64,000 nt of DNA. It comes from Chitinivibrionales bacterium. Its GTDB lineage: Bacteria > Fibrobacterota > Chitinivibrionia > Chitinivibrionales > WJKA01. Numbering within the stretch: position 1 is the stretch's first letter; every line of letters starts with the position of its first letter. Made by a program: the position numbers and the translations under genes. Shown here piece by piece: positions 1 through 64,000 of this stretch. The stretch lies in NCBI GenBank assembly GCA_038247415.1, contig JBBRUX010000016.1:9051-73050 (forward strand), given 5' to 3'. A model generated the notes under the pieces. That model did not search any database. It was given only the letters and a program-made list of their open reading frames with translations, and was not told the DNA's origin.

Positions 1-1028
1 AAGAAAAGGCCTTGATTTTTGATACCGCACAAGTCTCGGTGTGTGTTGATTTACAAATGATTGCCGATAGTCTTGGTGTACCGCTGGATACGCTCCAAAA
101 CGCCAATCCCCATATTATGCGCTGGTGCACACCTCCCGATGCTCAAAATGTCGCCTTGTTTCTGCCTCGTGGCATAAAGCCTCGTTTCGATTCTCTTATT
201 GCAGCAATTCCCGAGGATAAAAAGATACGATGGTTTGAATACAAGGTGCATCGTGGAGAAACGATGGCGTCTATCGCTCGTCAATTTAAAGTTCCGGTAG
301 ATGCTATTCGGTCGCTCAATGGAAATTCTGTAAAGCGGCTGATTGCCGGGAAAAGTGTTTTTTTACCGCTTAAAAGCACCTCTGCGCTAGCGCAATCCTC
401 TGTTGTAGAAACTTCTCCACCGATTGCATCCAGTAAAGAATATGGGCCTCGTGAAGCAACCTTAGGGACCCTGAAAACGATTGCGTACAAGATTCGTCCT
501 CACGATACCATGTCGGCTCTTGCGCTGCTTTTTAAAACATCAGTAAGTGCCATTTGTCAAGAAAATGGTTTTTCGCGCCAATCTCCTCTGGTTGTTGGCC
601 GTACTATTAAAATTCCGGGTACTTCGTTTGATGCGAGTGCGGTGGCTCCTGTTGCAAAAAAAACTCCCGCACGTGTCACAGATTCAGATATTCAATATAA
701 GGTTGCAGCTGGTGATAATTTAAGTTCAATTGCACAAATGTTTGGCACGTCGGTAGAATCGATTTGTGATCGCAATGGATTATCGGTATCCGAGACCATA
801 CAGGCTGGAGATGTAATTCGTGTGCATCCCATTACAGACCGGCAGAAAGCCGAACAGAATCAGACCATTGTTCTTTACACAGTACGATCTGGTGATAATC
901 TATGGTCGATAGCGCAAACCTTCAAAGTTCCTGTTGAGTCACTGTATCAGGCTAATGGTCTCAAGAAAGATTCGGTGCTTATTCCTGGAAATAAGCTCAA
1001 AATTGTTGCCTCGGTGGAGGGACTGTGA
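1..1028 (+). CDS. LysM-repeat protein, probably the C-terminal part of an MltD-like lytic transglycosylase (5' truncated by window edge)
   Basis: Four LysM motifs (YKVHRGETMASIARQF, YKIRPHDTMSALA, YKVAAGDNLSSIAQMF, YTVRSGDNLWSIAQTF); frame is open to the window start. Confidence 0.8.
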   Translation, partial: EKALIFDTAQVSVCVDLQMIADSLGVPLDTLQNANPHIMRWCTPPDAQNVALFLPRGIKPRFDSLIAAIPEDKKIRWFEYKVHRGETMASIARQFKVPVDAIRSLNGNSVKRLIAGKSVFLPLKSTSALAQSSVVETSPPIASSKEYGPREATLGTLKTIAYKIRPHDTMSALALLFKTSVSAICQENGFSRQSPLVVGRTIKIPGTSFDASAVAPVAKKTPARVTDSDIQYKVAAGDNLSSIAQMFGTSVESICDRNGLSVSETIQAGDVIRVHPITDRQKAEQNQTIVLYTVRSGDNLWSIAQTFKVPVESLYQANGLKKDSVLIPGNKLKIVASVEGL

Positions 1029-1915
1029 ATAAACGCCAACAGTGGATCATTGCAGTAGTTATTTTATTACCGCTTGCTGTTGGTGGGCTTTTATCAATTG
1101 GCAAGACGATGCACTCCGGTTCCTTTTTGCATTCTTCTTTTGCAAAGAAAATTGGTGTGGTGCGGATTACCGATGTTATTTACGAATCTGAAAATGTTAT
1201 TGCAAAGCTCAAGGCATACCGAGAAGACGATGCTGTTGGAGGAGTTGTTGTACGCGTCAATAGTCCGGGTGGGGCAGTGGCACCATCGCAGGAAATTTAT
1301 GCCGAAATCATGCGCTTTCGGGAAGAAAATAAACCCGTTGTTGTTTCCATGGAAAATGTAGCAGCCTCGGGCGGATACTATGTTTCTGCATCAGCCATGA
1401 GGATATTTGCTGATCCTGGTACGCTTACCGGAAGCCTTGGCGTTATTATGCAGTTTCCGCAATATTATAAATTACTCGAAAAAGTCGGCGTGCACATGGT
1501 AACGATCAAAGCAGGCAAATTTAAAGATATCGGGTCTCCCAATAGGGCAATGACGACCGATGAAACAGTTTATATAGAAGCTCTTTTGCATGACACGCAT
1601 CTTCAGTTTATCGAGGACGTTGCCCGCGGACGATCGCTTCCAGAGGATTCAGTAAAGGGACTTGCCGATGGCAGGATTTTTACCGGTCGTCAGGCTGTTG
1701 CGCTAGGCCTGGTTGATACTCTCGGGGGTTTTGCCGATGCTATTTCATATCTTAAAGAGTATATTGGTTTGCCAAAGGATGCCCGTGTTGACGAAGAGAA
1801 AGATAAGGTGCCGTTATGGAAATCATTGGTTACACAAGGGCGATTTCATCATGGATCATTCCTTGCAAAGATGTTTCGTCCTTCGGGGTTTTATTATTTG
1901 TGTGATATTCTTTGA
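1025..1915 (+). CDS. sppA: Signal peptide peptidase SppA (36K type)
   Basis: RVNSPGG, AASGGYY, TGSLGV, KAGKFKD, DGRIFTG motifs; N-terminal TM helix. Confidence 0.92.
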   Translation: MNKRQQWIIAVVILLPLAVGGLLSIGKTMHSGSFLHSSFAKKIGVVRITDVIYESENVIAKLKAYREDDAVGGVVVRVNSPGGAVAPSQEIYAEIMRFREENKPVVVSMENVAASGGYYVSASAMRIFADPGTLTGSLGVIMQFPQYYKLLEKVGVHMVTIKAGKFKDIGSPNRAMTTDETVYIEALLHDTHLQFIEDVARGRSLPEDSVKGLADGRIFTGRQAVALGLVDTLGGFADAISYLKEYIGLPKDARVDEEKDKVPLWKSLVTQGRFHHGSFLAKMFRPSGFYYLCDIL

Positions 1916-1987
1916 AAATGTAAGAAATTCCAGGTTTCTAGGATACTAGATGTTTGTTTTTTAACACTGTTTTAAAAGGAGTCGAGT

Positions 1988-2161
1988 ATGAGTCTGCAAC
2001 AATTGCTTGATGAAGTCGAAGTTCTTAAGGCTGAGTACGACAAATTCGAACACGGGAATAATGCTGCTGGCACACGTGCACGCAAAGCTCTGCAAAGCAT
2101 TAAAACAATAGCTCAAGATTTGCGCATTAAAATTCAAGAGAAAAAAACAACTGTAGCCTAA
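1988..2161 (+). CDS. Small basic histone H1-like (Hc1-family) protein, 57 aa, not in ORF track
   Basis: AAAAGGAG RBS upstream; MSLQQLLDEVEVLKAEYDKFEHGNNAAGTRARKALQSIKTIAQDLRIKIQEKKTTVA; GNxAAGTRARK motif. Confidence 0.8.
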   Translation: MSLQQLLDEVEVLKAEYDKFEHGNNAAGTRARKALQSIKTIAQDLRIKIQEKKTTVA

Positions 2162-2176
2162 GGGGCACAGGCAAGC

Positions 2177-2200
2177 GCGAGCTTTGGTCTGCTCGTTTTT
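2177..2200 (+). terminator. Possible weak intrinsic terminator
   Basis: CGAGC-N8-GCTCG followed by TTTTT after the Hc1-like gene. Confidence 0.35.
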
Positions 2201-2389
2201 CTCAAAGAATTGGCATCTAACTGTCTTATAGGTTACTATAAGACAGTTTTTTTTATTCCAACAATTTTTTTTTTGCACCCGCGTATTTAACTTCGATTTG
2301 ACCCATCAGGTATCCCTGATACATTTTTGTCTGCAATGTTTTTTGTGTTATCTAACCCATTAGTATCTTTTTTCACGAGGTAGTGTCGT

Positions 2390-3337
2390 ATGTCGCAGAA
2401 GAATTCGATAATGCTGGAAGTGAAAGATCTTAACAAGAAGTATGGAGAATTCCATGCTGTCAAGGATCTCAATTTTCAGATTCAAAAAGGTGAGGTTTTG
2501 GGTTTTTTAGGGCCCAATGGCGCAGGGAAAACAACCACCATGCGCATTATCACTTGTTTTATTCCATTAACAAGTGGTAGTGTCACCGTTGATGGCTTGG
2601 ATATCCGATTGCACGATCTGGATATTCGCAAGAAAATTGGCTATCTACCAGAAAGTACTCCACTCTATAACGACATGCTCGTAGCGGAGTATTTAGCATT
2701 TGCAGGAGAGCTGCGAGGGCTCAAGGGTTCAATTCTCACCAAGAGAATCGATGACATGTACCAGGTGTGTGGATTGGGTAATATGGCCCGACGTCAAATT
2801 GGGAAATTGTCAAAAGGATATCGCCAGCGTGTTGGTCTTGCTCAGGCGCTTTTGCATAACCCTGACCTTCTCATTCTCGACGAACCAACATCAGGCCTCG
2901 ATCCTAACCAGATTATCGAAATTCGTCAACTCATTAAAAATATCGGCCAAGAAAAAACCGTTATTTATTGCAGTCATATACTTTCGGAAGTGTCTGCAAC
3001 CTGTAGCCGAATTCTTATCATCAACCAGGGACGCATTGTTGGTGCCGGTACACCCGAGGAACTCATTACCCAACGTGGTGGAACAAGTCGTTATTCAATG
3101 CGCGTTAAAGCCGATAAAGCATCGCTTGTTACAAAGCTCAACCAGATTGAGGGCGTAGCCGATGTGGCAGCATCTGAGACAAAGGGATGGTGTGATGTGC
3201 ATGCTTCGGTTGCACGCTCAGAGGATATAGGGGAAGAGTTTTTTAAATGTGTTGCCGCAAATGGCTGGGTTCTGTCGGAACTCAAGCGCGATACGGTAAG
3301 TCTCGAAGATGTTTTCACCCAGCTTACGAGAGGATAA
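2390..3337 (+). CDS. ABC transporter ATP-binding protein (GldA-like)
   Basis: Walker A GPNGAGKT, signature LSKGYRQR, Walker B LILDEPT. Confidence 0.92.
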   Translation: MSQKNSIMLEVKDLNKKYGEFHAVKDLNFQIQKGEVLGFLGPNGAGKTTTMRIITCFIPLTSGSVTVDGLDIRLHDLDIRKKIGYLPESTPLYNDMLVAEYLAFAGELRGLKGSILTKRIDDMYQVCGLGNMARRQIGKLSKGYRQRVGLAQALLHNPDLLILDEPTSGLDPNQIIEIRQLIKNIGQEKTVIYCSHILSEVSATCSRILIINQGRIVGAGTPEELITQRGGTSRYSMRVKADKASLVTKLNQIEGVADVAASETKGWCDVHASVARSEDIGEEFFKCVAANGWVLSELKRDTVSLEDVFTQLTRG

Positions 3338-3341
3338 TGTC

Positions 3342-4058
3342 ATGGAACACATAGCAGCAATATTTAAAAAAGAATTTAAGGCGTATTTCTTATCGCCTAT
3401 CGCGTATATCTTTATTACGGTGTATCTGGTTGTTACCAATGCACTCTTTTTCCAAAGTTTTTTTCTCATGAATCAAGCGGATATGCGCGGGTATTTCGCA
3501 CTGCTTCCTTGGATTTTTCTCTTTTTTATTCCTGCCATCACTATGAGGGTATGGGCAGAAGAGAAAAAAATGAAGACACTTGAGCTCTTATTGACATGGC
3601 CGCTTTCCGATGTGGAAGTTGTTGTAGGAAAGTTTTTGGCAAGCTTTTGCTTTTTGGCTGTCTCGATACTCCTCTCGATTACTGTCCCCGTTACCATCAT
3701 GATTTTAGGCCGGCCAGATCTTGGGCCAATCATTGGAGGGTACTTAGGGGCACTCCTTATGGGTGGAGCATATCTTGCAATTGGCTTGTGGGTGAGTTCT
3801 CTTACGGAAAATCAGATTACTGCATTCATTGTTGGTGTTGTGTGTACGTTTGTCATGTTTATCATTGGCAACCCTTTTATTACCATGGCAGCCCCTGCAT
3901 TTTTGGTTCCTACACTCACGTATCTGGGGCTAGGAACTCACTTCGAATCGATTGGCCGTGGGGTTGTCGATTCACGTGATATTATTTATTACATCTCGGT
4001 GATCTGGTTCTTCCTTTTCCTCAATATCCGTTCCATCGAAAGCAGGAAGTGGGAATAA
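3342..4058 (+). CDS. ABC-2 permease (GldF-like)
   Basis: KEFKAYFLSPIAY, TMRVWAEEKK..TLELLLT, HFESIGRGVVD motifs; multiple TMs; start moved to ATG after GAGGA. Confidence 0.88.
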   Translation: MEHIAAIFKKEFKAYFLSPIAYIFITVYLVVTNALFFQSFFLMNQADMRGYFALLPWIFLFFIPAITMRVWAEEKKMKTLELLLTWPLSDVEVVVGKFLASFCFLAVSILLSITVPVTIMILGRPDLGPIIGGYLGALLMGGAYLAIGLWVSSLTENQITAFIVGVVCTFVMFIIGNPFITMAAPAFLVPTLTYLGLGTHFESIGRGVVDSRDIIYYISVIWFFLFLNIRSIESRKWE

Positions 4059-4060
4059 GT

Positions 4061-5848
4061 ATGGCATCAACAAAAAATACCTATCGCTCTCAATCGCTTA
4101 TCTTCATTGCCGTTATTCTTGGCATTGTTGCTGTTGTAAATTATCTGGGCACCCAGAAATTTGCTCGTCTCGATTTTACCCAAAACCATGCATATAGCAT
4201 TTCGCCTGCAACCAAGCGCATTGTTCGCAATCTCGATGATATTGTCAATATCAATGTCTATTTTTCAAAAAATTTGCCATCGCAAATGAAGCGGACCGAA
4301 ACAGATGTCCGAGATATTCTCTCTGAGTATTCGGCATTTGCAGGAAAGCATCTCAAGATCACCTGGATCGACCCTAGTGTTTCCGATGAGGAAAAAGGAA
4401 AAGTTCGGGCTCTTGGAATCCCCGAAATTCAGATGCAGTCGTACGAAAAAGACAAGGCTCAGGTTGTCAATGGTTACGTCGGCATTGCAATTTTATATGC
4501 CGATAAAAAAGAGGTTATTCCAGTTGTCCAAAATTTGGGCAATTTCGAATATGATCTTACTCAGGCTATTATGAAAGTTGTGAGAACTTCGGTTCCAAAA
4601 GTTGGTGTTCTTAAAACCGACACTTTTGGATACGTTCCTCCCGAGGTTATGCAACAGATGAAGATGAACAATATTAAAGACAAGACCGAAGAACAATACA
4701 AGCCTGTTTTTGATCAGCTTCGCCGCAACTACGATGTCAAGACAGTCGACCTTTCGAGTTTCGAACCAATCGATACTTCAATTAAAACACTTATTATCCC
4801 TGGTGGTGAGGAAGCGTTTTTTACCGATCGTCGTATTTTCGAAATCGATCAGTTTTTTATGCGGGGCGGAAATCTTATCGTTTGTCCCGACGCTGTGAAA
4901 ATTTCATTTGAGCAGGGTGTCAATGCAGTCGCTCAAAATCCTAAAATTATAGCCCTTCTAGAAAATTATGGCGCACGGCTCGAAAAAAGCCTTGTTCTCG
5001 ATGCATCATGCGGACAGGTTCAGGTACCTCAAAACTTTGGCGGTTTTCGCATGAATGTTGCGGTACCTTACCCGTATTTTGTTAGGGTTCTGCCTCAGTA
5101 TACCAATCAGAATATTCCCGCAGTTGCTTCTGTCAATGAATTGTTAATCCCTTGGGCAAGCCCTATTACGCTTCTGGTTGATTCCATCCCCATGAGTGGT
5201 AAAGTCAAAAATAGTGCGTCTAATGGCGATAAAGTTATGGGAACAGTTCTGGTTAAATCTTCCGAAAAGAGCTGGACAGTTTCTGGCTACTTTGATCTTA
5301 ACCCACAGCAGAAATGGGCTCCTCCAGAAAACAAGGTTTCGCAAAGCAATCTGATTGTGTATTTGTCGGGAAAGTTTAACAGCATGTATGCTGATAAGCC
5401 TATTCCTCTTACAAAAGATACGACGGCTGCTGATAGCGCTACTAAGTCTTCGGTTCTTTCGCAGGTAGACAAAGACGTTACCCGCACGGTTATTAGGAAA
5501 TCCGTTCGCAAAGGTAACCTCATCATTGCTGGCGATTCCGATTTCCTTTCTGCACAAAATGCAACCGCAGGTTCTATTGCCTTTATTCTCAATGCTGTCG
5601 ACTGGTTGACACAAGATGATAATCTTATTGGTATTAGAACTAGAACCCTGGATGATCGCCCACTTCAAAAAGATGCCCTTAAGGAAGGTTCGGCAGTTCC
5701 TTCTATTGTTCGTGGTGTCAACATTGTTCTCATGCCGATTATTGTAATTCTCATTGGCTTGGCGCTCTTTTTGAGTCGTCGTGAAAAAGCCGGAGTAGGA
5801 TCACTTGCTACAGCTCCACAAAGCAAATCTCAGGAGAAAAAAGCATGA
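4061..5848 (+). CDS. GldG-like ABC-type auxiliary component
   Basis: RLDFTQNHAYSISPAT, FEYDLTQAI, DQFFMRGG, NAVDWL motifs; N- and C-terminal TMs; operon context. Confidence 0.85.
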   Translation: MASTKNTYRSQSLIFIAVILGIVAVVNYLGTQKFARLDFTQNHAYSISPATKRIVRNLDDIVNINVYFSKNLPSQMKRTETDVRDILSEYSAFAGKHLKITWIDPSVSDEEKGKVRALGIPEIQMQSYEKDKAQVVNGYVGIAILYADKKEVIPVVQNLGNFEYDLTQAIMKVVRTSVPKVGVLKTDTFGYVPPEVMQQMKMNNIKDKTEEQYKPVFDQLRRNYDVKTVDLSSFEPIDTSIKTLIIPGGEEAFFTDRRIFEIDQFFMRGGNLIVCPDAVKISFEQGVNAVAQNPKIIALLENYGARLEKSLVLDASCGQVQVPQNFGGFRMNVAVPYPYFVRVLPQYTNQNIPAVASVNELLIPWASPITLLVDSIPMSGKVKNSASNGDKVMGTVLVKSSEKSWTVSGYFDLNPQQKWAPPENKVSQSNLIVYLSGKFNSMYADKPIPLTKDTTAADSATKSSVLSQVDKDVTRTVIRKSVRKGNLIIAGDSDFLSAQNATAGSIAFILNAVDWLTQDDNLIGIRTRTLDDRPLQKDALKEGSAVPSIVRGVNIVLMPIIVILIGLALFLSRREKAGVGSLATAPQSKSQEKKA

Positions 5849-6927
5849 ACTCACGTAAGATAGCATTTTATGGAACAATACTTATTGTTATCGTTGGTAT
5901 ACTTGCACTTTCGCAATTTTTAGCACATCAAAAGCCTTCAGCAAAATCGCTTTTGTTTTTTCCTGCGTATTCAGATGCAACGGTGGGGGCTCTTTCTATA
6001 ACCGATCAAGGAGGCACCGTTCGCCTCGAAAAAAAGTCGGGTACGTGGAGTGTTGTGACGCAAGCCACGCAAACCTCGCAGGCATCTCCACTTGGTCAAA
6101 CACCAGGTGTTTCCCCTGCAGGTGAAAGTGCCGTTCCTTCGGTATCATCGTTTCCAGCCGATTCTGCTTCCATGGCGATTGCGCTGGAAAAAATTAAAGA
6201 AATGAAAATGGATCAACTCATTTCTGATAATATTGCTAAGCAAGAAGCTCTCGAAGTGGATACACTTAAGGGTTTGTTACTGCAAGTGTGGAATGATAAA
6301 GGAACGCTCATTGGCTCCGTTCGCATTGGTAAATCGGGGGCCGATTATAGTAGTAATTTTGTAAGACCCGTTGCCTCAAATAAGGTTTACAGCGTTGGCG
6401 GGAGTCCTCGGTTTGCTTTTTTTACCGATGTAAAACGGTGGCGTGATAAATCGGTTCTCTCGTTTGATAAGGCATCGGTTCAAAAAGTATCAATTCAGAA
6501 AAAAGGTGGAACGCTTATTGAACTTGTTAAAACTGCTGATACGACCATGGTTTGGCAGGTAACAGGCCCATCTAAAGTGTCAACAAAAGCCAAACAGTCT
6601 GAAGTTGATGGATTGCTTGAAACTTTGTCGAAGTTTATGTGCGCCGATGTAGAAACAGATGCTTCATTAACCGATTCAGCAATGGGCTTTACTGTACCAG
6701 AACTGATTGTTACCACTGAACTTAAAAATAACGATAGGCCTATGATCACCGTGGGTGCCAAAAAGACCGGGCCAGAAAATCAATTTTGGGTTCGTGTTTC
6801 AGGAAAATCCTCTGTGTATCTTGTAAGTGATATGGATATTCAGAAGCTAGACAAAAACGAATCTGGTTTGGCGGAAGTCCCTCCGGCACCACGTGGAGCC
6901 GTAGCTGTCCCAAAGAACAAAAAATAA
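5845..6927 (+). CDS. DUF4340-like membrane-anchored periplasmic protein
   Basis: N-terminal TM, two repeated domains, WRDK motif; usual fourth gene of GldAFG-like operons. Confidence 0.7.
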   Translation: MNSRKIAFYGTILIVIVGILALSQFLAHQKPSAKSLLFFPAYSDATVGALSITDQGGTVRLEKKSGTWSVVTQATQTSQASPLGQTPGVSPAGESAVPSVSSFPADSASMAIALEKIKEMKMDQLISDNIAKQEALEVDTLKGLLLQVWNDKGTLIGSVRIGKSGADYSSNFVRPVASNKVYSVGGSPRFAFFTDVKRWRDKSVLSFDKASVQKVSIQKKGGTLIELVKTADTTMVWQVTGPSKVSTKAKQSEVDGLLETLSKFMCADVETDASLTDSAMGFTVPELIVTTELKNNDRPMITVGAKKTGPENQFWVRVSGKSSVYLVSDMDIQKLDKNESGLAEVPPAPRGAVAVPKNKK

Positions 6928-6951
6928 GCATGTTGAGAATGCTTGGATGTC

Positions 6952-6990
6952 GCCCTTCTGGTGCTTTTTGCACCAGAGGGCCTTTTTTTT
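6952..6990 (+). terminator. Intrinsic terminator
   Basis: GCCCTTCTGGTGC-loop-GCACCAGAGGGC followed by T8. Confidence 0.85.
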
Positions 6991-7014
6991 GTGGGTCTGA
7001 AAAAGCACGAGCGT

Positions 7015-7914
7015 ATGAAATCTATTCTTATCGTTGATGATAATCCAAATGTCCGCTCGATGCTGCAGGCGCATCTTGCAAAGCGCTACACAGCCGATTC
7101 GGCTGAAGATGCATGTGCTGCGCTTGAAATGGTTGCTAAAAAAAACTACGACATGATTATCTCCGATATTGAGATGGGTGGTATGAGCGGGCTTGATTTA
7201 TTGCCAAAAGTTATAGCCTTGCAGCCTCAATGCGCACCCATGCTTATTACGGGCTATGATATCGATAGGTATATTCCTCTTGCTGTTCGCAATCAAATTG
7301 GTTCCATTATGCCTAAGTCGGTACCGTTTGATTTTTTTATGCTCGATGTCATGGTCGATGGGTTGCTTTGGGGGAATATCTTTGGGCTCAAACGATATCT
7401 CCGCGTTGGGGGAGAAGTTTTTGAACGGCTCTGCGTTAAAGGCTCCAGCGACGCACGCTCCGTTCGCGACTGGATCGTCTCACGTTTTACGAGTCGTTTT
7501 GGAGATGCGGGAGATATGAACTTATTGCTCGATGAAGCTATCACTAATGCTGTGTATCACGCTCCTCGCAATGTAGATGGTTCCGAAAAGTATGTCGAAT
7601 ACGCGGATGTTTCGCTTCTGCCTCATGAGTATGTTTTTGTAGAATACGGGGTAGATTCAGAGAAATATGCTATCTCGGTAACCGATAATCAAGGCACTCT
7701 GAATGGCTCGGTTGTTCTTGATAGGCTTTCTCGCCAGGTGAGCGGAGTTGGGTTACGGGATGAGGGCGGAAGAGGCTTTCATATCGGCCGTATTTTTTCT
7801 GATGCGATGGTAGTAAATATTAAGCGATTGGCTTGCACCGAAGTGATACTCATGAACTATTTTTCTCCGCAGCGGAAGGCATCGCGACCGCTTTATATCA
7901 ATGAAGTTTTATAG
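7015..7914 (+). CDS. Receiver domain fused to an RsbW/anti-sigma-like HATPase domain
   Basis: ILIVDD, ISDIEM, ITGY, PK receiver motifs; C-terminal EAITNAVYH, VTDNQG, GGRGF; no HisKA. Start moved downstream of the terminator. Confidence 0.75.
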   Translation: MKSILIVDDNPNVRSMLQAHLAKRYTADSAEDACAALEMVAKKNYDMIISDIEMGGMSGLDLLPKVIALQPQCAPMLITGYDIDRYIPLAVRNQIGSIMPKSVPFDFFMLDVMVDGLLWGNIFGLKRYLRVGGEVFERLCVKGSSDARSVRDWIVSRFTSRFGDAGDMNLLLDEAITNAVYHAPRNVDGSEKYVEYADVSLLPHEYVFVEYGVDSEKYAISVTDNQGTLNGSVVLDRLSRQVSGVGLRDEGGRGFHIGRIFSDAMVVNIKRLACTEVILMNYFSPQRKASRPLYINEVL

Positions 7915-7949
7915 GTCTAGCGATTGTGCTCTCATGCTAAGGGGATTCC

Positions 7950-8729
7950 ATGCTCAATACGTGTCGAGGAAAAAAGATAAAATTACAAGGATTTAATAAT
8001 CTTACTAAATCGTTGAGTTTTAATATCTTCGATATTTGCTATGCGCGATCAAAATCGTCTCAGATGGATTATCTGGAGTATATCGATGAAGCGTATAATT
8101 CAAAAAAGCTTCAAAGCATCGCCGAAGAGGTTGCTAGTATCATCGAAGCGCGCATCGTTAATATGTCGACACAAGATTACGATCCTCGCGGGGCGAGCGT
8201 AACGGTACTCATTAACGAGGGACACCAAACAGCCCGCAATAATGGTGTTACCGTGCATCTTGATAAAAGCCACTTGGCAATTCATACCTATCCAGAAAAT
8301 AATGCCTCAACCGGCATTTCCACGTTTCGTGCGGATGTTGACGTATCAACATGTGGCATGATTTCTCCTCTGCGGGCTTTGGATTTTCTTATTGATAATT
8401 TCGAATCGGATATCGTATTGCTCGATTACAAGGTACGCGGATTTACTCGTGATGTAAACGGTCGTAAAATTTACATCGATCATGATATCACGTCTATTCA
8501 AGATTATATTTCCGATGAAATTCTTAAGCAGTATTCGGCCTATGATATTAATATCGTTTCAGATAATATCTTTCATACTAAAATGATGGTGAAGAAATTT
8601 AAGCTTGAAAGTTATCTTTTTGGATCGGAAGTTGAAACTGTCAATGCTGCAAACCGCACCAAAATTACCAAGAATCTTAAAAAAGAGATGCAGGAAATTT
8701 TTGAGTGCGATAATATTTATGCGGAGTAA
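7950..8729 (+). CDS. speD: S-adenosylmethionine decarboxylase proenzyme (E. coli-type class 1A)
   Basis: GFNNLTKSLSFN, HLDK/SHLAIHTYPE cleavage site, FRADVDVSTCG. Confidence 0.95.
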   Translation: MLNTCRGKKIKLQGFNNLTKSLSFNIFDICYARSKSSQMDYLEYIDEAYNSKKLQSIAEEVASIIEARIVNMSTQDYDPRGASVTVLINEGHQTARNNGVTVHLDKSHLAIHTYPENNASTGISTFRADVDVSTCGMISPLRALDFLIDNFESDIVLLDYKVRGFTRDVNGRKIYIDHDITSIQDYISDEILKQYSAYDINIVSDNIFHTKMMVKKFKLESYLFGSEVETVNAANRTKITKNLKKEMQEIFECDNIYAE

Positions 8730-8731
8730 GA

Positions 8732-9658
8732 ATGCCTAGAGATACTTCTCCAATTGTTAAACGTATTGTAACCGAAGATCTCAATCCGAACCTTGGGTTT
8801 TATTATACTGTCAAAAAAACGCTGTATGCTGGCGAAACTGACTATCAAAAAATCGAGCTTGTTGACACAGAAGAATTCGGCAAAGTCCTTTTGCTTGATG
8901 GCATAACACAGGTTGTAGAGAAAAACGATTATCAATATCATGAACCCATGGTTCATCCTGCCTTCTGCGCACACCCGAATCCGCAATCGGTACTTGTGAT
9001 TGGTGGGGGTGATGGGTGCATATTGCGGGAGGTTTTGAAATATTCTTCTGTCAAGAATATTGAGTTTGTAGAGCTCGATGCAGATGTCATAAAGTTTTCG
9101 CGTAAATATCTGGGAGCGCTGCACAACAATTCATTTGACGATCCTCGCGTAATAATAACGGTGTGTGATGGTCGATCTTTTATTGAGAGCCGGCGTGGTG
9201 AATTTGATATCGTTATTATGGATATGACTGATCCTTTTGGTCCTTCGAGAATGCTGTATACCAAAGAATTTTTTAGCTTAGTTAAACGGTCCCTTAAAGG
9301 GCCTAAAGGCCAATTTGTCATGCATACGCAATCGCCGATTACTCGTCCGGTGGCCTTTAATTGTATTCAGAGGACATTAAACTCGGTATTTGGAACCGTA
9401 AATATTTTTTATCTTTATATTCAAATGTATGCAACGCTGTGGTCGATTTCAGTGTGTTCCGAGAAGCTTGATCATGGTGTACGTACTCCACAGTCTATTG
9501 ATAAACGATTGGCAACAGCAGGTATTTCTGGATGCAAAGTATATACAGGCGAGGCTCATAGAGCTATGCTCACGCCCTATCCGTATCTACGTGATATTCT
9601 TGCTAAAAAAACCAGAATTATCACCGACAGAAATCCTGATTTCCCAGATAGTTTTTGA
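8732..9658 (+). CDS. speE: Polyamine aminopropyltransferase (spermidine synthase) 1
   Basis: LLLDGITQ, YHEPMVHP, GGGDG, ELD, DMTDP. Confidence 0.9.
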   Translation: MPRDTSPIVKRIVTEDLNPNLGFYYTVKKTLYAGETDYQKIELVDTEEFGKVLLLDGITQVVEKNDYQYHEPMVHPAFCAHPNPQSVLVIGGGDGCILREVLKYSSVKNIEFVELDADVIKFSRKYLGALHNNSFDDPRVIITVCDGRSFIESRRGEFDIVIMDMTDPFGPSRMLYTKEFFSLVKRSLKGPKGQFVMHTQSPITRPVAFNCIQRTLNSVFGTVNIFYLYIQMYATLWSISVCSEKLDHGVRTPQSIDKRLATAGISGCKVYTGEAHRAMLTPYPYLRDILAKKTRIITDRNPDFPDSF

Positions 9659-9730
9659 AAAGAACATTAATAGTTTTTAGTATTGTCAACCTATGCAGCC
9701 GGTACAGCCGGCAGGAAAGAACGACTATTC

Positions 9731-10831
9731 ATGGATCATAAACGTGCAGAAGAATTGGTTGCCGTCCATGGAACGCCGACGCTTTTTCTCTCTGAATCGC
9801 GTCTGCGGGAGACCTATCGGACACTTGCATCGGCGTTGTCGGGGGTAGAGCTTTTTTATGCTCTTAAATCTAATTGTCATCCCGATATCCTTCGCATTCT
9901 GGACCGTGAAGGTGCTAGCTTCGATGTGTGTACCGGTGGGGAAATAGAAATTTTAAAAGGGTGTGGCATTGCTGCATCCCGATGCATTCACACTCATCCT
10001 ATCAAGACCGATAAAGAAATTCAGATTGCTCTGGATTTTGGTATATCCATTTTTGTTGTTGATAATGAATTCGAGCTTGATAAATTGGTTCCTTATAAAG
10101 ACAAGGCGCGCATTTTGGTTCGTATGGCAATTCAAAATCCTGCGGCTATAGTTAATTTGTCCCATAAATTTGGCGCAAAACCAACAAAGATGTTCGACCT
10201 TATTAAAAAGGCGCATGACATGGGCCTCTCGATTGCAGGAATCAGCTTTCATGTGGGTTCACAAAGCGAAAACTCGCTTAAATACATGGAAGCGCTGGGG
10301 TATTGTCGGGATATTTGTAAAGCCGCGGCACTGGAAGGTATCCCTATTGAAATCATTGACATCGGGGGTGGATTTCCTATCAATTATATCAATGAGGCAA
10401 TTCCGATTCAACAGTTTTGTCAACCTATTAACGAATATATCGAACGCTATTTTTCTAATTACCGTGTTATTGCAGAACCAGGACGTGTTCTGAGTGGTCC
10501 GAGCATGACACTTGCCGCTACCATTGTGGGGAAATCTTTGCGCGAGGGAATCTGGTGGTATTATCTCAATGAAGGTGTGTATGGTTCATTTTCAGGAAAA
10601 ATGTATGATCATGCAGAATATCCTTTTTCCACGAAGCGACACGGTAAAAAGCATTCGTCAATTATTGCAGGCCCTACCTGCGATTCCATAGATGTTTTAT
10701 ATGAAAATATCAATTTACCCGATTTGTCAATTGGCGACATCTTGATTTTTGAATCGATGGGTGCCTATACTAATGCTAGTGCTAGTAATTTTAATGGCTT
10801 TGCTAAAGCCAAAATTGTCACAATCGATTAA
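9731..10831 (+). CDS. Fold-type III PLP ornithine/lysine decarboxylase
   Basis: FYALKSN (PLP Lys), KFGA, FHVGSQ, DIGGGFP, AEPGR, GPTCDSID, GAYT. Confidence 0.9.
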   Translation: MDHKRAEELVAVHGTPTLFLSESRLRETYRTLASALSGVELFYALKSNCHPDILRILDREGASFDVCTGGEIEILKGCGIAASRCIHTHPIKTDKEIQIALDFGISIFVVDNEFELDKLVPYKDKARILVRMAIQNPAAIVNLSHKFGAKPTKMFDLIKKAHDMGLSIAGISFHVGSQSENSLKYMEALGYCRDICKAAALEGIPIEIIDIGGGFPINYINEAIPIQQFCQPINEYIERYFSNYRVIAEPGRVLSGPSMTLAATIVGKSLREGIWWYYLNEGVYGSFSGKMYDHAEYPFSTKRHGKKHSSIIAGPTCDSIDVLYENINLPDLSIGDILIFESMGAYTNASASNFNGFAKAKIVTID

Positions 10832-10873
10832 TTACCCACTGCCGCCCAGCGGCAATAACGGTGAGGTGTTTGT

Positions 10874-11746
10874 ATGAATGATTCTCTTTCGTTTTCTTCG
10901 AGTAGCTCGTCATTGTGGATCGAAAATCTCGTTGACGGGTTAAGCGGTCTAACTATCAAGGCTAAGCATGCCGATTTTTGTGGTGCAAGTGCATTTCAAA
11001 AAATCGAAGTATTCGACACCTATTCCTACGGGCGCGTGCTCCTGCTTGCTGGTGCCATTGTGCTTACCGAACGTGACGAACATATTTACAGTGAAATGGC
11101 AACGCATCCTGCAATGCTTATGCATAAAGACCCCAAATCTGTTTGTATTATTGGTGGGGGAGATGGTGGTTGTTTACGCGAAGTACTCAAACATCAAGGC
11201 GTAGAAAAAGTATGCGTGGTAGATATCGATGCAATGGTCAAAGACGCCATTGAGACCTATTTTCCCGCACTTGCGAAGGGTTTTGCAGATCCACGGGCAA
11301 CGCTTGTTATCAACGATGGATTTAAGTTTCTCGAAAAAACAGAAGAAAAATTCGATGTTATTCTGGTGGATTCGTACGATCCGGGAGGCCCTGTGCAATC
11401 GCTTGAAACGGCAAATTTTTATCGTTTTGTCTCCGAGCATGTGGCACCAAATGGTATTGCCGTATTTCAAACAGATTCTCCGGTTATCAAGGGCGAATTT
11501 ATTCGCAGGACAGCTTTGGGAATCTCTCCTTTTTTTGCCGCCTACAAACCATGTGTGTGTACAATTTCCTCCTTTCCGGGTGGCGTATGCAGCTTCCTTG
11601 TGTGTAGCTCAAACGAGGCAGTTCTTGCCCCATTCGACGAAAAACGATACAGAAGTATTGCTGCAACGTGTCGGTATTATAACAAGGATATTCATACGGG
11701 GGCATTTTTGCTACCGCAGCATATCAGGAATTTGCTAACATTTTAA
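10874..11746 (+). CDS. speE: Polyamine aminopropyltransferase 2 (divergent)
   Basis: TERDEHIYSEMATHP, GGGDG, DID, DSYDP; LDGxxQ motif replaced by LAGAIV. Confidence 0.8.
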   Translation: MNDSLSFSSSSSSLWIENLVDGLSGLTIKAKHADFCGASAFQKIEVFDTYSYGRVLLLAGAIVLTERDEHIYSEMATHPAMLMHKDPKSVCIIGGGDGGCLREVLKHQGVEKVCVVDIDAMVKDAIETYFPALAKGFADPRATLVINDGFKFLEKTEEKFDVILVDSYDPGGPVQSLETANFYRFVSEHVAPNGIAVFQTDSPVIKGEFIRRTALGISPFFAAYKPCVCTISSFPGGVCSFLVCSSNEAVLAPFDEKRYRSIAATCRYYNKDIHTGAFLLPQHIRNLLTF

Positions 11747-11805
11747 GGCGCTCAATACGTGTTGATGCGCTATTGGACGGAACATTTTTCGTAAGGTAAA
11801 GACGC

Positions 11806-13290
11806 ATGAAAGATAAGAACTACGATTCTTTTTTTGATGAGAATCCCGAAGAGCAAAATAAACAAGATGCCCTTTTAGCATTGGTGGAAGAGCATACTGT
11901 CCCTCTCAAAATGAATGCTGCACGCGGTAAAAAAGTTACTGGTACGGTAGTGCGTATTGGTTTCGAATATCTATTTATTGATATAGGGACAAAAAATGAG
12001 GCCGTGATGTCGCGGGCAGAGTATCTTGCCGAAGATGGCACCGTGACATGTGCTTTAGGCGATACGATAACAGCTTTTGTCATTTCTACCAATGATAGCG
12101 AAACGATCCTCTCAAAATCGATGGGGACAAGTGGCGGAACTTCCGATCTTATCGATGCCATGAAGGCCTCTATTCCGGTTATGGGCAAGGTATCTGCTGT
12201 CAATAAAGGTGGGCTAACCGTAACGCTCATGGGAAAAAGAGCCTTTTGTCCAATAAGCCAGATAGACCTTAAGTTTGTTGATGATGTAAATGTGTACTTG
12301 GGTAAATCGTTTCCCTTTATTATCCAGCGCGTAACCGAAGGTGGCAATAATGTTGTGGTAAGCCGTGTGCCAGTTTTAGAACGGGAGCTTTCCGAACAGA
12401 TACAAAAATTAAATGCCGATATCGAATCGCAGAAGGTATTTGAAGGCAAAATTACCCGTATTGCTCCTTTTGGTTTGTTTGTTGACATTGGGCCACTTGA
12501 GGGTCTTGTTCATATTTCTGAAGTATCATGGGATCGCACCGAAAAACTTGAAACGCTCTATTCTGTTGGGCAGCGCCTTTCATGTATAATTTTATCTATA
12601 GATCTTAAAACTCCTGTACGCGATTCCAAGGTATCCCTTTCCATGCGCAAGGTGATGGGGGATCCTTGGTCCGTTATTCATCAAACATTTCAGGTTGGGC
12701 AGTCTGTGGCGGGGCACGTTACGCGCCTGGCGGATTTTGGTGCATTTGTCCGATTAACAAGTGGCATTGAGGGACTTGTTCATATTTCCGAAATGACCTG
12801 GGGAAAAAGAATACATCATCCAAAAGAAGTGGTTTTGGAAGGTGCCGATGTCATGGTTACTATTTTAGCAATTGACACCGATAAAAAAACCATATCACTC
12901 ACGCTTAAAGATGAAACTGCCGATCCCTGGAAAGAAGCAGAAACAACCTACCGCACCGGTACCGTGCACACCGGAACTGTTACCGGACAAGCGCGCTTTG
13001 GTTTTTTCCTCGATCTGTCGTTTGGCATAAGCGGCCTTTTGTTGCATCAGAACATAGATCCAGCAAAAAAGGATGCCGTTAAAATTGGTGCAACTATAGA
13101 AGTTACCGTAGAGAGTTTTGATTCGGCGCAACGCCGCATTGGTCTTTCGTATGGTAAACGGGAAGTACAACAGAATGAAGCTGAAGTAGCAGAACTTTTG
13201 TCTAAGTTGGAATCCGAGAAAAAGGTTTCAACACAAGAAGCATCTGAGTTTGGATCTGCACTACTAGCTGCAATGAATAAAAAGAATTAA
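11806..13290 (+). CDS. rpsA: Ribosomal protein S1 / multi-S1-domain protein
   Basis: Repeated S1 motifs (FGLFVDIG..EGLVHISEVSW; FGAFVRL..IEGLVHISEMTW). Confidence 0.75.
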   Translation: MKDKNYDSFFDENPEEQNKQDALLALVEEHTVPLKMNAARGKKVTGTVVRIGFEYLFIDIGTKNEAVMSRAEYLAEDGTVTCALGDTITAFVISTNDSETILSKSMGTSGGTSDLIDAMKASIPVMGKVSAVNKGGLTVTLMGKRAFCPISQIDLKFVDDVNVYLGKSFPFIIQRVTEGGNNVVVSRVPVLERELSEQIQKLNADIESQKVFEGKITRIAPFGLFVDIGPLEGLVHISEVSWDRTEKLETLYSVGQRLSCIILSIDLKTPVRDSKVSLSMRKVMGDPWSVIHQTFQVGQSVAGHVTRLADFGAFVRLTSGIEGLVHISEMTWGKRIHHPKEVVLEGADVMVTILAIDTDKKTISLTLKDETADPWKEAETTYRTGTVHTGTVTGQARFGFFLDLSFGISGLLLHQNIDPAKKDAVKIGATIEVTVESFDSAQRRIGLSYGKREVQQNEAEVAELLSKLESEKKVSTQEASEFGSALLAAMNKKN

Positions 13291-13303
13291 CGAGGAGTTT
13301 GTC

Positions 13304-14278
13304 ATGAAGGTTCTGGTTATTGGTGGTGCTGGATACATTGGAAGTCATGTCGTTCGTGCATTACTTGACGCGGGCAATACTGTAACGGTATTTGATAATT
13401 TATCGAGTGGATCAGAGGGAAATCTTTTTAAGGAAGCAACGTTTTTTAAAGGAGATATCCTTACCAGCTCAGATCTAGCGAAGGCAATGGCACAAGGGTT
13501 CGATGGAATGGTTCATTTGGCGGCATTTAAGGCTGCCGGAGAATCGATGACAAATCCCGAAAAATATTCGGTCAATAATATTACTGGAACGCTTAATATT
13601 ATTAATGCTGCATGCGCTGCTGATATTAAAAATATGGTTTTTTCGTCGTCGGCTGCGGTATATGGTGAACCTCAGTATTGTCCAATTGACGAAGCGCATC
13701 CGGTAAATCCTGAAAATTATTATGGATTTACAAAATTAGAAATAGAGCGATTTTTGGCATGGTACGATAAGCTCAAATCCCTTCGGTATGCAGCTCTGCG
13801 GTATTTTAATGCGGCTGGCTATGATCCGCAAGGGCGTATTAGTGGGCTCGAACGTAATCCTGCAAATCTTCTTCCCATTGTTATGGAAGCTGCTATTGGC
13901 ATGCGCGATCATATCGATTTATTTGGCAACGATTATGCAACACCCGATGGAACCTGCATTCGTGATTATGTGCATGTCTCGGATCTTGCTAATGCACATG
14001 TAGCAGCCCTTAATCATATTTCCACAACCAACACTTCGCTTCTTGTTAATCTGGGATCTGAAGTGGGTATCAGCGTGACAGAAATGATTGATGTAGCCCG
14101 AAAAATTACCGGTAAACCAATTCCTGTCGTTATTAAAGGCCGGAGGGCCGGAGATCCTGCAAAGCTTGTTGCTTCTGCCAAAAAAGCGCATGAGGTACTT
14201 AACTTTAAGGCACAGCACAGTTCGGTTGAGTCGTTAATTGAGACAACTTGGAAAGTGTATTTGGCTAATAATAAGTAA
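13304..14278 (+). CDS. galE: UDP-glucose 4-epimerase
   Basis: GGAGYIGSH, SSSAAVYG, YGFTK, RYFNAAG, DGTCIRDYVHV. Confidence 0.95.
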   Translation: MKVLVIGGAGYIGSHVVRALLDAGNTVTVFDNLSSGSEGNLFKEATFFKGDILTSSDLAKAMAQGFDGMVHLAAFKAAGESMTNPEKYSVNNITGTLNIINAACAADIKNMVFSSSAAVYGEPQYCPIDEAHPVNPENYYGFTKLEIERFLAWYDKLKSLRYAALRYFNAAGYDPQGRISGLERNPANLLPIVMEAAIGMRDHIDLFGNDYATPDGTCIRDYVHVSDLANAHVAALNHISTTNTSLLVNLGSEVGISVTEMIDVARKITGKPIPVVIKGRRAGDPAKLVASAKKAHEVLNFKAQHSSVESLIETTWKVYLANNK

Positions 14279-14308
14279 TTTTTTTTAAGCGGTAAGTTGA
14301 TTAATGAT

Positions 14309-14346
14309 ATCTCTCTACAAAAATGTTTTGTAGAGAGATTTTTTTT
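14309..14346 (+). terminator. Intrinsic terminator between convergent genes
   Basis: Perfect ATCTCTCTACAAAA-ATG-TTTTGTAGAGAGAT followed by a T-run. Confidence 0.8.
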
Positions 14347-15076
14347 ATCGTAAGCGAGGCATCGCTTTAGTAATTGCGGCAGAAAGAGCCTTGATCGCCG
14401 GCGGGGCATAAAATTGCCGCGAAAAGGTAACAAGGTCATCGTTCTTTGGTTTTTCTTTTTTAAAGAGAGAGTACAGAACCGGTTTTCCAGAAGAGCTCTG
14501 TTCCACTGATTCGTAAACAATCTCGCCGAGGGCATTATAAATTTGCATTTGGAATTGAGTTTGCGCTGAATAGGAAATGGGCCGCTCGTATACGCCCCCA
14601 TTGTTTCGCCATGAGGGCGGTTGATACACGCGATGGATAATGGTGCAAGCATAGGGAATTGCAACATACCCAGAAGTACAAGCGTTGGCAATATGCTTGA
14701 TATAGTTAATGAATGCAGTATCGGGCACCTGTTTGGCGCCAAGCATCGAAGGCACTTGAACTGACTGCCGATGCAGCGAATCGGTGATACTGCTGTAACT
14801 TCTTTTAAAAGCAAATCGCTTTGCAAGCTCGTAGGGAACCAATCCATTAATGGCCGAAATAAAAAACGAATCGGAAAATTGTCTAATTGGTTCGATGCGC
14901 GTGTTGTCGAAATATTTACTTGTCAAGGTCGATATCGGCACGTATACAATCGAGCTAGTTTGCCCTGTTCTCAGCGGGCTTCGTGGGTTTTCGTAAAGAG
15001 TTTGGGCCCCCTGTACCACTATGCAAATGCCACAGAGTAGTAGGGTGCCACTCAAGATTTTTTTAAAGACTCCCAT
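14345..15076 (-). CDS. Hypothetical exported protein
   Basis: 243-aa ORF with signal-peptide-like N-terminus, directly downstream of prfB. Confidence 0.65.
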   Translation of the reverse strand: MGVFKKILSGTLLLCGICIVVQGAQTLYENPRSPLRTGQTSSIVYVPISTLTSKYFDNTRIEPIRQFSDSFFISAINGLVPYELAKRFAFKRSYSSITDSLHRQSVQVPSMLGAKQVPDTAFINYIKHIANACTSGYVAIPYACTIIHRVYQPPSWRNNGGVYERPISYSAQTQFQMQIYNALGEIVYESVEQSSSGKPVLYSLFKKEKPKNDDLVTFSRQFYAPPAIKALSAAITKAMPRLR

Positions 15077-15104
15077 GTACGTAAGCCTCGCTTATAGAAA
15101 GTGT

Positions 15105-16203
15105 TTATTGAAATTCGAGAAGGTATTTTTCGATAAACATATGGATATCTCCATCTAAAACACCTTGTGTATTTGACGTTTCTGCTTCGGTTCTGTGGTC
15201 TTTGACCATATTATAGGGATGCAAGACATAACTGCGTATTTGAGAACCCCACTCGATCTTTTTCTTTTCTAAGAGTTTACCCGATCGCTCTTTTTCTTCT
15301 TGCTCTTTTGTATATTGACGAACGCGAGCTTTAAGCATGCGCATACACGTAGCCCGGTTCTTGATCTGGGATCGTTCATTTTGACACTGGACAACAATAT
15401 TTGTAGGAATATGGGTCATGCGGACAGCAGAGTCGGTTTTGTTGATGTGCTGGCCACCCGCACCGCTTGCGCGATAGGTGTCGATACGTATTTCATTTTC
15501 ATCGATTTCAAAATCACCGGTTTCTTCGACCAGAGGATATGAATATACCGAAGAGAATGAGGTGTGCCGGCGAGCATTACTATCAAACGGGGAGATTCGT
15601 ACGAGTCTATGTACGCCACACTCTGCTCGTAAATGGCCATACACATACGATCCTTGCACTTCCATTTCGACACTTTTAATACCCGCTTCTTCGCCGGGCT
15701 GAATATCCATAATGGTATATGAAAAACCTTTTCGTTCCATCCAACGACAGTACATCCGAAAGAGCATATCGGTCCAGTCGCAGGATTCTGTTCCGCCTGC
15801 ACCGCTATGAATCGAAAGAATAGCAGGGGAATCATCATCTTCACCCGAGAGCATGCGCAAAAATTCGAGATTGTCGATTGCTTTGCCAATTGCCGCTGTT
15901 TCCTGGGCTACTTCAGCCAGCGTTTCTTCATCGTTCTCTGCAATTGCAAGCTCATACAGCCCAATTGCATCTTCACACATTTGATGGACTCGTTGCCAAT
16001 TATCAATAGATTTTTTAAGATCTTTTATTTTTTTAGAAACTTCTTGTGCTTTTTTGGAGCTATTCCAGAATTCGGGGTCTGTCGTTAGTGATTCGAGGGT
16101 ACGCATTTCAGAGGATTTTGCCTCTATGTCAAAGATACCCCCGTAGGTTTGCAATGCGCTCGCTCATAGTCTTAAGAGTACTGTTGTCAATAAAGGTAGC
16201 CAT
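15105..16203 (-). CDS. prfB: Peptide chain release factor 2, with programmed +1 frameshift
   Basis: SPF and GGQ motifs; upstream frame MATFIDNSTLKTMSERIANLRGYL ends at CTT TGA C (16134-16128). Confidence 0.96.
16128..16143 (-). promoter_or_regulatory. prfB +1 frameshift site with internal SD-like sequence
   Basis: CGGGGG TAT CTT TGA C on the minus strand. Confidence 0.93.
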
Positions 16204-16402
16204 AGCAAAAATGCTCCATGAAAAGGTTATCGGTCATCAAAAAAAACACCAGATAAAATACATACTGCAAGCATAAGAACCGTGCAATTAAACGAGCCCA
16301 TGAAAAAATTCTGAAATGTAGAGCAAAATGTTGTGTGAGAAATCATTTTTGTAAGAAGTACTTTGTTTCATCGCATCAAACCTTACTCAGGGATACTCTT
16401 GT

Positions 16403-17596
16403 ATGGCCCCACAGTCTGTTAGAGTTGGCTTAGAAGTGTTTCTCGAATCGTTTCCAAAATCGCTTAAGGGAAAACGCCTGGGCGTTCTGTGTCATCATGC
16501 TTCGGTTGTTCAGGATTATCAGCATATTGTCGATCTGCTTGCTGCGCGTTCCGATTGCACCCTCGGAGCACTTTTTGGTCCGCAACATGGGCTTTATGGT
16601 CAAACCCAAGATAATATGGTTGAGTGGGAAGGGGAGTTGCATCCTCGCCTCCAAATTCCTGTGTATAGCTTATACGGGAAAAACAGAACCCCCACCATGC
16701 CTATGCTGCAACATATCGATGCCCTGATTATCGATCTGATGGACGTTGGTGCGCGTCCGTATACGTATGTCTGGACTATCAAGAATTGCTGTATTGCGTG
16801 TGCCGAAGCGGGAATCCCAATTTTTATTCTCGATCGTCCTAACCCAATTGGTTTACTAGCGCTCGATGGCCCTATGCTTTCCAAAGAATATTTTTCGTTT
16901 GTGGGAGGGGCAGAAATTCCGTTGTGTCACAAAATGACACTCGGAGAAATTGCTCTTTTTGTCAAACAAGAATATATTCCTGCCGTGGAACTTCATGTTG
17001 TGCGGATGGAAGGCTGGAAACGCGACTCGTTATTTAGCGATACTGGATTATCGTGGGTATTCCCGTCGCCGAATATGCCGATGCTTGATACAGCACTCGT
17101 GTACCCAGGACAAGTCCTTTTGGAAGCTACTAATCTTTCTGAAGGGCGTGGAACAACGCGACCCTTTGAAATTTGCGGGGCGCCATACTTAGACCAGCAT
17201 CTGTTTTTAGAAAAATTAAATAAGTCTAATTTACCAGGTGTTGTATTTCGTGAACATGGGTTTATTCCAACATTCCAGAAATGGGCAGGAATAATGTGTG
17301 CCGGCATTCAGATGCATGTTACCAATCCGGCGAAATATGTGCCGGTAGTAACTACTGCAGCATTACTTGTTGCTGCCAAAGAAGCTTCTGCTGGAGCATT
17401 TGCCTTTAAAGAGCCCCCGTACGAATACGAAACAGTAAAGATGCCATTTGACATTTTGGCAGGGGATGATAGTTTTCGTACTGCGATAAATGCCGGTGTC
17501 GATCCGCAAGAATTGCGAGAAGGATGGAAAAAAAGTTACAAAGCATTTGCCGAAGGCTCATCTTCCTGGACGCTTTATGGGGAGATCGACTCGTGA
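16403..17596 (+). CDS. DUF1343 / NamZ-like exo-beta-N-acetylmuramidase
   Basis: LFGPQHG, YSLYG, DVGARPYTY, LDRPNP, PSPNMP, SEGRGTTRPFE. Confidence 0.88.
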   Translation: MAPQSVRVGLEVFLESFPKSLKGKRLGVLCHHASVVQDYQHIVDLLAARSDCTLGALFGPQHGLYGQTQDNMVEWEGELHPRLQIPVYSLYGKNRTPTMPMLQHIDALIIDLMDVGARPYTYVWTIKNCCIACAEAGIPIFILDRPNPIGLLALDGPMLSKEYFSFVGGAEIPLCHKMTLGEIALFVKQEYIPAVELHVVRMEGWKRDSLFSDTGLSWVFPSPNMPMLDTALVYPGQVLLEATNLSEGRGTTRPFEICGAPYLDQHLFLEKLNKSNLPGVVFREHGFIPTFQKWAGIMCAGIQMHVTNPAKYVPVVTTAALLVAAKEASAGAFAFKEPPYEYETVKMPFDILAGDDSFRTAINAGVDPQELREGWKKSYKAFAEGSSSWTLYGEIDS

Positions 17597-18522
17597 AAGG
17601 GTTTGTACTTGCTGCTGGGTTTGGCACACGCCTCAAACCGCTCACCGATCATATCCCTAAGGCACTTTCTAAGGTGTGCGGCGTTCCCTTGCTTTCGTAT
17701 TGGCTCGAAAAATTGGCTGCTTCGTCAATTGAATCTATTATTGTCAATACTCATTATTGCGCAGACCAAATTCTTGCTCATCAAAAAGCTTCTCCGGTTT
17801 CCTACGTTTGCTCGCATGAATATCCCGATATTTTAGGGACGGGAGGGGCATTGTACCATGCACGGGCATTTCTTATTGAAGATGAGTGTTGCATTGTGTG
17901 CAATGTTGATATTGTGACAGATGTAAACCTAACAGAAATAGTGCAACAATTCCGTGCCTCGGGGCTTATGGTGGGTTTGGTGGCAACAAAACCTGCAGGT
18001 AAAGGAACCATCTATATTGATGCAACAAACGGTGCATATAAAGGAACTATCAAGAAGCCACTTGATAGTCAAGCATGGGACACCTTGGATTTTATTGGGA
18101 TTACGCTCTATCGTCGTGAGTTTTTTAACTTTTTAACGAGCCAAGATTTTTCGGTTGTTGATGTTTGGAATAGACTTGCACACGGCGGAAATCCAATTGG
18201 TGTCATTACGACTACGCAATGCTATTGGCACGATACGGGCACCCCACATGAGTTGGCAGCAGCGTATTTTGACATTCTGGCGGGAAAGCTTTCGTGGCAG
18301 ATACCTGCATCGATGCATCTTGACACAACGCTGCAATGTGCATGGCCTGCAGCCATGGGTTGCACTCCCCCGGTTTTTTTGAAAGAGCGTTGTTGGATAG
18401 AATCGATTCCTCCGTCAGGTGATAGTTGTTATTCGAATTGTATAATACTTGCAGAGAGCAAAGATATTAACCGCACCATCGATCATGAAATGGTAACACC
18501 GTATGGAAATTTCGTTTGCTGA
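17593..18522 (+). CDS. Sugar-phosphate nucleotidyltransferase (MurU-like)
   Basis: LAAGFGTRLKPLT..PK, LGTGG, NVD, WHDTGT; GTG start overlaps the upstream stop. Confidence 0.8.
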   Translation: MKGFVLAAGFGTRLKPLTDHIPKALSKVCGVPLLSYWLEKLAASSIESIIVNTHYCADQILAHQKASPVSYVCSHEYPDILGTGGALYHARAFLIEDECCIVCNVDIVTDVNLTEIVQQFRASGLMVGLVATKPAGKGTIYIDATNGAYKGTIKKPLDSQAWDTLDFIGITLYRREFFNFLTSQDFSVVDVWNRLAHGGNPIGVITTTQCYWHDTGTPHELAAAYFDILAGKLSWQIPASMHLDTTLQCAWPAAMGCTPPVFLKERCWIESIPPSGDSCYSNCIILAESKDINRTIDHEMVTPYGNFVC

Positions 18523-19528
18523 TTCAGAACCGATCGTTTTAACTCCTGCTCAACAAGCTTTTGTACTTGAGCATCGGCCAGATTTTGCGCCACAAACTCA
18601 TATTGTGACATTAGCAGGGTATGCAGGTTCCGATCGCCGATTTTATCGGATCAGTCCCATTGTAGCGCCAGCTCAATCGGTTATTCTTATGGTGTGGCAA
18701 AGCATCGACCCCGATTGGCACCGCTTTATAGAAATCCCTGGTGAAATCGGGAATTGTGCGCGTTTCTTGCCCCAGATATATGCTGTTGATGAACCCCATG
18801 GTCTCGTTATCGAAGAAGATCTGGGAGATATCACGCTGTGCAGTCATTGTTTACGGCACGGAGATGATGGCCGGGTAGCACTAGCGAACTATCAACGTGT
18901 GATTGATGCCCTTATTGCCTGGCAAGAAATCGATGTAGAGCATGCACCAACAATCAGCAGCCGATCTATGGACGAAGAAATGTTCATTTGGGAAAGTGAT
19001 TATTTTGCGCTTCACTGTGTAAGCGAATTTTATGGCTGCGACAAAGGGCTTTCGGGTGAGTGGCACAAAGAACGACTTGCGCTCGCGTCAATGGCGTCTC
19101 GCTTTCAAACAGTCTGTATACACCGCGATTTTCAATCCGAAAATATTTTGCTCGATAATGATGCAATCCGATTTGTGGATTATCAAGGCGCCCGTCGTGG
19201 TCCACGGGGATACGATTTGGCTTCTCTGATTTATGATCCGTATGTAGATGTGCTTACCCCCTCTTTTTCTTTGCAGTGCTTTGAATACTATCAATCGATG
19301 AGCCGCTACCAAATCTCGCAAGAGGAGTTTAATGTGTGTGCTGCGCAACGATTAATGCAAGCACTTGGAGCGTATGGCAATTTGTCAATTCATAAAGGAA
19401 AAGACCGCTACCGTCAATTTCTCCCCGTTGCTCTTAAGCGGTTGCATCACGTTTTGTCTGCAATGGACGACGTAACGCATCTTACAGGGGTTGTTGCCGC
19501 ATGTATAGAAAAAAGCAGCATGGCCTAA
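18503..19528 (+). CDS. APH-family phosphotransferase (AmgK-like anomeric MurNAc/GlcNAc kinase)
   Basis: GSDRRFYR, EDLGD, HRDFQSENI, DYQGAR.GP..YDLASL, QRLMQALG. Confidence 0.85.
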   Translation: MEISFADSEPIVLTPAQQAFVLEHRPDFAPQTHIVTLAGYAGSDRRFYRISPIVAPAQSVILMVWQSIDPDWHRFIEIPGEIGNCARFLPQIYAVDEPHGLVIEEDLGDITLCSHCLRHGDDGRVALANYQRVIDALIAWQEIDVEHAPTISSRSMDEEMFIWESDYFALHCVSEFYGCDKGLSGEWHKERLALASMASRFQTVCIHRDFQSENILLDNDAIRFVDYQGARRGPRGYDLASLIYDPYVDVLTPSFSLQCFEYYQSMSRYQISQEEFNVCAAQRLMQALGAYGNLSIHKGKDRYRQFLPVALKRLHHVLSAMDDVTHLTGVVAACIEKSSMA

Positions 19529-19684
19529 CCTCTTAGAATGCTCTCAAAATGCAGAGCTAGTTCCAACGAGTTGGCCTTGCACACGCATAATTCATTTAAT
19601 TGCGTATTAAGTTGCTTTGAGGCAGGTTCGCATAGCATTTTCATAGTATGTTTTTTTGTACCATTTTTTGCAAAGGATGAATCT

Positions 19685-20074
19685 ATGAACCGAATCAAGA
19701 ATCTCATTGCTTTGGGTTGTTTAAGTATGCTTGCAGCGTGTGGGTCTCAATCGCCCGTATTAATGCAGGTGTCGGGCAATACTGCCCAGGCACTCAAAGC
19801 ACAATGCGCTCAGGCTATGGTGCAGGGGCCAGAAATCAAACTGGCAGATTCATTGGTTTCTTCTGCAGCTCTGTTAGCAGAAAAGAAAAAGATGGTTGAA
19901 GCTATTCAAACCTATGACAATGCCACCGTGCTTTATAGAATTGCTCTTCTTCGACGTGAGCAATTGGTTGCGGAAAAGGATATTCAAAATCTTGAGAAGT
20001 CGGTTTCTATGGCTCAATCTCAACGGGATACGTATAATCGGGTTTTGGTTGAACTTAAAAACATGAAGAAATAG
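19685..20074 (+). CDS. Helical lipoprotein (DUF4398-like), partner of downstream OmpA
   Basis: Lipobox LAAC; coiled-coil C-terminus. Confidence 0.65.
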   Translation: MNRIKNLIALGCLSMLAACGSQSPVLMQVSGNTAQALKAQCAQAMVQGPEIKLADSLVSSAALLAEKKKMVEAIQTYDNATVLYRIALLRREQLVAEKDIQNLEKSVSMAQSQRDTYNRVLVELKNMKK

Positions 20075-20114
20075 TATTTGTTCCTTACTGTAAACTTTTT
20101 TAAAAGGAAAAATT

Positions 20115-21107
20115 ATGAATGCACGCTCTAGAATATCGCTTCTTATCCTTAGTATAATGCCTCTTTCTCTTCTTGCTGCCGAAGCCGCTATTCCATCAAC
20201 ACAAGGGAAATCTGCAGTAGCTGCAAAACCTGCGTCGAGTGCACTTGTCGTATCGCATTCTCCTCAAGCGCTTCTTGCAAAAATTGATGCTGCTACCAAA
20301 GGGGTTGACGCCGCAATAGTTTCAAAGAGTACTCTTACAACCGAAGCACGCTCTACCATTGGTGCATATAAAATTGCTTATGATAAGGATTCCAGCTTAA
20401 AAAAAATAGGCTCCTTTTTTACCTCCTGCTCATTAGTAACCGAAGGAGCCGTTCTGGATGTGGCAGTTTTAGTTTCAAAAGAGAAAATTTCTTCTCTTGT
20501 GCGCAAGCACAATGCAATTCTTATTGAGCTTAATGAGATTCACGAAAAAATTATTGCGGAAGAACGGTCTAATGCCCTACGCTTTAAGGAAGCAATGACC
20601 GCCGATCTCGACTCTACAAAGCGCAAATCCGAAGAATTGCGTTTAGAAGCAGAGCGTAGCAAAGCCGAGTCGGAACGCCGTAGGCTGGAATCGGAAAAAA
20701 GATTTTCCGAATTGCAAAGTACGTTCATTCAGGTGAAAACCGATGCCCGCGGAACCATTATTTCAATGTCGGATATTCTCTTTGACGTGGGCAAAGCAAC
20801 GCTCACCGCTGATCTCAAAACCAGCTTAGCGAAAATTGCTGGTATTTTGCTGGTTTTTAAAGATTCCCGTATCGGCATAGAAGGCCATACTGACAATGTT
20901 GGGTCCGAAGCATATAACCAAGATTTGTCGGAAAAGCGCGCCAAGGCGGTACTTGATTTTCTCGTTGTTCAGGGCATTTCGGAAGAACGTCTCTCCTCTG
21001 TCGGGTATGGATTTTCTAAGCCGGTAGCAGATAATGCCACCAAAGAGGGGCGTCAAAAAAATCGACGCGTTGATCTTGTTATTCAGGAGAAAAAAGTCGC
21101 AAATTAA
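20115..21107 (+). CDS. OmpA-family peptidoglycan-binding protein with coiled coil
   Basis: ILFDVGK, IEGHTD, NQDLSEKRA, NRRVD; signal peptide. Confidence 0.9.
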   Translation: MNARSRISLLILSIMPLSLLAAEAAIPSTQGKSAVAAKPASSALVVSHSPQALLAKIDAATKGVDAAIVSKSTLTTEARSTIGAYKIAYDKDSSLKKIGSFFTSCSLVTEGAVLDVAVLVSKEKISSLVRKHNAILIELNEIHEKIIAEERSNALRFKEAMTADLDSTKRKSEELRLEAERSKAESERRRLESEKRFSELQSTFIQVKTDARGTIISMSDILFDVGKATLTADLKTSLAKIAGILLVFKDSRIGIEGHTDNVGSEAYNQDLSEKRAKAVLDFLVVQGISEERLSSVGYGFSKPVADNATKEGRQKNRRVDLVIQEKKVAN

Positions 21108-21765
21108 GCGCTCTTTCAAAGAGATTGAGTGCTAAAATCACCTGCGCCGAAGTGGCTTCCACTTCGGCTTCTTGTGCTGTTTTGAGCACCACGGTAAGCG
21201 ATTCCCCTTCTTCTTGATTTCCGCAAAATTTCCCCTTAAACGATTCGAATTCCTTCGAGTCAACAATAAGATCGCACCCATAGATAAATAATGCTTCATC
21301 GTGAAGACCTATTGATGTATATAATGGCTTATCCCAAAGGGGAACCAGTGCTTCTGCACTAATGGAAATCCCAGCTTCTTCGTAGAGTTCGTTTAAAGCA
21401 ACACTCACAGGATCGTTGATTGCTGTATCGAGCATGCCTGCGGGGAATTCCAGGCTTGGTGCGCCGTTGCCAACCCTATTTTGAATGACCATGACAAAAC
21501 GAGATTCTCCGGTATCACGGTTTTTGATGCGCGGAACGATAACGCATGCGTGCCCACGAACTAAGGCGTAGCGCAAAAGCGGCGCTCCATCGGATCCTGC
21601 GCCATCGAGGTTGAATAATCCAAACAGAAATTCTCCATTATGTTTATACAAAAGAGAAATGGGTGAGATTGCGTTGATGGTGCAACCGTGGCTTTTAAGG
21701 GTTTTAAGCCAATCCTGGTATTTTGGCTCGAGCGTATAGTTTTGTGGGTCTTTATTCATGAGCAT
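21079..21765 (-). CDS. NUDIX hydrolase (ADP-sugar pyrophosphatase-like)
   Basis: LEFPAGMLD...ALNELYEEAG Nudix box. Confidence 0.8.
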   Translation of the reverse strand: MLMNKDPQNYTLEPKYQDWLKTLKSHGCTINAISPISLLYKHNGEFLFGLFNLDGAGSDGAPLLRYALVRGHACVIVPRIKNRDTGESRFVMVIQNRVGNGAPSLEFPAGMLDTAINDPVSVALNELYEEAGISISAEALVPLWDKPLYTSIGLHDEALFIYGCDLIVDSKEFESFKGKFCGNQEEGESLTVVLKTAQEAEVEATSAQVILALNLFERALNLRLFSPE

Positions 21766-21964
21766 AAAATAGAGGATGAGAGGGAAAACTGCAAGATGAA
21801 CCTTTGGCCCTGGGCAAATCAGGGCAAAACAGATACCCTGCCTAATCCATAAGATTGCTGTATTCTTAAGAATTCAATCAATTTACAAGGCGCTTGGATA
21901 AGTCAAAATTACGTGATATAGTATTATTAGTGAAGAACTTATTCTCATTCATAAAGGGGTCACT

Positions 21965-22577
21965 ATGCGTGTAACATCTCTTGTTGTGGTAGCTTCTACG
22001 GCTGTTGCAAGTTGCTTTTTTGCATGCAAGTGGGGAGCAGAGCCTTTAAAAGCCGAAGCCTCAATTCTTTTTGTTCGGGACAGCGAAGGGAATAAAGCGT
22101 TTTATGCTTCCCCTGATCAAGGACAAAATATAGCTTTCACTGTTACAAGGTATGATTTTAGGGACACAAATTATGCGGTATCCGCATTTGCAGATGATTC
22201 TGGCAGACTTTCTAGTTTACTGACTCGGGTTTTGGATAATAAAGTTTCGATAGAGGGAGATTTTACTCAATCAACGCTTCCAACAGGATCGTGGGTGAGG
22301 AAGTGTTGCTGCTGATTCTGCAAAGCTCGATTCGATGAAAACCCTGGTATCAGAAGCAAGTAATGGTCCCTTTACAGAAGACCCTCCCATGATGGCGGAC
22401 GCAGGGATACCACAACATACGGCATTTCTTTACGACAGCACTAAAGGAGGGTATCGAGAAATTCTCCTCTCCCAAAATGGAGATGTATCTATTAGCAATG
22501 AGTCTCCTGCTGCAAAGAAGTTGGTTGCATGGCCCAGTGTACTTGATACGCTCCCGATAAGAATTATTTATTATTGA
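21965..22577 (+). pseudogene. Probable frameshifted lipoprotein gene (fragments 21965-22315 and about 22299-22577)
   Basis: RBS AAGGGG and lipobox-like FFAC; second frame is open from 22299, overlapping the end of the first. Confidence 0.45.
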
Positions 22578-22698
22578 AAAAACCTTTGAGTGCGATAGTG
22601 CATGAGCAAAATCGCCGGGATTTTTTTAGTACCCTCCTGCTTAGTGTATATTTTTACCGTAGGGTGTTTGTATTTTTTTTTCGCCTGAGGGTAACTAT

Positions 22699-23634
22699 AT
22701 GGCTGAGTCTGTACAATTTATTCCTCTGTCGATTCCACCAGATCTTGCGGGGTCAAATTTTCTCGTGGGTACCTCAGGGTACCACTACGATGATTGGATC
22801 GGCATTTTTAATCCCCCTAAGGGGATGAAAATTGTTGATCTTTTCCAAAAAAAACTCCGCGCCGATAGGCTTGCGTGGTATCAGACCTATTTTTCTTTTG
22901 TCGAGATAAATCATACCTTTTATGCGATGCCTCAAAAGGCGCATTTTCTGGATATTCAAAGGCGTAGTAAAGAATCCATGATGTATACCGTCAAGGTTTC
23001 GAAGGAAATTTCGCATCAGGGGAATTTTGATTGTGCACGTGGCAAAGAACTTATGAAGGCGCATATTATCGGGGTGAGTCCGCTTATTGAGGCGGGGAGT
23101 TTGTATTCGTTACTTATTCAATTTGAGGATCATTTGTTTAGAAAAATGGCTGTTCTCGAATATATCCTGGCGATTTCGGAGGTCGCACGAGCGCAGGGGG
23201 TCGATGTCCATGTCGAGTTTCGACATAGAAGCTGGCATGATATGAATGTGTTGACCGCTTTAAAAAATGCAGGTATCGGGATATGTAATACCGACATTCC
23301 TGATGTTTCGCATGCGTTTCCATTAAAAGCTTATGCAACAAGTGCTAAGGGCTATTTTCGATACAGTGGCAAGAATCTGGCTTCGTGGTATCCACAAAAA
23401 AGAAGCACGTCCCCTTTGGAAGCCAAGGCGATGCGCAACGAACGATATAATTATAACTATTCATCGGAAGATATTAAAAATCATACTCTTGGACAGATTG
23501 CATGCAGCCATAAAGCGAGCACAGTAGCCATTGCTTATAATAATCATTATCAGGCTCAGGCGATTAAAAATGCATCTGAAAATCTGATAATGCTCAAGCA
23601 AAGACTTGATTCTAATCACGCTTCCGAATTTTAA
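22699..23634 (+). CDS. DUF72 family protein
   Basis: VGTSGYHYDDW.G, VEINHTFY..P, VEFRHRSW, RYNYNYS, NNH. Confidence 0.9.
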   Translation: MAESVQFIPLSIPPDLAGSNFLVGTSGYHYDDWIGIFNPPKGMKIVDLFQKKLRADRLAWYQTYFSFVEINHTFYAMPQKAHFLDIQRRSKESMMYTVKVSKEISHQGNFDCARGKELMKAHIIGVSPLIEAGSLYSLLIQFEDHLFRKMAVLEYILAISEVARAQGVDVHVEFRHRSWHDMNVLTALKNAGIGICNTDIPDVSHAFPLKAYATSAKGYFRYSGKNLASWYPQKRSTSPLEAKAMRNERYNYNYSSEDIKNHTLGQIACSHKASTVAIAYNNHYQAQAIKNASENLIMLKQRLDSNHASEF

Positions 23635-23732
23635 TCTGCTTATTGATTTTGCGGCATTCGGTATGGTATACTCAAATTTTATTGGGTTTGATAGGCTGTG
23701 CGATATTTTTAGTTTGATTTGAGGAATTGAGA

Positions 23733-25928
23733 ATGCGCTTATTTGCTCTTGTCCCGCTCTTCAGTTTTATTGCACTTGTGCTCTTGGGCATGTTTGTATT
23801 ATTGCGCAATAGTTCACAAATACGAAATCGCCTCTTTTTTGCTTTATGTTTAGCTACTGGATTTTGGGGAATTGCTTTTTATGGCACCGTAACCGCTTCC
23901 GATGCCGAAAGCGCGCGATTCTTTTATATCATGCATTTATTTATGGCATTTTCTGGTTCCTCATTTCTTCATTTTATTCATTCTGTATGTCAAAAAAGTG
24001 CAGTGCATTCCCACCAGTGGAAACGAGGCTGGATATATGTTCCTGCGTTTGCATTGTGTGCTTTTGCGATGGTTACAGGACCTACAAGTCAATTGCCAAC
24101 TCCAGCTCTTGATGGGTGGGGGTATAGTACCACAACTACACCACTCTATTTGTGGCTTTTGTATGGATGGTCTGTTTTCGTAATGCTGGCTTCAATTAAT
24201 ATACTTTTCCGATTTTATAAATCTGATTCAGATGAAGTGAGAAAAAAGGATGCCTATTTTTTAGCACGCGTATTGGTTTTATCGGCGATACTTGAAATTC
24301 TTGTCGATATCGGTTTGAGATTGGTCGGTATGCAGGGCCCACGCTCGGGACAAATACTCTCGACATTTATTATCTGCTATGTTTTTTGGGTATATTGGCG
24401 TGGTGATATTGTCAACCAGTCGTTTGCAGCAGAACGAATAATAGCCATTATGCGCGATTGTCTTATTATTGTAGGTTCCGATAATCGCATCGAGCGCGTT
24501 AATGATGCAGTTACCCGATTACTGGGTTACGAAAACAACGAGCTTATTGGGCAACCAATAAAAAATCTCTTTGCAGAAGGAACAAATCCTGATCGCATAT
24601 CATTATTGGATAAAACCTCACGAAATTCAATGCCAGAGACATTTGCAGAGATAGAAACCGTTTTTCGCAAAAAATCGGGAGAATCTATTAATGTCTCCCT
24701 TTCTCAGTCTATGATACGCAACGACAATGAACGATGTGTTGGTATGGTTCTTTTAGCCCGAGATCTGAGCGAGCGAAATCTTGTTGACGAAGAGCTTCGA
24801 CGTTCTCAAAAGCTTGCATCCCTTTCTAAATTATCCGCAGGTATTGCACATGATTTCAATAATGTACTGACGGCTGTCTTGGGAAATATTACGCTTTTGG
24901 GTAAAAAAATTAACCAGAGCGAAGAAATTGCTTCAATTTTGGCAGCAACAGAGCGCGCTGCATTGGCAGCAAAGTCTTTAGCCGGGCAATTGTTGACATT
25001 TTCAAGTGGCGGTGATCCTATCAAGGAAACGGTGTATCCCGAAGCATTCCTCAATGACGCTGTGGACTTTACACTCAAGGGATCCAATGTAGAGTATACA
25101 ATAGCTATGGAAGCAGACCTTTTTGCGGTAGAGGTAGACATATCGCAAATTACCCAAGCAATAAGCAGCATTGTCATGAATGCCCGTCAATCAATGTCTC
25201 AAGGGGGCAAGCTTACTGTACAATGTCGTAATCGTCTCAATGGGGAGACGGGGTTGCCCTTTTTAGATCATGAGAAATATGTTGAGTTCAATTTTGCCGA
25301 TCATGGCCATGGCATTAAAAAAGAACTTATATCACGGGTGTTCGATCCGTTTTTTACAACACGGCAAGAAGGTAGTGGTTTAGGATTGAGTGTAAGTTAT
25401 TCTATTGTCAAAAAGCATGGCGGACATATCGATGTGCAATCGCGTGAAGGAGTAGGTACTATTATCAGGCTATTCCTCCCTGCCTCGGATAATATCCCTA
25501 TTGTTAACGTTAAAGAAGAGGCTTTTGTACCTACCAATAAAGGACCGGTACGCATTCTTGTTATGGATGATGACGAAATTGTGCGCACAACCTTTCAAAT
25601 GATCCTTGCTGAACTGGGCTGTGAAAGTGACTTTGCGGTGCATGGTACCCAGGCGATCGAGTATTTCCAAAAAGCATTTTCAAGTGGAAACCCCTACGAT
25701 CTTTGCTTTATGGATCTGACAATACCGGGCAATATTGGAGGGAAAGAAGCAATCGGCAAACTTTTAGAAATAAACCCTTCTGTAAAGGCAATTGTAACCT
25801 CTGGATATTCCGACGACCCGGTCATGGCCCGATTTCGTGATTATGGCTTTTCGGGTGTATTACCAAAACCGTTTCAGTTCGATGAAGTAGAAACGCTCGT
25901 AACACGCTTTTCCGTTTCGTCTCATTGA
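23733..25928 (+). CDS. Hybrid sensor kinase (7TM N-terminus, PAS, HisKA, HATPase, receiver)
   Basis: AGIAHDFNN, FDPFFTT, GSGLGL, ILVMDDD; hydrophobic N-terminus. Confidence 0.92.
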   Translation: MRLFALVPLFSFIALVLLGMFVLLRNSSQIRNRLFFALCLATGFWGIAFYGTVTASDAESARFFYIMHLFMAFSGSSFLHFIHSVCQKSAVHSHQWKRGWIYVPAFALCAFAMVTGPTSQLPTPALDGWGYSTTTTPLYLWLLYGWSVFVMLASINILFRFYKSDSDEVRKKDAYFLARVLVLSAILEILVDIGLRLVGMQGPRSGQILSTFIICYVFWVYWRGDIVNQSFAAERIIAIMRDCLIIVGSDNRIERVNDAVTRLLGYENNELIGQPIKNLFAEGTNPDRISLLDKTSRNSMPETFAEIETVFRKKSGESINVSLSQSMIRNDNERCVGMVLLARDLSERNLVDEELRRSQKLASLSKLSAGIAHDFNNVLTAVLGNITLLGKKINQSEEIASILAATERAALAAKSLAGQLLTFSSGGDPIKETVYPEAFLNDAVDFTLKGSNVEYTIAMEADLFAVEVDISQITQAISSIVMNARQSMSQGGKLTVQCRNRLNGETGLPFLDHEKYVEFNFADHGHGIKKELISRVFDPFFTTRQEGSGLGLSVSYSIVKKHGGHIDVQSREGVGTIIRLFLPASDNIPIVNVKEEAFVPTNKGPVRILVMDDDEIVRTTFQMILAELGCESDFAVHGTQAIEYFQKAFSSGNPYDLCFMDLTIPGNIGGKEAIGKLLEINPSVKAIVTSGYSDDPVMARFRDYGFSGVLPKPFQFDEVETLVTRFSVSSH

Positions 25929-25941
25929 TAGCGCTGTATCT

Positions 25942-27948
25942 ATGCGCCGCTCCCCCTTATTCGCTTCAGCTTCTATCCCAAGTGCTCCCTTGGGGGCAAC
26001 CATTATTAACGATGCTGTAGCATTTTCGGTGAATAGTTCTACCGCAGTTAAGGTTAGGATTCTTCTTTACAAAGATGATGTGGCACGTAACCCCTGTTTT
26101 GAATTGGAACTTATACGCACGAGTCAATTTTTGTGGCAGGGAGCCATCAAAGGTGCTCGTGCCGGCATGCTGTATGGGTACCGTATTGAAACCCGTCAAC
26201 AATTGCTTGCACAGGATGAATGTTTGGCGGTTGATCCGTATGCTAAGGCGGTATGGCCATTGCATGATGGTACTCTGCTTGCTGTTATTGTTGATGATGC
26301 ATTCGATTGGACAGATGCGCACCGTACAACCTATTCGTTTCAGGATACCATAATTTACGAAGCTCATTGCAAGGGATTTACTGCGCATGATACTTCGGGG
26401 GTTATGTCCCCGGGCACATACCGTGGGTTTATAGAAAAAATACCATATCTGCAATCGCTTGGAATAACGGCTGTTGAATTTTTGCCGTTGCATCAATCGG
26501 TACCAGAGCCATTTCTGGTAGAGGCTGGTCGAACGAATTATTGGGGCTATTCAACGCTTTCTTACTTTGCACCCGATTATCGTTTTGTATCGGCGAATGA
26601 TCCTATGGCAGCAGTGCGTGAATGTAAAGAAATGATTAATGCTCTGCACAATGCAGGCCTTGAGGTAATTCTTGATGTTGTTTACAACCACACCTGCGAA
26701 GGGAATGAAACAGGACCTCTTTTTTCGTTTAAGATCTTAGATAAAGAAGCGTATTATATTCATGATGCAGAAACCGGAGCCTTGACTGATCTGACTGGTT
26801 GTGGAAATACTTTGGATGCGGGATCGTATCCTGTAATCAAGCTGATTATGGATTCTTTACGATATTGGGTAACGGTAATGCATGTAGATGGTTTTCGGTT
26901 TGATTTAGCAACTACCTTGGGACGCCCTGCTGCAAAACCATTTGACCCAGCATCGGCTCTGCTTACCGCTATAAGACAAGACCCTATTGTAGGAATGGTT
27001 AAGCTTATTGCTGAACCTTGGGATGCAACGCCGCAGGTTTATAAACCGGGTAAGTTTCCAAATCCCTTGTACGAATGGAATGGATTATATCGGGATAGCG
27101 TACGTCGATTTTGTAAAAGTGATGCTGGCCTGGCATTGGCCTTTATTGAAGCCATATGCAATAAAGTAACGGTACCTGCTAGCAATTCGGATATACGTTT
27201 TCGTTCGATTAATTTTATTACCGCACATGATGGATTTACATTGTGGGATCTTGTTTCGTATGCTCGCAAACACAACGAAGAAAATGGCCAAAAAAATTCC
27301 GATGGCACAAACGCCAATTATTCATGGAATTGGGGTATCGAAGGGGAAACTAGTGATCCCGTAATACTCGAACAAAGATCTCTATTGTGCCGTAATTTCA
27401 TGCTCACGTTGTGCCTTTCTGCAGGTGTTCCCATGATTCTGATGGGGGACGAGGTCCACCGGTCGCAATTGGGAAATAACAATGCGTATTGTCAAGATGT
27501 GTCGTGGAACTATCTTTCCTGGAAAAATGGTGCTTTTCAGACATCGATGCTAATTTTTACAAAAGCATCGTTGAAATTGCGTAAATACCTGATAGAAAGG
27601 TATCAGGATTTTTTTAACATCGACGCAAATCCTGCGCTTGCCTTTTTTGATGAAAATGGAATTTCTCCGGTGGCGTTGGGCGAATCTCAAGCCAGATCGG
27701 TGGAAATCCTTTGTGTGCCTTGCACTATACTGCACGATTCCTGCGCATTATTGATCTGCAGCAATGCTCATTGGGAATCGCGCGATTTCACCTTTCCTCA
27801 GAATGAAAATGAGGGAGAGTGGTATCAATTGGTCGATACGAGTCGACCGGATATCTGCAATGGTGTATTTTCTATGCGCAGATGGGCAGGTACACAAGCA
27901 ACAATTTCTGCCCGATCGACTATGGTATTTGAACGGAGAAAATCATGA
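25942..27948 (+). CDS. glgX: Glycogen debranching enzyme / isoamylase (GH13)
   Basis: NYWGYST, DVVYNHT, DGFRFDLA, AEPWD, TAHDGFTL. Confidence 0.92.
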   Translation: MRRSPLFASASIPSAPLGATIINDAVAFSVNSSTAVKVRILLYKDDVARNPCFELELIRTSQFLWQGAIKGARAGMLYGYRIETRQQLLAQDECLAVDPYAKAVWPLHDGTLLAVIVDDAFDWTDAHRTTYSFQDTIIYEAHCKGFTAHDTSGVMSPGTYRGFIEKIPYLQSLGITAVEFLPLHQSVPEPFLVEAGRTNYWGYSTLSYFAPDYRFVSANDPMAAVRECKEMINALHNAGLEVILDVVYNHTCEGNETGPLFSFKILDKEAYYIHDAETGALTDLTGCGNTLDAGSYPVIKLIMDSLRYWVTVMHVDGFRFDLATTLGRPAAKPFDPASALLTAIRQDPIVGMVKLIAEPWDATPQVYKPGKFPNPLYEWNGLYRDSVRRFCKSDAGLALAFIEAICNKVTVPASNSDIRFRSINFITAHDGFTLWDLVSYARKHNEENGQKNSDGTNANYSWNWGIEGETSDPVILEQRSLLCRNFMLTLCLSAGVPMILMGDEVHRSQLGNNNAYCQDVSWNYLSWKNGAFQTSMLIFTKASLKLRKYLIERYQDFFNIDANPALAFFDENGISPVALGESQARSVEILCVPCTILHDSCALLICSNAHWESRDFTFPQNENEGEWYQLVDTSRPDICNGVFSMRRWAGTQATISARSTMVFERRKS

Positions 27949-28736
27949 AAACATGTGAGGATATTCGCGCTAAAAGAGGGTTTATTTGTGATATGGATGG
28001 AGTGCTGTATCACGGAAATAAACTATTGCCGCGCGTAAAAGAATTTGTGGCATGGCTTATTGCCGAAAAAAAACATTTTTTATTTCTTACAAATGCAAGC
28101 GAGCGTTCCCCTCGTGAACTTGCAGAAAAGCTTTCTCGATTGGGCATCGATGTATCTCCCGATATTTTTTATACCAGTGCCCTTGCTACAGCAGAGTTTT
28201 TAGCGTCCCAACGACCCAAAGGAAGCGCCTTTGTTATTGGCGAAGCAGGTCTTATCAATGCGCTGTACGATGCGGGGTATACCATGAATGAGGTTAATCC
28301 CGATTATGTGGTGGTGGGTGAAACTCATTCGTATACGTACGATCGTATTAGTAAAGCTATTAATTTGGTGCTTGGCGGCGCACGCCTTATTGGCACCAAT
28401 CCCGATCTAACAGGCCCTGTGGAACATGGGATTGTACCTGCAACAAAAGCATTACTTGCTCCAATCGAATTGTCAACAGGACGCAATGCTTATTATGTGG
28501 GCAAACCAAATCCCCTTATTATGCGCCATGCACTCAAAAAACTCGGATGCATCCGTGAAGAAACCGCAATAATCGGCGATCGTATGGACACCGATATTGT
28601 TGCAGGGATAGAATCTGAAATTGATACGGTTCTTGTTCTCACGGGTGTTACAAAAAGAGAAACACTGGGAGCTTTTCCCTATCAGCCTTCGCTTGTGCTT
28701 GAGGGGGTGGGGGAGATTATTGATGGGAAACTATAA
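27945..28736 (+). CDS. nagD: HAD-IIA hydrolase (NagD-like)
   Basis: DMDGVL, LTN, GKPN, IGDRMDTDI. Confidence 0.85.
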   Translation: MKTCEDIRAKRGFICDMDGVLYHGNKLLPRVKEFVAWLIAEKKHFLFLTNASERSPRELAEKLSRLGIDVSPDIFYTSALATAEFLASQRPKGSAFVIGEAGLINALYDAGYTMNEVNPDYVVVGETHSYTYDRISKAINLVLGGARLIGTNPDLTGPVEHGIVPATKALLAPIELSTGRNAYYVGKPNPLIMRHALKKLGCIREETAIIGDRMDTDIVAGIESEIDTVLVLTGVTKRETLGAFPYQPSLVLEGVGEIIDGKL

Positions 28737-28747
28737 ATATGTAAGTT

Positions 28748-28962
28748 AAGATAAGATTTTGGACGTTCCAGCTTCGCCGTCGCCCCTACCCCTTCGGGCG
28801 ACCAAAGGAAGTGCCCTTGGGGTATGTTCCGATGCGGCTTCCTTTATGGGTTCTCGCTTCGCGAGCCGGTCTTTCATGCCATGAGGCACTTCGTGCCTGA
28901 GGCATTTAAGACTGAAAGCTTCACTCCGTTTTGCTTTCACCCTCCAGTCCGGGCTAATGCGC
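28748..28962 (-). repeat. Structured multi-hairpin element, copy A
   Basis: Reverse complement aligns with 29071-29235; shared GGACTGGAG, GTGAA, CAGTCT, AGACCGGCT, GCGAAGC, CTTATCTT. Confidence 0.75.
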
Positions 28963-28976
28963 TTGACATAAGAGGG

Positions 28977-29059
28977 TGCAGAACACGATTAAAGGATTAC
29001 GGGATTATCATGATTAGGTCTGAAAAAATCATGCCCATCACATAAATCATAGTTTAGAC
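28977..29059. repeat. Imperfect GATT/AATC periodic palindrome
   Basis: GATT at 28987, 28995, 29003, 29012; (A/C)ATC at 29027, 29036, 29045. Confidence 0.55.
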
Positions 29060-29070
29060 TATTGACTTCC

Positions 29071-29235
29071 GCGCCAGGCAGGACTGGAGTGTAATGGATG
29101 AACAGCGTGAATCCATCAGTCTGGAAAGACCCAGGTGCAGAGCACCGCAGGGCTTGACAGACCGGCTTGCGAAGCAAGAGCACGTAAGAAGGACCGGTAC
29201 CGCAGGTAGGCGCCCAAGAGATTGATACTTATCTT
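29071..29235 (+). repeat. Structured multi-hairpin element, copy B
   Basis: Homologous to copy A with compensatory stem changes. Confidence 0.75.
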
Positions 29236-29251
29236 GTAAAGGCTCATCGCC

Positions 29252-30016
29252 TTATACTATTTCCAACTTCATTGAAGATAAAAAATCCAGCGCCTTCATT
29301 TCATCATCCTTAGAAGCATGATAGGCAATATAAGAGCACAGTATCCTGATTACAGAAACCGCTTGACCAATTCCAAAGGAGAGAGAAAGTTCGTTTTTTT
29401 GGGTACGGTCAATAAGCCGGATAAGCGGGAGCGGGATAAAGGAATCTGTGGAGGACGCTGGTTTACAATAAGAACAAACAAACCCACCTTCGGTTGTTTT
29501 GAGCGTGCCGCCGTCTGTTGCGTTGAGTGAGCGAGAGCATGCAATGCACTGTGCTGTGTTGATATCATACCCTTCATGATAAGCGCATAACGCAAGGAAC
29601 GAGATTAATTCTATCGATGCGTAAAGGGGGGATGGGGCTTTAACGCAGTGCCACATCCAAAGAACAATTTGTTCGTAGAGGGATGGATGAGATTCGCCTA
29701 GTACAAGGAACTTTTGTAGAAGCTCAAAACCGGCATCAAGAAGTGCAGTTGTAAATATATCGGGGTTGTCTGCTGCGGGAAATCCGGTGAGATGAAGCGA
29801 GCCAAGAATGCCAAGCTCTGCATGGGGTCGCAGATAGAGGGTTGTTTCGATGATCATGCCACGCTGGGGGAAAAATGCCATGGGCTTTTTTCGTTTGATG
29901 CCTTTGGCAATGCCTTGAATTCTGCCATGACTTTTTGTAAATATTGTAAGAAGCGCGCTGGTTTCCCGATAGGGTCTAACAGAAAGGATTATTGCTTCGG
30001 TTGCATAGGGGGCCAT
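29252..30016 (-). CDS. recO: DNA repair protein RecO
   Basis: TEAIIL..RPYRETS..LTIFTKSHGRI.GIAKG N-terminus; CxxC...CxxC zinc motif. Confidence 0.9.
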   Translation of the reverse strand: MAPYATEAIILSVRPYRETSALLTIFTKSHGRIQGIAKGIKRKKPMAFFPQRGMIIETTLYLRPHAELGILGSLHLTGFPAADNPDIFTTALLDAGFELLQKFLVLGESHPSLYEQIVLWMWHCVKAPSPLYASIELISFLALCAYHEGYDINTAQCIACSRSLNATDGGTLKTTEGGFVCSYCKPASSTDSFIPLPLIRLIDRTQKNELSLSFGIGQAVSVIRILCSYIAYHASKDDEMKALDFLSSMKLEIV

Positions 30017-30033
30017 GTAGTATCCATGAGTTT

Positions 30034-30345
30034 TTAACGCGATGGGGAATCTATGAATTTGTAAATGAGCTCGTCCTTTTTTGCCATGCCAAGGCGATAG
30101 CGCGCTGCTTGTTCTATTGCAAAAGTATCGGAGTGCAATGCTTCGATGTACTGCTTAAGAGAATCTATGGTTACCTGTGCTTGTTTTATTTCAACATGCA
30201 ATTGAGAAATTCCTTTTTGTGCCGAGCGGAGTGCCAGATATCCTTGTGGGCCAGATATCGTGAAATAGACAACTGCAATGATGGTAGCAGCAACAATCCA
30301 TCGGCCTAATTTAAGCTTTTTAAAGCGTATGTCAGATTGCCACAT
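30034..30345 (-). CDS. ftsB: Septum formation initiator (FtsB/DivIC family)
   Basis: TM, GPQGY, coiled coil, IEQAARYRLGMAKKDE; start uncertain. Confidence 0.8.
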   Translation of the reverse strand: MWQSDIRFKKLKLGRWIVAATIIAVVYFTISGPQGYLALRSAQKGISQLHVEIKQAQVTIDSLKQYIEALHSDTFAIEQAARYRLGMAKKDELIYKFIDSPSR

Positions 30346-31423
30346 AGTGTTGCCCCGGTAGTTGACGAAGTGCATTCCTGAGTTCGAGATTGAGAAGAAG
30401 CCCCAAAAGATTCGATACGCTATGGCCGCTCAATTCGGTAAGTGCAGCAATATGCACCGGTTGAGAACTGAGGTGTTTCATGATGGTCATTTCGCTTTCG
30501 GAAAAAAACTGAGTTGGCCTGAGCGGCAGTGATTCTTCTCGCAAACGTAACACGTGAGTTTCGGGCCGAAGCATTTGCACAATATCGGCGCCGCATGTAA
30601 CGGGAACGGCACCCTGACGAATAAGGTTGTGAGGTCCGGCACTCAGGGGCGAGAATATTGATCCGGGTACTGCAAAAACATCCCGCGATTGAGCAAGAGC
30701 AAAGGAACTGGTGATAAGAGCCCCGCTGCGTTCGCCCGCTTCGATAACGCATGTTCCCTTAGATAAACCGCTAATGATCCGATTACGGCGCGGAAAATTG
30801 AAGCTTTCGGGTCGTGTCCCAAAGGGAAATTCGGAAACAAGAACGCCAAACTCTGGAATTTTTGCCATGAGGGCTCTGTTGTGTGCTGGATATACTATGT
30901 CAATTCCGCACCCGAGTACCGCAATCGTTTTTCCGTTCTTGGCGATACACGTTTCGTGAACAATCGTATCGATACCGCTTGCAAGACCGCTGGCTAGGGC
31001 AATGTGTTCGGCACATAATTCTTCTGATAGTTTCGCAGCAACGCTTTTGCCGTAGGTTGTTGGATGTCGCGTGCCGACCATCGCCATGGTTTCGATAGTA
31101 AAAGTCTCTAAATCTCCCAATGCGTAAATGACTGGCGGCGGCGCAAAAATTTCTTTGAGCATACGGGGATAGCGCGCGTCGTCGAGGGTGAGAATGTGGG
31201 CTCCCATGGTCGTGGCCGTGTCGATTTGCCGGGTCGCTTCATCAAAAAGAGCTGAATCCGATAATCTGGAGGCAATATCTTGGTTTATTCCAGAAATGCT
31301 ACAGAGATCGCGGGGGGATGCGTCGAAAACAGCTTTGGGATTTTTAAACTCGCCAATAAGCGCGTTTATGCGCGTTGGGCCTAATCCTTTGATTCCGTTA
31401 AGTGCAATCCAATATGCAAGCAT
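30332..31423 (-). CDS. dprA: DNA-processing protein DprA
   Basis: VGTRHPT.YG, SGLASGID, FPRRNRIISGLS, EAGERSGALIT, AVPG. Confidence 0.95.
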   Translation of the reverse strand: MLAYWIALNGIKGLGPTRINALIGEFKNPKAVFDASPRDLCSISGINQDIASRLSDSALFDEATRQIDTATTMGAHILTLDDARYPRMLKEIFAPPPVIYALGDLETFTIETMAMVGTRHPTTYGKSVAAKLSEELCAEHIALASGLASGIDTIVHETCIAKNGKTIAVLGCGIDIVYPAHNRALMAKIPEFGVLVSEFPFGTRPESFNFPRRNRIISGLSKGTCVIEAGERSGALITSSFALAQSRDVFAVPGSIFSPLSAGPHNLIRQGAVPVTCGADIVQMLRPETHVLRLREESLPLRPTQFFSESEMTIMKHLSSQPVHIAALTELSGHSVSNLLGLLLNLELRNALRQLPGQHYVAI

Positions 31424-31609
31424 GTTCAAAATCCAGCGATTAAGGTATACTGTGTTGTATCGGGAATATACTGCTTTTTGGCAGAGCCCTGTCAAAAAGC
31501 ATCGATTAGAAAATACATATGGGCAATTGCGTATTAATTTGCAAACTGTATTCCGCACAATAGATTTTTTGATTCAACAACAATCGCACGCATTGCATGG
31601 AGGAATTAT

Positions 31610-32470
31610 ATGAAATGTTATGAAGTTACCCAGTGTTCCGAAAAAGAGCGTTCAACGTGTTACGTATGGAATAGCTTTAGAGAAAATCCCGATGATCTAG
31701 AAAATATCAAGTGCTGGGTTTTGAAAAATGTGTATCAACCAGAAAATCGAAACCTGCTTAAGAAATGTCTTTCATGTAAATATTATCTCATTACTAATAA
31801 GCAAACTGGGGTTGTATCCGATTATTCTGCCACAATTGCTACCATTGCCCTGGACGGTGTGCTCAATAACGATAAGAGTCGCGCTTTAACCACGGTTTTT
31901 GAAACACTCAAGAAAAATAATAAATATCGTATTATTCTCGATTTATCTAAAGTCAATAATGTGTATTCCTGCGGTTTGGGTGTCATTATAACTATTCATA
32001 AAGAGGCAAAAGAGCACGGGGGTACTTTGGTTGTGTGTGGCCCCAGTGGCTATACCGCCCAAATTTTAGAGTCTACAAAACTAGTTCGCTTGCTTAAAAT
32101 TGTGCCCGATCAAAGGGCCGCAAAAGATTACCTCGATGAACGTATTGCTGCCGAAAAGGCTGCAGCAGAAACCATCGCACGGGAACTTGAAGCAAAGTCT
32201 GCACAAGAAGCGTCCCATCGCGCAGAGCAAGATCGGCTGGCAGCTATTCCTGCCAAGAAAATTGTCCCCGAAAAACGTCCACAGTGTTTTGAATATTGGA
32301 ATAACCGTAATCCTAATAATGCGACAGCATGCGATGAGTGTTTCAAGAAAGTAAATCCGTCCAATCAGCCGTGTTGGATTGTTGAGGGAGAAATAGAGGG
32401 TATTTCATTTCAATATGTAAACGAAGACTGCGAGGATTGCGAGTACTATCAGAAGTTTTCGGAGGGGTAA
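31610..32470 (+). CDS. STAS (anti-anti-sigma-like) domain protein flanked by two Cys/Trp-rich domains
   Basis: IILDLSKVNNVYSCGLG STAS core; terminal C..C..C..CW..CxxCxYY domains. Confidence 0.75.
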   Translation: MKCYEVTQCSEKERSTCYVWNSFRENPDDLENIKCWVLKNVYQPENRNLLKKCLSCKYYLITNKQTGVVSDYSATIATIALDGVLNNDKSRALTTVFETLKKNNKYRIILDLSKVNNVYSCGLGVIITIHKEAKEHGGTLVVCGPSGYTAQILESTKLVRLLKIVPDQRAAKDYLDERIAAEKAAAETIARELEAKSAQEASHRAEQDRLAAIPAKKIVPEKRPQCFEYWNNRNPNNATACDECFKKVNPSNQPCWIVEGEIEGISFQYVNEDCEDCEYYQKFSEG

Positions 32471-32484
32471 TAGAGCACGTTTTT

Positions 32485-32526
32485 AAGCGCGTGTTCATGA
32501 GTATGCCATGAACACACGCTTTTTTT
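32485..32526 (+). terminator. Intrinsic terminator between convergent genes
   Basis: AGCGcGTGTTCATG-N7-CATGAACACaCGCT followed by a T-run. Confidence 0.75.
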
Positions 32527-33808
32527 AAATGTGTTCTTTAAGCCACTTTAGCAAATCTTCCTTTTTGATCTCAACCGATTCTCCACTTGTCATATCTTTT
32601 ATGCTTACGCACCCACGGGTTTCTTCGTCGCCACCGGTAACAACAACATACAGCGCACGGGCTGCATTGGCAAGTTTAAACTGTTTACCTAACGCAAGGG
32701 GCTTAAGCGAGAACTCTGCTGAGATATCATTGTTGCGCAATTGTTGCACCAAGGAAATTGCGCCCTCTGGATAGTGGTCCTCAAGGCATGCTATATATAC
32801 AAGGCTTCGAGGCGGTTGAGGCTTGAGCACTCCTTTTTCTCGCAGCAGGTCGGCAAGAACTACATCCCCGGCTGCAAATCCAACAGCAGGCGTATCGGGG
32901 CCACCGTATTGCTTGACAAGATTGTCGTAGCGCCCTCCGCCAGCAATTGCTCGCATGGCGCGTTTCTTGTCGAAAATTTCAAAAACAATACCGGTATAGT
33001 AGGCAAGTCCACGGATAACACCAATGTCAAAGACTGCGTACTCTTGTACACCATAAGTTTTAAGCAGTACAAACAGCCGGTTCAAATCGGTTACCGATTT
33101 AAGATCTGGCCCCATTGTGCTCAATTCGTCAAGTGAAGTTGCAGCCAGAATTTTAGCAATTGCATCGCATAAAACGGGATCTCCAATAACGCTTGCGAGC
33201 TCTGCACTAAATACCTCGGCCGGGAGCTTGTGTTTTTTGTCGAGGACTCCGTATATGTCCATAAGCTTTTCGGCTGGAGCACCGTGCGCTAAAAAGAGTT
33301 CTTCGAGAAGTTTACGAGAAGAAATATGAACGGTGAAATCTGATTCGTCACACCCTAAATCGCGCATCATATCGATAGCTGCAGCAATGAGCTCTGCATC
33401 GGCGCTGACATCTTCGATACCAAGAATATCCATGTTGAGTTGGAAAAATTCGCGCAAGCGGCCTTTTTGCATTTTTTCGTAGCGAAAAAGACGGGGAATA
33501 GAGAACCATCGCACCGGCTTTGGAAGATTTGCACCCTGCGTTGCCACCATGCGTGCCAGCGATGGCGTCATTTCTGGGCGTAATGCGATCATCCGTTCAC
33601 CTTTATCCATAAAGGAATAGAGCTGTTTCTCTATTTCAGGGCCGCTTTTTTGGGTAAAAAGGGAGAGGTGCTCAAACTGCGGAGCGTCGAATTCTTCGAA
33701 CCCGTATTTAATGCACGATTTTTTCCAGGAGGCAAAAATCTGTTCACGCTCTGCCATCTGCACTGGGTAAAAATCACGCGTTCCTTTTGGTGGCTGAGGA
33801 ATTTCCAT
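32525..33808 (-). CDS. hisS: Histidyl-tRNA synthetase
   Basis: PKGTRDF, LRPEMT, FRYEKMQKGRLREFFQ, RGLAYYTG, GGGRYD. Confidence 0.97.
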   Translation of the reverse strand: MEIPQPPKGTRDFYPVQMAEREQIFASWKKSCIKYGFEEFDAPQFEHLSLFTQKSGPEIEKQLYSFMDKGERMIALRPEMTPSLARMVATQGANLPKPVRWFSIPRLFRYEKMQKGRLREFFQLNMDILGIEDVSADAELIAAAIDMMRDLGCDESDFTVHISSRKLLEELFLAHGAPAEKLMDIYGVLDKKHKLPAEVFSAELASVIGDPVLCDAIAKILAATSLDELSTMGPDLKSVTDLNRLFVLLKTYGVQEYAVFDIGVIRGLAYYTGIVFEIFDKKRAMRAIAGGGRYDNLVKQYGGPDTPAVGFAAGDVVLADLLREKGVLKPQPPRSLVYIACLEDHYPEGAISLVQQLRNNDISAEFSLKPLALGKQFKLANAARALYVVVTGGDEETRGCVSIKDMTSGESVEIKKEDLLKWLKEHI

Positions 33809-33989
33809 GATTGCTCCTAATTTTTCTGTATTTCATGTATTTTAAAAAATAGTCGAGACTAACTTCGATTGTTAAAATAATTAGTTTGTAAGCTTTGTGA
33901 TGCAGATGCTTTGCTAGGCATCTGAAACGTAGCCTCCACAGGTAGGCATACGTGCCCTCTGCATAAAATTATAAGTAAAGGAAGTTGTC

Positions 33990-34445
33990 ATGGGTTTCGA
34001 TCTTTCTCCCATAGTTATTGGCAGTGATCACGCAGGGTATAATCTCAAAATGTTTGTCAAGCATGAGCTTGAGAAGCTTTCTATTCCTTGTCAAGATGAG
34101 GGGACTAGTAGCGCAACCGAATCGGTAGATTATCCCGTGTTTAGTGCCAAAGTTGCCAAACTCGTTTCCACCGGCGTATTCACGCGCGGAATTACGGTGT
34201 GTGGATCGGGTATTGGGGCATCTATTGCTGCAAACCGTTTTTCGGGTGTACGTGCCGCCTTGTGTGTAACGCCCGAAATGGCGCGGCTCTCGCGGTTGCA
34301 TAATAATGCCAATGTTCTTGCTATGGGGGAACGCATTACAACGCTTGAGGTAGCCAAAGAAATTCTTGTGACCTGGCTTGAAACTGCATTTGAGGCTGGT
34401 CGACATATCAGACGTGTTGAACAGCTTGATACCGTAGCACTTTAA
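33990..34445 (+). CDS. rpiB: Ribose-5-phosphate isomerase B
   Basis: GSDHAG, DYP, CGSGIG, HNNANVL, GRH.RRV. Confidence 0.95.
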   Translation: MGFDLSPIVIGSDHAGYNLKMFVKHELEKLSIPCQDEGTSSATESVDYPVFSAKVAKLVSTGVFTRGITVCGSGIGASIAANRFSGVRAALCVTPEMARLSRLHNNANVLAMGERITTLEVAKEILVTWLETAFEAGRHIRRVEQLDTVAL

Positions 34446-34460
34446 CATAAAGGACTTTAC

Positions 34461-34919
34461 ATGGCGCTAGCACACAAGCCTCGGGCATCGTGGGACGAAT
34501 ATTTTATGCGCATTGCCGTGGAGGCAGCTACCCGTGCAACGTGCGACAGAAAGCATGTTGGTGCGGTAATCGTACGCGACAAGACAATTCTCTCGACCGG
34601 GTATAATGGCTCGGTACGCGGTATGCCGCATTGCGACGATGTAGGACATATGATGGAAGAGGGACATTGTGTTGCTACGGTGCACGCCGAAGCGAATGCT
34701 ATTCTCCAGGCTGCAAAGCATGGAATCATGATTAACGGTGCAGATATTTATGTGACCGCCTCGCCATGCTGGAATTGCTTCAAGCTTATTGCTAATTCTG
34801 GAATCAAGCGGATCTTCTTTCTCGAATTTTACCGTGACGAGCGAATTTATGAAGTTGCACAAGCAGCTGGCATAGAACTCCTCCAGATTACCACATCGTT
34901 TGAAGTGAAGCCAGACTGA
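34461..34919 (+). CDS. dCMP deaminase (ComEB-like)
   Basis: WDEYFM, TGYNG, HAEANA, PCWNC. Confidence 0.9.
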   Translation: MALAHKPRASWDEYFMRIAVEAATRATCDRKHVGAVIVRDKTILSTGYNGSVRGMPHCDDVGHMMEEGHCVATVHAEANAILQAAKHGIMINGADIYVTASPCWNCFKLIANSGIKRIFFLEFYRDERIYEVAQAAGIELLQITTSFEVKPD

Positions 34920-36121
34920 TGGAACCTATCGCTCCTTCTTTACCCCCTGCGCAAGCAAATGCTGCGAGCCCATGGCGCTGTGCTTGTGTTATTCCAACCT
35001 ACAATAACGCCGCAACACTGCCCCAGGTTATACTTAATGTCAAGAGTTATTGCGAAGCTATTATTGTGGTTGACGACGGGTCTACCGATACCACCAAGCA
35101 AGTTCTTGAGGGAATTTCTGGTGTTATTAAGCTCGGTTATGGAATTAATAAAGGTAAAGGTCATGCTTTACGAATTGGAATGCATCACGCCCTTCATGCC
35201 GGATTTACGCATGCAATCACGATCGATGCCGATGGACAACACCGATCCTTGGATATTCCGGTTTTACTTAAGGAATCAGAGCAATTTCCACGTTCGGTCG
35301 TTATGGGAAGTCGCTCTCTGGATGCCCCCGGATCGAGCACTCCACCGCTGCGTTCCCGTGTAGGCAGATCGTTTGGAGCCTTCTGGTTTACCTTCATCAC
35401 CGGGCAACACTTGTTTGACACGCAGAGCGGATTTCGGGTGTATCCCCTTGCAGCAGTTGTTGACAATGGGTGCGTTACCGATCGCTACGAATACGAACAG
35501 GAAATTCTTATTGCAGTGTGCTGGCAGGGTTTTGGTATCAGATCTGTGGCCGTGCAACGACATTATTTTGTACAAGAAACACGCACGTCCCATTTTCGCC
35601 CATGGATGGATTTTTTTCGTATTTTTGCGGTTAATTCCCGGGCTGCATTTCAGCGATGCCTTCTGCCAAAGCAGCTTTGGACTATGCGTAAAGAACCTTT
35701 CGGGGCCGTAGTCCGCAGAGCTCTTGTTCACGAGCTGAAAGCAAATGCTTCTCCTCGTAAAGCATCAATTTCGCTCTCGCTTGGTACATTTTTTGGTATT
35801 TTGCCGATCTATGGTTTTCAGGTCCTTTCTCTTGTGGGGCTTTCGTTTGTACTGCCGCTCAATAGACCACTTGCGTTTTTGGGAGTCTCGATTTCGTCTG
35901 CACCCCTTTTACCAATCTGGATTGGACTTGGTGTCATGATTGGCCTTCCCTTTACAAAATTGGTTGAGCCCTATCTGCCTGCAACCACTGCATTTCATTA
36001 CGGAGCTGCATGGTTTATTGGCAGCACACTACTTGCATGTGGCATTGGTCTTGTTACCGCAGGTATTAGCTATCCGCTCTTTGCCATGTGGCAAAAAAAG
36101 AAAAAATATCTTTCTGTATAG
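34919..36121 (+). CDS. GT2 glycosyltransferase fused to a DUF2062-like membrane domain
   Basis: IPTYNN, VDDGSTD, GKG, DADGQH, DTQSGFR; hydrophobic C-terminus. Confidence 0.85.
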   Translation: MEPIAPSLPPAQANAASPWRCACVIPTYNNAATLPQVILNVKSYCEAIIVVDDGSTDTTKQVLEGISGVIKLGYGINKGKGHALRIGMHHALHAGFTHAITIDADGQHRSLDIPVLLKESEQFPRSVVMGSRSLDAPGSSTPPLRSRVGRSFGAFWFTFITGQHLFDTQSGFRVYPLAAVVDNGCVTDRYEYEQEILIAVCWQGFGIRSVAVQRHYFVQETRTSHFRPWMDFFRIFAVNSRAAFQRCLLPKQLWTMRKEPFGAVVRRALVHELKANASPRKASISLSLGTFFGILPIYGFQVLSLVGLSFVLPLNRPLAFLGVSISSAPLLPIWIGLGVMIGLPFTKLVEPYLPATTAFHYGAAWFIGSTLLACGIGLVTAGISYPLFAMWQKKKKYLSV

Positions 36122-36196
36122 TATGCAAAAAGGTAAGCAAATATCCGAAAACTGCGCTCGGCACTCTACATACATTTTGTTGTGAGGTTATAGCTA

Positions 36197-37405
36197 TTGT
36201 CTATAAAACGTGATACTTTTCTGCTCTTTTCAACCCGCATCTTTCGGCTTTTTTGCTACGGCTTTCTTTCTTTGGGGCTTATGCTATACCTTGTCAAAAT
36301 AGGACTCTCCGCGCTCCAGATAGGCATCTTGCTCTCGTGTATTCTTTTAGGGGATGCAGCCATAACCCTTGCAATTACCACGTGGGCCGATCGAATTGGT
36401 CGCAAGCGAATGCTTATGGTGGGAGCTGTGCTTATGATTGCCGGGGGAGTGCTTTTTATAGTGACGCACAATTTTCTGCTGCTTATTCTTGCAGGAATCG
36501 TTGGGGTTATAAGCCCCAGCGGCAATGAAATTGGGCCATTTCTCTCTATCGAGCAAGCCGGATTAAGCGAACTCCATAAAGAGCGCGATCGCACCAGGAT
36601 ATTTGCTTGGTATAATCTGGCCGGATCGTTTGCATCGGCGCTTGGGGCACTGTTTGGAGGGTGGACTTTATCGCTTGTCCAGCTTTCGGGTCATCCGGTG
36701 CTTTTTTCTTACCAGGTTCTTCTGGTGGGCTATGCTGCTGGCGGTGCGCTCTTATTGCTTTTATTTGTGTTTCTTTCTGGTGCAATAGAAACTCCTCGCC
36801 GATTGCCAACGCACGGAATATTTGGATTGCACGCCTCGGGAGGGATTATAGCAAAATTATCTGCCCTCTTTGCGCTTGATGCTTTTGCCGGCGGAATGGT
36901 TATACAAAGCATTTTCGCCTTTTGGTTTTTTTCGAAATTTGGCTTAAGCGAAGGAATTGTTGGTACCATATTTTTTGGAGCAAATGTATTAGCAGGTGTT
37001 TCGGCACTTGTTGCAGTTCCCCTCAGCAAGCGAATTGGCCTGATTAACACGATGGTTTTTACCCATATTCCCTCAAATATTTTTCTTATTTTGGTGCCAC
37101 TCATGCCTAATTGTGGTCTTGCCATTGCCATGCTGCTTGCCCGTTTTAGCATTTCTCAGATGGATGTGCCCACACGGCAATCATTTACAATGGCCGTTGT
37201 TGAGCCCGATGAACGATCTGCCGCTTCGGGAATTACAGCTATTGCGCGTTCCCTTGGCGCGGCGCTTTCGCCGTCGATTGCTGGATTTTTTCTCTCGGTC
37301 GGTGCCTTAATGTCCCTGCCCTTTATTGCTGCTGGTTCACTTAAAATCCTCTACGACCTGATTTTATACCGAGAATTCACAAAAGTGGTTCCTAAGGACC
37401 AGTAA
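36197..37405 (+). CDS. MFS transporter
   Basis: About 12 TMs; ADRIGRK, SPSGNEIGPF, SQMDVPTRQ. Confidence 0.9.
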   Translation: MSIKRDTFLLFSTRIFRLFCYGFLSLGLMLYLVKIGLSALQIGILLSCILLGDAAITLAITTWADRIGRKRMLMVGAVLMIAGGVLFIVTHNFLLLILAGIVGVISPSGNEIGPFLSIEQAGLSELHKERDRTRIFAWYNLAGSFASALGALFGGWTLSLVQLSGHPVLFSYQVLLVGYAAGGALLLLLFVFLSGAIETPRRLPTHGIFGLHASGGIIAKLSALFALDAFAGGMVIQSIFAFWFFSKFGLSEGIVGTIFFGANVLAGVSALVAVPLSKRIGLINTMVFTHIPSNIFLILVPLMPNCGLAIAMLLARFSISQMDVPTRQSFTMAVVEPDERSAASGITAIARSLGAALSPSIAGFFLSVGALMSLPFIAAGSLKILYDLILYREFTKVVPKDQ

Positions 37406-37552
37406 CGAATCACTTCTTATTTCTTCTGTTGAGCATAATACTATTTATCTGGATGCATTTCTTGTCTTAGAGACCTGCGAAAATGTATCTTTAAAAGATT
37501 TAATTAGTAGATTTTGGGCGGTTTTGCCCGTTTTTTTATACGGTGAAAGCAT

Positions 37553-38887
37553 ATGTTCGACGAATTAACCGGAAGATTTGAATCGATTTTTAAAAAGCTG
37601 CGCGGCCAGGGCAAGCTCTCAGAAGCCAATATTGCCGAGGCTATGCGAGAGGTTAAGCGCGCACTTCTAGAAGCAGATGTCAATTTTCGGGTCGTTAAAA
37701 AATTTATTGCCGATGTCGAAGCCAAAGCTCTTGGTTCCGAGGTGCTCACAAGCATCACTCCGGGCCAACAGATCATCAAGATCGTCTACGATGAACTTAC
37801 TGCCCTCATGGGAACCCAGGCACGAGTCTTACGGTTTCATACAAATCGTCAAAATGTTATTCTCATGGCCGGATTGCAGGGAAGTGGTAAAACAACCGCT
37901 TCTGCTAAACTTGCATTGTATTTCAGAAAACAAGGACACCGGCCTTTACTGGTAGCGTGCGATACCTATCGTCCTGCTGCTATCGATCAGCTCGAATCGC
38001 TTGGTCGGGCGCTTTCTATACCTGTTTACGCAGATCGGGCGGCAAAACCCCTCGAAATTTGTAAAGCAGCGCTAGCTTTTGCGCGTCGCGAAGATCACAC
38101 CTTGGTTATTCTCGATACGGCAGGTCGTTTAAGCATCGACGAAGATATGATGCACGAGCTGCGGGGGATTTCTGCAGAATCAAAGCCCGACGAAATCTTT
38201 TTTGTAGCCGATGCTATGACCGGTCAGGATGCTGTTAACGTTGCAGCCGAGTTTCATAAACAAATCAATTTTACTGGTGTTGTGCTCTCAAAAATGGATG
38301 GCGACTCCCGTGGTGGTGCTGCTCTTTCCATTTTATCGGTGTGTGGCGTGCCGGTTCAATTTATTGGCACCTCCGAAAAGCCCGATGGCCTCGATGTATT
38401 CTATCCCGATCGTATGGCATCGCGCATTCTTGGGATGGGCGATATCGTTTCGCTGGTTGAACGGGCGCAAGAAACTGTCGACATTGAAAATACTCGTAAG
38501 CTCGAAAGAAAAATTCGCAAAAATGTCCTTTCGCTTCAGGATTTTCTCGAGCAGCTTCGGCAAATCAAAAAGATGGGATCTATTGGAGATCTTATTTCGA
38601 TGTTGCCGGGGGCAGGCGCACAACTTAAGAATACCGAAGTGGATCCAAAATCGCTTACTCGTATCGAGGCTATCATTTGTTCCATGACAGCAACAGAGCG
38701 GGAAAAGCCCCTCATTATAGATGGTCGCCGAAAAATTAGAATTGCTAAAGGAAGTGGTACTTCTGTACAAGAAGTAAACAAGCTTCTCAAACAATTCGAC
38801 ACCATGAAAACCATGATGAAGCGCATGAATAAAATGTCGGGACGTCGCGGGCAGGATGCAGCGATGAAATCCCTTTTTGGAATGTAA
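37553..38887 (+). CDS. ffh: Signal recognition particle protein
   Basis: ALLEADV, GLQGSGKTT, DTAGR, SKMDGD, RIAKGSG. Confidence 0.98.
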   Translation: MFDELTGRFESIFKKLRGQGKLSEANIAEAMREVKRALLEADVNFRVVKKFIADVEAKALGSEVLTSITPGQQIIKIVYDELTALMGTQARVLRFHTNRQNVILMAGLQGSGKTTASAKLALYFRKQGHRPLLVACDTYRPAAIDQLESLGRALSIPVYADRAAKPLEICKAALAFARREDHTLVILDTAGRLSIDEDMMHELRGISAESKPDEIFFVADAMTGQDAVNVAAEFHKQINFTGVVLSKMDGDSRGGAALSILSVCGVPVQFIGTSEKPDGLDVFYPDRMASRILGMGDIVSLVERAQETVDIENTRKLERKIRKNVLSLQDFLEQLRQIKKMGSIGDLISMLPGAGAQLKNTEVDPKSLTRIEAIICSMTATEREKPLIIDGRRKIRIAKGSGTSVQEVNKLLKQFDTMKTMMKRMNKMSGRRGQDAAMKSLFGM

Positions 38888-38931
38888 AGCAGTTATTGTT
38901 CATATATCAACCTTATCGATTGGAGACTCCC

Positions 38932-39273
38932 TTGGCTGTTACTATTCGATTGGCCAGAACCGGCCGCAAGAATCTGGCTCGGTATCGTGTTGTTGCTGCA
39001 GATAGCCGTATGCCTCGTGATGGCCGTTTTCTCGAAACACTTGGTGTTTACAACCCAGAAGCCAATCCAAAAGAAATTACGCTCAAAATCGAACGTATTG
39101 CTCATTGGATCAAGCTTGGTGCAAAGCCATCAGATACCATTCGTAGCTTCTTGTCTCAACAGCGGTTTGCAGATAAAATTGCTGCCATCGAAAAAGGCAT
39201 CGATCCTGCAACTATTAGCCCAAAGCCCGAACCAAAGGTAAAGCCTAAGGCAAAGAAAAAGAAGGGCGAATAA
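38932..39273 (+). CDS. rpsP: 30S ribosomal protein S16
   Basis: TTG start after GGAG; AVTIRLAR.G, YRVVAADSR.PRDG. Confidence 0.95.
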   Translation: MAVTIRLARTGRKNLARYRVVAADSRMPRDGRFLETLGVYNPEANPKEITLKIERIAHWIKLGAKPSDTIRSFLSQQRFADKIAAIEKGIDPATISPKPEPKVKPKAKKKKGE

Positions 39274-39279
39274 TATCGC

Positions 39280-39813
39280 GTGGTCGATGAAGTTTTTTTA
39301 ACGCACATCGCTATCGGTCGAATACGGCGCCCCTTTGCTTTAGAGGGCGTTTGTGTGGCCTCCTCGTTTGGAGAGACACTCACTTCGGTTAAGCTTCCTT
39401 ATACGGTGCTTATCTGTCGGGAAGATGGTACCGGTAAAGCAGAAAAAACAATTATTCGTCGGCGAGCTGATACTAAAGGGGTGTATTGCACCTTTGATGG
39501 TGTAACCTCTATAGATGATGCCGAATTGCTTCGCGATTTCCTTATCATGGTTGAGGCTACTAAGCTTAAGCCAAAGCGTAAGGGAGAGTATTATCATTTC
39601 GATTTGATGGGGCTGTCGGTTGTGACCGATGCAGGGGCACCTCTTGGGACTGTAGTTGAGGTGCATAATTATCCAACAATGGATGCTCTGGATATAGCGC
39701 GGCCCGATAATCAGATCCTTGTTATTCCTCTCTCTGCGGAGTGTCTTGTTTCGGTGGATACAGATTCTAAAACAATTGTGCTTAAAGCTTCATTTGTTGA
39801 AGATCTGCTGTAG
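39280..39813 (+). CDS. rimM: 16S rRNA processing protein RimM
   Basis: IGRIRRPF, EYYHFDLMG; conserved rpsP-rimM-trmD-rplS order. Confidence 0.9.
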   Translation: MVDEVFLTHIAIGRIRRPFALEGVCVASSFGETLTSVKLPYTVLICREDGTGKAEKTIIRRRADTKGVYCTFDGVTSIDDAELLRDFLIMVEATKLKPKRKGEYYHFDLMGLSVVTDAGAPLGTVVEVHNYPTMDALDIARPDNQILVIPLSAECLVSVDTDSKTIVLKASFVEDLL

Positions 39814-39822
39814 GAAAGCATT

Positions 39823-40524
39823 ATGTTCTTTGACGTTTTGACCCTGTTTCCTTCGGTGTTTACTGCTGTTACCGAAGTTTCTATAGTAAAGCGTGCTATA
39901 GAAAAGGAAATTGTTTCGGTACATGTTGATGATATCCGATCGTATACAACCGACCGGCATCGTACCGTTGATGATTATCCCTATGGCGGCGATGCGGGAA
40001 TGCTTCTCATGCCTATTCCTCTTGGTAAGGCGCTTGAAGCGGCATTGGAGCGTAATAGCACTCGGTCGAACACGGTGGTGTATATGTCGGCGCAGGGCGA
40101 ACAATTATCGCATAAACGCATCGTGGAGTTTACTTCGCAAGAGTCGATAATCATCGTATGCGGGCATTACAAAGGAATCGATCAGCGCATCATAGATAAA
40201 TATGTAGATGTTGAAGTTTCGGTTGGCGATTATGTAGTGTCGGGCGGGGAAGTACCCGCAATGATTCTGATAGATGCGATAACGCGTCTGTTGCCTGGCG
40301 TTTTGGGCAACTACGATTCGGCGCAAGGTGATTCTTTTTTCAATGGGATATTAGGGCCACCGCATTATACCAGACCAGAAGTTTACGAAGGGGTGTCGGT
40401 ACCCAAGGTGCTTTTAAGCGGGCATCACGAAGAAATTCGCAAGTTTCAGTATGCAGAGGCTCTGGAACTGACAAAAAAGAGAAGGCCCGATTTGTTTGAA
40501 GCGCATGTGCGTGGGCAGCATTAA
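39823..40524 (+). CDS. trmD: tRNA (guanine37-N1)-methyltransferase
   Basis: VDDYPYGG, CGHYKGID.R, SVGDYVVSGGE, VLLSGHH. Confidence 0.97.
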   Translation: MFFDVLTLFPSVFTAVTEVSIVKRAIEKEIVSVHVDDIRSYTTDRHRTVDDYPYGGDAGMLLMPIPLGKALEAALERNSTRSNTVVYMSAQGEQLSHKRIVEFTSQESIIIVCGHYKGIDQRIIDKYVDVEVSVGDYVVSGGEVPAMILIDAITRLLPGVLGNYDSAQGDSFFNGILGPPHYTRPEVYEGVSVPKVLLSGHHEEIRKFQYAEALELTKKRRPDLFEAHVRGQH

Positions 40525-40572
40525 AAAGGAAATTATTAGTTGTTTTGATAGTTTTTTTTAAAGGAGGATTGT

Positions 40573-40917
40573 GTGGTTGATCTTGTCAAGAAAATCGAAA
40601 AATCAGGTATGCAGGAAACCCGTCCCGAAATCAATCCGGGCGATACGGTAAGTGTTTCGTTGCGTATTCTCGAAGGCGATAAAGAACGTGTCCAGACCTT
40701 TACCGGTATCATAATTCAAAAGCGTGGAGCTGGGCTTTCTAAAACGTTCACCGTGCGTAAGGCATCTGGTGGTATTTATGTTGAGCGTATTTTCCCCCTT
40801 CATTCGCCTCTTATTTCCGATATTACTATAACTCGCCGTGGGGCAGTACGTCGTGCTAAGCTTTTTTATCTACGCGAACGTATTGGTAAGGCTGTTCGTA
40901 TCAAGGAAAAAAAGTAA
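40573..40917 (+). CDS. rplS: 50S ribosomal protein L19
   Basis: GDTV.V, KERVQ.F.G, VERIFP, VRRAKLFYLR. Confidence 0.97.
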   Translation: MVDLVKKIEKSGMQETRPEINPGDTVSVSLRILEGDKERVQTFTGIIIQKRGAGLSKTFTVRKASGGIYVERIFPLHSPLISDITITRRGAVRRAKLFYLRERIGKAVRIKEKK

Positions 40918-40954
40918 GACATTATTTGCCGAATACGGTTCTTATTGTATGATT

Positions 40955-40990
40955 AAAGAGAAGGTACTTGTATTTACCTTCTCTTTTTTT
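40955..40990 (+). terminator. Intrinsic terminator after rplS
   Basis: AAAGAGAAGGTA-loop-TACCTTCTCTTT running into a T-run. Confidence 0.8.
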
Positions 40991-41013
40991 TGGAGCTTTT
41001 CGCAGGAACCATA

Positions 41014-42012
41014 ATGCCTCCTCTCGAACGCACTAACCTTAAAACCGGCAAACGTCCGGTTGCCCTCGATGTTAGAACCTATAAATCGGGCGATGTCCTA
41101 TTTGCAGAAGGTTCAACGGGTCGAGAATTATTTATTATCAAAGAAGGTAAAGTCGGTGTTTTTAAGGAATCACCCGATGGCCAGGTGCATCTTGCCAATG
41201 TCGAAAAAGATGGCATGGTGGGAGAAATGTCCCTTCTAGATGCTCTTCCTCGATCGGCAACTGTCAAGGCGATAGATCCTTCTTCGGCCATGGTTGTAAA
41301 TACCGCAACGTTTGCAGCTGCGCTTGCCACGGTTCCGCCGTGGCTTCAGAGTATCATAAAAATTGTAGTCTCACGATTGCGCGACGCTAATAAGCGGGTT
41401 GATCAGGCAATTTTACGTGATAAAGATCGAGGTTTGGTATCGCTTATCATCCTGCTTTTGGTGCGGTATAAACACGATTTTTCGTCGATGCTTGCCCTGG
41501 ATTTTGACCTTGTTGTGGTAGAAGGATATTTTGTTTGCAGGCTGAGAAAAAAAGAGATTCTTGCAATTCTTGACAATCTCGTAAAAAGGCGAATTGTTGC
41601 TATCGAAGAAGACACCGAGAAAAAACGGCATGTGTGCATTAAAGACCTAGAAATCCTAAAATTATACTGTGAATATCTTACGCTTAAAAGTATAAAGAAA
41701 ACGTTTCGTGAATTGTCGATTCCCGAAGAGAGTGTTGCCATACTTAATAATATTGCCTACTGTGCCCAAAAATCGGCCATTGAAACAGATGATGGAACTA
41801 CCCTGGCTCGTGAAATTTTGGTGGCAGATTTGGGAGATAAAAAAGCTGATAATCTCGATAAAATTTTATCCGATTTAAAGCGCCGCATGATTATTACTAC
41901 GCCGCCAGGTGCACGAGATGACATTCTTGTTTTCAAACGGGATACGCTGAGTCGTATCAAGAAAATTAGGGAATGGGCTCCCCGTTTTGCTTCCGAAGTG
42001 GGGGCTCCCTAA
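41014..42012 (+). CDS. Cyclic-nucleotide-binding domain protein 1
   Basis: LFAEG, GEMSLLDALPRSATV phosphate-binding cassette. Confidence 0.85.
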   Translation: MPPLERTNLKTGKRPVALDVRTYKSGDVLFAEGSTGRELFIIKEGKVGVFKESPDGQVHLANVEKDGMVGEMSLLDALPRSATVKAIDPSSAMVVNTATFAAALATVPPWLQSIIKIVVSRLRDANKRVDQAILRDKDRGLVSLIILLLVRYKHDFSSMLALDFDLVVVEGYFVCRLRKKEILAILDNLVKRRIVAIEEDTEKKRHVCIKDLEILKLYCEYLTLKSIKKTFRELSIPEESVAILNNIAYCAQKSAIETDDGTTLAREILVADLGDKKADNLDKILSDLKRRMIITTPPGARDDILVFKRDTLSRIKKIREWAPRFASEVGAP

Positions 42013-43043
42013 TGAATACTTTGGGAAAAATTGGCGCGGGACGTTCTATTGTCAATAGAAATGAACTCACGCTAAAAAAAGGTTCCCTCATGTTTATTGA
42101 GGGCGAAACCAGTAGTGAGATGTATATCTTGCGCTCGGGTAAAATTCGCATCCTCAGACAAGAGGGAGATAATGCCATCGAGCTTGCTATCTTAGGGCCA
42201 GGAAGTGTTTTAGGGGAGCTTTCACTTCTGGATAATCAACCTCGTGGGGCCACGGCGCAAGTTCTGGAAGAAACCACCGCAACGGTGATCGATCATGACC
42301 TTTTCGAAAAAACTCTTGCTGCAACACCCTCGTGGCTTGCTACCATGCTTCGCCTTGTTGTCAAAAGATTGCGCGACACCATGAAACGAACATCGGATGA
42401 TATTGTCAAAAAAAATATTTCTGGTGTTTTGCAGGTGATGTCGCTTCTGCACGATAGCGAAGGGGCGCTGCATCCAGAAATGAAGATGAAACAGATTCCT
42501 GTTGCGCGTATCAAGGAGTGTGTTTTTGATATTATTGGCCTTGGAGCACTAGAAACAGAAAATGTATTTTTGCATCTTATTTTAAAAGACCAAATTCTTA
42601 TTCGCAAAAACGAACGGGGTAGGGAACAGGTTTTTGTCAAGGATATCATGGTGTTTGGGCTGTATCTGGCATACCTTCGTGCAAAGCAGCGTGGCGTTGA
42701 CATGTTTGGCGAAAAATTATCCGTTGCTGCAACTACGCTTCTGGGCTTTATTGTTGGCGCAGGGGACAAAAACGGCACTCGATTAACAAATGGCTTGGTT
42801 CGCATAGGTGTAATGCAGGTTGAAATAGAGCTGGAACGCTCGCACGGGGCATCTTCGCATATCGATTTTGACGCATACGATGAACTTATAGCAGGCAAAA
42901 TTGTGGTTGAAGAAGCCGATGTTACACGCTCTGCTCATGGAACCCACAAGCGGGCAACACTTGTGTATAATCCCGAGTCGCTTGCTCGGCTACAGATCTT
43001 TAGAAAGTGGCTCCCCCTTTTCGCGGAGGATGTACAATTTTAA
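42012..43043 (+). CDS. Cyclic-nucleotide-binding domain protein 2
   Basis: MFIEG, GELSLLDNQPRGATA; start overlaps the upstream stop (TAATG). Confidence 0.85.
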   Translation: MNTLGKIGAGRSIVNRNELTLKKGSLMFIEGETSSEMYILRSGKIRILRQEGDNAIELAILGPGSVLGELSLLDNQPRGATAQVLEETTATVIDHDLFEKTLAATPSWLATMLRLVVKRLRDTMKRTSDDIVKKNISGVLQVMSLLHDSEGALHPEMKMKQIPVARIKECVFDIIGLGALETENVFLHLILKDQILIRKNERGREQVFVKDIMVFGLYLAYLRAKQRGVDMFGEKLSVAATTLLGFIVGAGDKNGTRLTNGLVRIGVMQVEIELERSHGASSHIDFDAYDELIAGKIVVEEADVTRSAHGTHKRATLVYNPESLARLQIFRKWLPLFAEDVQF

Positions 43044-43804
43044 AGCCTTTTTCGTGGTATGCAGATCTTTTAACTGCCAAAGGCCGGGCCAGTTCCGGGT
43101 ATTTTTTAGCGGAAGGCAGTCGGGTTCTGGATCAATTGACGCATTCTTATCCAGGATGCATCGAAGAATACCTTTGTGCCGATGGGGGTGTTCCCCAGGC
43201 AGCCTCATCAATTCCGTATCGGTCATTTTCACAGACCCGCATAACATCGCTTACTCAGTTAGCAACGGCACCAGCGCTTATTGCAGTTGTCAAGATACCC
43301 GAACCATCTTTACAGAGTGATCCCCCACAGGTGAGTGGAAATAGAATTCTTGTTCTCGAAGGAATCCAGGATCCGGGCAATGTGGGTACTCTTATCCGGT
43401 CTGCTGCGGCATTTAATTTTGATGCAGTGTTTCTCGACCTTGTTTGTGCCGATCCGTTTTCACCCAAGGCCGTAGCTGCTACAGCAGGAGGTGTTTTGTC
43501 GGTTATGCTGTGGCGAGGAGCGGCGTTTTATGATGCGTTGGCACGTTTGCAAAAAACCTGTGGATTTTCTCTTATGATAACCGACGTTCATGGGGATTCC
43601 TTGCTTGCTCCCAGTGAACTTGATTTAAAATGTATGCTCGCTTTGGGCAACGAAGGCAATGGAATTAGCACGAAGCTTCGTGCAATGGCAGATTGTACGG
43701 TTACTATTCCTATACAAAAGAATAATGTAGAATCGCTTAATGTTGCTGCATGCGGGGCAATTTGCATGTATATGCTGCAAGGAAAGCTCGATAGCCCTGT
43801 TTAG
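43007..43804 (+). CDS. TrmH/SpoU family RNA methyltransferase (start uncertain)
   Basis: IQDPGNVGTLIRSA, LGNEGNG, ESLNVA. Confidence 0.88.
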   Translation: MAPPFRGGCTILKPFSWYADLLTAKGRASSGYFLAEGSRVLDQLTHSYPGCIEEYLCADGGVPQAASSIPYRSFSQTRITSLTQLATAPALIAVVKIPEPSLQSDPPQVSGNRILVLEGIQDPGNVGTLIRSAAAFNFDAVFLDLVCADPFSPKAVAATAGGVLSVMLWRGAAFYDALARLQKTCGFSLMITDVHGDSLLAPSELDLKCMLALGNEGNGISTKLRAMADCTVTIPIQKNNVESLNVAACGAICMYMLQGKLDSPV

Positions 43805-44949
43805 GATGGTTTAGCCAGAGTAATTCTTGCCCTTCCACCTTTTTTTGAAGCATACATAGCTTCATCGGCGCGCTTGACAAGGTCGGTATCATCTTCTCCA
43901 TCGACTGCTTCTGCAATACCAATAGAAATTGACGTACTGCCAAATTTGAACGAGCTAAATTGTTTTTGGATACGTTCGGCTACAACGATCGAAGATGCCT
44001 GATCGGTTTCTGGTAAAAGTACCACAAATTCATCGCCACCATACCTGAATCCGGCATCGATATCTTTACGGATGCAAGCCTTAATGACCATAGCCAATGA
44101 CCGCAATACTTGATCGCCGCGTTGGTGCCCCATGGTATCGTTGTACTCTTTAAAATGATCTACATCTAAAAGAATCAGCGATAATGTGCGCCCGGGGTTT
44201 CTTTTTAAGCGTCCCAATTCCCGTCGTATCTGATCGTAAAAATGCCGCGAATTGTAGAGTTCGGTAAGGCTATCGGTAATAGCAAGCTTTTCGAGGAGCT
44301 CATTTTTTTTAAGAAGCTCGAATTCGAGTTTCTTTTTCTCGGTGATATCTTTAGCGGTAATGACCAGCCCCTTTATTTGGCCTGCCTCTTCTTTCATTTC
44401 TGAAATGGAGAAGTTTAAATGAATAATTTCCCCTTGGCTCGTTTTCATAGGGATTTCTTCGTTGGTCGATTTGCCAAATTGTAAAACGGCATCGGTAACT
44501 TTTCGATAATCCGACACGTTGATAAAAAGCATGTCGAATGGCTTGCCTACAATTTCTGCTTGCGTATAGGCAAAATGCAGTTCTGCGCCACGGTTAAATT
44601 TTAAGATTAGACCTTCGGTATCGACTGTAAAAATAATGTCGGTTGAATCCTGCATAATGCTTTCGAAGTATTTCGCGATATTTTGGTAGCGCCTGCCTGT
44701 GGTGGTGAGCTTGTCGATCTTCTGAGTGAAATGCGCCGAATACTTTCTCAGCCACAAATACTGTGTCACAGCCCAGGCTGCCGATAACAATCCGATAAAA
44801 AGCACGGAAAATCGAGAATGTTCTACCGTTATAGCGAGACACAGCAAAAGGATAAAAAGCGTTAAAGCGCTTAAACCAATGCGGTGAAAACGAGCAAGCT
44901 TCGCATCGGTAAACAATGCGAATTGATTAGGAGCGTATTTTTTTCTCAT
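43801..44949 (-). CDS. Membrane PAS-GGDEF diguanylate cyclase
   Basis: Two TMs, PAS, DSLTELYN, DVDHFK, RYGGDEF. Confidence 0.92.
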   Translation of the reverse strand: MRKKYAPNQFALFTDAKLARFHRIGLSALTLFILLLCLAITVEHSRFSVLFIGLLSAAWAVTQYLWLRKYSAHFTQKIDKLTTTGRRYQNIAKYFESIMQDSTDIIFTVDTEGLILKFNRGAELHFAYTQAEIVGKPFDMLFINVSDYRKVTDAVLQFGKSTNEEIPMKTSQGEIIHLNFSISEMKEEAGQIKGLVITAKDITEKKKLEFELLKKNELLEKLAITDSLTELYNSRHFYDQIRRELGRLKRNPGRTLSLILLDVDHFKEYNDTMGHQRGDQVLRSLAMVIKACIRKDIDAGFRYGGDEFVVLLPETDQASSIVVAERIQKQFSSFKFGSTSISIGIAEAVDGEDDTDLVKRADEAMYASKKGGRARITLAKPS

Positions 44950-45130
44950 ATACGGATATGGAGAAAAGTGTTATGTAATTATGTCCTTACTTAAAATATA
45001 CCATTCTGACGAAGCTAAGTCACAGATTTATTAAGGAATTAGCACGCGCCAAAGAGGTTGTTGAGATCCTAAAAATACACTCGCTACCTTCCTGAGTGCA
45101 CCTAAAGGGCATTAATGCATAAAAAGGATC

Positions 45131-45238
45131 ACTGATTTATATGATTAGTATGATAAAGATGATTTTTTAAGGCAAATGCACTTGATAAGGTTTCAAGATA
45201 ATCAATGTAATCAGGTAAATCACAAGAATCATCGGTTG
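45131..45238. repeat. GATT/AATC 9-nt periodic palindrome
   Basis: GAT(T/A) at 45134, 45143, 45152, 45161; AATC at 45200, 45209, 45218, 45227. Confidence 0.65.
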
Positions 45239-45316
45239 GGACTTGGGGATATGTACTCTAAAATGCGCCACTCCGGAATGGCACAATGTATGATCTTTTC
45301 GGGATGTGTTTTTGAA

Positions 45317-45346
45317 AAAGTAGAAGGACTTATGTCCTTCTACTTT
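45317..45346. repeat. Perfect 13-bp inverted repeat
   Basis: AAAGTAGAAGGAC-TTAT-GTCCTTCTACTTT. Confidence 0.7.
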
Positions 45347-45490
45347 GAGCTGAATCTTTGTTCGAAAAAATTTCTAAAGAGAAGCGCGTCCAAAGAGAAG
45401 ATGCATAGACGCCAACACAGCACAAATTAAAGCTGTTTGATCATAAGTATAGTTATATGTATATTCGTAAGGATTTAAGGAGAAGCTATC

Positions 45491-45768
45491 GTGCATCTGT
45501 TATTTCAATGGGATGAAAAAAAAATTCTAAAAACATAGAAAAACACTAAGTATCCTTTATACATGCAAAAGAGGCTTTTTATGATGGTTCCCGTATAATT
45601 GCAAAAGATTTGGATCATAGTACAGAACGCGAAACCAGGTTTTATTGCTTCGGAAAGGCTGGAAAAGGAATCCTTACCGTGCGGTTTACCTACAGAGACA
45701 AAACTATAAGAATTTTTGGTGCGGGCTATTGGACAAAAGGGAAAAAAGTTTATGAAGAACAAAATTAA
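45491..45768 (+). pseudogene. BrnT-family toxin pseudogene
   Basis: AAGGAG + GTG; FQWDEKK, frameshift in an A-run, then KNIEKH*VSF...DHS..ETRFYCFG...ILTVRFTYR...IRIFGAGYW. Confidence 0.82.
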
Positions 45769-45985
45769 TTACGCTGATGGGGAAATTGGAAACTTTGAAA
45801 TAGTCAAAGATTTCCTACCTTCACCATCCGACCTTGCAAAGATGGAAAGCAATGTTAAAGTAACGATAAACCTTCGAAAGTCCAGTGTCGATTTTTTCAA
45901 AGGTATTGCTAAACAAAATCATGTGCAATACCAAAGGGTAATCAGATCTCTTTTAGATACTTACGCAAACTCATATTCTAAGTAA
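45752..45985 (+). CDS. BrnA/CopG-like antitoxin
   Basis: DFLPSP..L, VKVTINL...VDFFK, YQRVIRSLLD; overlaps the toxin remnant. Confidence 0.8.
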   Translation: MKNKINYADGEIGNFEIVKDFLPSPSDLAKMESNVKVTINLRKSSVDFFKGIAKQNHVQYQRVIRSLLDTYANSYSK

Positions 45986-46168
45986 CATGGCAATGAGCAC
46001 TTAATAAAAGCAGAAGACGGTAGAAGCTCTCTGCGCATTAAGAAAAATAGTAGCACTTAACAACTCTTTCAGCCAGTTAATTATTTACACAAAGAACAAG
46101 TGGAGTGCGCATAGGTTGATGCTGCGGCTAGGAAGACTTCCTTCGCCCTTGGCAATAACAACGAATCT

Positions 46169-47095
46169 CTAGCTCACCTCATTCAATGTCGAAATAACGG
46201 TGCAATGCTCAGCCCCACAAGAACTCAAGAGTTCCTTGATTTTATGTGCGCATTGCATATCGGGTGCAATAACGTAAAAAGCTCCGCCTCCACCCGCTCC
46301 GCTCATTTTTCCACCGTACGCGCCTAGAGCAATACTGTTTTCGAGCAGTGTGTCAATGTGAGGTGTGCTGAGGTTGATTGATTTAAGAATAGCATGGGCA
46401 TTGTTTGCATGTGTTCCGAGTTGTTGCGCGAGGGAACCTGGAAGTGATTGCAAAAGGTCACAGGCTTTTGCAGATATGGTTCCCAGGGTATTATAAAGAT
46501 CTTTGATTTTAGGGCTAGTAGCCGATTCTTTGAGGGTGCGTGCAAGAAGCTCTGAGGTTGAGAATTTTCGAGGTATACAACCTATAACAATGCACAGTTT
46601 TGGGGTTGGTAGTGTGTTGATTTTGGGGAGTTCGTTTGGTATGGGATACAGCGTACACCATCCGTTTGAAAGAGCTAGCGCAGTATCAATCCCCGATGCT
46701 CGCCCATGAAAATGCTGCTCTCCGGTATTGGCAAGGGACCAAATATCCAAAAATGTTGGATTGTAAGCTTCGAGAATGATTTTGGCTGTTGCGCCGCACA
46801 GTGCTGCTGAAGCGCCAAAACCCCCCTGCAAAGGTACTGTTGACGTTATGTCCCATGCACCATGAGCTTCTAAAAAGCAACATTTTTGGGTAAGAATTGC
46901 CACCAGTTCAAAAAACTGGTGGGCTTTGTCTTGAGGAATTTCTGGGTTGAGCGTAGAGCTCATGGCTTTTGGCGCGGGTGTAAACGAAACAGTAGTGAGA
47001 AGGGGCAGCGTAAATCCGCACGCAGGATATCCTCGCAAGATTACATGTTCTCCAAAGAGCAGCAGTTTTCCGTGGGCGCTTTTTCTTACCTGCAT
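46169..47095 (-). CDS. mvk: Mevalonate kinase
   Basis: GKLLLFGEH, PLQGGFGASAA, HGRASGID, KMSGAGGGG. Confidence 0.9.
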   Translation of the reverse strand: MQVRKSAHGKLLLFGEHVILRGYPACGFTLPLLTTVSFTPAPKAMSSTLNPEIPQDKAHQFFELVAILTQKCCFLEAHGAWDITSTVPLQGGFGASAALCGATAKIILEAYNPTFLDIWSLANTGEQHFHGRASGIDTALALSNGWCTLYPIPNELPKINTLPTPKLCIVIGCIPRKFSTSELLARTLKESATSPKIKDLYNTLGTISAKACDLLQSLPGSLAQQLGTHANNAHAILKSINLSTPHIDTLLENSIALGAYGGKMSGAGGGGAFYVIAPDMQCAHKIKELLSSCGAEHCTVISTLNEVS

Positions 47096-48015
47096 GTAAA
47101 CCCAACCTTACTTATGCGCAGGTGAGTTCCTAACCCATGCTTACAAAATGCTATGAGCGTTTCGTTGCCGGCACCACATGCTTTAATGAGAATATCGGGG
47201 AAATTGGCTTGAACCTGTGACGGTACGGTTGCAGGGATGTTGAGCGCATTTCCCAATTGGATGCCAAGAAGAGCGTGCCGTTTGAGATGATCGAGAAATT
47301 CTAGAGCGGTTTGCGCATGTGTCATCTGCTTTGTGAGAAATACCGATTGGGCGCGAAGGGTATCCCACAGTCGAGGTTGTCGTGCAATGAATTCTTTCCA
47401 GGCAGTTATAGCACTCGATGTATTGGCTCTGGCCGGGGAATCGATGAGGTGAAAGCTCGAAAGAAATGGAGGAAGGGGTAGGGGAGAAAATGTTGGAATT
47501 TCGCCACCTGTAAATACGCCTGATCCCCCAAAGGTACTGCAAGCAACATCGTATCCGCTGCCCTTCCCATTTTGAAATTTACGATGAATTGCCAAAGCAT
47601 GAGTAAATACATCGTGCTTGGAAGGGCATTTTTTTGTAACAGCAAAAAGGATTGCGACGGTTATGGCAACAGCGCACGCTGCACTTGACCCCAGACCTAA
47701 TTTTTTCCCCTGAGAAAAAAATTCGCGTGAATCAATTGTGATAATCGCTTGTGGCCACAGAGAGGAAAACCCTTTGGAAATATTAAAATGCAGCATTGCC
47801 CCGTAAAGCATCGGATCTTCGATAATGGTTTCGTTTGTATAGCCTTTGACCGTGGTTCCAATAAGAGTACGAAGCATAAAAACAGGGGAGCGGTGTATTG
47901 AAAGAGTTAGGTGCCTATCGATTGCAAGGCCGATCCCGGTTCCTCCTTTGGTAAGGATGACGTATTCTCCACATAAAAGAAGATTTGCGGGAACAGAAAT
48001 GGTAAGTGGTATCAT
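47086..48015 (-). CDS. Phosphomevalonate kinase (GHMP)
   Basis: VPANLLLCGEY, KLGLGSSA, GSGYDVA, GAGNE. Confidence 0.85.
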   Translation of the reverse strand: MIPLTISVPANLLLCGEYVILTKGGTGIGLAIDRHLTLSIHRSPVFMLRTLIGTTVKGYTNETIIEDPMLYGAMLHFNISKGFSSLWPQAIITIDSREFFSQGKKLGLGSSAACAVAITVAILFAVTKKCPSKHDVFTHALAIHRKFQNGKGSGYDVACSTFGGSGVFTGGEIPTFSPLPLPPFLSSFHLIDSPARANTSSAITAWKEFIARQPRLWDTLRAQSVFLTKQMTHAQTALEFLDHLKRHALLGIQLGNALNIPATVPSQVQANFPDILIKACGAGNETLIAFCKHGLGTHLRISKVGFTCR

Positions 48016-48059
48016 AGTCGTTCTCTCTTGATGCTTTAAAAATACAATGCTCGGTAAAC

Positions 48060-49007
48060 TTAATAAAATGTAACACCTGTGCCAACCGAGTCCACTACAA
48101 TATTGTTTGTATCTATAATTTTTGAAAGTGCATACACAATTACAGGTACATCGGGCAGCAGACAGATACATTTAATTTGAGGCCCCGCATCCATGGTCTC
48201 CCAAACTTCTATACCATTAGTACGCAGGGTTTCAATTTCTTTGAGCAATGCAATTGAGACTGGGTTCCAGTACAAAATTGGTGGTGTTGCAGAGAGCATG
48301 ACGCCAAACATTCGCATTGAGCTTTGCCGGGTGAGAGATCCAAGCAAAGGGAGATCTTTATGCGAAAGCGCCTTGTGCGCTTGAGTGTACAGCTTGTGGC
48401 TCTGCTCGATCCAGGCTTGATAATAAGGAGACGTCTGGGCACTCTGGTTCATGGCAGCGCGTGAACTAATGGTTTTTTTTTGTGAAATTGTGGTGCAAAT
48501 AATAATGCGGAGCTCTGGCCAAAAATCTGGTGAAAACAATTGCGTCGCAGATTCTGCACCTTTGTTCCATGATGTAAATCCCCCAAATACCGCACGGGCT
48601 GCAGAGCCCGAGCCAATGCGCGCAAGTTTTGAAATGTCGTTTAGATCGGTTGATACATTGCATAGTTTTGATACAGCAAGCGCAAGCGCTGCAAATCCCG
48701 ATGAAGAGCTGGCAAGCCCCGCTGCAGCTGCAAAATTATTGGTGCTTTCTACCTTAAAATGACATTCGGGAGACGTTTGCTCCCGAACATAGTCAAAAAA
48801 ACGATTTGATTGATCTGGTGCTTGCGGTTTTCCATCTATCGTGACAGTATCGGCCTGTGTGCAAAGAGATACCTTTGTGGTAGTGGTAAGCTTAGATAAT
48901 GTAATTGCAAGGCTTGGTACTGCAGGAATGTTGATGCCATGAGATTCTTTGCCCCAATATTTGATAATCGCAAGGCTCGGGTGGGCAATTGTTGTGCAGG
49001 ATGTCAT
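48060..49007 (-). CDS. mvaD: Diphosphomevalonate decarboxylase
   Basis: LAIIKYWGK, AAGLASSSSGFAA, RIGSGSA.R, TMDAGP. Confidence 0.93.
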   Translation of the reverse strand: MTSCTTIAHPSLAIIKYWGKESHGINIPAVPSLAITLSKLTTTTKVSLCTQADTVTIDGKPQAPDQSNRFFDYVREQTSPECHFKVESTNNFAAAAGLASSSSGFAALALAVSKLCNVSTDLNDISKLARIGSGSAARAVFGGFTSWNKGAESATQLFSPDFWPELRIIICTTISQKKTISSRAAMNQSAQTSPYYQAWIEQSHKLYTQAHKALSHKDLPLLGSLTRQSSMRMFGVMLSATPPILYWNPVSIALLKEIETLRTNGIEVWETMDAGPQIKCICLLPDVPVIVYALSKIIDTNNIVVDSVGTGVTFY

Positions 49008-50158
49008 GATGATTTTGAAGTTTTCTTTTTTGCATGTAAACGCATATGCCCATGGGTAATGCCTTCGGAACACAGAGCCCGCAGTGCTGCAAAATTTTGT
49101 GCGAGTCCCACTGCAGCTGCAATGGCGCCAAGGCGTGGCCCGGTGGGATTACTAAGAAGTTTGAGAGAAAATTGAGCAGTTGGATCGGTGTTTGTAGATC
49201 CGCCAACTACGGCAAAGGGCGTGGGAATATCTATTGATCCAATAAGCATAGTGTCAACAATCGAATACTGCGTAAGACTGCGGTATTGACCACTTGATGC
49301 TGCAAAAAAATGGGCGGCAGCTTCTAGAGCACGCGTGTCGTTTGCAGTTGCGAGCGCTAATGCAGAAACGCCGTTCATGATCCCTTTATTATGAGTTATG
49401 GCACGGTCTGGATCGTGAAAGGCAATAAGACCTGCAGCTACAATTCGTTCTGCAATTTCTGATGATGTAAATAATGTTCTTTTTGTCGGCAACGCGGAAA
49501 CTGGTATAGAAAAACGAGCCGTGGCCCGGCGCATGTGGGCATTATTAGAAAGGATCATGAGCAAGGGATTAATCCCCAAAGTTTCCCTAAGCCAGTTCCC
49601 AACGTGCTCGCAGCAGGCATTTACTGCGTTTGCGCCCATGCAATCTTGAACATTTATGGCAAGTGTTATCTTTACAGAAGTTGTGTGTGGTATTCTTGAA
49701 ATTGTTGCATGCGTTAACCCGCCACCTCTATTTTGCATTGATGCAAGAGCCACATTGGCAGTAGCGCAGAGGTCTGCATGAAGCGACAGAAGCTTTGCTA
49801 CAAGCTGATCCGAAGATTCAGAAATAATAATTTGCCCAAGCATTAAAGGTGTTGGTGCTGTAGTAGTAAATCCCCCATGCCTGCCGATGATGGTTGCGGA
49901 AAAGCTTGCTGCGGCAATTACCGAAGGTTCTTCGGTGGCTAAGGGGATTTCGTATTTTTTGCCATCGATAATAAATCCAGTTGCAACGCCCAGGGGTATA
50001 CCCGCGATACCAAGAGCGTTTTCGATGCTTTTATCTGCATGCCGCATATAAGCTTGTAAAGGATCTGGACATGAGAGAAAATCTGGGTCACCAGCGTTTA
50101 CTGAATAATACTCCCGACGCTTTTTTGGGGTTGCGTTTTTATCAAAACGAAGACTCAT
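49004..50158 (-). CDS. mvaA: HMG-CoA reductase, class II
   Basis: IENALG, ATEEPSVIAA, DCMGAN, THNKGIMNG, GHMRLH. Confidence 0.93.
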   Translation of the reverse strand: MSLRFDKNATPKKRREYYSVNAGDPDFLSCPDPLQAYMRHADKSIENALGIAGIPLGVATGFIIDGKKYEIPLATEEPSVIAAASFSATIIGRHGGFTTTAPTPLMLGQIIISESSDQLVAKLLSLHADLCATANVALASMQNRGGGLTHATISRIPHTTSVKITLAINVQDCMGANAVNACCEHVGNWLRETLGINPLLMILSNNAHMRRATARFSIPVSALPTKRTLFTSSEIAERIVAAGLIAFHDPDRAITHNKGIMNGVSALALATANDTRALEAAAHFFAASSGQYRSLTQYSIVDTMLIGSIDIPTPFAVVGGSTNTDPTAQFSLKLLSNPTGPRLGAIAAAVGLAQNFAALRALCSEGITHGHMRLHAKKKTSKSS

Positions 50159-51255
50159 GGCAACTCTTTTCTCCAATCACCATTCAAACGGTATTGCTTG
50201 ACTTTGCTTATAAGAGAGTCTGAAAGAATGAGTGGTACTTTTCTGAGTGATGAAATAGTTTGCGAACCACTGAGCAACTGGATCTTTTTAAGATCGGTTC
50301 TAAGGGATTCTATTAATATACAGAGTGCGTCGACATGTCCTGCTTTTTCGGCTTGCAAAAAAGGTAGCGCCATACCAGCGGCCTGCGCACCCAGGGCAAG
50401 CGAACACGCGATATCTCGTGCTGTACGAATCCCCCCAGAAGCTAAAATTGTCCCGTCACTATCATGAAGGGCTGCCACATTGAGAGCGGTAGGAATTCCC
50501 CAGTGAGAAAAGTTTTCGGCCACGCCCGATGGATTGCAATCGTTGCGAAGCGCCTCAACGGCTATCCAGTTGGTTCCACCAGCACCCGCTACATCGATTG
50601 CGGTTGCCCCGTTTTCTAAAAGTTGAGAGACAAGTTTGGGTGTAAAGCCAAAGCCCGTTTCCTTTACGATAACTGGTATGGGCGAGATTGTGCAAAAAGA
50701 GGCGATAGCCGTAATGATGTTGCTAAAATCACGATCCCCTTCGTCTTGAAATAGCTCTTGTCCAACATTACAATGGATAGCCAGGTATTGGACCTCAAGT
50801 TTTTTAAGAAGTTCAACAAATTGCTTAACGTCAAGATCTTTGAGTTGTACGGCACCAATATTGGCAATAACGGGAACATCGGGTGCCCATTTTTTTAAAT
50901 GAAAATGTTCGAAGAGGTCGGGTTCGGAGAGCAGTATCCTGACAGATCCCATGCCAACCGGAATTCCCATGTGCTGGGCTGCTAAAGCGAAGTGGCGGTT
51001 TGCCCGAAATCCTTCTGCTGATCCGCCCGTCATGCATGAAATAAAGAGCGGCAGTGAAATCGTATGGTTGATAAACGATGATTCGGTTGAAATGTCCTGG
51101 AAATGTAATTCGGGGAGAGCATTGTGTACAATAGTAATCTGATCGAATGCGCTTGAGGTCGTATGAATTTTTTCGGCGTTGTTGACGCATATCTCATGAT
51201 GGCGTTTTTTCCTTTGTGCAAGTAGTTGCGTCTGATTATGTGATGCTGTATTCAC
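50155..51255 (-). CDS. fni: Type 2 isopentenyl-diphosphate isomerase
   Basis: RKKRH, MTGG, GSVR, QELFQ.EGD, KETGFG, GGTNW, WGIPT; GTG start inferred. Confidence 0.92.
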   Translation of the reverse strand: MNTASHNQTQLLAQRKKRHHEICVNNAEKIHTTSSAFDQITIVHNALPELHFQDISTESSFINHTISLPLFISCMTGGSAEGFRANRHFALAAQHMGIPVGMGSVRILLSEPDLFEHFHLKKWAPDVPVIANIGAVQLKDLDVKQFVELLKKLEVQYLAIHCNVGQELFQDEGDRDFSNIITAIASFCTISPIPVIVKETGFGFTPKLVSQLLENGATAIDVAGAGGTNWIAVEALRNDCNPSGVAENFSHWGIPTALNVAALHDSDGTILASGGIRTARDIACSLALGAQAAGMALPFLQAEKAGHVDALCILIESLRTDLKKIQLLSGSQTISSLRKVPLILSDSLISKVKQYRLNGDWRKELP

Positions 51256-52513
51256 GGTATCCGTCCTGCCGAATCTGTTGTAAATAAAAGTGATCGGGCG
51301 GAACGTCGACACCCGAAAATGAGTGCATGCCGGTACTATTGGATGTCCACCGAAGCCACTCATTATATCCGCTAAAATTTTCGGGTAATTCGTTTGCAAA
51401 AATAGAATCGAGATCCCATGACGCAATAATGCTTGGCGCACAAGGCATAAGAACTCCACCAAAGACAATCATGGTATTGCCAGATCCATAAGAGCACAAC
51501 AATATTTTCTTGCCGATAATGGCATCGCCTTCTTCTTGATAGGCTGCGCGAAGCTGAAATGCAAGGTTGAGAAACAGTGCTCCATTGTAAATATTTCCAA
51601 TGCGGGCAATAGCATCGGCCCCTGTGTAAAAATACCGCGTGTGCAGGATCGATTCTACCATGTGCTTATCACCTATTTTTTTGTCAACCATTAGATGTAC
51701 CATTCCCGTGATTGCCATATTGCGAAAAGGAGTGTGCAGGGCAAAAAATGACGTTTCGTTGAGTACGGTCTGGGGATTCTGATTCGATCGGGCACAATAG
51801 TCGTCGAAGGATGCCGAAAATGCTTTGGCATAGCATTCGATAGAATACCGCCCTTTTACTACCGCGGTTTTTTGGTCGATGGGTCTAAAAAAATCATCAA
51901 CATCATAGCTACAGCTGCCAACATTGCGCATATCAAGCTCTATAAGTGTTGGGGAAAGACTTGCCCAAACGGCCACTGCTCCTGCGCCCTGGGTAACCTC
52001 TGCTGTTGACATAGGCTTATAGCGTGAAATATCACTTGTTACTATAATGCCCGATTCTTGGGCTCTTCCGCAGGCACACAGGAGTGCGCATACACTCAAG
52101 AGAGAAAGCGCCCCTCCAGCACATCCATTTTGAATCTGAAAGGTAGAAATAAGCGATGGGAGTTCGATACCGCTTCTCTGGAGCATGCCCTGAATGTACG
52201 AAGCAATAGATTTAGACATATCTAGCGAAGTTTCGGTTCCTACAACCAGGTATCGAGATGATGCGGGGAGCAGGTTGCGATTACGCGAAAGGAGCTTTTT
52301 AAGGGCCTGTGCTGCAATGGTTGCAGAATCTTCCCACGAATGCGTAAATCGCATCGCTTTCTGGCCGGTTAGCGTTACGGCATTGCGGAGTTTTCTACCC
52401 AATTCTGGTTGTTCGATACTGCGCTGGGCTATAAGAGTTTCGAGCGAAATTTGCCGAGAAGGAATAAAAACGCCAATATCATCAATACCCACGCTGTGTA
52501 GGTTATTATTCAT
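51236..52513 (-). CDS. mvaS: HMG-CoA synthase
   Basis: VGTET (Glu), QNGCAGG (Cys), HTPF (His), TQGAGA, DFFRP, GNIYNG, SYGSG. Confidence 0.92.
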   Translation of the reverse strand: MNNNLHSVGIDDIGVFIPSRQISLETLIAQRSIEQPELGRKLRNAVTLTGQKAMRFTHSWEDSATIAAQALKKLLSRNRNLLPASSRYLVVGTETSLDMSKSIASYIQGMLQRSGIELPSLISTFQIQNGCAGGALSLLSVCALLCACGRAQESGIIVTSDISRYKPMSTAEVTQGAGAVAVWASLSPTLIELDMRNVGSCSYDVDDFFRPIDQKTAVVKGRYSIECYAKAFSASFDDYCARSNQNPQTVLNETSFFALHTPFRNMAITGMVHLMVDKKIGDKHMVESILHTRYFYTGADAIARIGNIYNGALFLNLAFQLRAAYQEEGDAIIGKKILLCSYGSGNTMIVFGGVLMPCAPSIIASWDLDSIFANELPENFSGYNEWLRWTSNSTGMHSFSGVDVPPDHFYLQQIRQDGYREYSIT

Positions 52514-52818
52514 GGAGTGCCTTTTTTTAGGATACCTACTCGGTTTGAATCTACCCACCGTGTGTTAATCATACAAAGTAAGGAGCAGCTATTGTTTATA
52601 AATTCGATCAACATTGTTATGATATTGTTAGCGCGGCGAAATTGTTTGAGACTTTTCAAGGTCTAATGGATTATTGGTAACCCACTATAGAACAATGGGC
52701 AGATGCTTCCAATATTTGTTTGCGCCGTCTTCAACAGCATTGTTTTGCGGCTATGATTATATATGCGCATATGCGGTATATAATGCAAATCAAACCAAAC
52801 AAATAAGAGGAGCAATTA

Positions 52819-53208
52819 ATGCGATAGCATCAATTGGCGCTTGCCGTGTTAGCAGTCACCATTCCGCTCTTAGCGGATGAGATAGGTCAACGAGGATATG
52901 ATGTTAATAGCAAAATTGAGCAAACCTTTCGCAATGCCCTTGGGGTTGAAGGTATGGCAGACGATTTTGAGGTTGGTGAAGATATTAAAGTTGATTTCAG
53001 TGAGTTGGGTAAAACGGTTTATTCCAGAAAATATGTTGATAAAAAAACTGGCGAAATAAAGCGAATTACCATCGATAATGCTGCTAAAGAATACTTGGTA
53101 TGGATTAGCTTGGTCGAATCGATAATAGTTATATTAAGTTTTTGTGGCTCCGCTGCAATTGCGGAGCCACATTCGGTTACAGCATCAACAATGGAGCCTA
53201 AGTGCTAA
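52819..53208 (+). pseudogene. Degraded gene for an exported protein
   Basis: GAGGAG + ATG CGA TAG (stop at codon 3), then an in-frame signal-peptide-like sequence. Confidence 0.45.
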
Positions 53209-53800
53209 AAAATTATCAAAAAGTAAGACTTTTCCAAACAGCTCTCGTTTTTTTGATAATAATATTCCAATATGCGTGGTCACAGAATTGTAAGGTGCAG
53301 TGTGGAGCTGCCGATAGTTGTATAAAAATCCTCAAGCCATTGCGTGGAGAAGTTTACCAAGAAGGACGCGAGCTGCTGGTGCAGTTTGCAGTTGGCCCGC
53401 AGAGTTTAGATATTGCCGAGTTGTTTCTCTATAGCGATTCTGGTAAGACAAAATGCTCAAGCCTTACGAGATCTCCTTTTACAATTGCAAAATATTCAAC
53501 TGCTTGCTATATTAGGATTATGCCCTATGCCAGCGACGGCCGCCGCCCGCCACAAGGGCAAACTGAAGGGTTCTTTACGATACAAAAGGCTAATAAAACC
53601 ACGTGCGGAATATATTTTCGGTAGGAAATAGCTTTGCTTTGGCTAATCCAGATTCTAAAATGTTTGACATAATGGGACATTTGGTTGCTAAAAATTACAA
53701 CTCAATTGATAACAAGAGCACTCTTGGATCTGGTGCATTTTTTGTGTCCATGAAAGCAAATTTGCTGCTGACTGGACTCCCACGGTTGATATTGCGTTAA
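53202..53800 (+). pseudogene. Frameshifted secreted protein remnant
   Basis: Signal peptide; ORFs 53202-53624 and 53603-53800 overlap; tail (FDIMGHLV...GAFFV) resembles a C-terminal sorting domain. Confidence 0.4.
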
Positions 53801-54311
53801 CTATCCACTCACCCGTTTTAAACAAAATTCGGTATATTTGTTTTGGGAAATTAGCTAGTGCACGGCCTTACCCAACCGTAGTGGGCGCGAGCGATGCAAG
53901 AGACACGTGTGTTATTAACATAGAATAGCTGCATTAAGAAATTGAGCATATTTTTATTCCTGTTATGCAAATAACTAGAACACTAATTCAGTAAAGTAAG
54001 CAGTAAAGTTGTTGGCCATTTTACCGGTATTGAAAGGCAAACGAATAGGATGCGCGCAATGAAATTTAAAATCAGGACAAAAATAAAATCAGTAAGACTG
54101 TGGCAATATTCATTATTCCTTGGCTTTTTTATTTTAGCAAAGCCATCTAAAGCAGAAATAATCTTCGACTCCACAATTGCGCATTATGCGAATCTTTCAA
54201 GCACAGACACGATTTGTAAACACATCAAACGACTTCAAGACTTTAAAACCCGACTCTTAAATTTAGACATGATAGCATGGCCCGGTGGCGCATTCGGCTA
54301 CCATTCAATTT

Positions 54312-54521
54312 TCAAGCGTACAGTAGCCGACCTCGTTGCGCAGAAATTGAACGGTCCAAATCTCTCGCGGTTTCGATCTATTCATCAATTAAAACTTCCA
54401 CATTCTTTAGAGCCACCTCGTAGGTCTCCCCGTCAGAGGCACAACCTACAAGTTCCGGAACTTCAGCAATAAATGTCTGATCCTCATCGGACCAAAAAAT
54501 TAAAACTTCTTATTTAACCAC
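54312..54521 (-). pseudogene. HicB-family antitoxin pseudogene (not in ORF track)
   Basis: GAGGAG + GTG; VK*EVLIFWSDEDQTFIAEVPELVGCASDGETYEVALKNVEVLIDE*IETARDLDRSI...GRLLYA; two in-frame stops. Confidence 0.85.
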
Positions 54522-54643
54522 TTTTCAATACTCCTCAGCGATATCTTACTAAAACTTTCTTGACAAAAAAGACCTCGTAAGAGTACCTAGCCTTTTTTAG
54601 TAGGTGAAAATAAGGGAGCCTTGTTTGCAGTCCTACACCAGTC

Positions 54644-54934
54644 TCATTTCCGAAATTTCTCTGTAGTTTCTTCTACCGCTTGTTTTAAAGATGCCCATAC
54701 TGATTCAATACCTTCTTTGATTGAACCCCAAGCGTGTTCGCCGGCTTTCTCTAGTTCAGAGATCTTTGCTTTGCCTTCTTCAAGCTTTTGTTCAAGCATA
54801 GCAATGTGGGTATTCATGTCGAGTTTAACTTCCTGGGCAGCATGGTCAGTGGTGCTTTTAAGTTTTTGAACTTCGGACTTCCACTGATTCAACTGGGCTT
54901 GTTTGAGGCGCAAAAACGCATTCTTCTCATTCAT
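54644..54934 (-). CDS. Small coiled-coil protein (sll1863-like stress protein)
   Basis: AAGGAG RBS; AQLNQW...L..AGEHAW..IKEG.E..W pattern. Confidence 0.75.
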   Translation of the reverse strand: MNEKNAFLRLKQAQLNQWKSEVQKLKSTTDHAAQEVKLDMNTHIAMLEQKLEEGKAKISELEKAGEHAWGSIKEGIESVWASLKQAVEETTEKFRK

Positions 54935-54981
54935 TTAATTCTCCTTAGTTAAAAATTTTTACAATGTCAATTAATTAATAT

Positions 54982-55021
54982 ATGGCGGATTGAGCTCTTT
55001 CGTTTGAACTCAATCCGCTAT
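54982..55021. terminator. Intergenic stem-loop (terminator or RNA stabiliser)
   Basis: ATGGCGGATTGAG-N14-CTCAATCCGCTAT. Confidence 0.5.
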
Positions 55022-55024
55022 TTC

Positions 55025-55240
55025 CTAGGATCTTTTCGGATCCACAAAGAGCAGCACAACTCCTCCAATAGCAAGAATTGCACCGATAATAGGTGAAATG
55101 AAATGCTTTTCTGTGGTCTGGAAGTGCATGCCGAGAAAATTTACAGGTGCGCCCGGGGTGCTAAAGCTAAAACCTGTATATAAGAGTGCTACTACACCCA
55201 CAGCAATTAATACAATTGCGATAATAGTCCTTGGATTCAT
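55025..55240 (-). CDS. Small two-TM protein (DUF3185-like)
   Basis: GAGGA RBS; two hydrophobic helices; P.IGA.L..GGVVLL. Confidence 0.7.
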   Translation of the reverse strand: MNPRTIIAIVLIAVGVVALLYTGFSFSTPGAPVNFLGMHFQTTEKHFISPIIGAILAIGGVVLLFVDPKRS

Positions 55241-55275
55241 ATATCCTCTTTGTTAAGTAGTTTGTGTGACATGTG

Positions 55276-55425
55276 CTACACTACTCTTCGACCTTGAATA
55301 ATCCGGACAATAATAACAATAACTGCAATCACCAGTAAAATGTGAACGAATCCACCCAGTGTGTAGCTTGTTATTAAGCCAACAGCCCAAAGAATGATTA
55401 AGATAACTGCAAGTGTCCACAACAT
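55276..55425 (-). CDS. lmo0937-family small membrane protein, 49 aa (not in ORF track)
   Basis: AAGGAG RBS; MLWTLAVILIILWAVGLITSYTLGGFVHILLVIAVIVIIVRIIQGRRVV. Confidence 0.88.
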   Translation of the reverse strand: MLWTLAVILIILWAVGLITSYTLGGFVHILLVIAVIVIIVRIIQGRRVV

Positions 55426-55481
55426 AGAATACTCCTTTGTATAGTTTTAATAAAGATTGATTATCTGAAAATTCTAAATAA

Positions 55482-55805
55482 TCAAGAGTTTTGCGCAAAT
55501 AATCTGTCGGCTATTATGCTGCTGCGTTTTAGCTTTGGCAGGTCTATAATTACCTCGTGAACTCGTGTTGTACTGCTCATCCTGATAGTAAACTCAATTC
55601 CCTCATGAGGAACTACACACCCAATTCTTAAGGGCTTTTGGGCTCGATCCATAAGCCAATCGCTGAGCATTCTGTTGTCCTGGGTAATAAAACACTTAAT
55701 TTCATTGCCAAGGCGAGAGAGCTCCACACCCCCGCCAGCCCTCAGTCTAAACGGAGAGATCCATTCGATATGTTCAGGTAGAATTATTTCCGAACTGTCT
55801 GTCAT
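55482..55805 (-). CDS. Hypothetical protein
   Basis: 107-aa ORF with AGGA RBS, co-oriented in the cluster. Confidence 0.5.
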   Translation of the reverse strand: MTDSSEIILPEHIEWISPFRLRAGGGVELSRLGNEIKCFITQDNRMLSDWLMDRAQKPLRIGCVVPHEGIEFTIRMSSTTRVHEVIIDLPKLKRSSIIADRLFAQNS

Positions 55806-55856
55806 ATAGTTCCTGTATCTTTTGTATTGGTTGTGGAATCTATTGTTATGTAAATT

Positions 55857-56486
55857 CTACAAACCTATCGAAAGGCCTATGCTTCCGGTGAAGTACTGAA
55901 CAGCGTTGTCGCCGTTGAGCACTACATTGTACAGGGGGCAAATCTCTAAACAGAGACCGTCTTGACGTCCGAGGGAAACTCCTCCGCCCACCTGAAATCC
56001 CGATTTTCCAATCCACTCTCCGTCGCTGTATACATCGTCAAACGTTGCACCCAGTGGAATTTGAGCTATTGTTGCCTTTTGGCGCATTACGAAGAGCCCA
56101 AATCCAGCCTGACCGAAAACATTGATTGGGCTATTTGTAAAGTTTGTTCGCGCTCGAATAGAGGGAACTATTTCAAATATATCCGATGTACCCTCTATCT
56201 CTGTTTGAGTTATATCGGCAATCCCTTCGAGAAAACTTCCAACATCTGGAATCCACCGATTAAATCCAAAATGACCACCAACTCCTAATTTGTCAAATAT
56301 CCAGAAGTATCCGTTCGCACCTATTACAAACCCGGTATTCCAGTTCTTGGCAGTGGAACTGATTGGTTGCGAGACACCGCCAAAGCCATTAATAGTAAGC
56401 TGTTGGGCTGCAATGGTTGCGGGAATAGTTGCCATTGTGAGAAAACCCACAGCAATCATCAGTGCTGCTTTTTTAGATGCTTTCAT
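55857..56486 (-). CDS. Small outer-membrane beta-barrel protein
   Basis: Signal peptide; alternating Gly/aromatic strands; terminal strand YFTGSIGLSIGL. Confidence 0.75.
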   Translation of the reverse strand: MKASKKAALMIAVGFLTMATIPATIAAQQLTINGFGGVSQPISSTAKNWNTGFVIGANGYFWIFDKLGVGGHFGFNRWIPDVGSFLEGIADITQTEIEGTSDIFEIVPSIRARTNFTNSPINVFGQAGFGLFVMRQKATIAQIPLGATFDDVYSDGEWIGKSGFQVGGGVSLGRQDGLCLEICPLYNVVLNGDNAVQYFTGSIGLSIGL

Positions 56487-56769
56487 TGATTTCTGTCCTT
56501 TCAAATTGTTTATTATCAAAATCCTTGTGAGGTATCATTTGAGCTTGCAGCGGGCATCCAACCCGTGGTGAACATATCTGCATACAAAGGGTTTTGTCTG
56601 ACATGAATGTCGGAAACTCGCTTATTGGTAATGACCAAACACCTATACGTGAAACATCTCTGGTATTCAAGATCTTCTTAATTTTCCCGTCAAACGGAAG
56701 GTATGTAGTAATAAGCCATACAACGGTTCCCGCGAGGCCTAACGCAATAATCAGTTCTAAGATAGCCAT
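56473..56769 (-). pseudogene. Thivi_2564-family membrane protein, probably truncated
   Basis: N-terminus ...VVWLITTYLPFDGKIKKILN matches the family as I recall it; second TM helix is missing. Confidence 0.5.
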
Positions 56770-56805
56770 ACAATATTACTTTCTTTAGAGGTGATTGATA
56801 CAAGG

Positions 56806-57513
56806 TTACTTCTTTGGAGTAATAATACCAAGCTTTGCAAGTTCGGTTACTACAAGCTCTGCGATCCCGCTTTGTGCATTTACAATCGTACCAGGATCAG
56901 GAGTTCTGCTTGTACCGCTCCAAACCAATCGACCGTTTTTTCCGGTTGTGGTGACATCAATTGTTTTAATGTCAACCGTTTGCGAGTCGATATAGCCGGG
57001 GTGATTTGTTTCGAGATAGTATGTCCGGTATCTCTGCCAATAGGAAATTTGCTGAACTCTCTGGTCGACTGATAGGTTTCCTTGGTAGTAATATTGTACA
57101 TTTCTATAGCGAGTAGGCATCGGCATTACTACCTCCTCGGTTGTCGTATACCCCTTAACATAGTGTGAGTTTTTTTCCGTTGGCAACCTGAGAACCACAA
57201 GAATTCCATCAAAGCCATTTGTGGAAACAGCAGATTGGATCTGCTCTGTATCCGGAGGCGCATCAGGGTAAATACTATAAGAGGCAACGGCAACCATGCT
57301 TTGTTTGGAAAGTTCACTAGCAAAGGCATCTTCCCACACACGTCGTTTGGTTTCATCTTTTCTTACCGCAATAACTAATACTTTGCCTAGTGGTGGTGAT
57401 TTAAAATAAGGCTCATGCCAAATATCAACAAGGTTTGATGAAGCGCATCCCGACATCAGGCCGATCATACTTACACATACTACAACAGTGATTTTTTTGA
57501 CGGTCGATATCAT
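56806..57513 (-). CDS. Lipoprotein (DUF4136-like)
   Basis: Lipobox MSGC; KVLVIAV...RRVWED, FDGILV, LVWSGTS. Confidence 0.7.
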   Translation of the reverse strand: MISTVKKITVVVCVSMIGLMSGCASSNLVDIWHEPYFKSPPLGKVLVIAVRKDETKRRVWEDAFASELSKQSMVAVASYSIYPDAPPDTEQIQSAVSTNGFDGILVVLRLPTEKNSHYVKGYTTTEEVVMPMPTRYRNVQYYYQGNLSVDQRVQQISYWQRYRTYYLETNHPGYIDSQTVDIKTIDVTTTGKNGRLVWSGTSRTPDPGTIVNAQSGIAELVVTELAKLGIITPKK

Positions 57514-57591
57514 TGAGAAATCCTTTCGATTTTTCGAGAGCACGTTACGCACGTAGAGACTGAATTGTGTAGTAAGGAGATAGACCTTTTG

Positions 57592-57903
57592 TTATGAGCC
57601 ATAATTCAATGCCCGCGTAACGAGATTAGTGGCCTTGTTAAGCGTTTCTTTAGCGTCAACTAGTTCTTTGTCGATAATCGTTTGAGAGAGTTCCCCAGAT
57701 TCCGCATCGATACGTTTTTCTAGGGCTATGGCTATTGATTCCAGATCTTTCGCCGCCACTTTTACTACTGCACTTATTTCACGACATGTTTTTTCTGCCG
57801 ATGCTACACGATAAAAACGGAATATCTTCCAGGTTGTGTAAGCCATTGCTCCTAACACAGCGCCGCGCAGTAATAAGTGTAGGTAACATACAAGCTTGTT
57901 CAT
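57592..57903 (-). CDS. Hypothetical membrane-anchored helical protein
   Basis: GGGAG RBS; N-terminal TM plus helical tail. Confidence 0.6.
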   Translation of the reverse strand: MNKLVCYLHLLLRGAVLGAMAYTTWKIFRFYRVASAEKTCREISAVVKVAAKDLESIAIALEKRIDAESGELSQTIIDKELVDAKETLNKATNLVTRALNYGS

Positions 57904-57934
57904 ACGTGCTCCCTTGAGAATGTGTGCGGTTGCA

Positions 57935-58159
57935 TTATGCCTTACCGTTCTTAATGGTCTCGAAGATGCTTTGAACCCGGGCAGTTGCAGTATCTAACGC
58001 ATCTTTGGATTCGCGTAATCTTTCGTCAATGCCTTTACCCATTTTCTCTGCCAAACCCATCCGGTGTTCCGGACGCGCCGACTTGATAACAATTATGAGA
58101 CCAATAGCCCCCATTATTCCAGCTGTGCATAGCATTGCATACTTGAGTATCTTGTTCAT
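57935..58159 (-). CDS. Hypothetical membrane-anchored helical protein
   Basis: AGGAG RBS; N-terminal TM plus helical tail. Confidence 0.6.
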   Translation of the reverse strand: MNKILKYAMLCTAGIMGAIGLIIVIKSARPEHRMGLAEKMGKGIDERLRESKDALDTATARVQSIFETIKNGKA

Positions 58160-58255
58160 TGTGCTCCTACTTTCCATGGTTTACAGATAAAATTTGTGAT
58201 GGTAACCGCAATGAATTTGCTATTACCTTCATTAATCATTGTGCTACTAGTATCT

Positions 58256-58271
58256 AGCAATAAGAGTGCCA
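58256..58271 (-). promoter_or_regulatory. Sigma54 (-24/-12) promoter
   Basis: TGGCAC-TCTTA-TTGCT on the minus strand, about 100 nt upstream of the first small-protein gene. Confidence 0.75.
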
Positions 58272-58471
58272 TCGGAAAAATGGGCTTTAGGTAAGCGCTG
58301 GGGCTGTTGTGGTTGTGTAAGGGGAATAGCCTAAACCCAAAATCGGGAATCGAATCGTTACTATTGGGAAATCTGGTAGTTTTTGGGGAATTGGGTACGA
58401 ATAAAAATGGCATAACGAGCAGAACACGGAGTATGGTTATACACTGAGTCGTTTAATTCGGCCGTATCGTG

Positions 58472-58622
58472 AGGTAATTGCAAAACTCCCAGATCGCTTC
58501 GACATTTCGACTCCGCTCAATGCTCCGCTTCGCAGCGAACGGCTCCAAACCGCACTCTGAAGGTGGTTGCTGAGCGGGGTCGAAATGTCGAAGGGTGATG
58601 GTGAAGAGTTTTGCAATCGCCT
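58472..58622. repeat. Long nested inverted repeat (REP/MITE-like)
   Basis: Outer arms 58472-58488 / 58606-58622; inner 23-bp arms CTTCGACATTTCGACTCCGCTCA / TGAGCGGGGTCGAAATGTCGAAG. Confidence 0.8.
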
Positions 58623-58628
58623 TGGCGG

Positions 58629-60359
58629 TTAAAGACCTAGGGATCGAAGCTTGTCTTCAACTTCTTCTGCACTGTCAAGGGTCAAGAGTTGCGGAAGTGC
58701 TGCTTGCAGCGACGCTACATCGAGCGCTGCGAGAGCGTTGCGCACACCATGGATAGCATACGGTTGAATCGAAACATTGGTAGCGCCCAAGGCTGCAAGC
58801 AGACTGCATCCTAAGGGATCTGAAGCTATTTCTCCGCAAACAACAAGATGCTTGCCGCTGTTGTTACAAACGGTAATTACATTTTTGAGCATGTTTAAGA
58901 AATCGGGGTGTGTAAATTTGCAGTAGGTTTGAACAACCGACTGATCCCTGTTGGCCGCAAAAAAGAATTGAAGAAGATCGTTTGTTCCTAAACACACGAA
59001 ATCTACTTTAGGCAGGTAGCGCTCCAGAGATAAGGCAACGCTTGGCACTTCTATCATAATCCCGAGATTTGGAGTGCTGCCAACAAAATTGGTTTCCAAG
59101 AGGATTTCGTCGATAACTTGCCGAGTTTTTATCACATCCGATAGGGTAGTGACAAACGGGATAAGAATCTTGACCCGGGTGGCACATCGTGCAGAGAGGA
59201 TCGCTTTGATCTGCCGTCTCATCATGGTAGGATTAGCCAACAAAAATCGGATTCCTCTGCACCCCAACTGCGGATTAGCTTCCTTGTCCATTTGAATGTA
59301 GATGGGCAGTTTGTCGCCACCCAAATCTAAAAGCCGTAGTGTAATGTCGGTGATACCTTCTGCGCCCAGTACTTCGACATACCACGCAGCTTCCTCTACG
59401 TAGGTTAGCGATGTAAGCGTTGCAAGATACCGCATTTCGCTACGAAATAAACCTATTCCGGTGATGCCTTGACTATATGCTAGTTTCATGCCTGCAAGGG
59501 TTGATGCGTTGCATTGAATGTTGATTTGGATGCCATCGGTTGTAGTTACGGTGGATTGCGCATCTGCGGCGCCAGCATTTGTAACTGTTGCTGTATACCG
59601 TTCTTCTCCAACAGTAGATTCTTTAAGAGCCGATTCGGTGGGGTTTAGAATGGCACAACCTCGGTAGGCGTCAACGAGCACATCGGTTGATTCTTTGAGA
59701 ATTAACCCAATTCCTGCAAGGTCAATAATCACCGGTATTCCCAAAGCGCTGGCCATTATTGCAGCGTGCGAGTATTGGGCAGCATCTTCGACTATTATTC
59801 CTGTTAATTTGTCTAGTGGCACCGCAGCCACTTCAACCGGAGACAAGCGATCGGCAACGAGAATAGAGCCTGCTGGCATATTTTTTATAGACGAAATACG
59901 CCCTTCTTCGGAAGGCAGCATGTTGTAAAGTACTCGATAGTACAGATCCTGTAGCGTAATGGCGCTTTTTACCGCAAGATCATTGGTGTTTTGAGAGACA
60001 ATATCCCGAAGCCTTGCAATTTCTTCTGCAAGAACCGTTTTTCCCTGTAAACCGGTGCCCTCGATGGTTTCTTTTATAGGAGCGACAAAAGACGGGTCTT
60101 TGAGCAGCGCAAGCGATGCTTCGAATATTGGGCTTGATTGATTTTCGGAATCGTGTCCGCGATTGTTTGCTAGGCGCGAGATCTGATTCTGGCTCCTATG
60201 TACCGCCAAGTCAAAAAGTGCCAATTCCGACGATATAAGGTCGACGATCCTTGTATCCTGTCTGAATTGTTCGAGATCCAATTTTTTAAGCAGGAAAGCT
60301 TTTCCGCGGCCAATTCCCGTTGTTATCGATTTGCCGTAAAATGTCATTTCTCCTTGCAT
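58629..60359 (-). CDS. PEP-protein phosphotransferase (PTS Enzyme I-like, no GAF domain)
   Basis: YSHAAIMA (phospho-His), GLFRSE, DLGGDK, NPQLGCRGIR, MIEVP, GTNDL, VCGE. Confidence 0.9.
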   Translation of the reverse strand: MQGEMTFYGKSITTGIGRGKAFLLKKLDLEQFRQDTRIVDLISSELALFDLAVHRSQNQISRLANNRGHDSENQSSPIFEASLALLKDPSFVAPIKETIEGTGLQGKTVLAEEIARLRDIVSQNTNDLAVKSAITLQDLYYRVLYNMLPSEEGRISSIKNMPAGSILVADRLSPVEVAAVPLDKLTGIIVEDAAQYSHAAIMASALGIPVIIDLAGIGLILKESTDVLVDAYRGCAILNPTESALKESTVGEERYTATVTNAGAADAQSTVTTTDGIQINIQCNASTLAGMKLAYSQGITGIGLFRSEMRYLATLTSLTYVEEAAWYVEVLGAEGITDITLRLLDLGGDKLPIYIQMDKEANPQLGCRGIRFLLANPTMMRRQIKAILSARCATRVKILIPFVTTLSDVIKTRQVIDEILLETNFVGSTPNLGIMIEVPSVALSLERYLPKVDFVCLGTNDLLQFFFAANRDQSVVQTYCKFTHPDFLNMLKNVITVCNNSGKHLVVCGEIASDPLGCSLLAALGATNVSIQPYAIHGVRNALAALDVASLQAALPQLLTLDSAEEVEDKLRSLGL

Positions 60360-60374
60360 AGGGCTTTGCTCCTG

Positions 60375-61502
60375 TTAGCTTTTTGACAAGATATTTTGGG
60401 GAACTAGGGGCAGCGTAAAAAAGAATTCGCAGCCCTCTCCGGGAACGCTCGTAACTCCGATGTTGCCGCCATGGGCTTCAATTGCCAATTTACAGAATGT
60501 TAATCCGAGTCCGATCGAATGCATTACATGTTCTTCGTACATGGCTACCTGACCAAATTTCTCGAATATTTTAACGTGATACTGCGCGGGAATACCGGGC
60601 CCGTTATCCCACACCGACACGCGTAGCTGTGTTGCTTCAAGAACTGCACGTATTAGTATACGGCTCTTATGCGGCGAAAATTTGAATGCGTTGCCCAGAA
60701 GATTGCTCAATACCCGGCGAATAAGGCTGGGGTCACACCACACGGAGGGCAAGGTGCTATCGAGTTCGGATTCAAGTAAGAAATTGTCTTTTGTTGCACT
60801 GTGGTATTCCAGCGCCTCAGAGAGCAGTTTTTGAAGAGAGCATTCTTTGGAGGCCACAGGGAACTTGCCCTCTTCCATGCGATTTATGTCTAATAATGAA
60901 CCTATCATTTCCTGGAGTGCTCCCAGCGAATGGGTTGCTCGAGCAAGATAATTTTTAGGTTTTGAATCCGGTGTATCCACCAGAGCTGACTGTGTCAACT
61001 CAAGCATAACCATGGCGCTTGCGAGCGGGGAGCGCAGGTCATGGACAATCATATGGGTTAGATTATTTTTGAGCAATTCCATAGCTGTTAATTTATCAAT
61101 TGCTTCCTGTTGCCGTTTGTAGAGATTACTAATATGGGCAGCATTGCGCACCCGCAGAGCGATATCTTCTATGTCAATTGGTTTGGAAATAAAATCGTTT
61201 GCTCCGGCGGCAATTCCTTGTATCCGGTCGGTGCGGTCGCTCAGGGAAGTCACAAGTATTACTGGTATATGAGAAGTGTGGGGGGCCTCTTTTATCTTTC
61301 TGCACGTCTCTATGCCACTCGAATTGGGCATAATCACATCGAGCAGAATAACATCGGGAATGGTGCGGGTTAAGTATTCCTGAGCATCTTCGCCATTTAT
61401 GCAAATGTCAACTATATACCCGAGAGGAACCAACAACGCCTGCATGAGTCTCAGGTCTTTTGCTTCGTCGTCAACTACAAGGATCCTCACCGAATTTTCC
61501 AT
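60375..61502 (-). CDS. Receiver-histidine kinase hybrid
   Basis: ILVVDD, LLDVIMP, SKP; HDLRSPL; NLLGNAFKF; GLGL. Confidence 0.92.
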   Translation of the reverse strand: MENSVRILVVDDEAKDLRLMQALLVPLGYIVDICINGEDAQEYLTRTIPDVILLDVIMPNSSGIETCRKIKEAPHTSHIPVILVTSLSDRTDRIQGIAAGANDFISKPIDIEDIALRVRNAAHISNLYKRQQEAIDKLTAMELLKNNLTHMIVHDLRSPLASAMVMLELTQSALVDTPDSKPKNYLARATHSLGALQEMIGSLLDINRMEEGKFPVASKECSLQKLLSEALEYHSATKDNFLLESELDSTLPSVWCDPSLIRRVLSNLLGNAFKFSPHKSRILIRAVLEATQLRVSVWDNGPGIPAQYHVKIFEKFGQVAMYEEHVMHSIGLGLTFCKLAIEAHGGNIGVTSVPGEGCEFFFTLPLVPQNILSKS

Positions 61503-61503
61503 G

Positions 61504-61908
61504 TTATGCCGCCTTTGTCGATTCTTGATTGCTGGGGTTCTGCGGGATAAGATGCTCGTTTATTTTTTTGATACAGGTGCGCACATCTATTGGTTTTGTG
61601 ATGTAGTCGTCGCACCCCGCGTTGAGTGCTTTTTCCCTGTCCCCATCCATGGCAAATGAACTTATTGCAATAACAATAATCTTTTTTGTTTTTGGATCAT
61701 CTTTGAGCGCTCGTGCCACGTCGAAGCCATTCATTATCGGGAGCATTATATCAAGCAAGATAAGGTCGGGCAGAAGTTTTCGGGCATTTTCTAACCCTGA
61801 CTTACCGTCTGTCGATTCTGCTGTCTGGTAATTATTTACTTGGAGAATATCCCGAAAGAGTTTCATGTTTTTCTCATTGTCCTCAATGATCAGGATCAAC
61901 TTACTCAT
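61504..61908 (-). CDS. Single-domain response regulator (DivK-like)
   Basis: IEDNEKN, LLDIMLP, AMDGDRE, YITKP. Confidence 0.9.
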   Translation of the reverse strand: MSKLILIIEDNEKNMKLFRDILQVNNYQTAESTDGKSGLENARKLLPDLILLDIMLPIMNGFDVARALKDDPKTKKIIVIAISSFAMDGDREKALNAGCDDYITKPIDVRTCIKKINEHLIPQNPSNQESTKAA

Positions 61909-64000
61909 TGTGTCACTCCAGTGTTAGCGTTAATAATAATGGTAGTATTTTTATCGTTGTTTGGGTTTACAGATTCTTTGAAAAAATGAACAGGAATAAT
62001 CAAATGAAAGACACTCCCTTTACTGTCACCAGCGCTTTCGACCCAGATCTTGCCTCCATGCATGTCTACAATTCTTTTGCACAGAGAAAGACCAAGACCG
62101 GTCCCGGGTGTTTTTGATGTCAATCCACCCCCTATCTGGTAGAATTCATCAAAAATTCTGGTATGATATTCTGGGGCGATGCCAATGCCGCTATCCGCAA
62201 CACGTATAAGAACGTTTGTTTTTTGCAGTGAAGCTGTTATCGTAATTGTTCCACCAGGTGGAGTGAATTTTGTCGCATTGGAAAGCAGATTGAACATAAC
62301 CTGTTTGAGCTTTCTTTCGTCGGCTCTAACGAAGAATCCATCGACAAGAGCTTCGGTATTCACAATAGTCTTGATGTAGTGCGCATGACACTTCTCTTTA
62401 ATCATCACGATACTGCGTTTGAGCAGGGAACTAATATCAACTGGTGAAATGTTAAGTTCCATCTTTCCTGCTTCAATTTTCGAGAGATCGAGCACATCGT
62501 TTATTAGACTTAGGAGATGATGTCCGCTTTCTTCTATATCGCTTATATATTCATTCTGTTTTTCGGTTAGATTTCCAAAGTATTCCTCGGAAAGCACCTG
62601 AGAAAATCCAATTATCGAGTTGAGAGGAGTACGCAACTCATGCGACATACTGGCCAGAAAATTGCTTTTAGCTCGTGAGGCTAATTCTGCGGTTTCCTTG
62701 GCAGCGCGAAGCTCGGTTTCCAAACGATTGAAATCGGAGATATCCTTGAATGTAAATATTATGTGGGTAATAGACCCCCAGAAGTTTTTTAGGGGAGCAG
62801 CCATTACAGAAACGTGAACTTTAGAGCCATCTTTCTTAATAAGACCAACCCTAAACGATAAGGGGGTACTGCTCGTGGGGCGCATATGGATCATTTCATT
62901 GATAAACCGTAGATCATGGGGTTCAACTAATGTCTCTGCAATAGAACTCAGCGAACCGTTAACCAGCGTGCTACGATCATATCCTGTGAGCTGTTCAAAA
63001 GCCCGGTTTATGGTGACGATGATATCGTTGGTGGTCATGAGCAGCAACCCGTCTCCCATCGAGTCGATTATCGCTGCTCTTTCCCGCATGAGAATATTCT
63101 CCCGTTCCAGTGCTTCTGCTTGCTTGAGCTGAGATATTTCGCGTTCTGTCGTGGCAATTGCTATGGGCTTCCCTTGTTCATCAGTCAATAAAGTCGTGGT
63201 TAGCCAAACATCCAAAATTCTTCCATCTTTGGCAATACGCCGCAATTCGAAGGATTTAACGATCTCTCCTTGATGGATTCTATCGATGAGCGCCACCGCC
63301 GCTTCGCGATCCGACTCTTCAACAATATCTCTAACATTCATTTGCAAAGCTTCGGCTTCGGTAAAGCCATAGGTCTCTTTGGCGCCACGGTTCCAGGCCA
63401 GGATTTTGCCTTCGAAATCGTGCAGGATTACAGCATCATTCGAATCGCTTACTACCGTGGCAAAACGGCGCAGTTCTTCCACTTTCTCTTTTAATGCCGT
63501 CTCTGCTTTCTTGCGCTCTGTTATGTCGCGCTCTGTTGTAGCGATTGCAATGGCTTTTCCCTTTTCATCAGTCAATAATGTGGTCGTTAGCCAAACATCC
63601 AAAATTCTTCCATCTTTGGCAATACGCCTCAGTTCAAACGATTTGACAATCTCGCCATGTTTGATTCTTTCAATCAGGTTGAGCGCCGCTTCACGATCGG
63701 TCTCGGCAACGATATCCCGCACATTCATTCTCAGCGCTTCGGCTTCGGTATAACCGAACATTTCTTTGGCGCCGCGGTTCCAGGCCAGGATTTTTCCGTC
63801 AAGATTGTGCATGATAACTGCATCGTTGGAATCGCGTACCACCGTAGCCAGACGGCGCAGTTCTTCCACTTTCTCTTTTAATGCCGTCTCTGCTTTCTTG
63901 CGCTCTGTGGTGTCATTAATTTGCGCTATGAAATAGAGCGGTTTGTCTTTTTTGTCGCAAACCAGAGAAACGCTTCGGTTGATCCACAGTTCATGACCGA
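61905..64000 (-). CDS. Multi-PAS sensor histidine kinase (5' end beyond window)
   Basis: Frame open to 64000; three PAS domains plus a partial PAC; MSHELRTPLN, NLLSNA.KFT, GTGLGL. Confidence 0.92.
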   Translation of the reverse strand, partial: GHELWINRSVSLVCDKKDKPLYFIAQINDTTERKKAETALKEKVEELRRLATVVRDSNDAVIMHNLDGKILAWNRGAKEMFGYTEAEALRMNVRDIVAETDREAALNLIERIKHGEIVKSFELRRIAKDGRILDVWLTTTLLTDEKGKAIAIATTERDITERKKAETALKEKVEELRRFATVVSDSNDAVILHDFEGKILAWNRGAKETYGFTEAEALQMNVRDIVEESDREAAVALIDRIHQGEIVKSFELRRIAKDGRILDVWLTTTLLTDEQGKPIAIATTEREISQLKQAEALERENILMRERAAIIDSMGDGLLLMTTNDIIVTINRAFEQLTGYDRSTLVNGSLSSIAETLVEPHDLRFINEMIHMRPTSSTPLSFRVGLIKKDGSKVHVSVMAAPLKNFWGSITHIIFTFKDISDFNRLETELRAAKETAELASRAKSNFLASMSHELRTPLNSIIGFSQVLSEEYFGNLTEKQNEYISDIEESGHHLLSLINDVLDLSKIEAGKMELNISPVDISSLLKRSIVMIKEKCHAHYIKTIVNTEALVDGFFVRADERKLKQVMFNLLSNATKFTPPGGTITITASLQKTNVLIRVADSGIGIAPEYHTRIFDEFYQIGGGLTSKTPGTGLGLSLCKRIVDMHGGKIWVESAGDSKGSVFHLIIPVHFFKESVNPNNDKNTTIIINANTGVTQ
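63150..63908 (-). repeat. 387-bp tandem intragenic duplication of a PAS-PAC module
   Basis: Matching blocks offset by 387 nt (63181 vs 63568; 63471 vs 63858). Confidence 0.9.

Follow-up and report, generated by a model that had tools for sequence, protein, structure and literature searches.

Correia, ERIC and BOX elements, the neisserial intergenic mosaic elements and the small non-coding repeats of Deinococcus are bacterial MITEs or mosaic repeats, and any folding of such repeats takes the form of a single long hairpin made by their inverted ends. Integron attC sites are single imperfect hairpins that stand in cassette arrays beside intI, where a recombinase reads the folded ssDNA, and the IS200/IS605 and IS110 elements have structured ends and guide RNAs, in the form of sub-terminal ssDNA hairpins and of omega or bridge RNAs. 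To our knowledge the dispersed repeats described so far in bacteria are simple hairpins or inverted-repeat elements, and we know of no bacterial MITE or mosaic repeat in which a long-range closing helix and four internal hairpins covary across an order. The REP, BIME and REPIN sequences with their RAYT transposases, the subject of PMC3116915 and PMC3337134, are found in Enterobacteria and Pseudomonas.

Here we describe a 488-bp feature of a 64-kb window, the window being the whole stretch of DNA that was analysed and the one in which plain coordinates are given below. We propose, with a probability of roughly 0.55, that it belongs, as a single copy, to a family of dispersed intergenic repeats that is modular and non-autonomous and is mobile via a folded single strand.

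Two outward-pointing units between nagD and recO

The gap between a nagD-like HAD hydrolase gene and recO is 515 nt long and contains two units, A and B. An earlier note on this DNA had described them as homologous and pointing outward, with A on the minus and B on the plus strand, and this proved correct: when aligned the two have a mean column identity of 73%. Scores in the following list are those of covariance model R1, which was built from 21 copies, own or other.

27945..28736, plus strand: nagD-like HAD hydrolase gene, flanking, outside the element (Pfam Hydrolase_6, 1.8e-27; Hydrolase_like, 6.9e-22)
28748..29235, no strand: composite copy made of inverted unit A, an AT-rich spacer and unit B; outer ends approximate; the arrangement recurs in the genome
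28755..28975, minus strand: unit A, long form with a 54-nt insert, closing helix partly decayed (122.8 bits; G000:C16:37805-38025)
28763..28779, minus strand: end module of A, formed by hairpin P5 (CGGC-GAA-GCTG, 28769-28779) and the 3' strand of P1 (28763-28767)
28788..28841, minus strand: optional 54-nt insert of A with two extra hairpins (GGAAG...CTTCC and CCC-GAA-GGG), absent in short forms
28853..28939, minus strand: hairpins P2 (28933-28939 with 28913-28919), P3 (28869-28912) and P4 (28853-28865) of A, in columns that match those of B
28956..28960, minus strand: 5' strand of P1 in A (GCATT), read against the subfamily consensus GCATT/AATGC
28976..29055, no strand: AT-rich spacer separating the 5' ends of A and B, kept in other composite copies
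29056..29221, plus strand: unit B, short form (156.8 bits; G000:C16:38106-38271)
29071..29075, plus strand: 5' strand of P1 in B (GCGCC), with its partner at 29209-29213; P1 pairs in 33/33 copies of other genomes
29092..29118, plus strand: hairpin P2 of B, 7 bp with one A-C mismatch here and a 13-nt loop with conserved AAC.G.GTGA; 7/7 pairs covary across genomes
29119..29162, plus strand: three-tier hairpin P3 of B (GTCTG...CAGAC; top GGTGC-AGA-GCACC), from model-free column-pair statistics and covariation
29166..29178, plus strand: hairpin P4 of B (CTTGC-GAA-GCAAG), which includes GCGAAGC; 4/5 pairs with double changes
29198..29208, plus strand: hairpin P5 of B (TACC-GCA-GGTA); 4/4 pairs covary
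29209..29216, plus strand: 3' strand of P1 in B (GGCGC) and then the invariant CCA; CGCCCA is invariant or almost so in 33 copies from other genomes
29252..30016, minus strand: recO, flanking, outside the element (Pfam RecO_N, 2.3e-15; RecO_C)

P1 is a 5-bp helix of the form 5'-GCNNN ... NNNGC-3', followed by the invariant CCA, which joins the two ends of a unit and encloses P2 to P5. In unit B this helix also appears in the RNA minimum-energy fold, while in unit A the partner strand at 28763-28767 reads AACGT and gives three standard pairs, one wobble and one mismatch. The spacer holds an imperfect inverted repeat (28997-29015 and 29027-29045, 74% complementary). We found the layout of A (minus), spacer and B (plus) again at C24:27044-27522 of the same genome (85.6% over 479 nt) and also in contigs C65, C28, C39, C17, C9 and C2. 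The composite copies of C65, C28 and C17 are without exactly the stretch of A's 54-nt insert. Other copies are 91-96% identical to unit B, and several of them lie at contig ends.

The earlier note had also reported that the stems of the two units differ in sequence yet pair, and this holds for AAAGC/GCTTT and ATGGA/TCCAT, for GGCAC-GAA-GTGCC and GGTGC-AGA-GCACC, and for CTCGC-GAA-GCGAG and CTTGC-GAA-GCAAG. It had missed the closing helix P1; a GGACTG...CAGTCT helix was ruled out, since by covariation GTCTG pairs with a downstream CAGAC. The REP-like segment GTAGGGGCG is indeed present in A, as the reverse complement of 28781-28789, but its GTAG is not conserved in other long-form copies. In A the GTAG arises only from the junction of the 54-nt insert, and other long forms read GGTGAGG, GGTGAAGG or GGTTGGTG there.

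The fold is kept by compensatory change

The core of the family is a self-folding unit of about 150 nt, and whole units are about 165-220 nt long. When 21 units of the own genome were aligned with MAFFT, pairing reached 90.7% of cells, versus 34-42% with the partners slid; 122 cells are double-changed versus 40.1 +/- 6.3 in shuffles, none of 500 shuffles being as high. P1 is 92.4% paired in the 21 own-genome copies. In the 33 copies taken from other genomes the paired fraction of cells is 95.7%, and 32 of the 36 pairs have double changes. The model that aligned these 33 copies did not include P1, and P1 pairs in every one of them; two of the P1 pairs show 13-14 double changes. Pairing in the family is far above chance. 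The view that the structure is under selection is upheld by covariation among own-genome and other-genome copies alike, and we consider it very probable that the copies make up a dispersed family of repeats whose fold is selected.

About 25 unpaired bases are invariant in the closed multi-helix junction of the 33 copies, and purine-rich joining segments are conserved inside the fold that P1 closes. The hairpins end in triloops, GCGAAGC being near-invariant among them, and P5 is very variable in length, with long perfect extensions in other genomes. A column-pair scan of the 33-copy alignment gave no helices or pseudoknots besides the known helices. For an outer P5 helix, GGGC/GCCC, support was poor: pairing was 72.7-81% and covariation nearly absent, and P1 was put in its place. 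More than 100 copies and 36 base pairs are available for the family.

The unit matches no described family

Rfam 15 gave no match at gathering in the 64-kb window. At E <= 10 the stretch 28600-29400 gave five weak matches, all far below gathering (best E 1.8), and at E <= 1 we found two matches in 18 loci of nine genomes (48,329 bases), neither of them on a unit. The RtT model (RF00391), with a control that was positive in E. coli, had no match at E <= 10 in the own genome (48 candidates scored). The Rfam HEARO (IscB RNA) model matched neither the window nor the 18 loci. In literature searches on Fibrobacter MITEs, GCGAAGC repeats, structured bacterial MITEs and Fibrobacteres RNA motifs we came across no account of the element, and the Fibrobacteres passages of PMC5737381 and PMC2864571 contain none. 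The family matches no described family, and the earlier judgement that it is no named Rfam family agrees with the searches of the window, of the loci and, for RF00391, of the whole genome.

Copies are intergenic and spread through one order of Fibrobacterota

The covariance-model search for homologues that the earlier note had suggested was productive. In the own 3.8-Mb genome 75 matches were obtained at E <= 0.01 (150 candidates scored), and nhmmer gave 62. Of 150 other Fibrobacterota genomes 20 have the family (21 of 151 with G000), all of them in one order and with many copies each. By family, 5/8 genomes of f3, 2/4 of f4, 11/39 of f5, 1/1 of f6 and 1/8 of f9 were positive; the own family, f1, had 0/6 and f10 had 0/55. 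A pattern scan of 185,579 species genomes returned two loci, both in Fibrobacterota MAGs and both true homologues. With a 3,186-nt query that holds one unit and a second repeat module we found 58 matches in G119 and 76 in G145, and the plasmid and phage collections gave no blastn match. As far as searched, the family is confined to a single order within the Fibrobacterota. The genomes are without exception draft MAGs, in which repeats and insertion sequences may be unassembled. Copies at contig ends indicate that the family breaks the assemblies of these MAGs, and copies would be mis-called as small ORFs. In a sediment metagenome the summed contig depth of the element is about 10-20x that of its flanks. 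All eight sequencing runs covered were of DNA and have no bearing on expression.

All 61 strong own-genome copies sit between ORFs. Strictly intergenic copies and a fold conserved throughout the order would be expected of an element that serves the host, as a terminator, an mRNA stabiliser or a protein-binding platform, and that is kept by the host and not by its own spread. We think this very unlikely indeed. Orientation relative to genes is unbiased (12/11/10/9 over four classes), with convergent, tandem and divergent gaps alike, the distribution is patchy down to the absence from the six genomes of the own family, and units are replaced or absent at orthologous sites. Moreover, copies within a genome are more similar than copies of different genomes.

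End modules, truncated copies and orthologous sites

Searching the own genome with an HMM of the end module gave 87 matches (E up to 10), many of them in inverted pairs. Such pairs bound 20 elements of 49-483 bp, namely end-module-only doublets of 49, 81 and 87 bp (C86:327-375, C24:49456-49536 and C8:85574-85660) and 17 larger pairs. In this genome end modules thus stand inverted upstream of units as well as in small palindromic doublets, and composite forms like the two-armed copy of the window came about in this way.

The inverted end modules (GAATCTGGGCG...CGCCCAGATTC) of these 20 elements are what a cut-and-paste MITE would show, in which a DDE transposase binds dsDNA terminal inverted repeats and the hairpins are incidental cargo. 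In B-type ends the end motif is also repeated some 25 nt farther out, as is common in transposase binding sites. We nevertheless consider a MITE of this kind unlikely. An inverted end module within 160 nt upstream was found at 0 of 29 units in other genomes, where units stand singly; the single unit is basic, and not the back-to-back pair as the earlier note had it. In incidental cargo one would not expect double changes to preserve 32 of 36 pairs in several families of an order, and through P1 the end module is joined to the unit's 5' end. In these draft assemblies we found no autonomous element with matching ends, and no consistent target duplication was seen in the flanks of the 20 paired own-genome elements.

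Truncation is asymmetric, with at least 10 internal 5'-truncated copies versus one that is truly 3'-truncated. What precedes the conserved start of the unit in G145 varies from copy to copy (20 copies), and degenerate TTGAC/TTTGA short-repeat tails of variable length follow the 3' end of units. The motif TTGAC(G/T)TT is present at both ends of G145 units; because the two ends differ in most of the 20 copies, we regard it as part of the element and not as a target duplication.

At one orthologous site a unit in G119:C118 corresponds to other modules in G145:C170 (flanks 91% and 85% identical), and at another a unit in G145:C190 corresponds to a different hairpin module, of about 100 nt, in G119:C152. 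There was no clean empty site at the compared G119/G145 loci and none in metagenome contigs. In the own family recO is found in five of six genomes (26-32% identity) and nagD adjoins it in none of them, so there is no comparable nagD-recO site there. That neither a clean empty site nor a consistent target duplication was found counts against our best reading.

No recurrent gene found beside the copies

We found no recurrent ORF within 1.5 kb of own-genome copies or in 28 other-genome loci (L043-L071 without L063), and what looked like protein families close to copies proved to be translations of repeat DNA or paralogues without relation to it. Among the neighbour genes none of tnpA, tnpB, iscB or an IS110-type recombinase recurs beside units, and PF01609 has no match in the own genome. 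The single 1.9-kb stretch between inverted ends (C86) codes for an AAA_14/DUF4143 ATPase. As no enzyme gene adjoins the copies, the element is non-autonomous, as the earlier note had it.

The own genome has one Y1_Tnp gene, for a protein of 327 aa (G000:C19, L073 1459-2442). Taken with the doublets of 49, 81 and 87 bp and with GTAGGGGCG in copy A, it would fit a REP/REPIN system, where the end module is the REP, the doublets are REPINs and a single-copy RAYT (Y1 HUH) moves ssDNA hairpins. This link to REPs and RAYTs, made in the earlier note, now appears quite unlikely. The Y1 gene lies between 42-nt inverted repeats of its own that are found at no other place in the genome, it has no unit nearby, and the end motif is not above chance beside it. 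R1 gave no match across eight Y1 loci of five genomes (G135 included), and G145, with its many copies, has only a sub-threshold Y1 match (21.1 bits versus a cut-off of 23). GTAG is not conserved across the family, and the 150-nt closed fold is without counterpart in REPs.

Folded DNA or folded RNA

Under our preferred reading, mobility via a folded single strand, only copies whose single strand adopts the whole fold would get copied, and it would be by the fold that an enzyme with its gene elsewhere recognises them. The minimal element, from which copying would start, looks to be the 3' end module (P5, the 3' strand of P1 and CCCAGA). Consistent with this, 5'-truncated copies outnumber 3'-truncated ones and end-module-only doublets exist, both of which support copying from the 3' end.

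We weakly prefer folded ssDNA over RNA, and put the chance that the folded form is DNA at slightly below even. Across genomes G-U is scarce (1.4%) and no commoner than A-C (13 versus 13 of 955 cells), which leans to DNA, as do the triloop caps including GCGAAGC. A promoter and terminator consensus scan of 801 nt gave one promoter-like and one terminator-like site, the same as shuffles, and signals at chance level lean the same way, as does the upstream sequence that differs from copy to copy in G145. Other observations count against DNA. In own-genome copies G-U exceeds A-C (32 versus 15). Under both energy models folding is better for the sense strand than for the antisense (with RNA parameters z is -3.86 versus -2.14 and -3.33 versus -1.60), and a closed junction of several helices in which about 25 unpaired bases are invariant is more typical of functional RNA than of known DNA repeats. 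One subfamily has a promoter-like TTTACA-N17-TATGAT upstream. Some ssDNA transposons show a replication-strand bias; a test of copy orientation against local GC skew gave no bias (20 versus 23) and hence no sign of it here.

At the level of RNA the unit would be transcribed and its fold would act as RNA, either in a 3'-copied SINE-like retroelement or in a multicopy structured ncRNA or ribozyme. We regard this as possible but doubtful. The closed architecture with its long-range helix and conserved junction bases argues for it, and so do the asymmetric truncation, the variable-length TTGAC/TTTGA tails 3' of units in G145, the better folding of the sense strand and the promoter-like sequence of the one subfamily. 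In retron RNAs the branching G stands in a context that resembles the invariant AG directly after the 5' strand of P1, and by this analogy the AG may point to RNA as well. However, G-U pairs are not above A-C across genomes, the 801-nt scan and the 20 G145 copies gave no conserved promoter or terminator, orientation is random relative to neighbouring genes, and Rfam has no match. RVT_1 co-occurs with the element only weakly, being found in 12 of 20 element-bearing genomes and in 52 of 130 others, and is missing from G034, which carries at least 17 copies; no reverse transcriptase or other gene recurs near copies.

A further step, which we take only tentatively, is to see in the unit a new selfish structured element whose 150-nt five-helix, end-joined fold, as RNA or ssDNA, would itself serve as the substrate that an enzyme with its gene elsewhere copies, beginning at the 3' end module. 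If this is true and the intermediate is RNA, the unit would be the first bacterial SINE-like retroelement or a new multicopy class of ribozyme or RNA; if it is true and the form is DNA, the fold would act as a recognition signal of branched DNA that differs from REP, attC and IS200/IS605 ends.

In this family a branched fold with a long-range closing helix is kept by compensatory change in at least five families of one order. That such a fold recurs tens of times in a genome, and has no gene linked to it, implies a copying machinery that reads structure. The family, rich in sequences, is a test case for finding the enzyme and for asking whether spread goes through folded RNA or through branched ssDNA.

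Comparison with known systems

REP, BIME and REPIN sequences resemble the present family in being multicopy, strictly intergenic and hairpin-forming with no internal gene, and in having single, inverted-doublet and mosaic forms, of which doublets were seen here in the own genome and at 0 of 29 units of other genomes. A REP is one hairpin, some 20-40 nt long, with a conserved GTAG-type head, and REPs flank a single-copy RAYT, whereas the present unit is a closed five-helix fold of 150 nt with GTAG unconserved and a Y1 gene that the element does not flank.

RtT RNA (RF00391) is likewise hairpin-rich, multicopy and non-coding, but its model has no match in the genome or on units, and the units of the window do not lie beside tRNA genes. 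Retron ncRNAs differ from the present family, which has tens of copies per genome and no recurrent adjoining reverse transcriptase. With IS200/IS605 and IS110 elements the family shares structured non-coding end segments of 100-250 nt, non-autonomous derivatives and, on our reading, a fold needed for mobility; theirs adjoin tnpA, tnpB, iscB or an IS110-type recombinase, whereas no such neighbour recurs here.

Bacterial MITEs and mosaic repeats are similar in being non-autonomous, 50-500 bp long, modular and patchy among relatives, and the own genome adds the inverted ends; in contrast, the 29 units examined in other genomes have no inverted ends. Integron attC sites are alike in conserving structure rather than sequence, but the present fold is branched and its copies, without cassettes, are dispersed through the genome.

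Two homologous units occupy the gap between nagD and recO

We found that the 515-nt gap between the nagD-like gene and recO in the window is occupied by two homologous hairpin-rich units, A (minus strand) and B (plus strand), with their 5' ends turned towards each other. The outward-pointing pair described in an earlier note is present, the units being 73% identical over aligned columns. The stems quoted there are all found, with compensatory differences between A and B. P1, the closing helix, is partly decayed in A (GCATT vs AACGT).

27945-28736, plus strand: nagD-like HAD hydrolase gene, left flank of the gap
29252-30016, minus strand: recO, right flank of the gap
29071-29075 pairing with 29209-29213, plus strand: P1 of B, intact

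At gathering thresholds Rfam gave no match in the whole 64-kb window, and the gap region gave just five weak matches at chance level (best E 1.8). Open frames of 64-73 codons cross the repeat (window 28746-28940, minus; 28824-29045, plus; 28989-29183, minus). Since frames over other copies group together in protein comparison, gene-calling programs would probably predict false small proteins at this place.

The unit has a closed, covarying fold

Three helices were recovered by column-pair statistics from a plain MAFFT alignment without a model, and the remaining helices were suggested by single-sequence folds. From 5' to 3', the unit is made up of:

conserved purine-rich 5' segment (GCG..AGG.AGGAC.G.AG)
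hairpin P2, whose loop of 11-13 nt is conserved
hairpin P3, three-tier
CGG
hairpin P4, with a near-invariant GCGAAGC
conserved joining segment (GAGC...GGAGG.CCGA)
hairpin P5, very variable in length
CGCCCA(A/G)A

When copies were compared, the GCNNN after the 5' flank was always complementary to the NNNGC before CCA. This helix, P1, closes the entire unit and took the place of an outer P5 helix that was drawn first and was weak. Among its variants are GCGTT/AACGC, GCATT/AATGC, GCGTA/TACGC, GCACG/CGTGC, GCGAC/GTCGC, GCGTG/CACGC, GCATG/CATGC, GCGAA/TTCGC and GCGGC/GCCGC.

Covariation was tested on 21 units of the source genome, aligned with MAFFT and fitted to no structure. In this alignment 90.7% of cells were paired, compared with 34-42% when partners were slid, and 122 cells were double-changed against 40.1 ± 6.3 in shuffles (0 of 500 as high). 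P1 was 92.4% paired, three of its pairs having 8, 8 and 9 double changes, respectively. We also aligned 33 units from 19 other genomes to R1, a covariance model built from 21 units and lacking P1. Here 95.7% of cells were paired (34-49% with partners slid), 290 were double-changed (89.6 ± 7.1 in shuffles) and both-sided changes occurred at 32 of the 36 pairs, counts that are inflated for the R1 helices because the alignment was fitted to R1. P1, which is free of this bias because R1 lacks it, was paired in 33/33 units. A scan of all column pairs found no extra helix or pseudoknot.

The repeat is multicopy and modular in the source genome

The source genome comprises 3.84 Mb in 99 contigs. Unit B as query matched 46 places in it, eight at 91-96% identity, and several matches coincided with the very ends of contigs, as is typical of an assembly-breaking repeat. 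A profile search gave 62 matches. A covariance-model search for homologues, of the kind proposed in the earlier note and run with R1, gave 75 at E ≤ 0.01 from 150 candidates scored, 61 of them at ≥ 43 bits, as well as matches in other Fibrobacterota genomes. In a sediment metagenome containing the locus, summed contig depth over the units reached about 10-20 times the value for the flanking genes. This fits many copies, although a depth of this kind adds up every contig aligned there.

A 601-nt query covering the whole region matched in pieces on many contigs, revealing a modular structure. Besides full composites, the genome holds A-type and B-type cores that stand alone, isolated end pieces and a 54-nt insert that is present in some copies only.

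C24:27044-27522: full A-spacer-B composite, 85.6% over 479 nt

In this genome the unit is usually preceded by an inverted copy of its 3' end module, which comprises P5, the 3' strand of P1 and CCCAGATTCTTAT, and inverted ends bound 20 elements of 49-483 bp. Three of these are small palindromic doublets (49-87 bp) consisting of two inverted end modules only. The window copy, a two-armed composite, is the most extreme case, with an entire inverted unit as its left "end".

C86:327-375: end-module doublet
C24:49456-49536: end-module doublet
C8:85574-85660: end-module doublet

One subfamily (C79:8688-8860, C1:122328-122500, C70, C54) carries a conserved module, CCCAACCCCCTACCCCCACACTTGGGGG, 30-70 nt upstream of the unit, followed by sigma-70-like TTTACA-N17-TATGAT or TTGCAA-N16-TTAAAT pointing into the unit.

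The family is spread across one order

A blastn-level search matched just 4 of 41 relatives, the source genome included. With R1, 21 of 151 Fibrobacterota genomes were positive, again counting the source genome, and all belong to one order. They fall into five families beyond its own (f3 5/8, f4 2/4, f5 11/39, f6 1/1, f9 1/8); none of the six other genomes of its own family and none of the 55 of family f10 had an R1 match. Single genomes had up to at least 18 R1 matches among those listed, and two species of one genus gave 58 and 76 matches to a query that contained a unit and a second repeat module. A 21-base degenerate pattern searched in one genome each of 185,579 species matched only two records, both uncultured Fibrobacterota/Fibrobacteres MAGs and true homologues with their own compensatory changes. 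Nothing similar was found in plasmid and phage collections. Units are solitary or inverted except in L062 1147-2044 (G091:C37), where three follow one another head to tail, repeating every 354 nt.

Ends and neighbouring modules in other genomes, and truncated copies

The inverted end motif was found within 160 nt upstream of 0/29 units in other genomes. In genome G145, 20/20 units begin (AAT)CTTTTGACGTT-GCGTT and 20/20 finish GGAACGCCC(A/G)GAAGT-TGACTTTG, with 3' tails of degenerate TTGAC/TTTGA short repeats of varying length. The TTGAC(G/T)TT sequences at the two ends of a copy are mostly one base apart and so belong to the element instead of being a target duplication. Truncation is asymmetric: the 5' part is missing from at least 10 internal copies, which begin at model positions between 34 and 125, whereas the 3' part is truly missing from one. 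Other rows flagged as 3'-truncated were long-form units, which carry the insert, or B-type units with a differing P5, in which the alignment breaks before the 3' end.

Several other modules were seen near units. In genus g22 another repeat module is abundant. It consists of a hairpin and CCCCCTCCCGCAACGCCCTCT(A/T)TTAGGGTAGAAAACA, usually lies about 45 nt upstream of the unit and also occurs without it; many contig ends of genome G119 begin in it.

L064 1905-2100: second g22 module
L065 1720-1898: second g22 module
L091-L110: second g22 module, upstream of many G145 units

Tandem heptamers of the AGTTGAC, AGTTGAG or AGTTAAG type lie 100-130 nt upstream of units in genus g8 and some others (L050, L053, L057, L069); these heptamers look like iteron or -35-type arrays. 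A CCTCTCC...GGAGAGG hairpin module, often upstream of units, weakly resembles the Whalefall-1 RNA motif at L044 1317-1365 (G145:C103), below threshold (23.9 bits, gathering 37, E 0.055).

Copies are intergenic and have no recurrent partner gene

All 61 strong copies in the source genome lie between ORFs. They use convergent, tandem and divergent gaps alike, and the neighbouring genes show no preferred orientation relative to the unit (12 same/same, 11 same/opposite, 10 opposite/same, 9 opposite/opposite). In two species with flanks 81-91% identical, one has the unit and the other a different hairpin module at that place, so the unit is gained and lost as fast as species diverge. By these two-species comparisons the unit extends from roughly 14 nt ahead of P1 to roughly 8 nt past CGCCCA; no clean empty site was found.

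Genes beside the homologues were tabulated, as the earlier note had advised, and no recurrent protein family was found within 1.5 kb of source-genome copies or in 28 loci from other genomes (L043-L071 without L063). Apparent protein clusters near copies were the translated repeat itself or unrelated paralogues. All the genomes are drafts in which insertion sequences may be missing. The source genome has no PF01609 transposases. Its one Y1_Tnp gene (327 aa, IS200-like/RAYT-like; L073 1459-2442) is bracketed by its own 42-nt inverted repeats with GGGGACG motifs. These occur nowhere else in the genome, which makes the gene product a HUH transposase present once only and possibly domesticated. No unit, and no end motif beyond chance, is found next to the gene, and unit-rich G145 has only a sub-threshold Y1 match. 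The one 1.9-kb stretch enclosed by inverted ends (contig C86) codes for an AAA_14/DUF4143 ATPase rather than a transposase.

L073 1382-2466 (G000:C19, about 51769-52853): Y1_Tnp gene with flanking inverted repeats

DNA or RNA

The folded strand may be DNA, or both strands may matter. RNA helices normally tolerate G-U much better than A-C, and in the comparison across genomes G-U pairs are scarce, with A-C mismatches just as frequent (13 vs 13 of 955 cells); among source-genome copies, on the other hand, G-U exceeds A-C (32 vs 15), as expected if the fold acts as RNA. Triloops cap three hairpins, including GCGAAGC, which is known to form a DNA mini-hairpin of unusual stability. Neither a promoter nor a terminator is conspicuous, sequence upstream of units is unconserved among copies and copies are randomly oriented, all consistent with DNA. 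A mechanism using single-stranded DNA at replication forks is disfavoured, as units have no orientation bias relative to local GC skew (20 vs 23, both composite arms counted).

That the fold may act as RNA is suggested by its closed, branched form with about 25 invariant unpaired bases, by 5' truncation with variable 3' tails and by the promoter-like TTTACA-N17-TATGAT upstream in one subfamily. The sense strand also folds better than the antisense, with RNA z-scores (-3.86 vs -2.14 and -3.33 vs -1.60) and with DNA z-scores (-2.09 vs -1.05 and -2.93 vs -1.78). Against a retroelement, RVT_1 occurs in only 12/20 element-bearing genomes vs 52/130 others. The family may represent a new mechanism that uses the fold, as RNA or branched single-stranded DNA, as its copying substrate; we consider this possible but less likely than not.

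Comparison with known repeats

The element represents a new family of intergenic repeats, structured and mobile, of the dispersed non-autonomous kind. The candidate proposed in the earlier note is real and new, but what was first seen was smaller than the whole, which is a multicopy family with a fold closed by P1. Rfam 15 lacks it, the Rfam model of tRNA-linked repeats (RtT, RF00391) had no match in the source genome, and the parts of the literature consulted contained no description of it. With REP/BIME/REPIN and mosaic MITE-type repeats the element shares an intergenic location, multiple copies, a modular build and a lack of autonomy, as well as inverted doublets in the source genome. From each named family, these included, it differs in at least one defining trait, and we know of no counterpart among bacterial repeats to a closed five-helix fold that covaries across an order.
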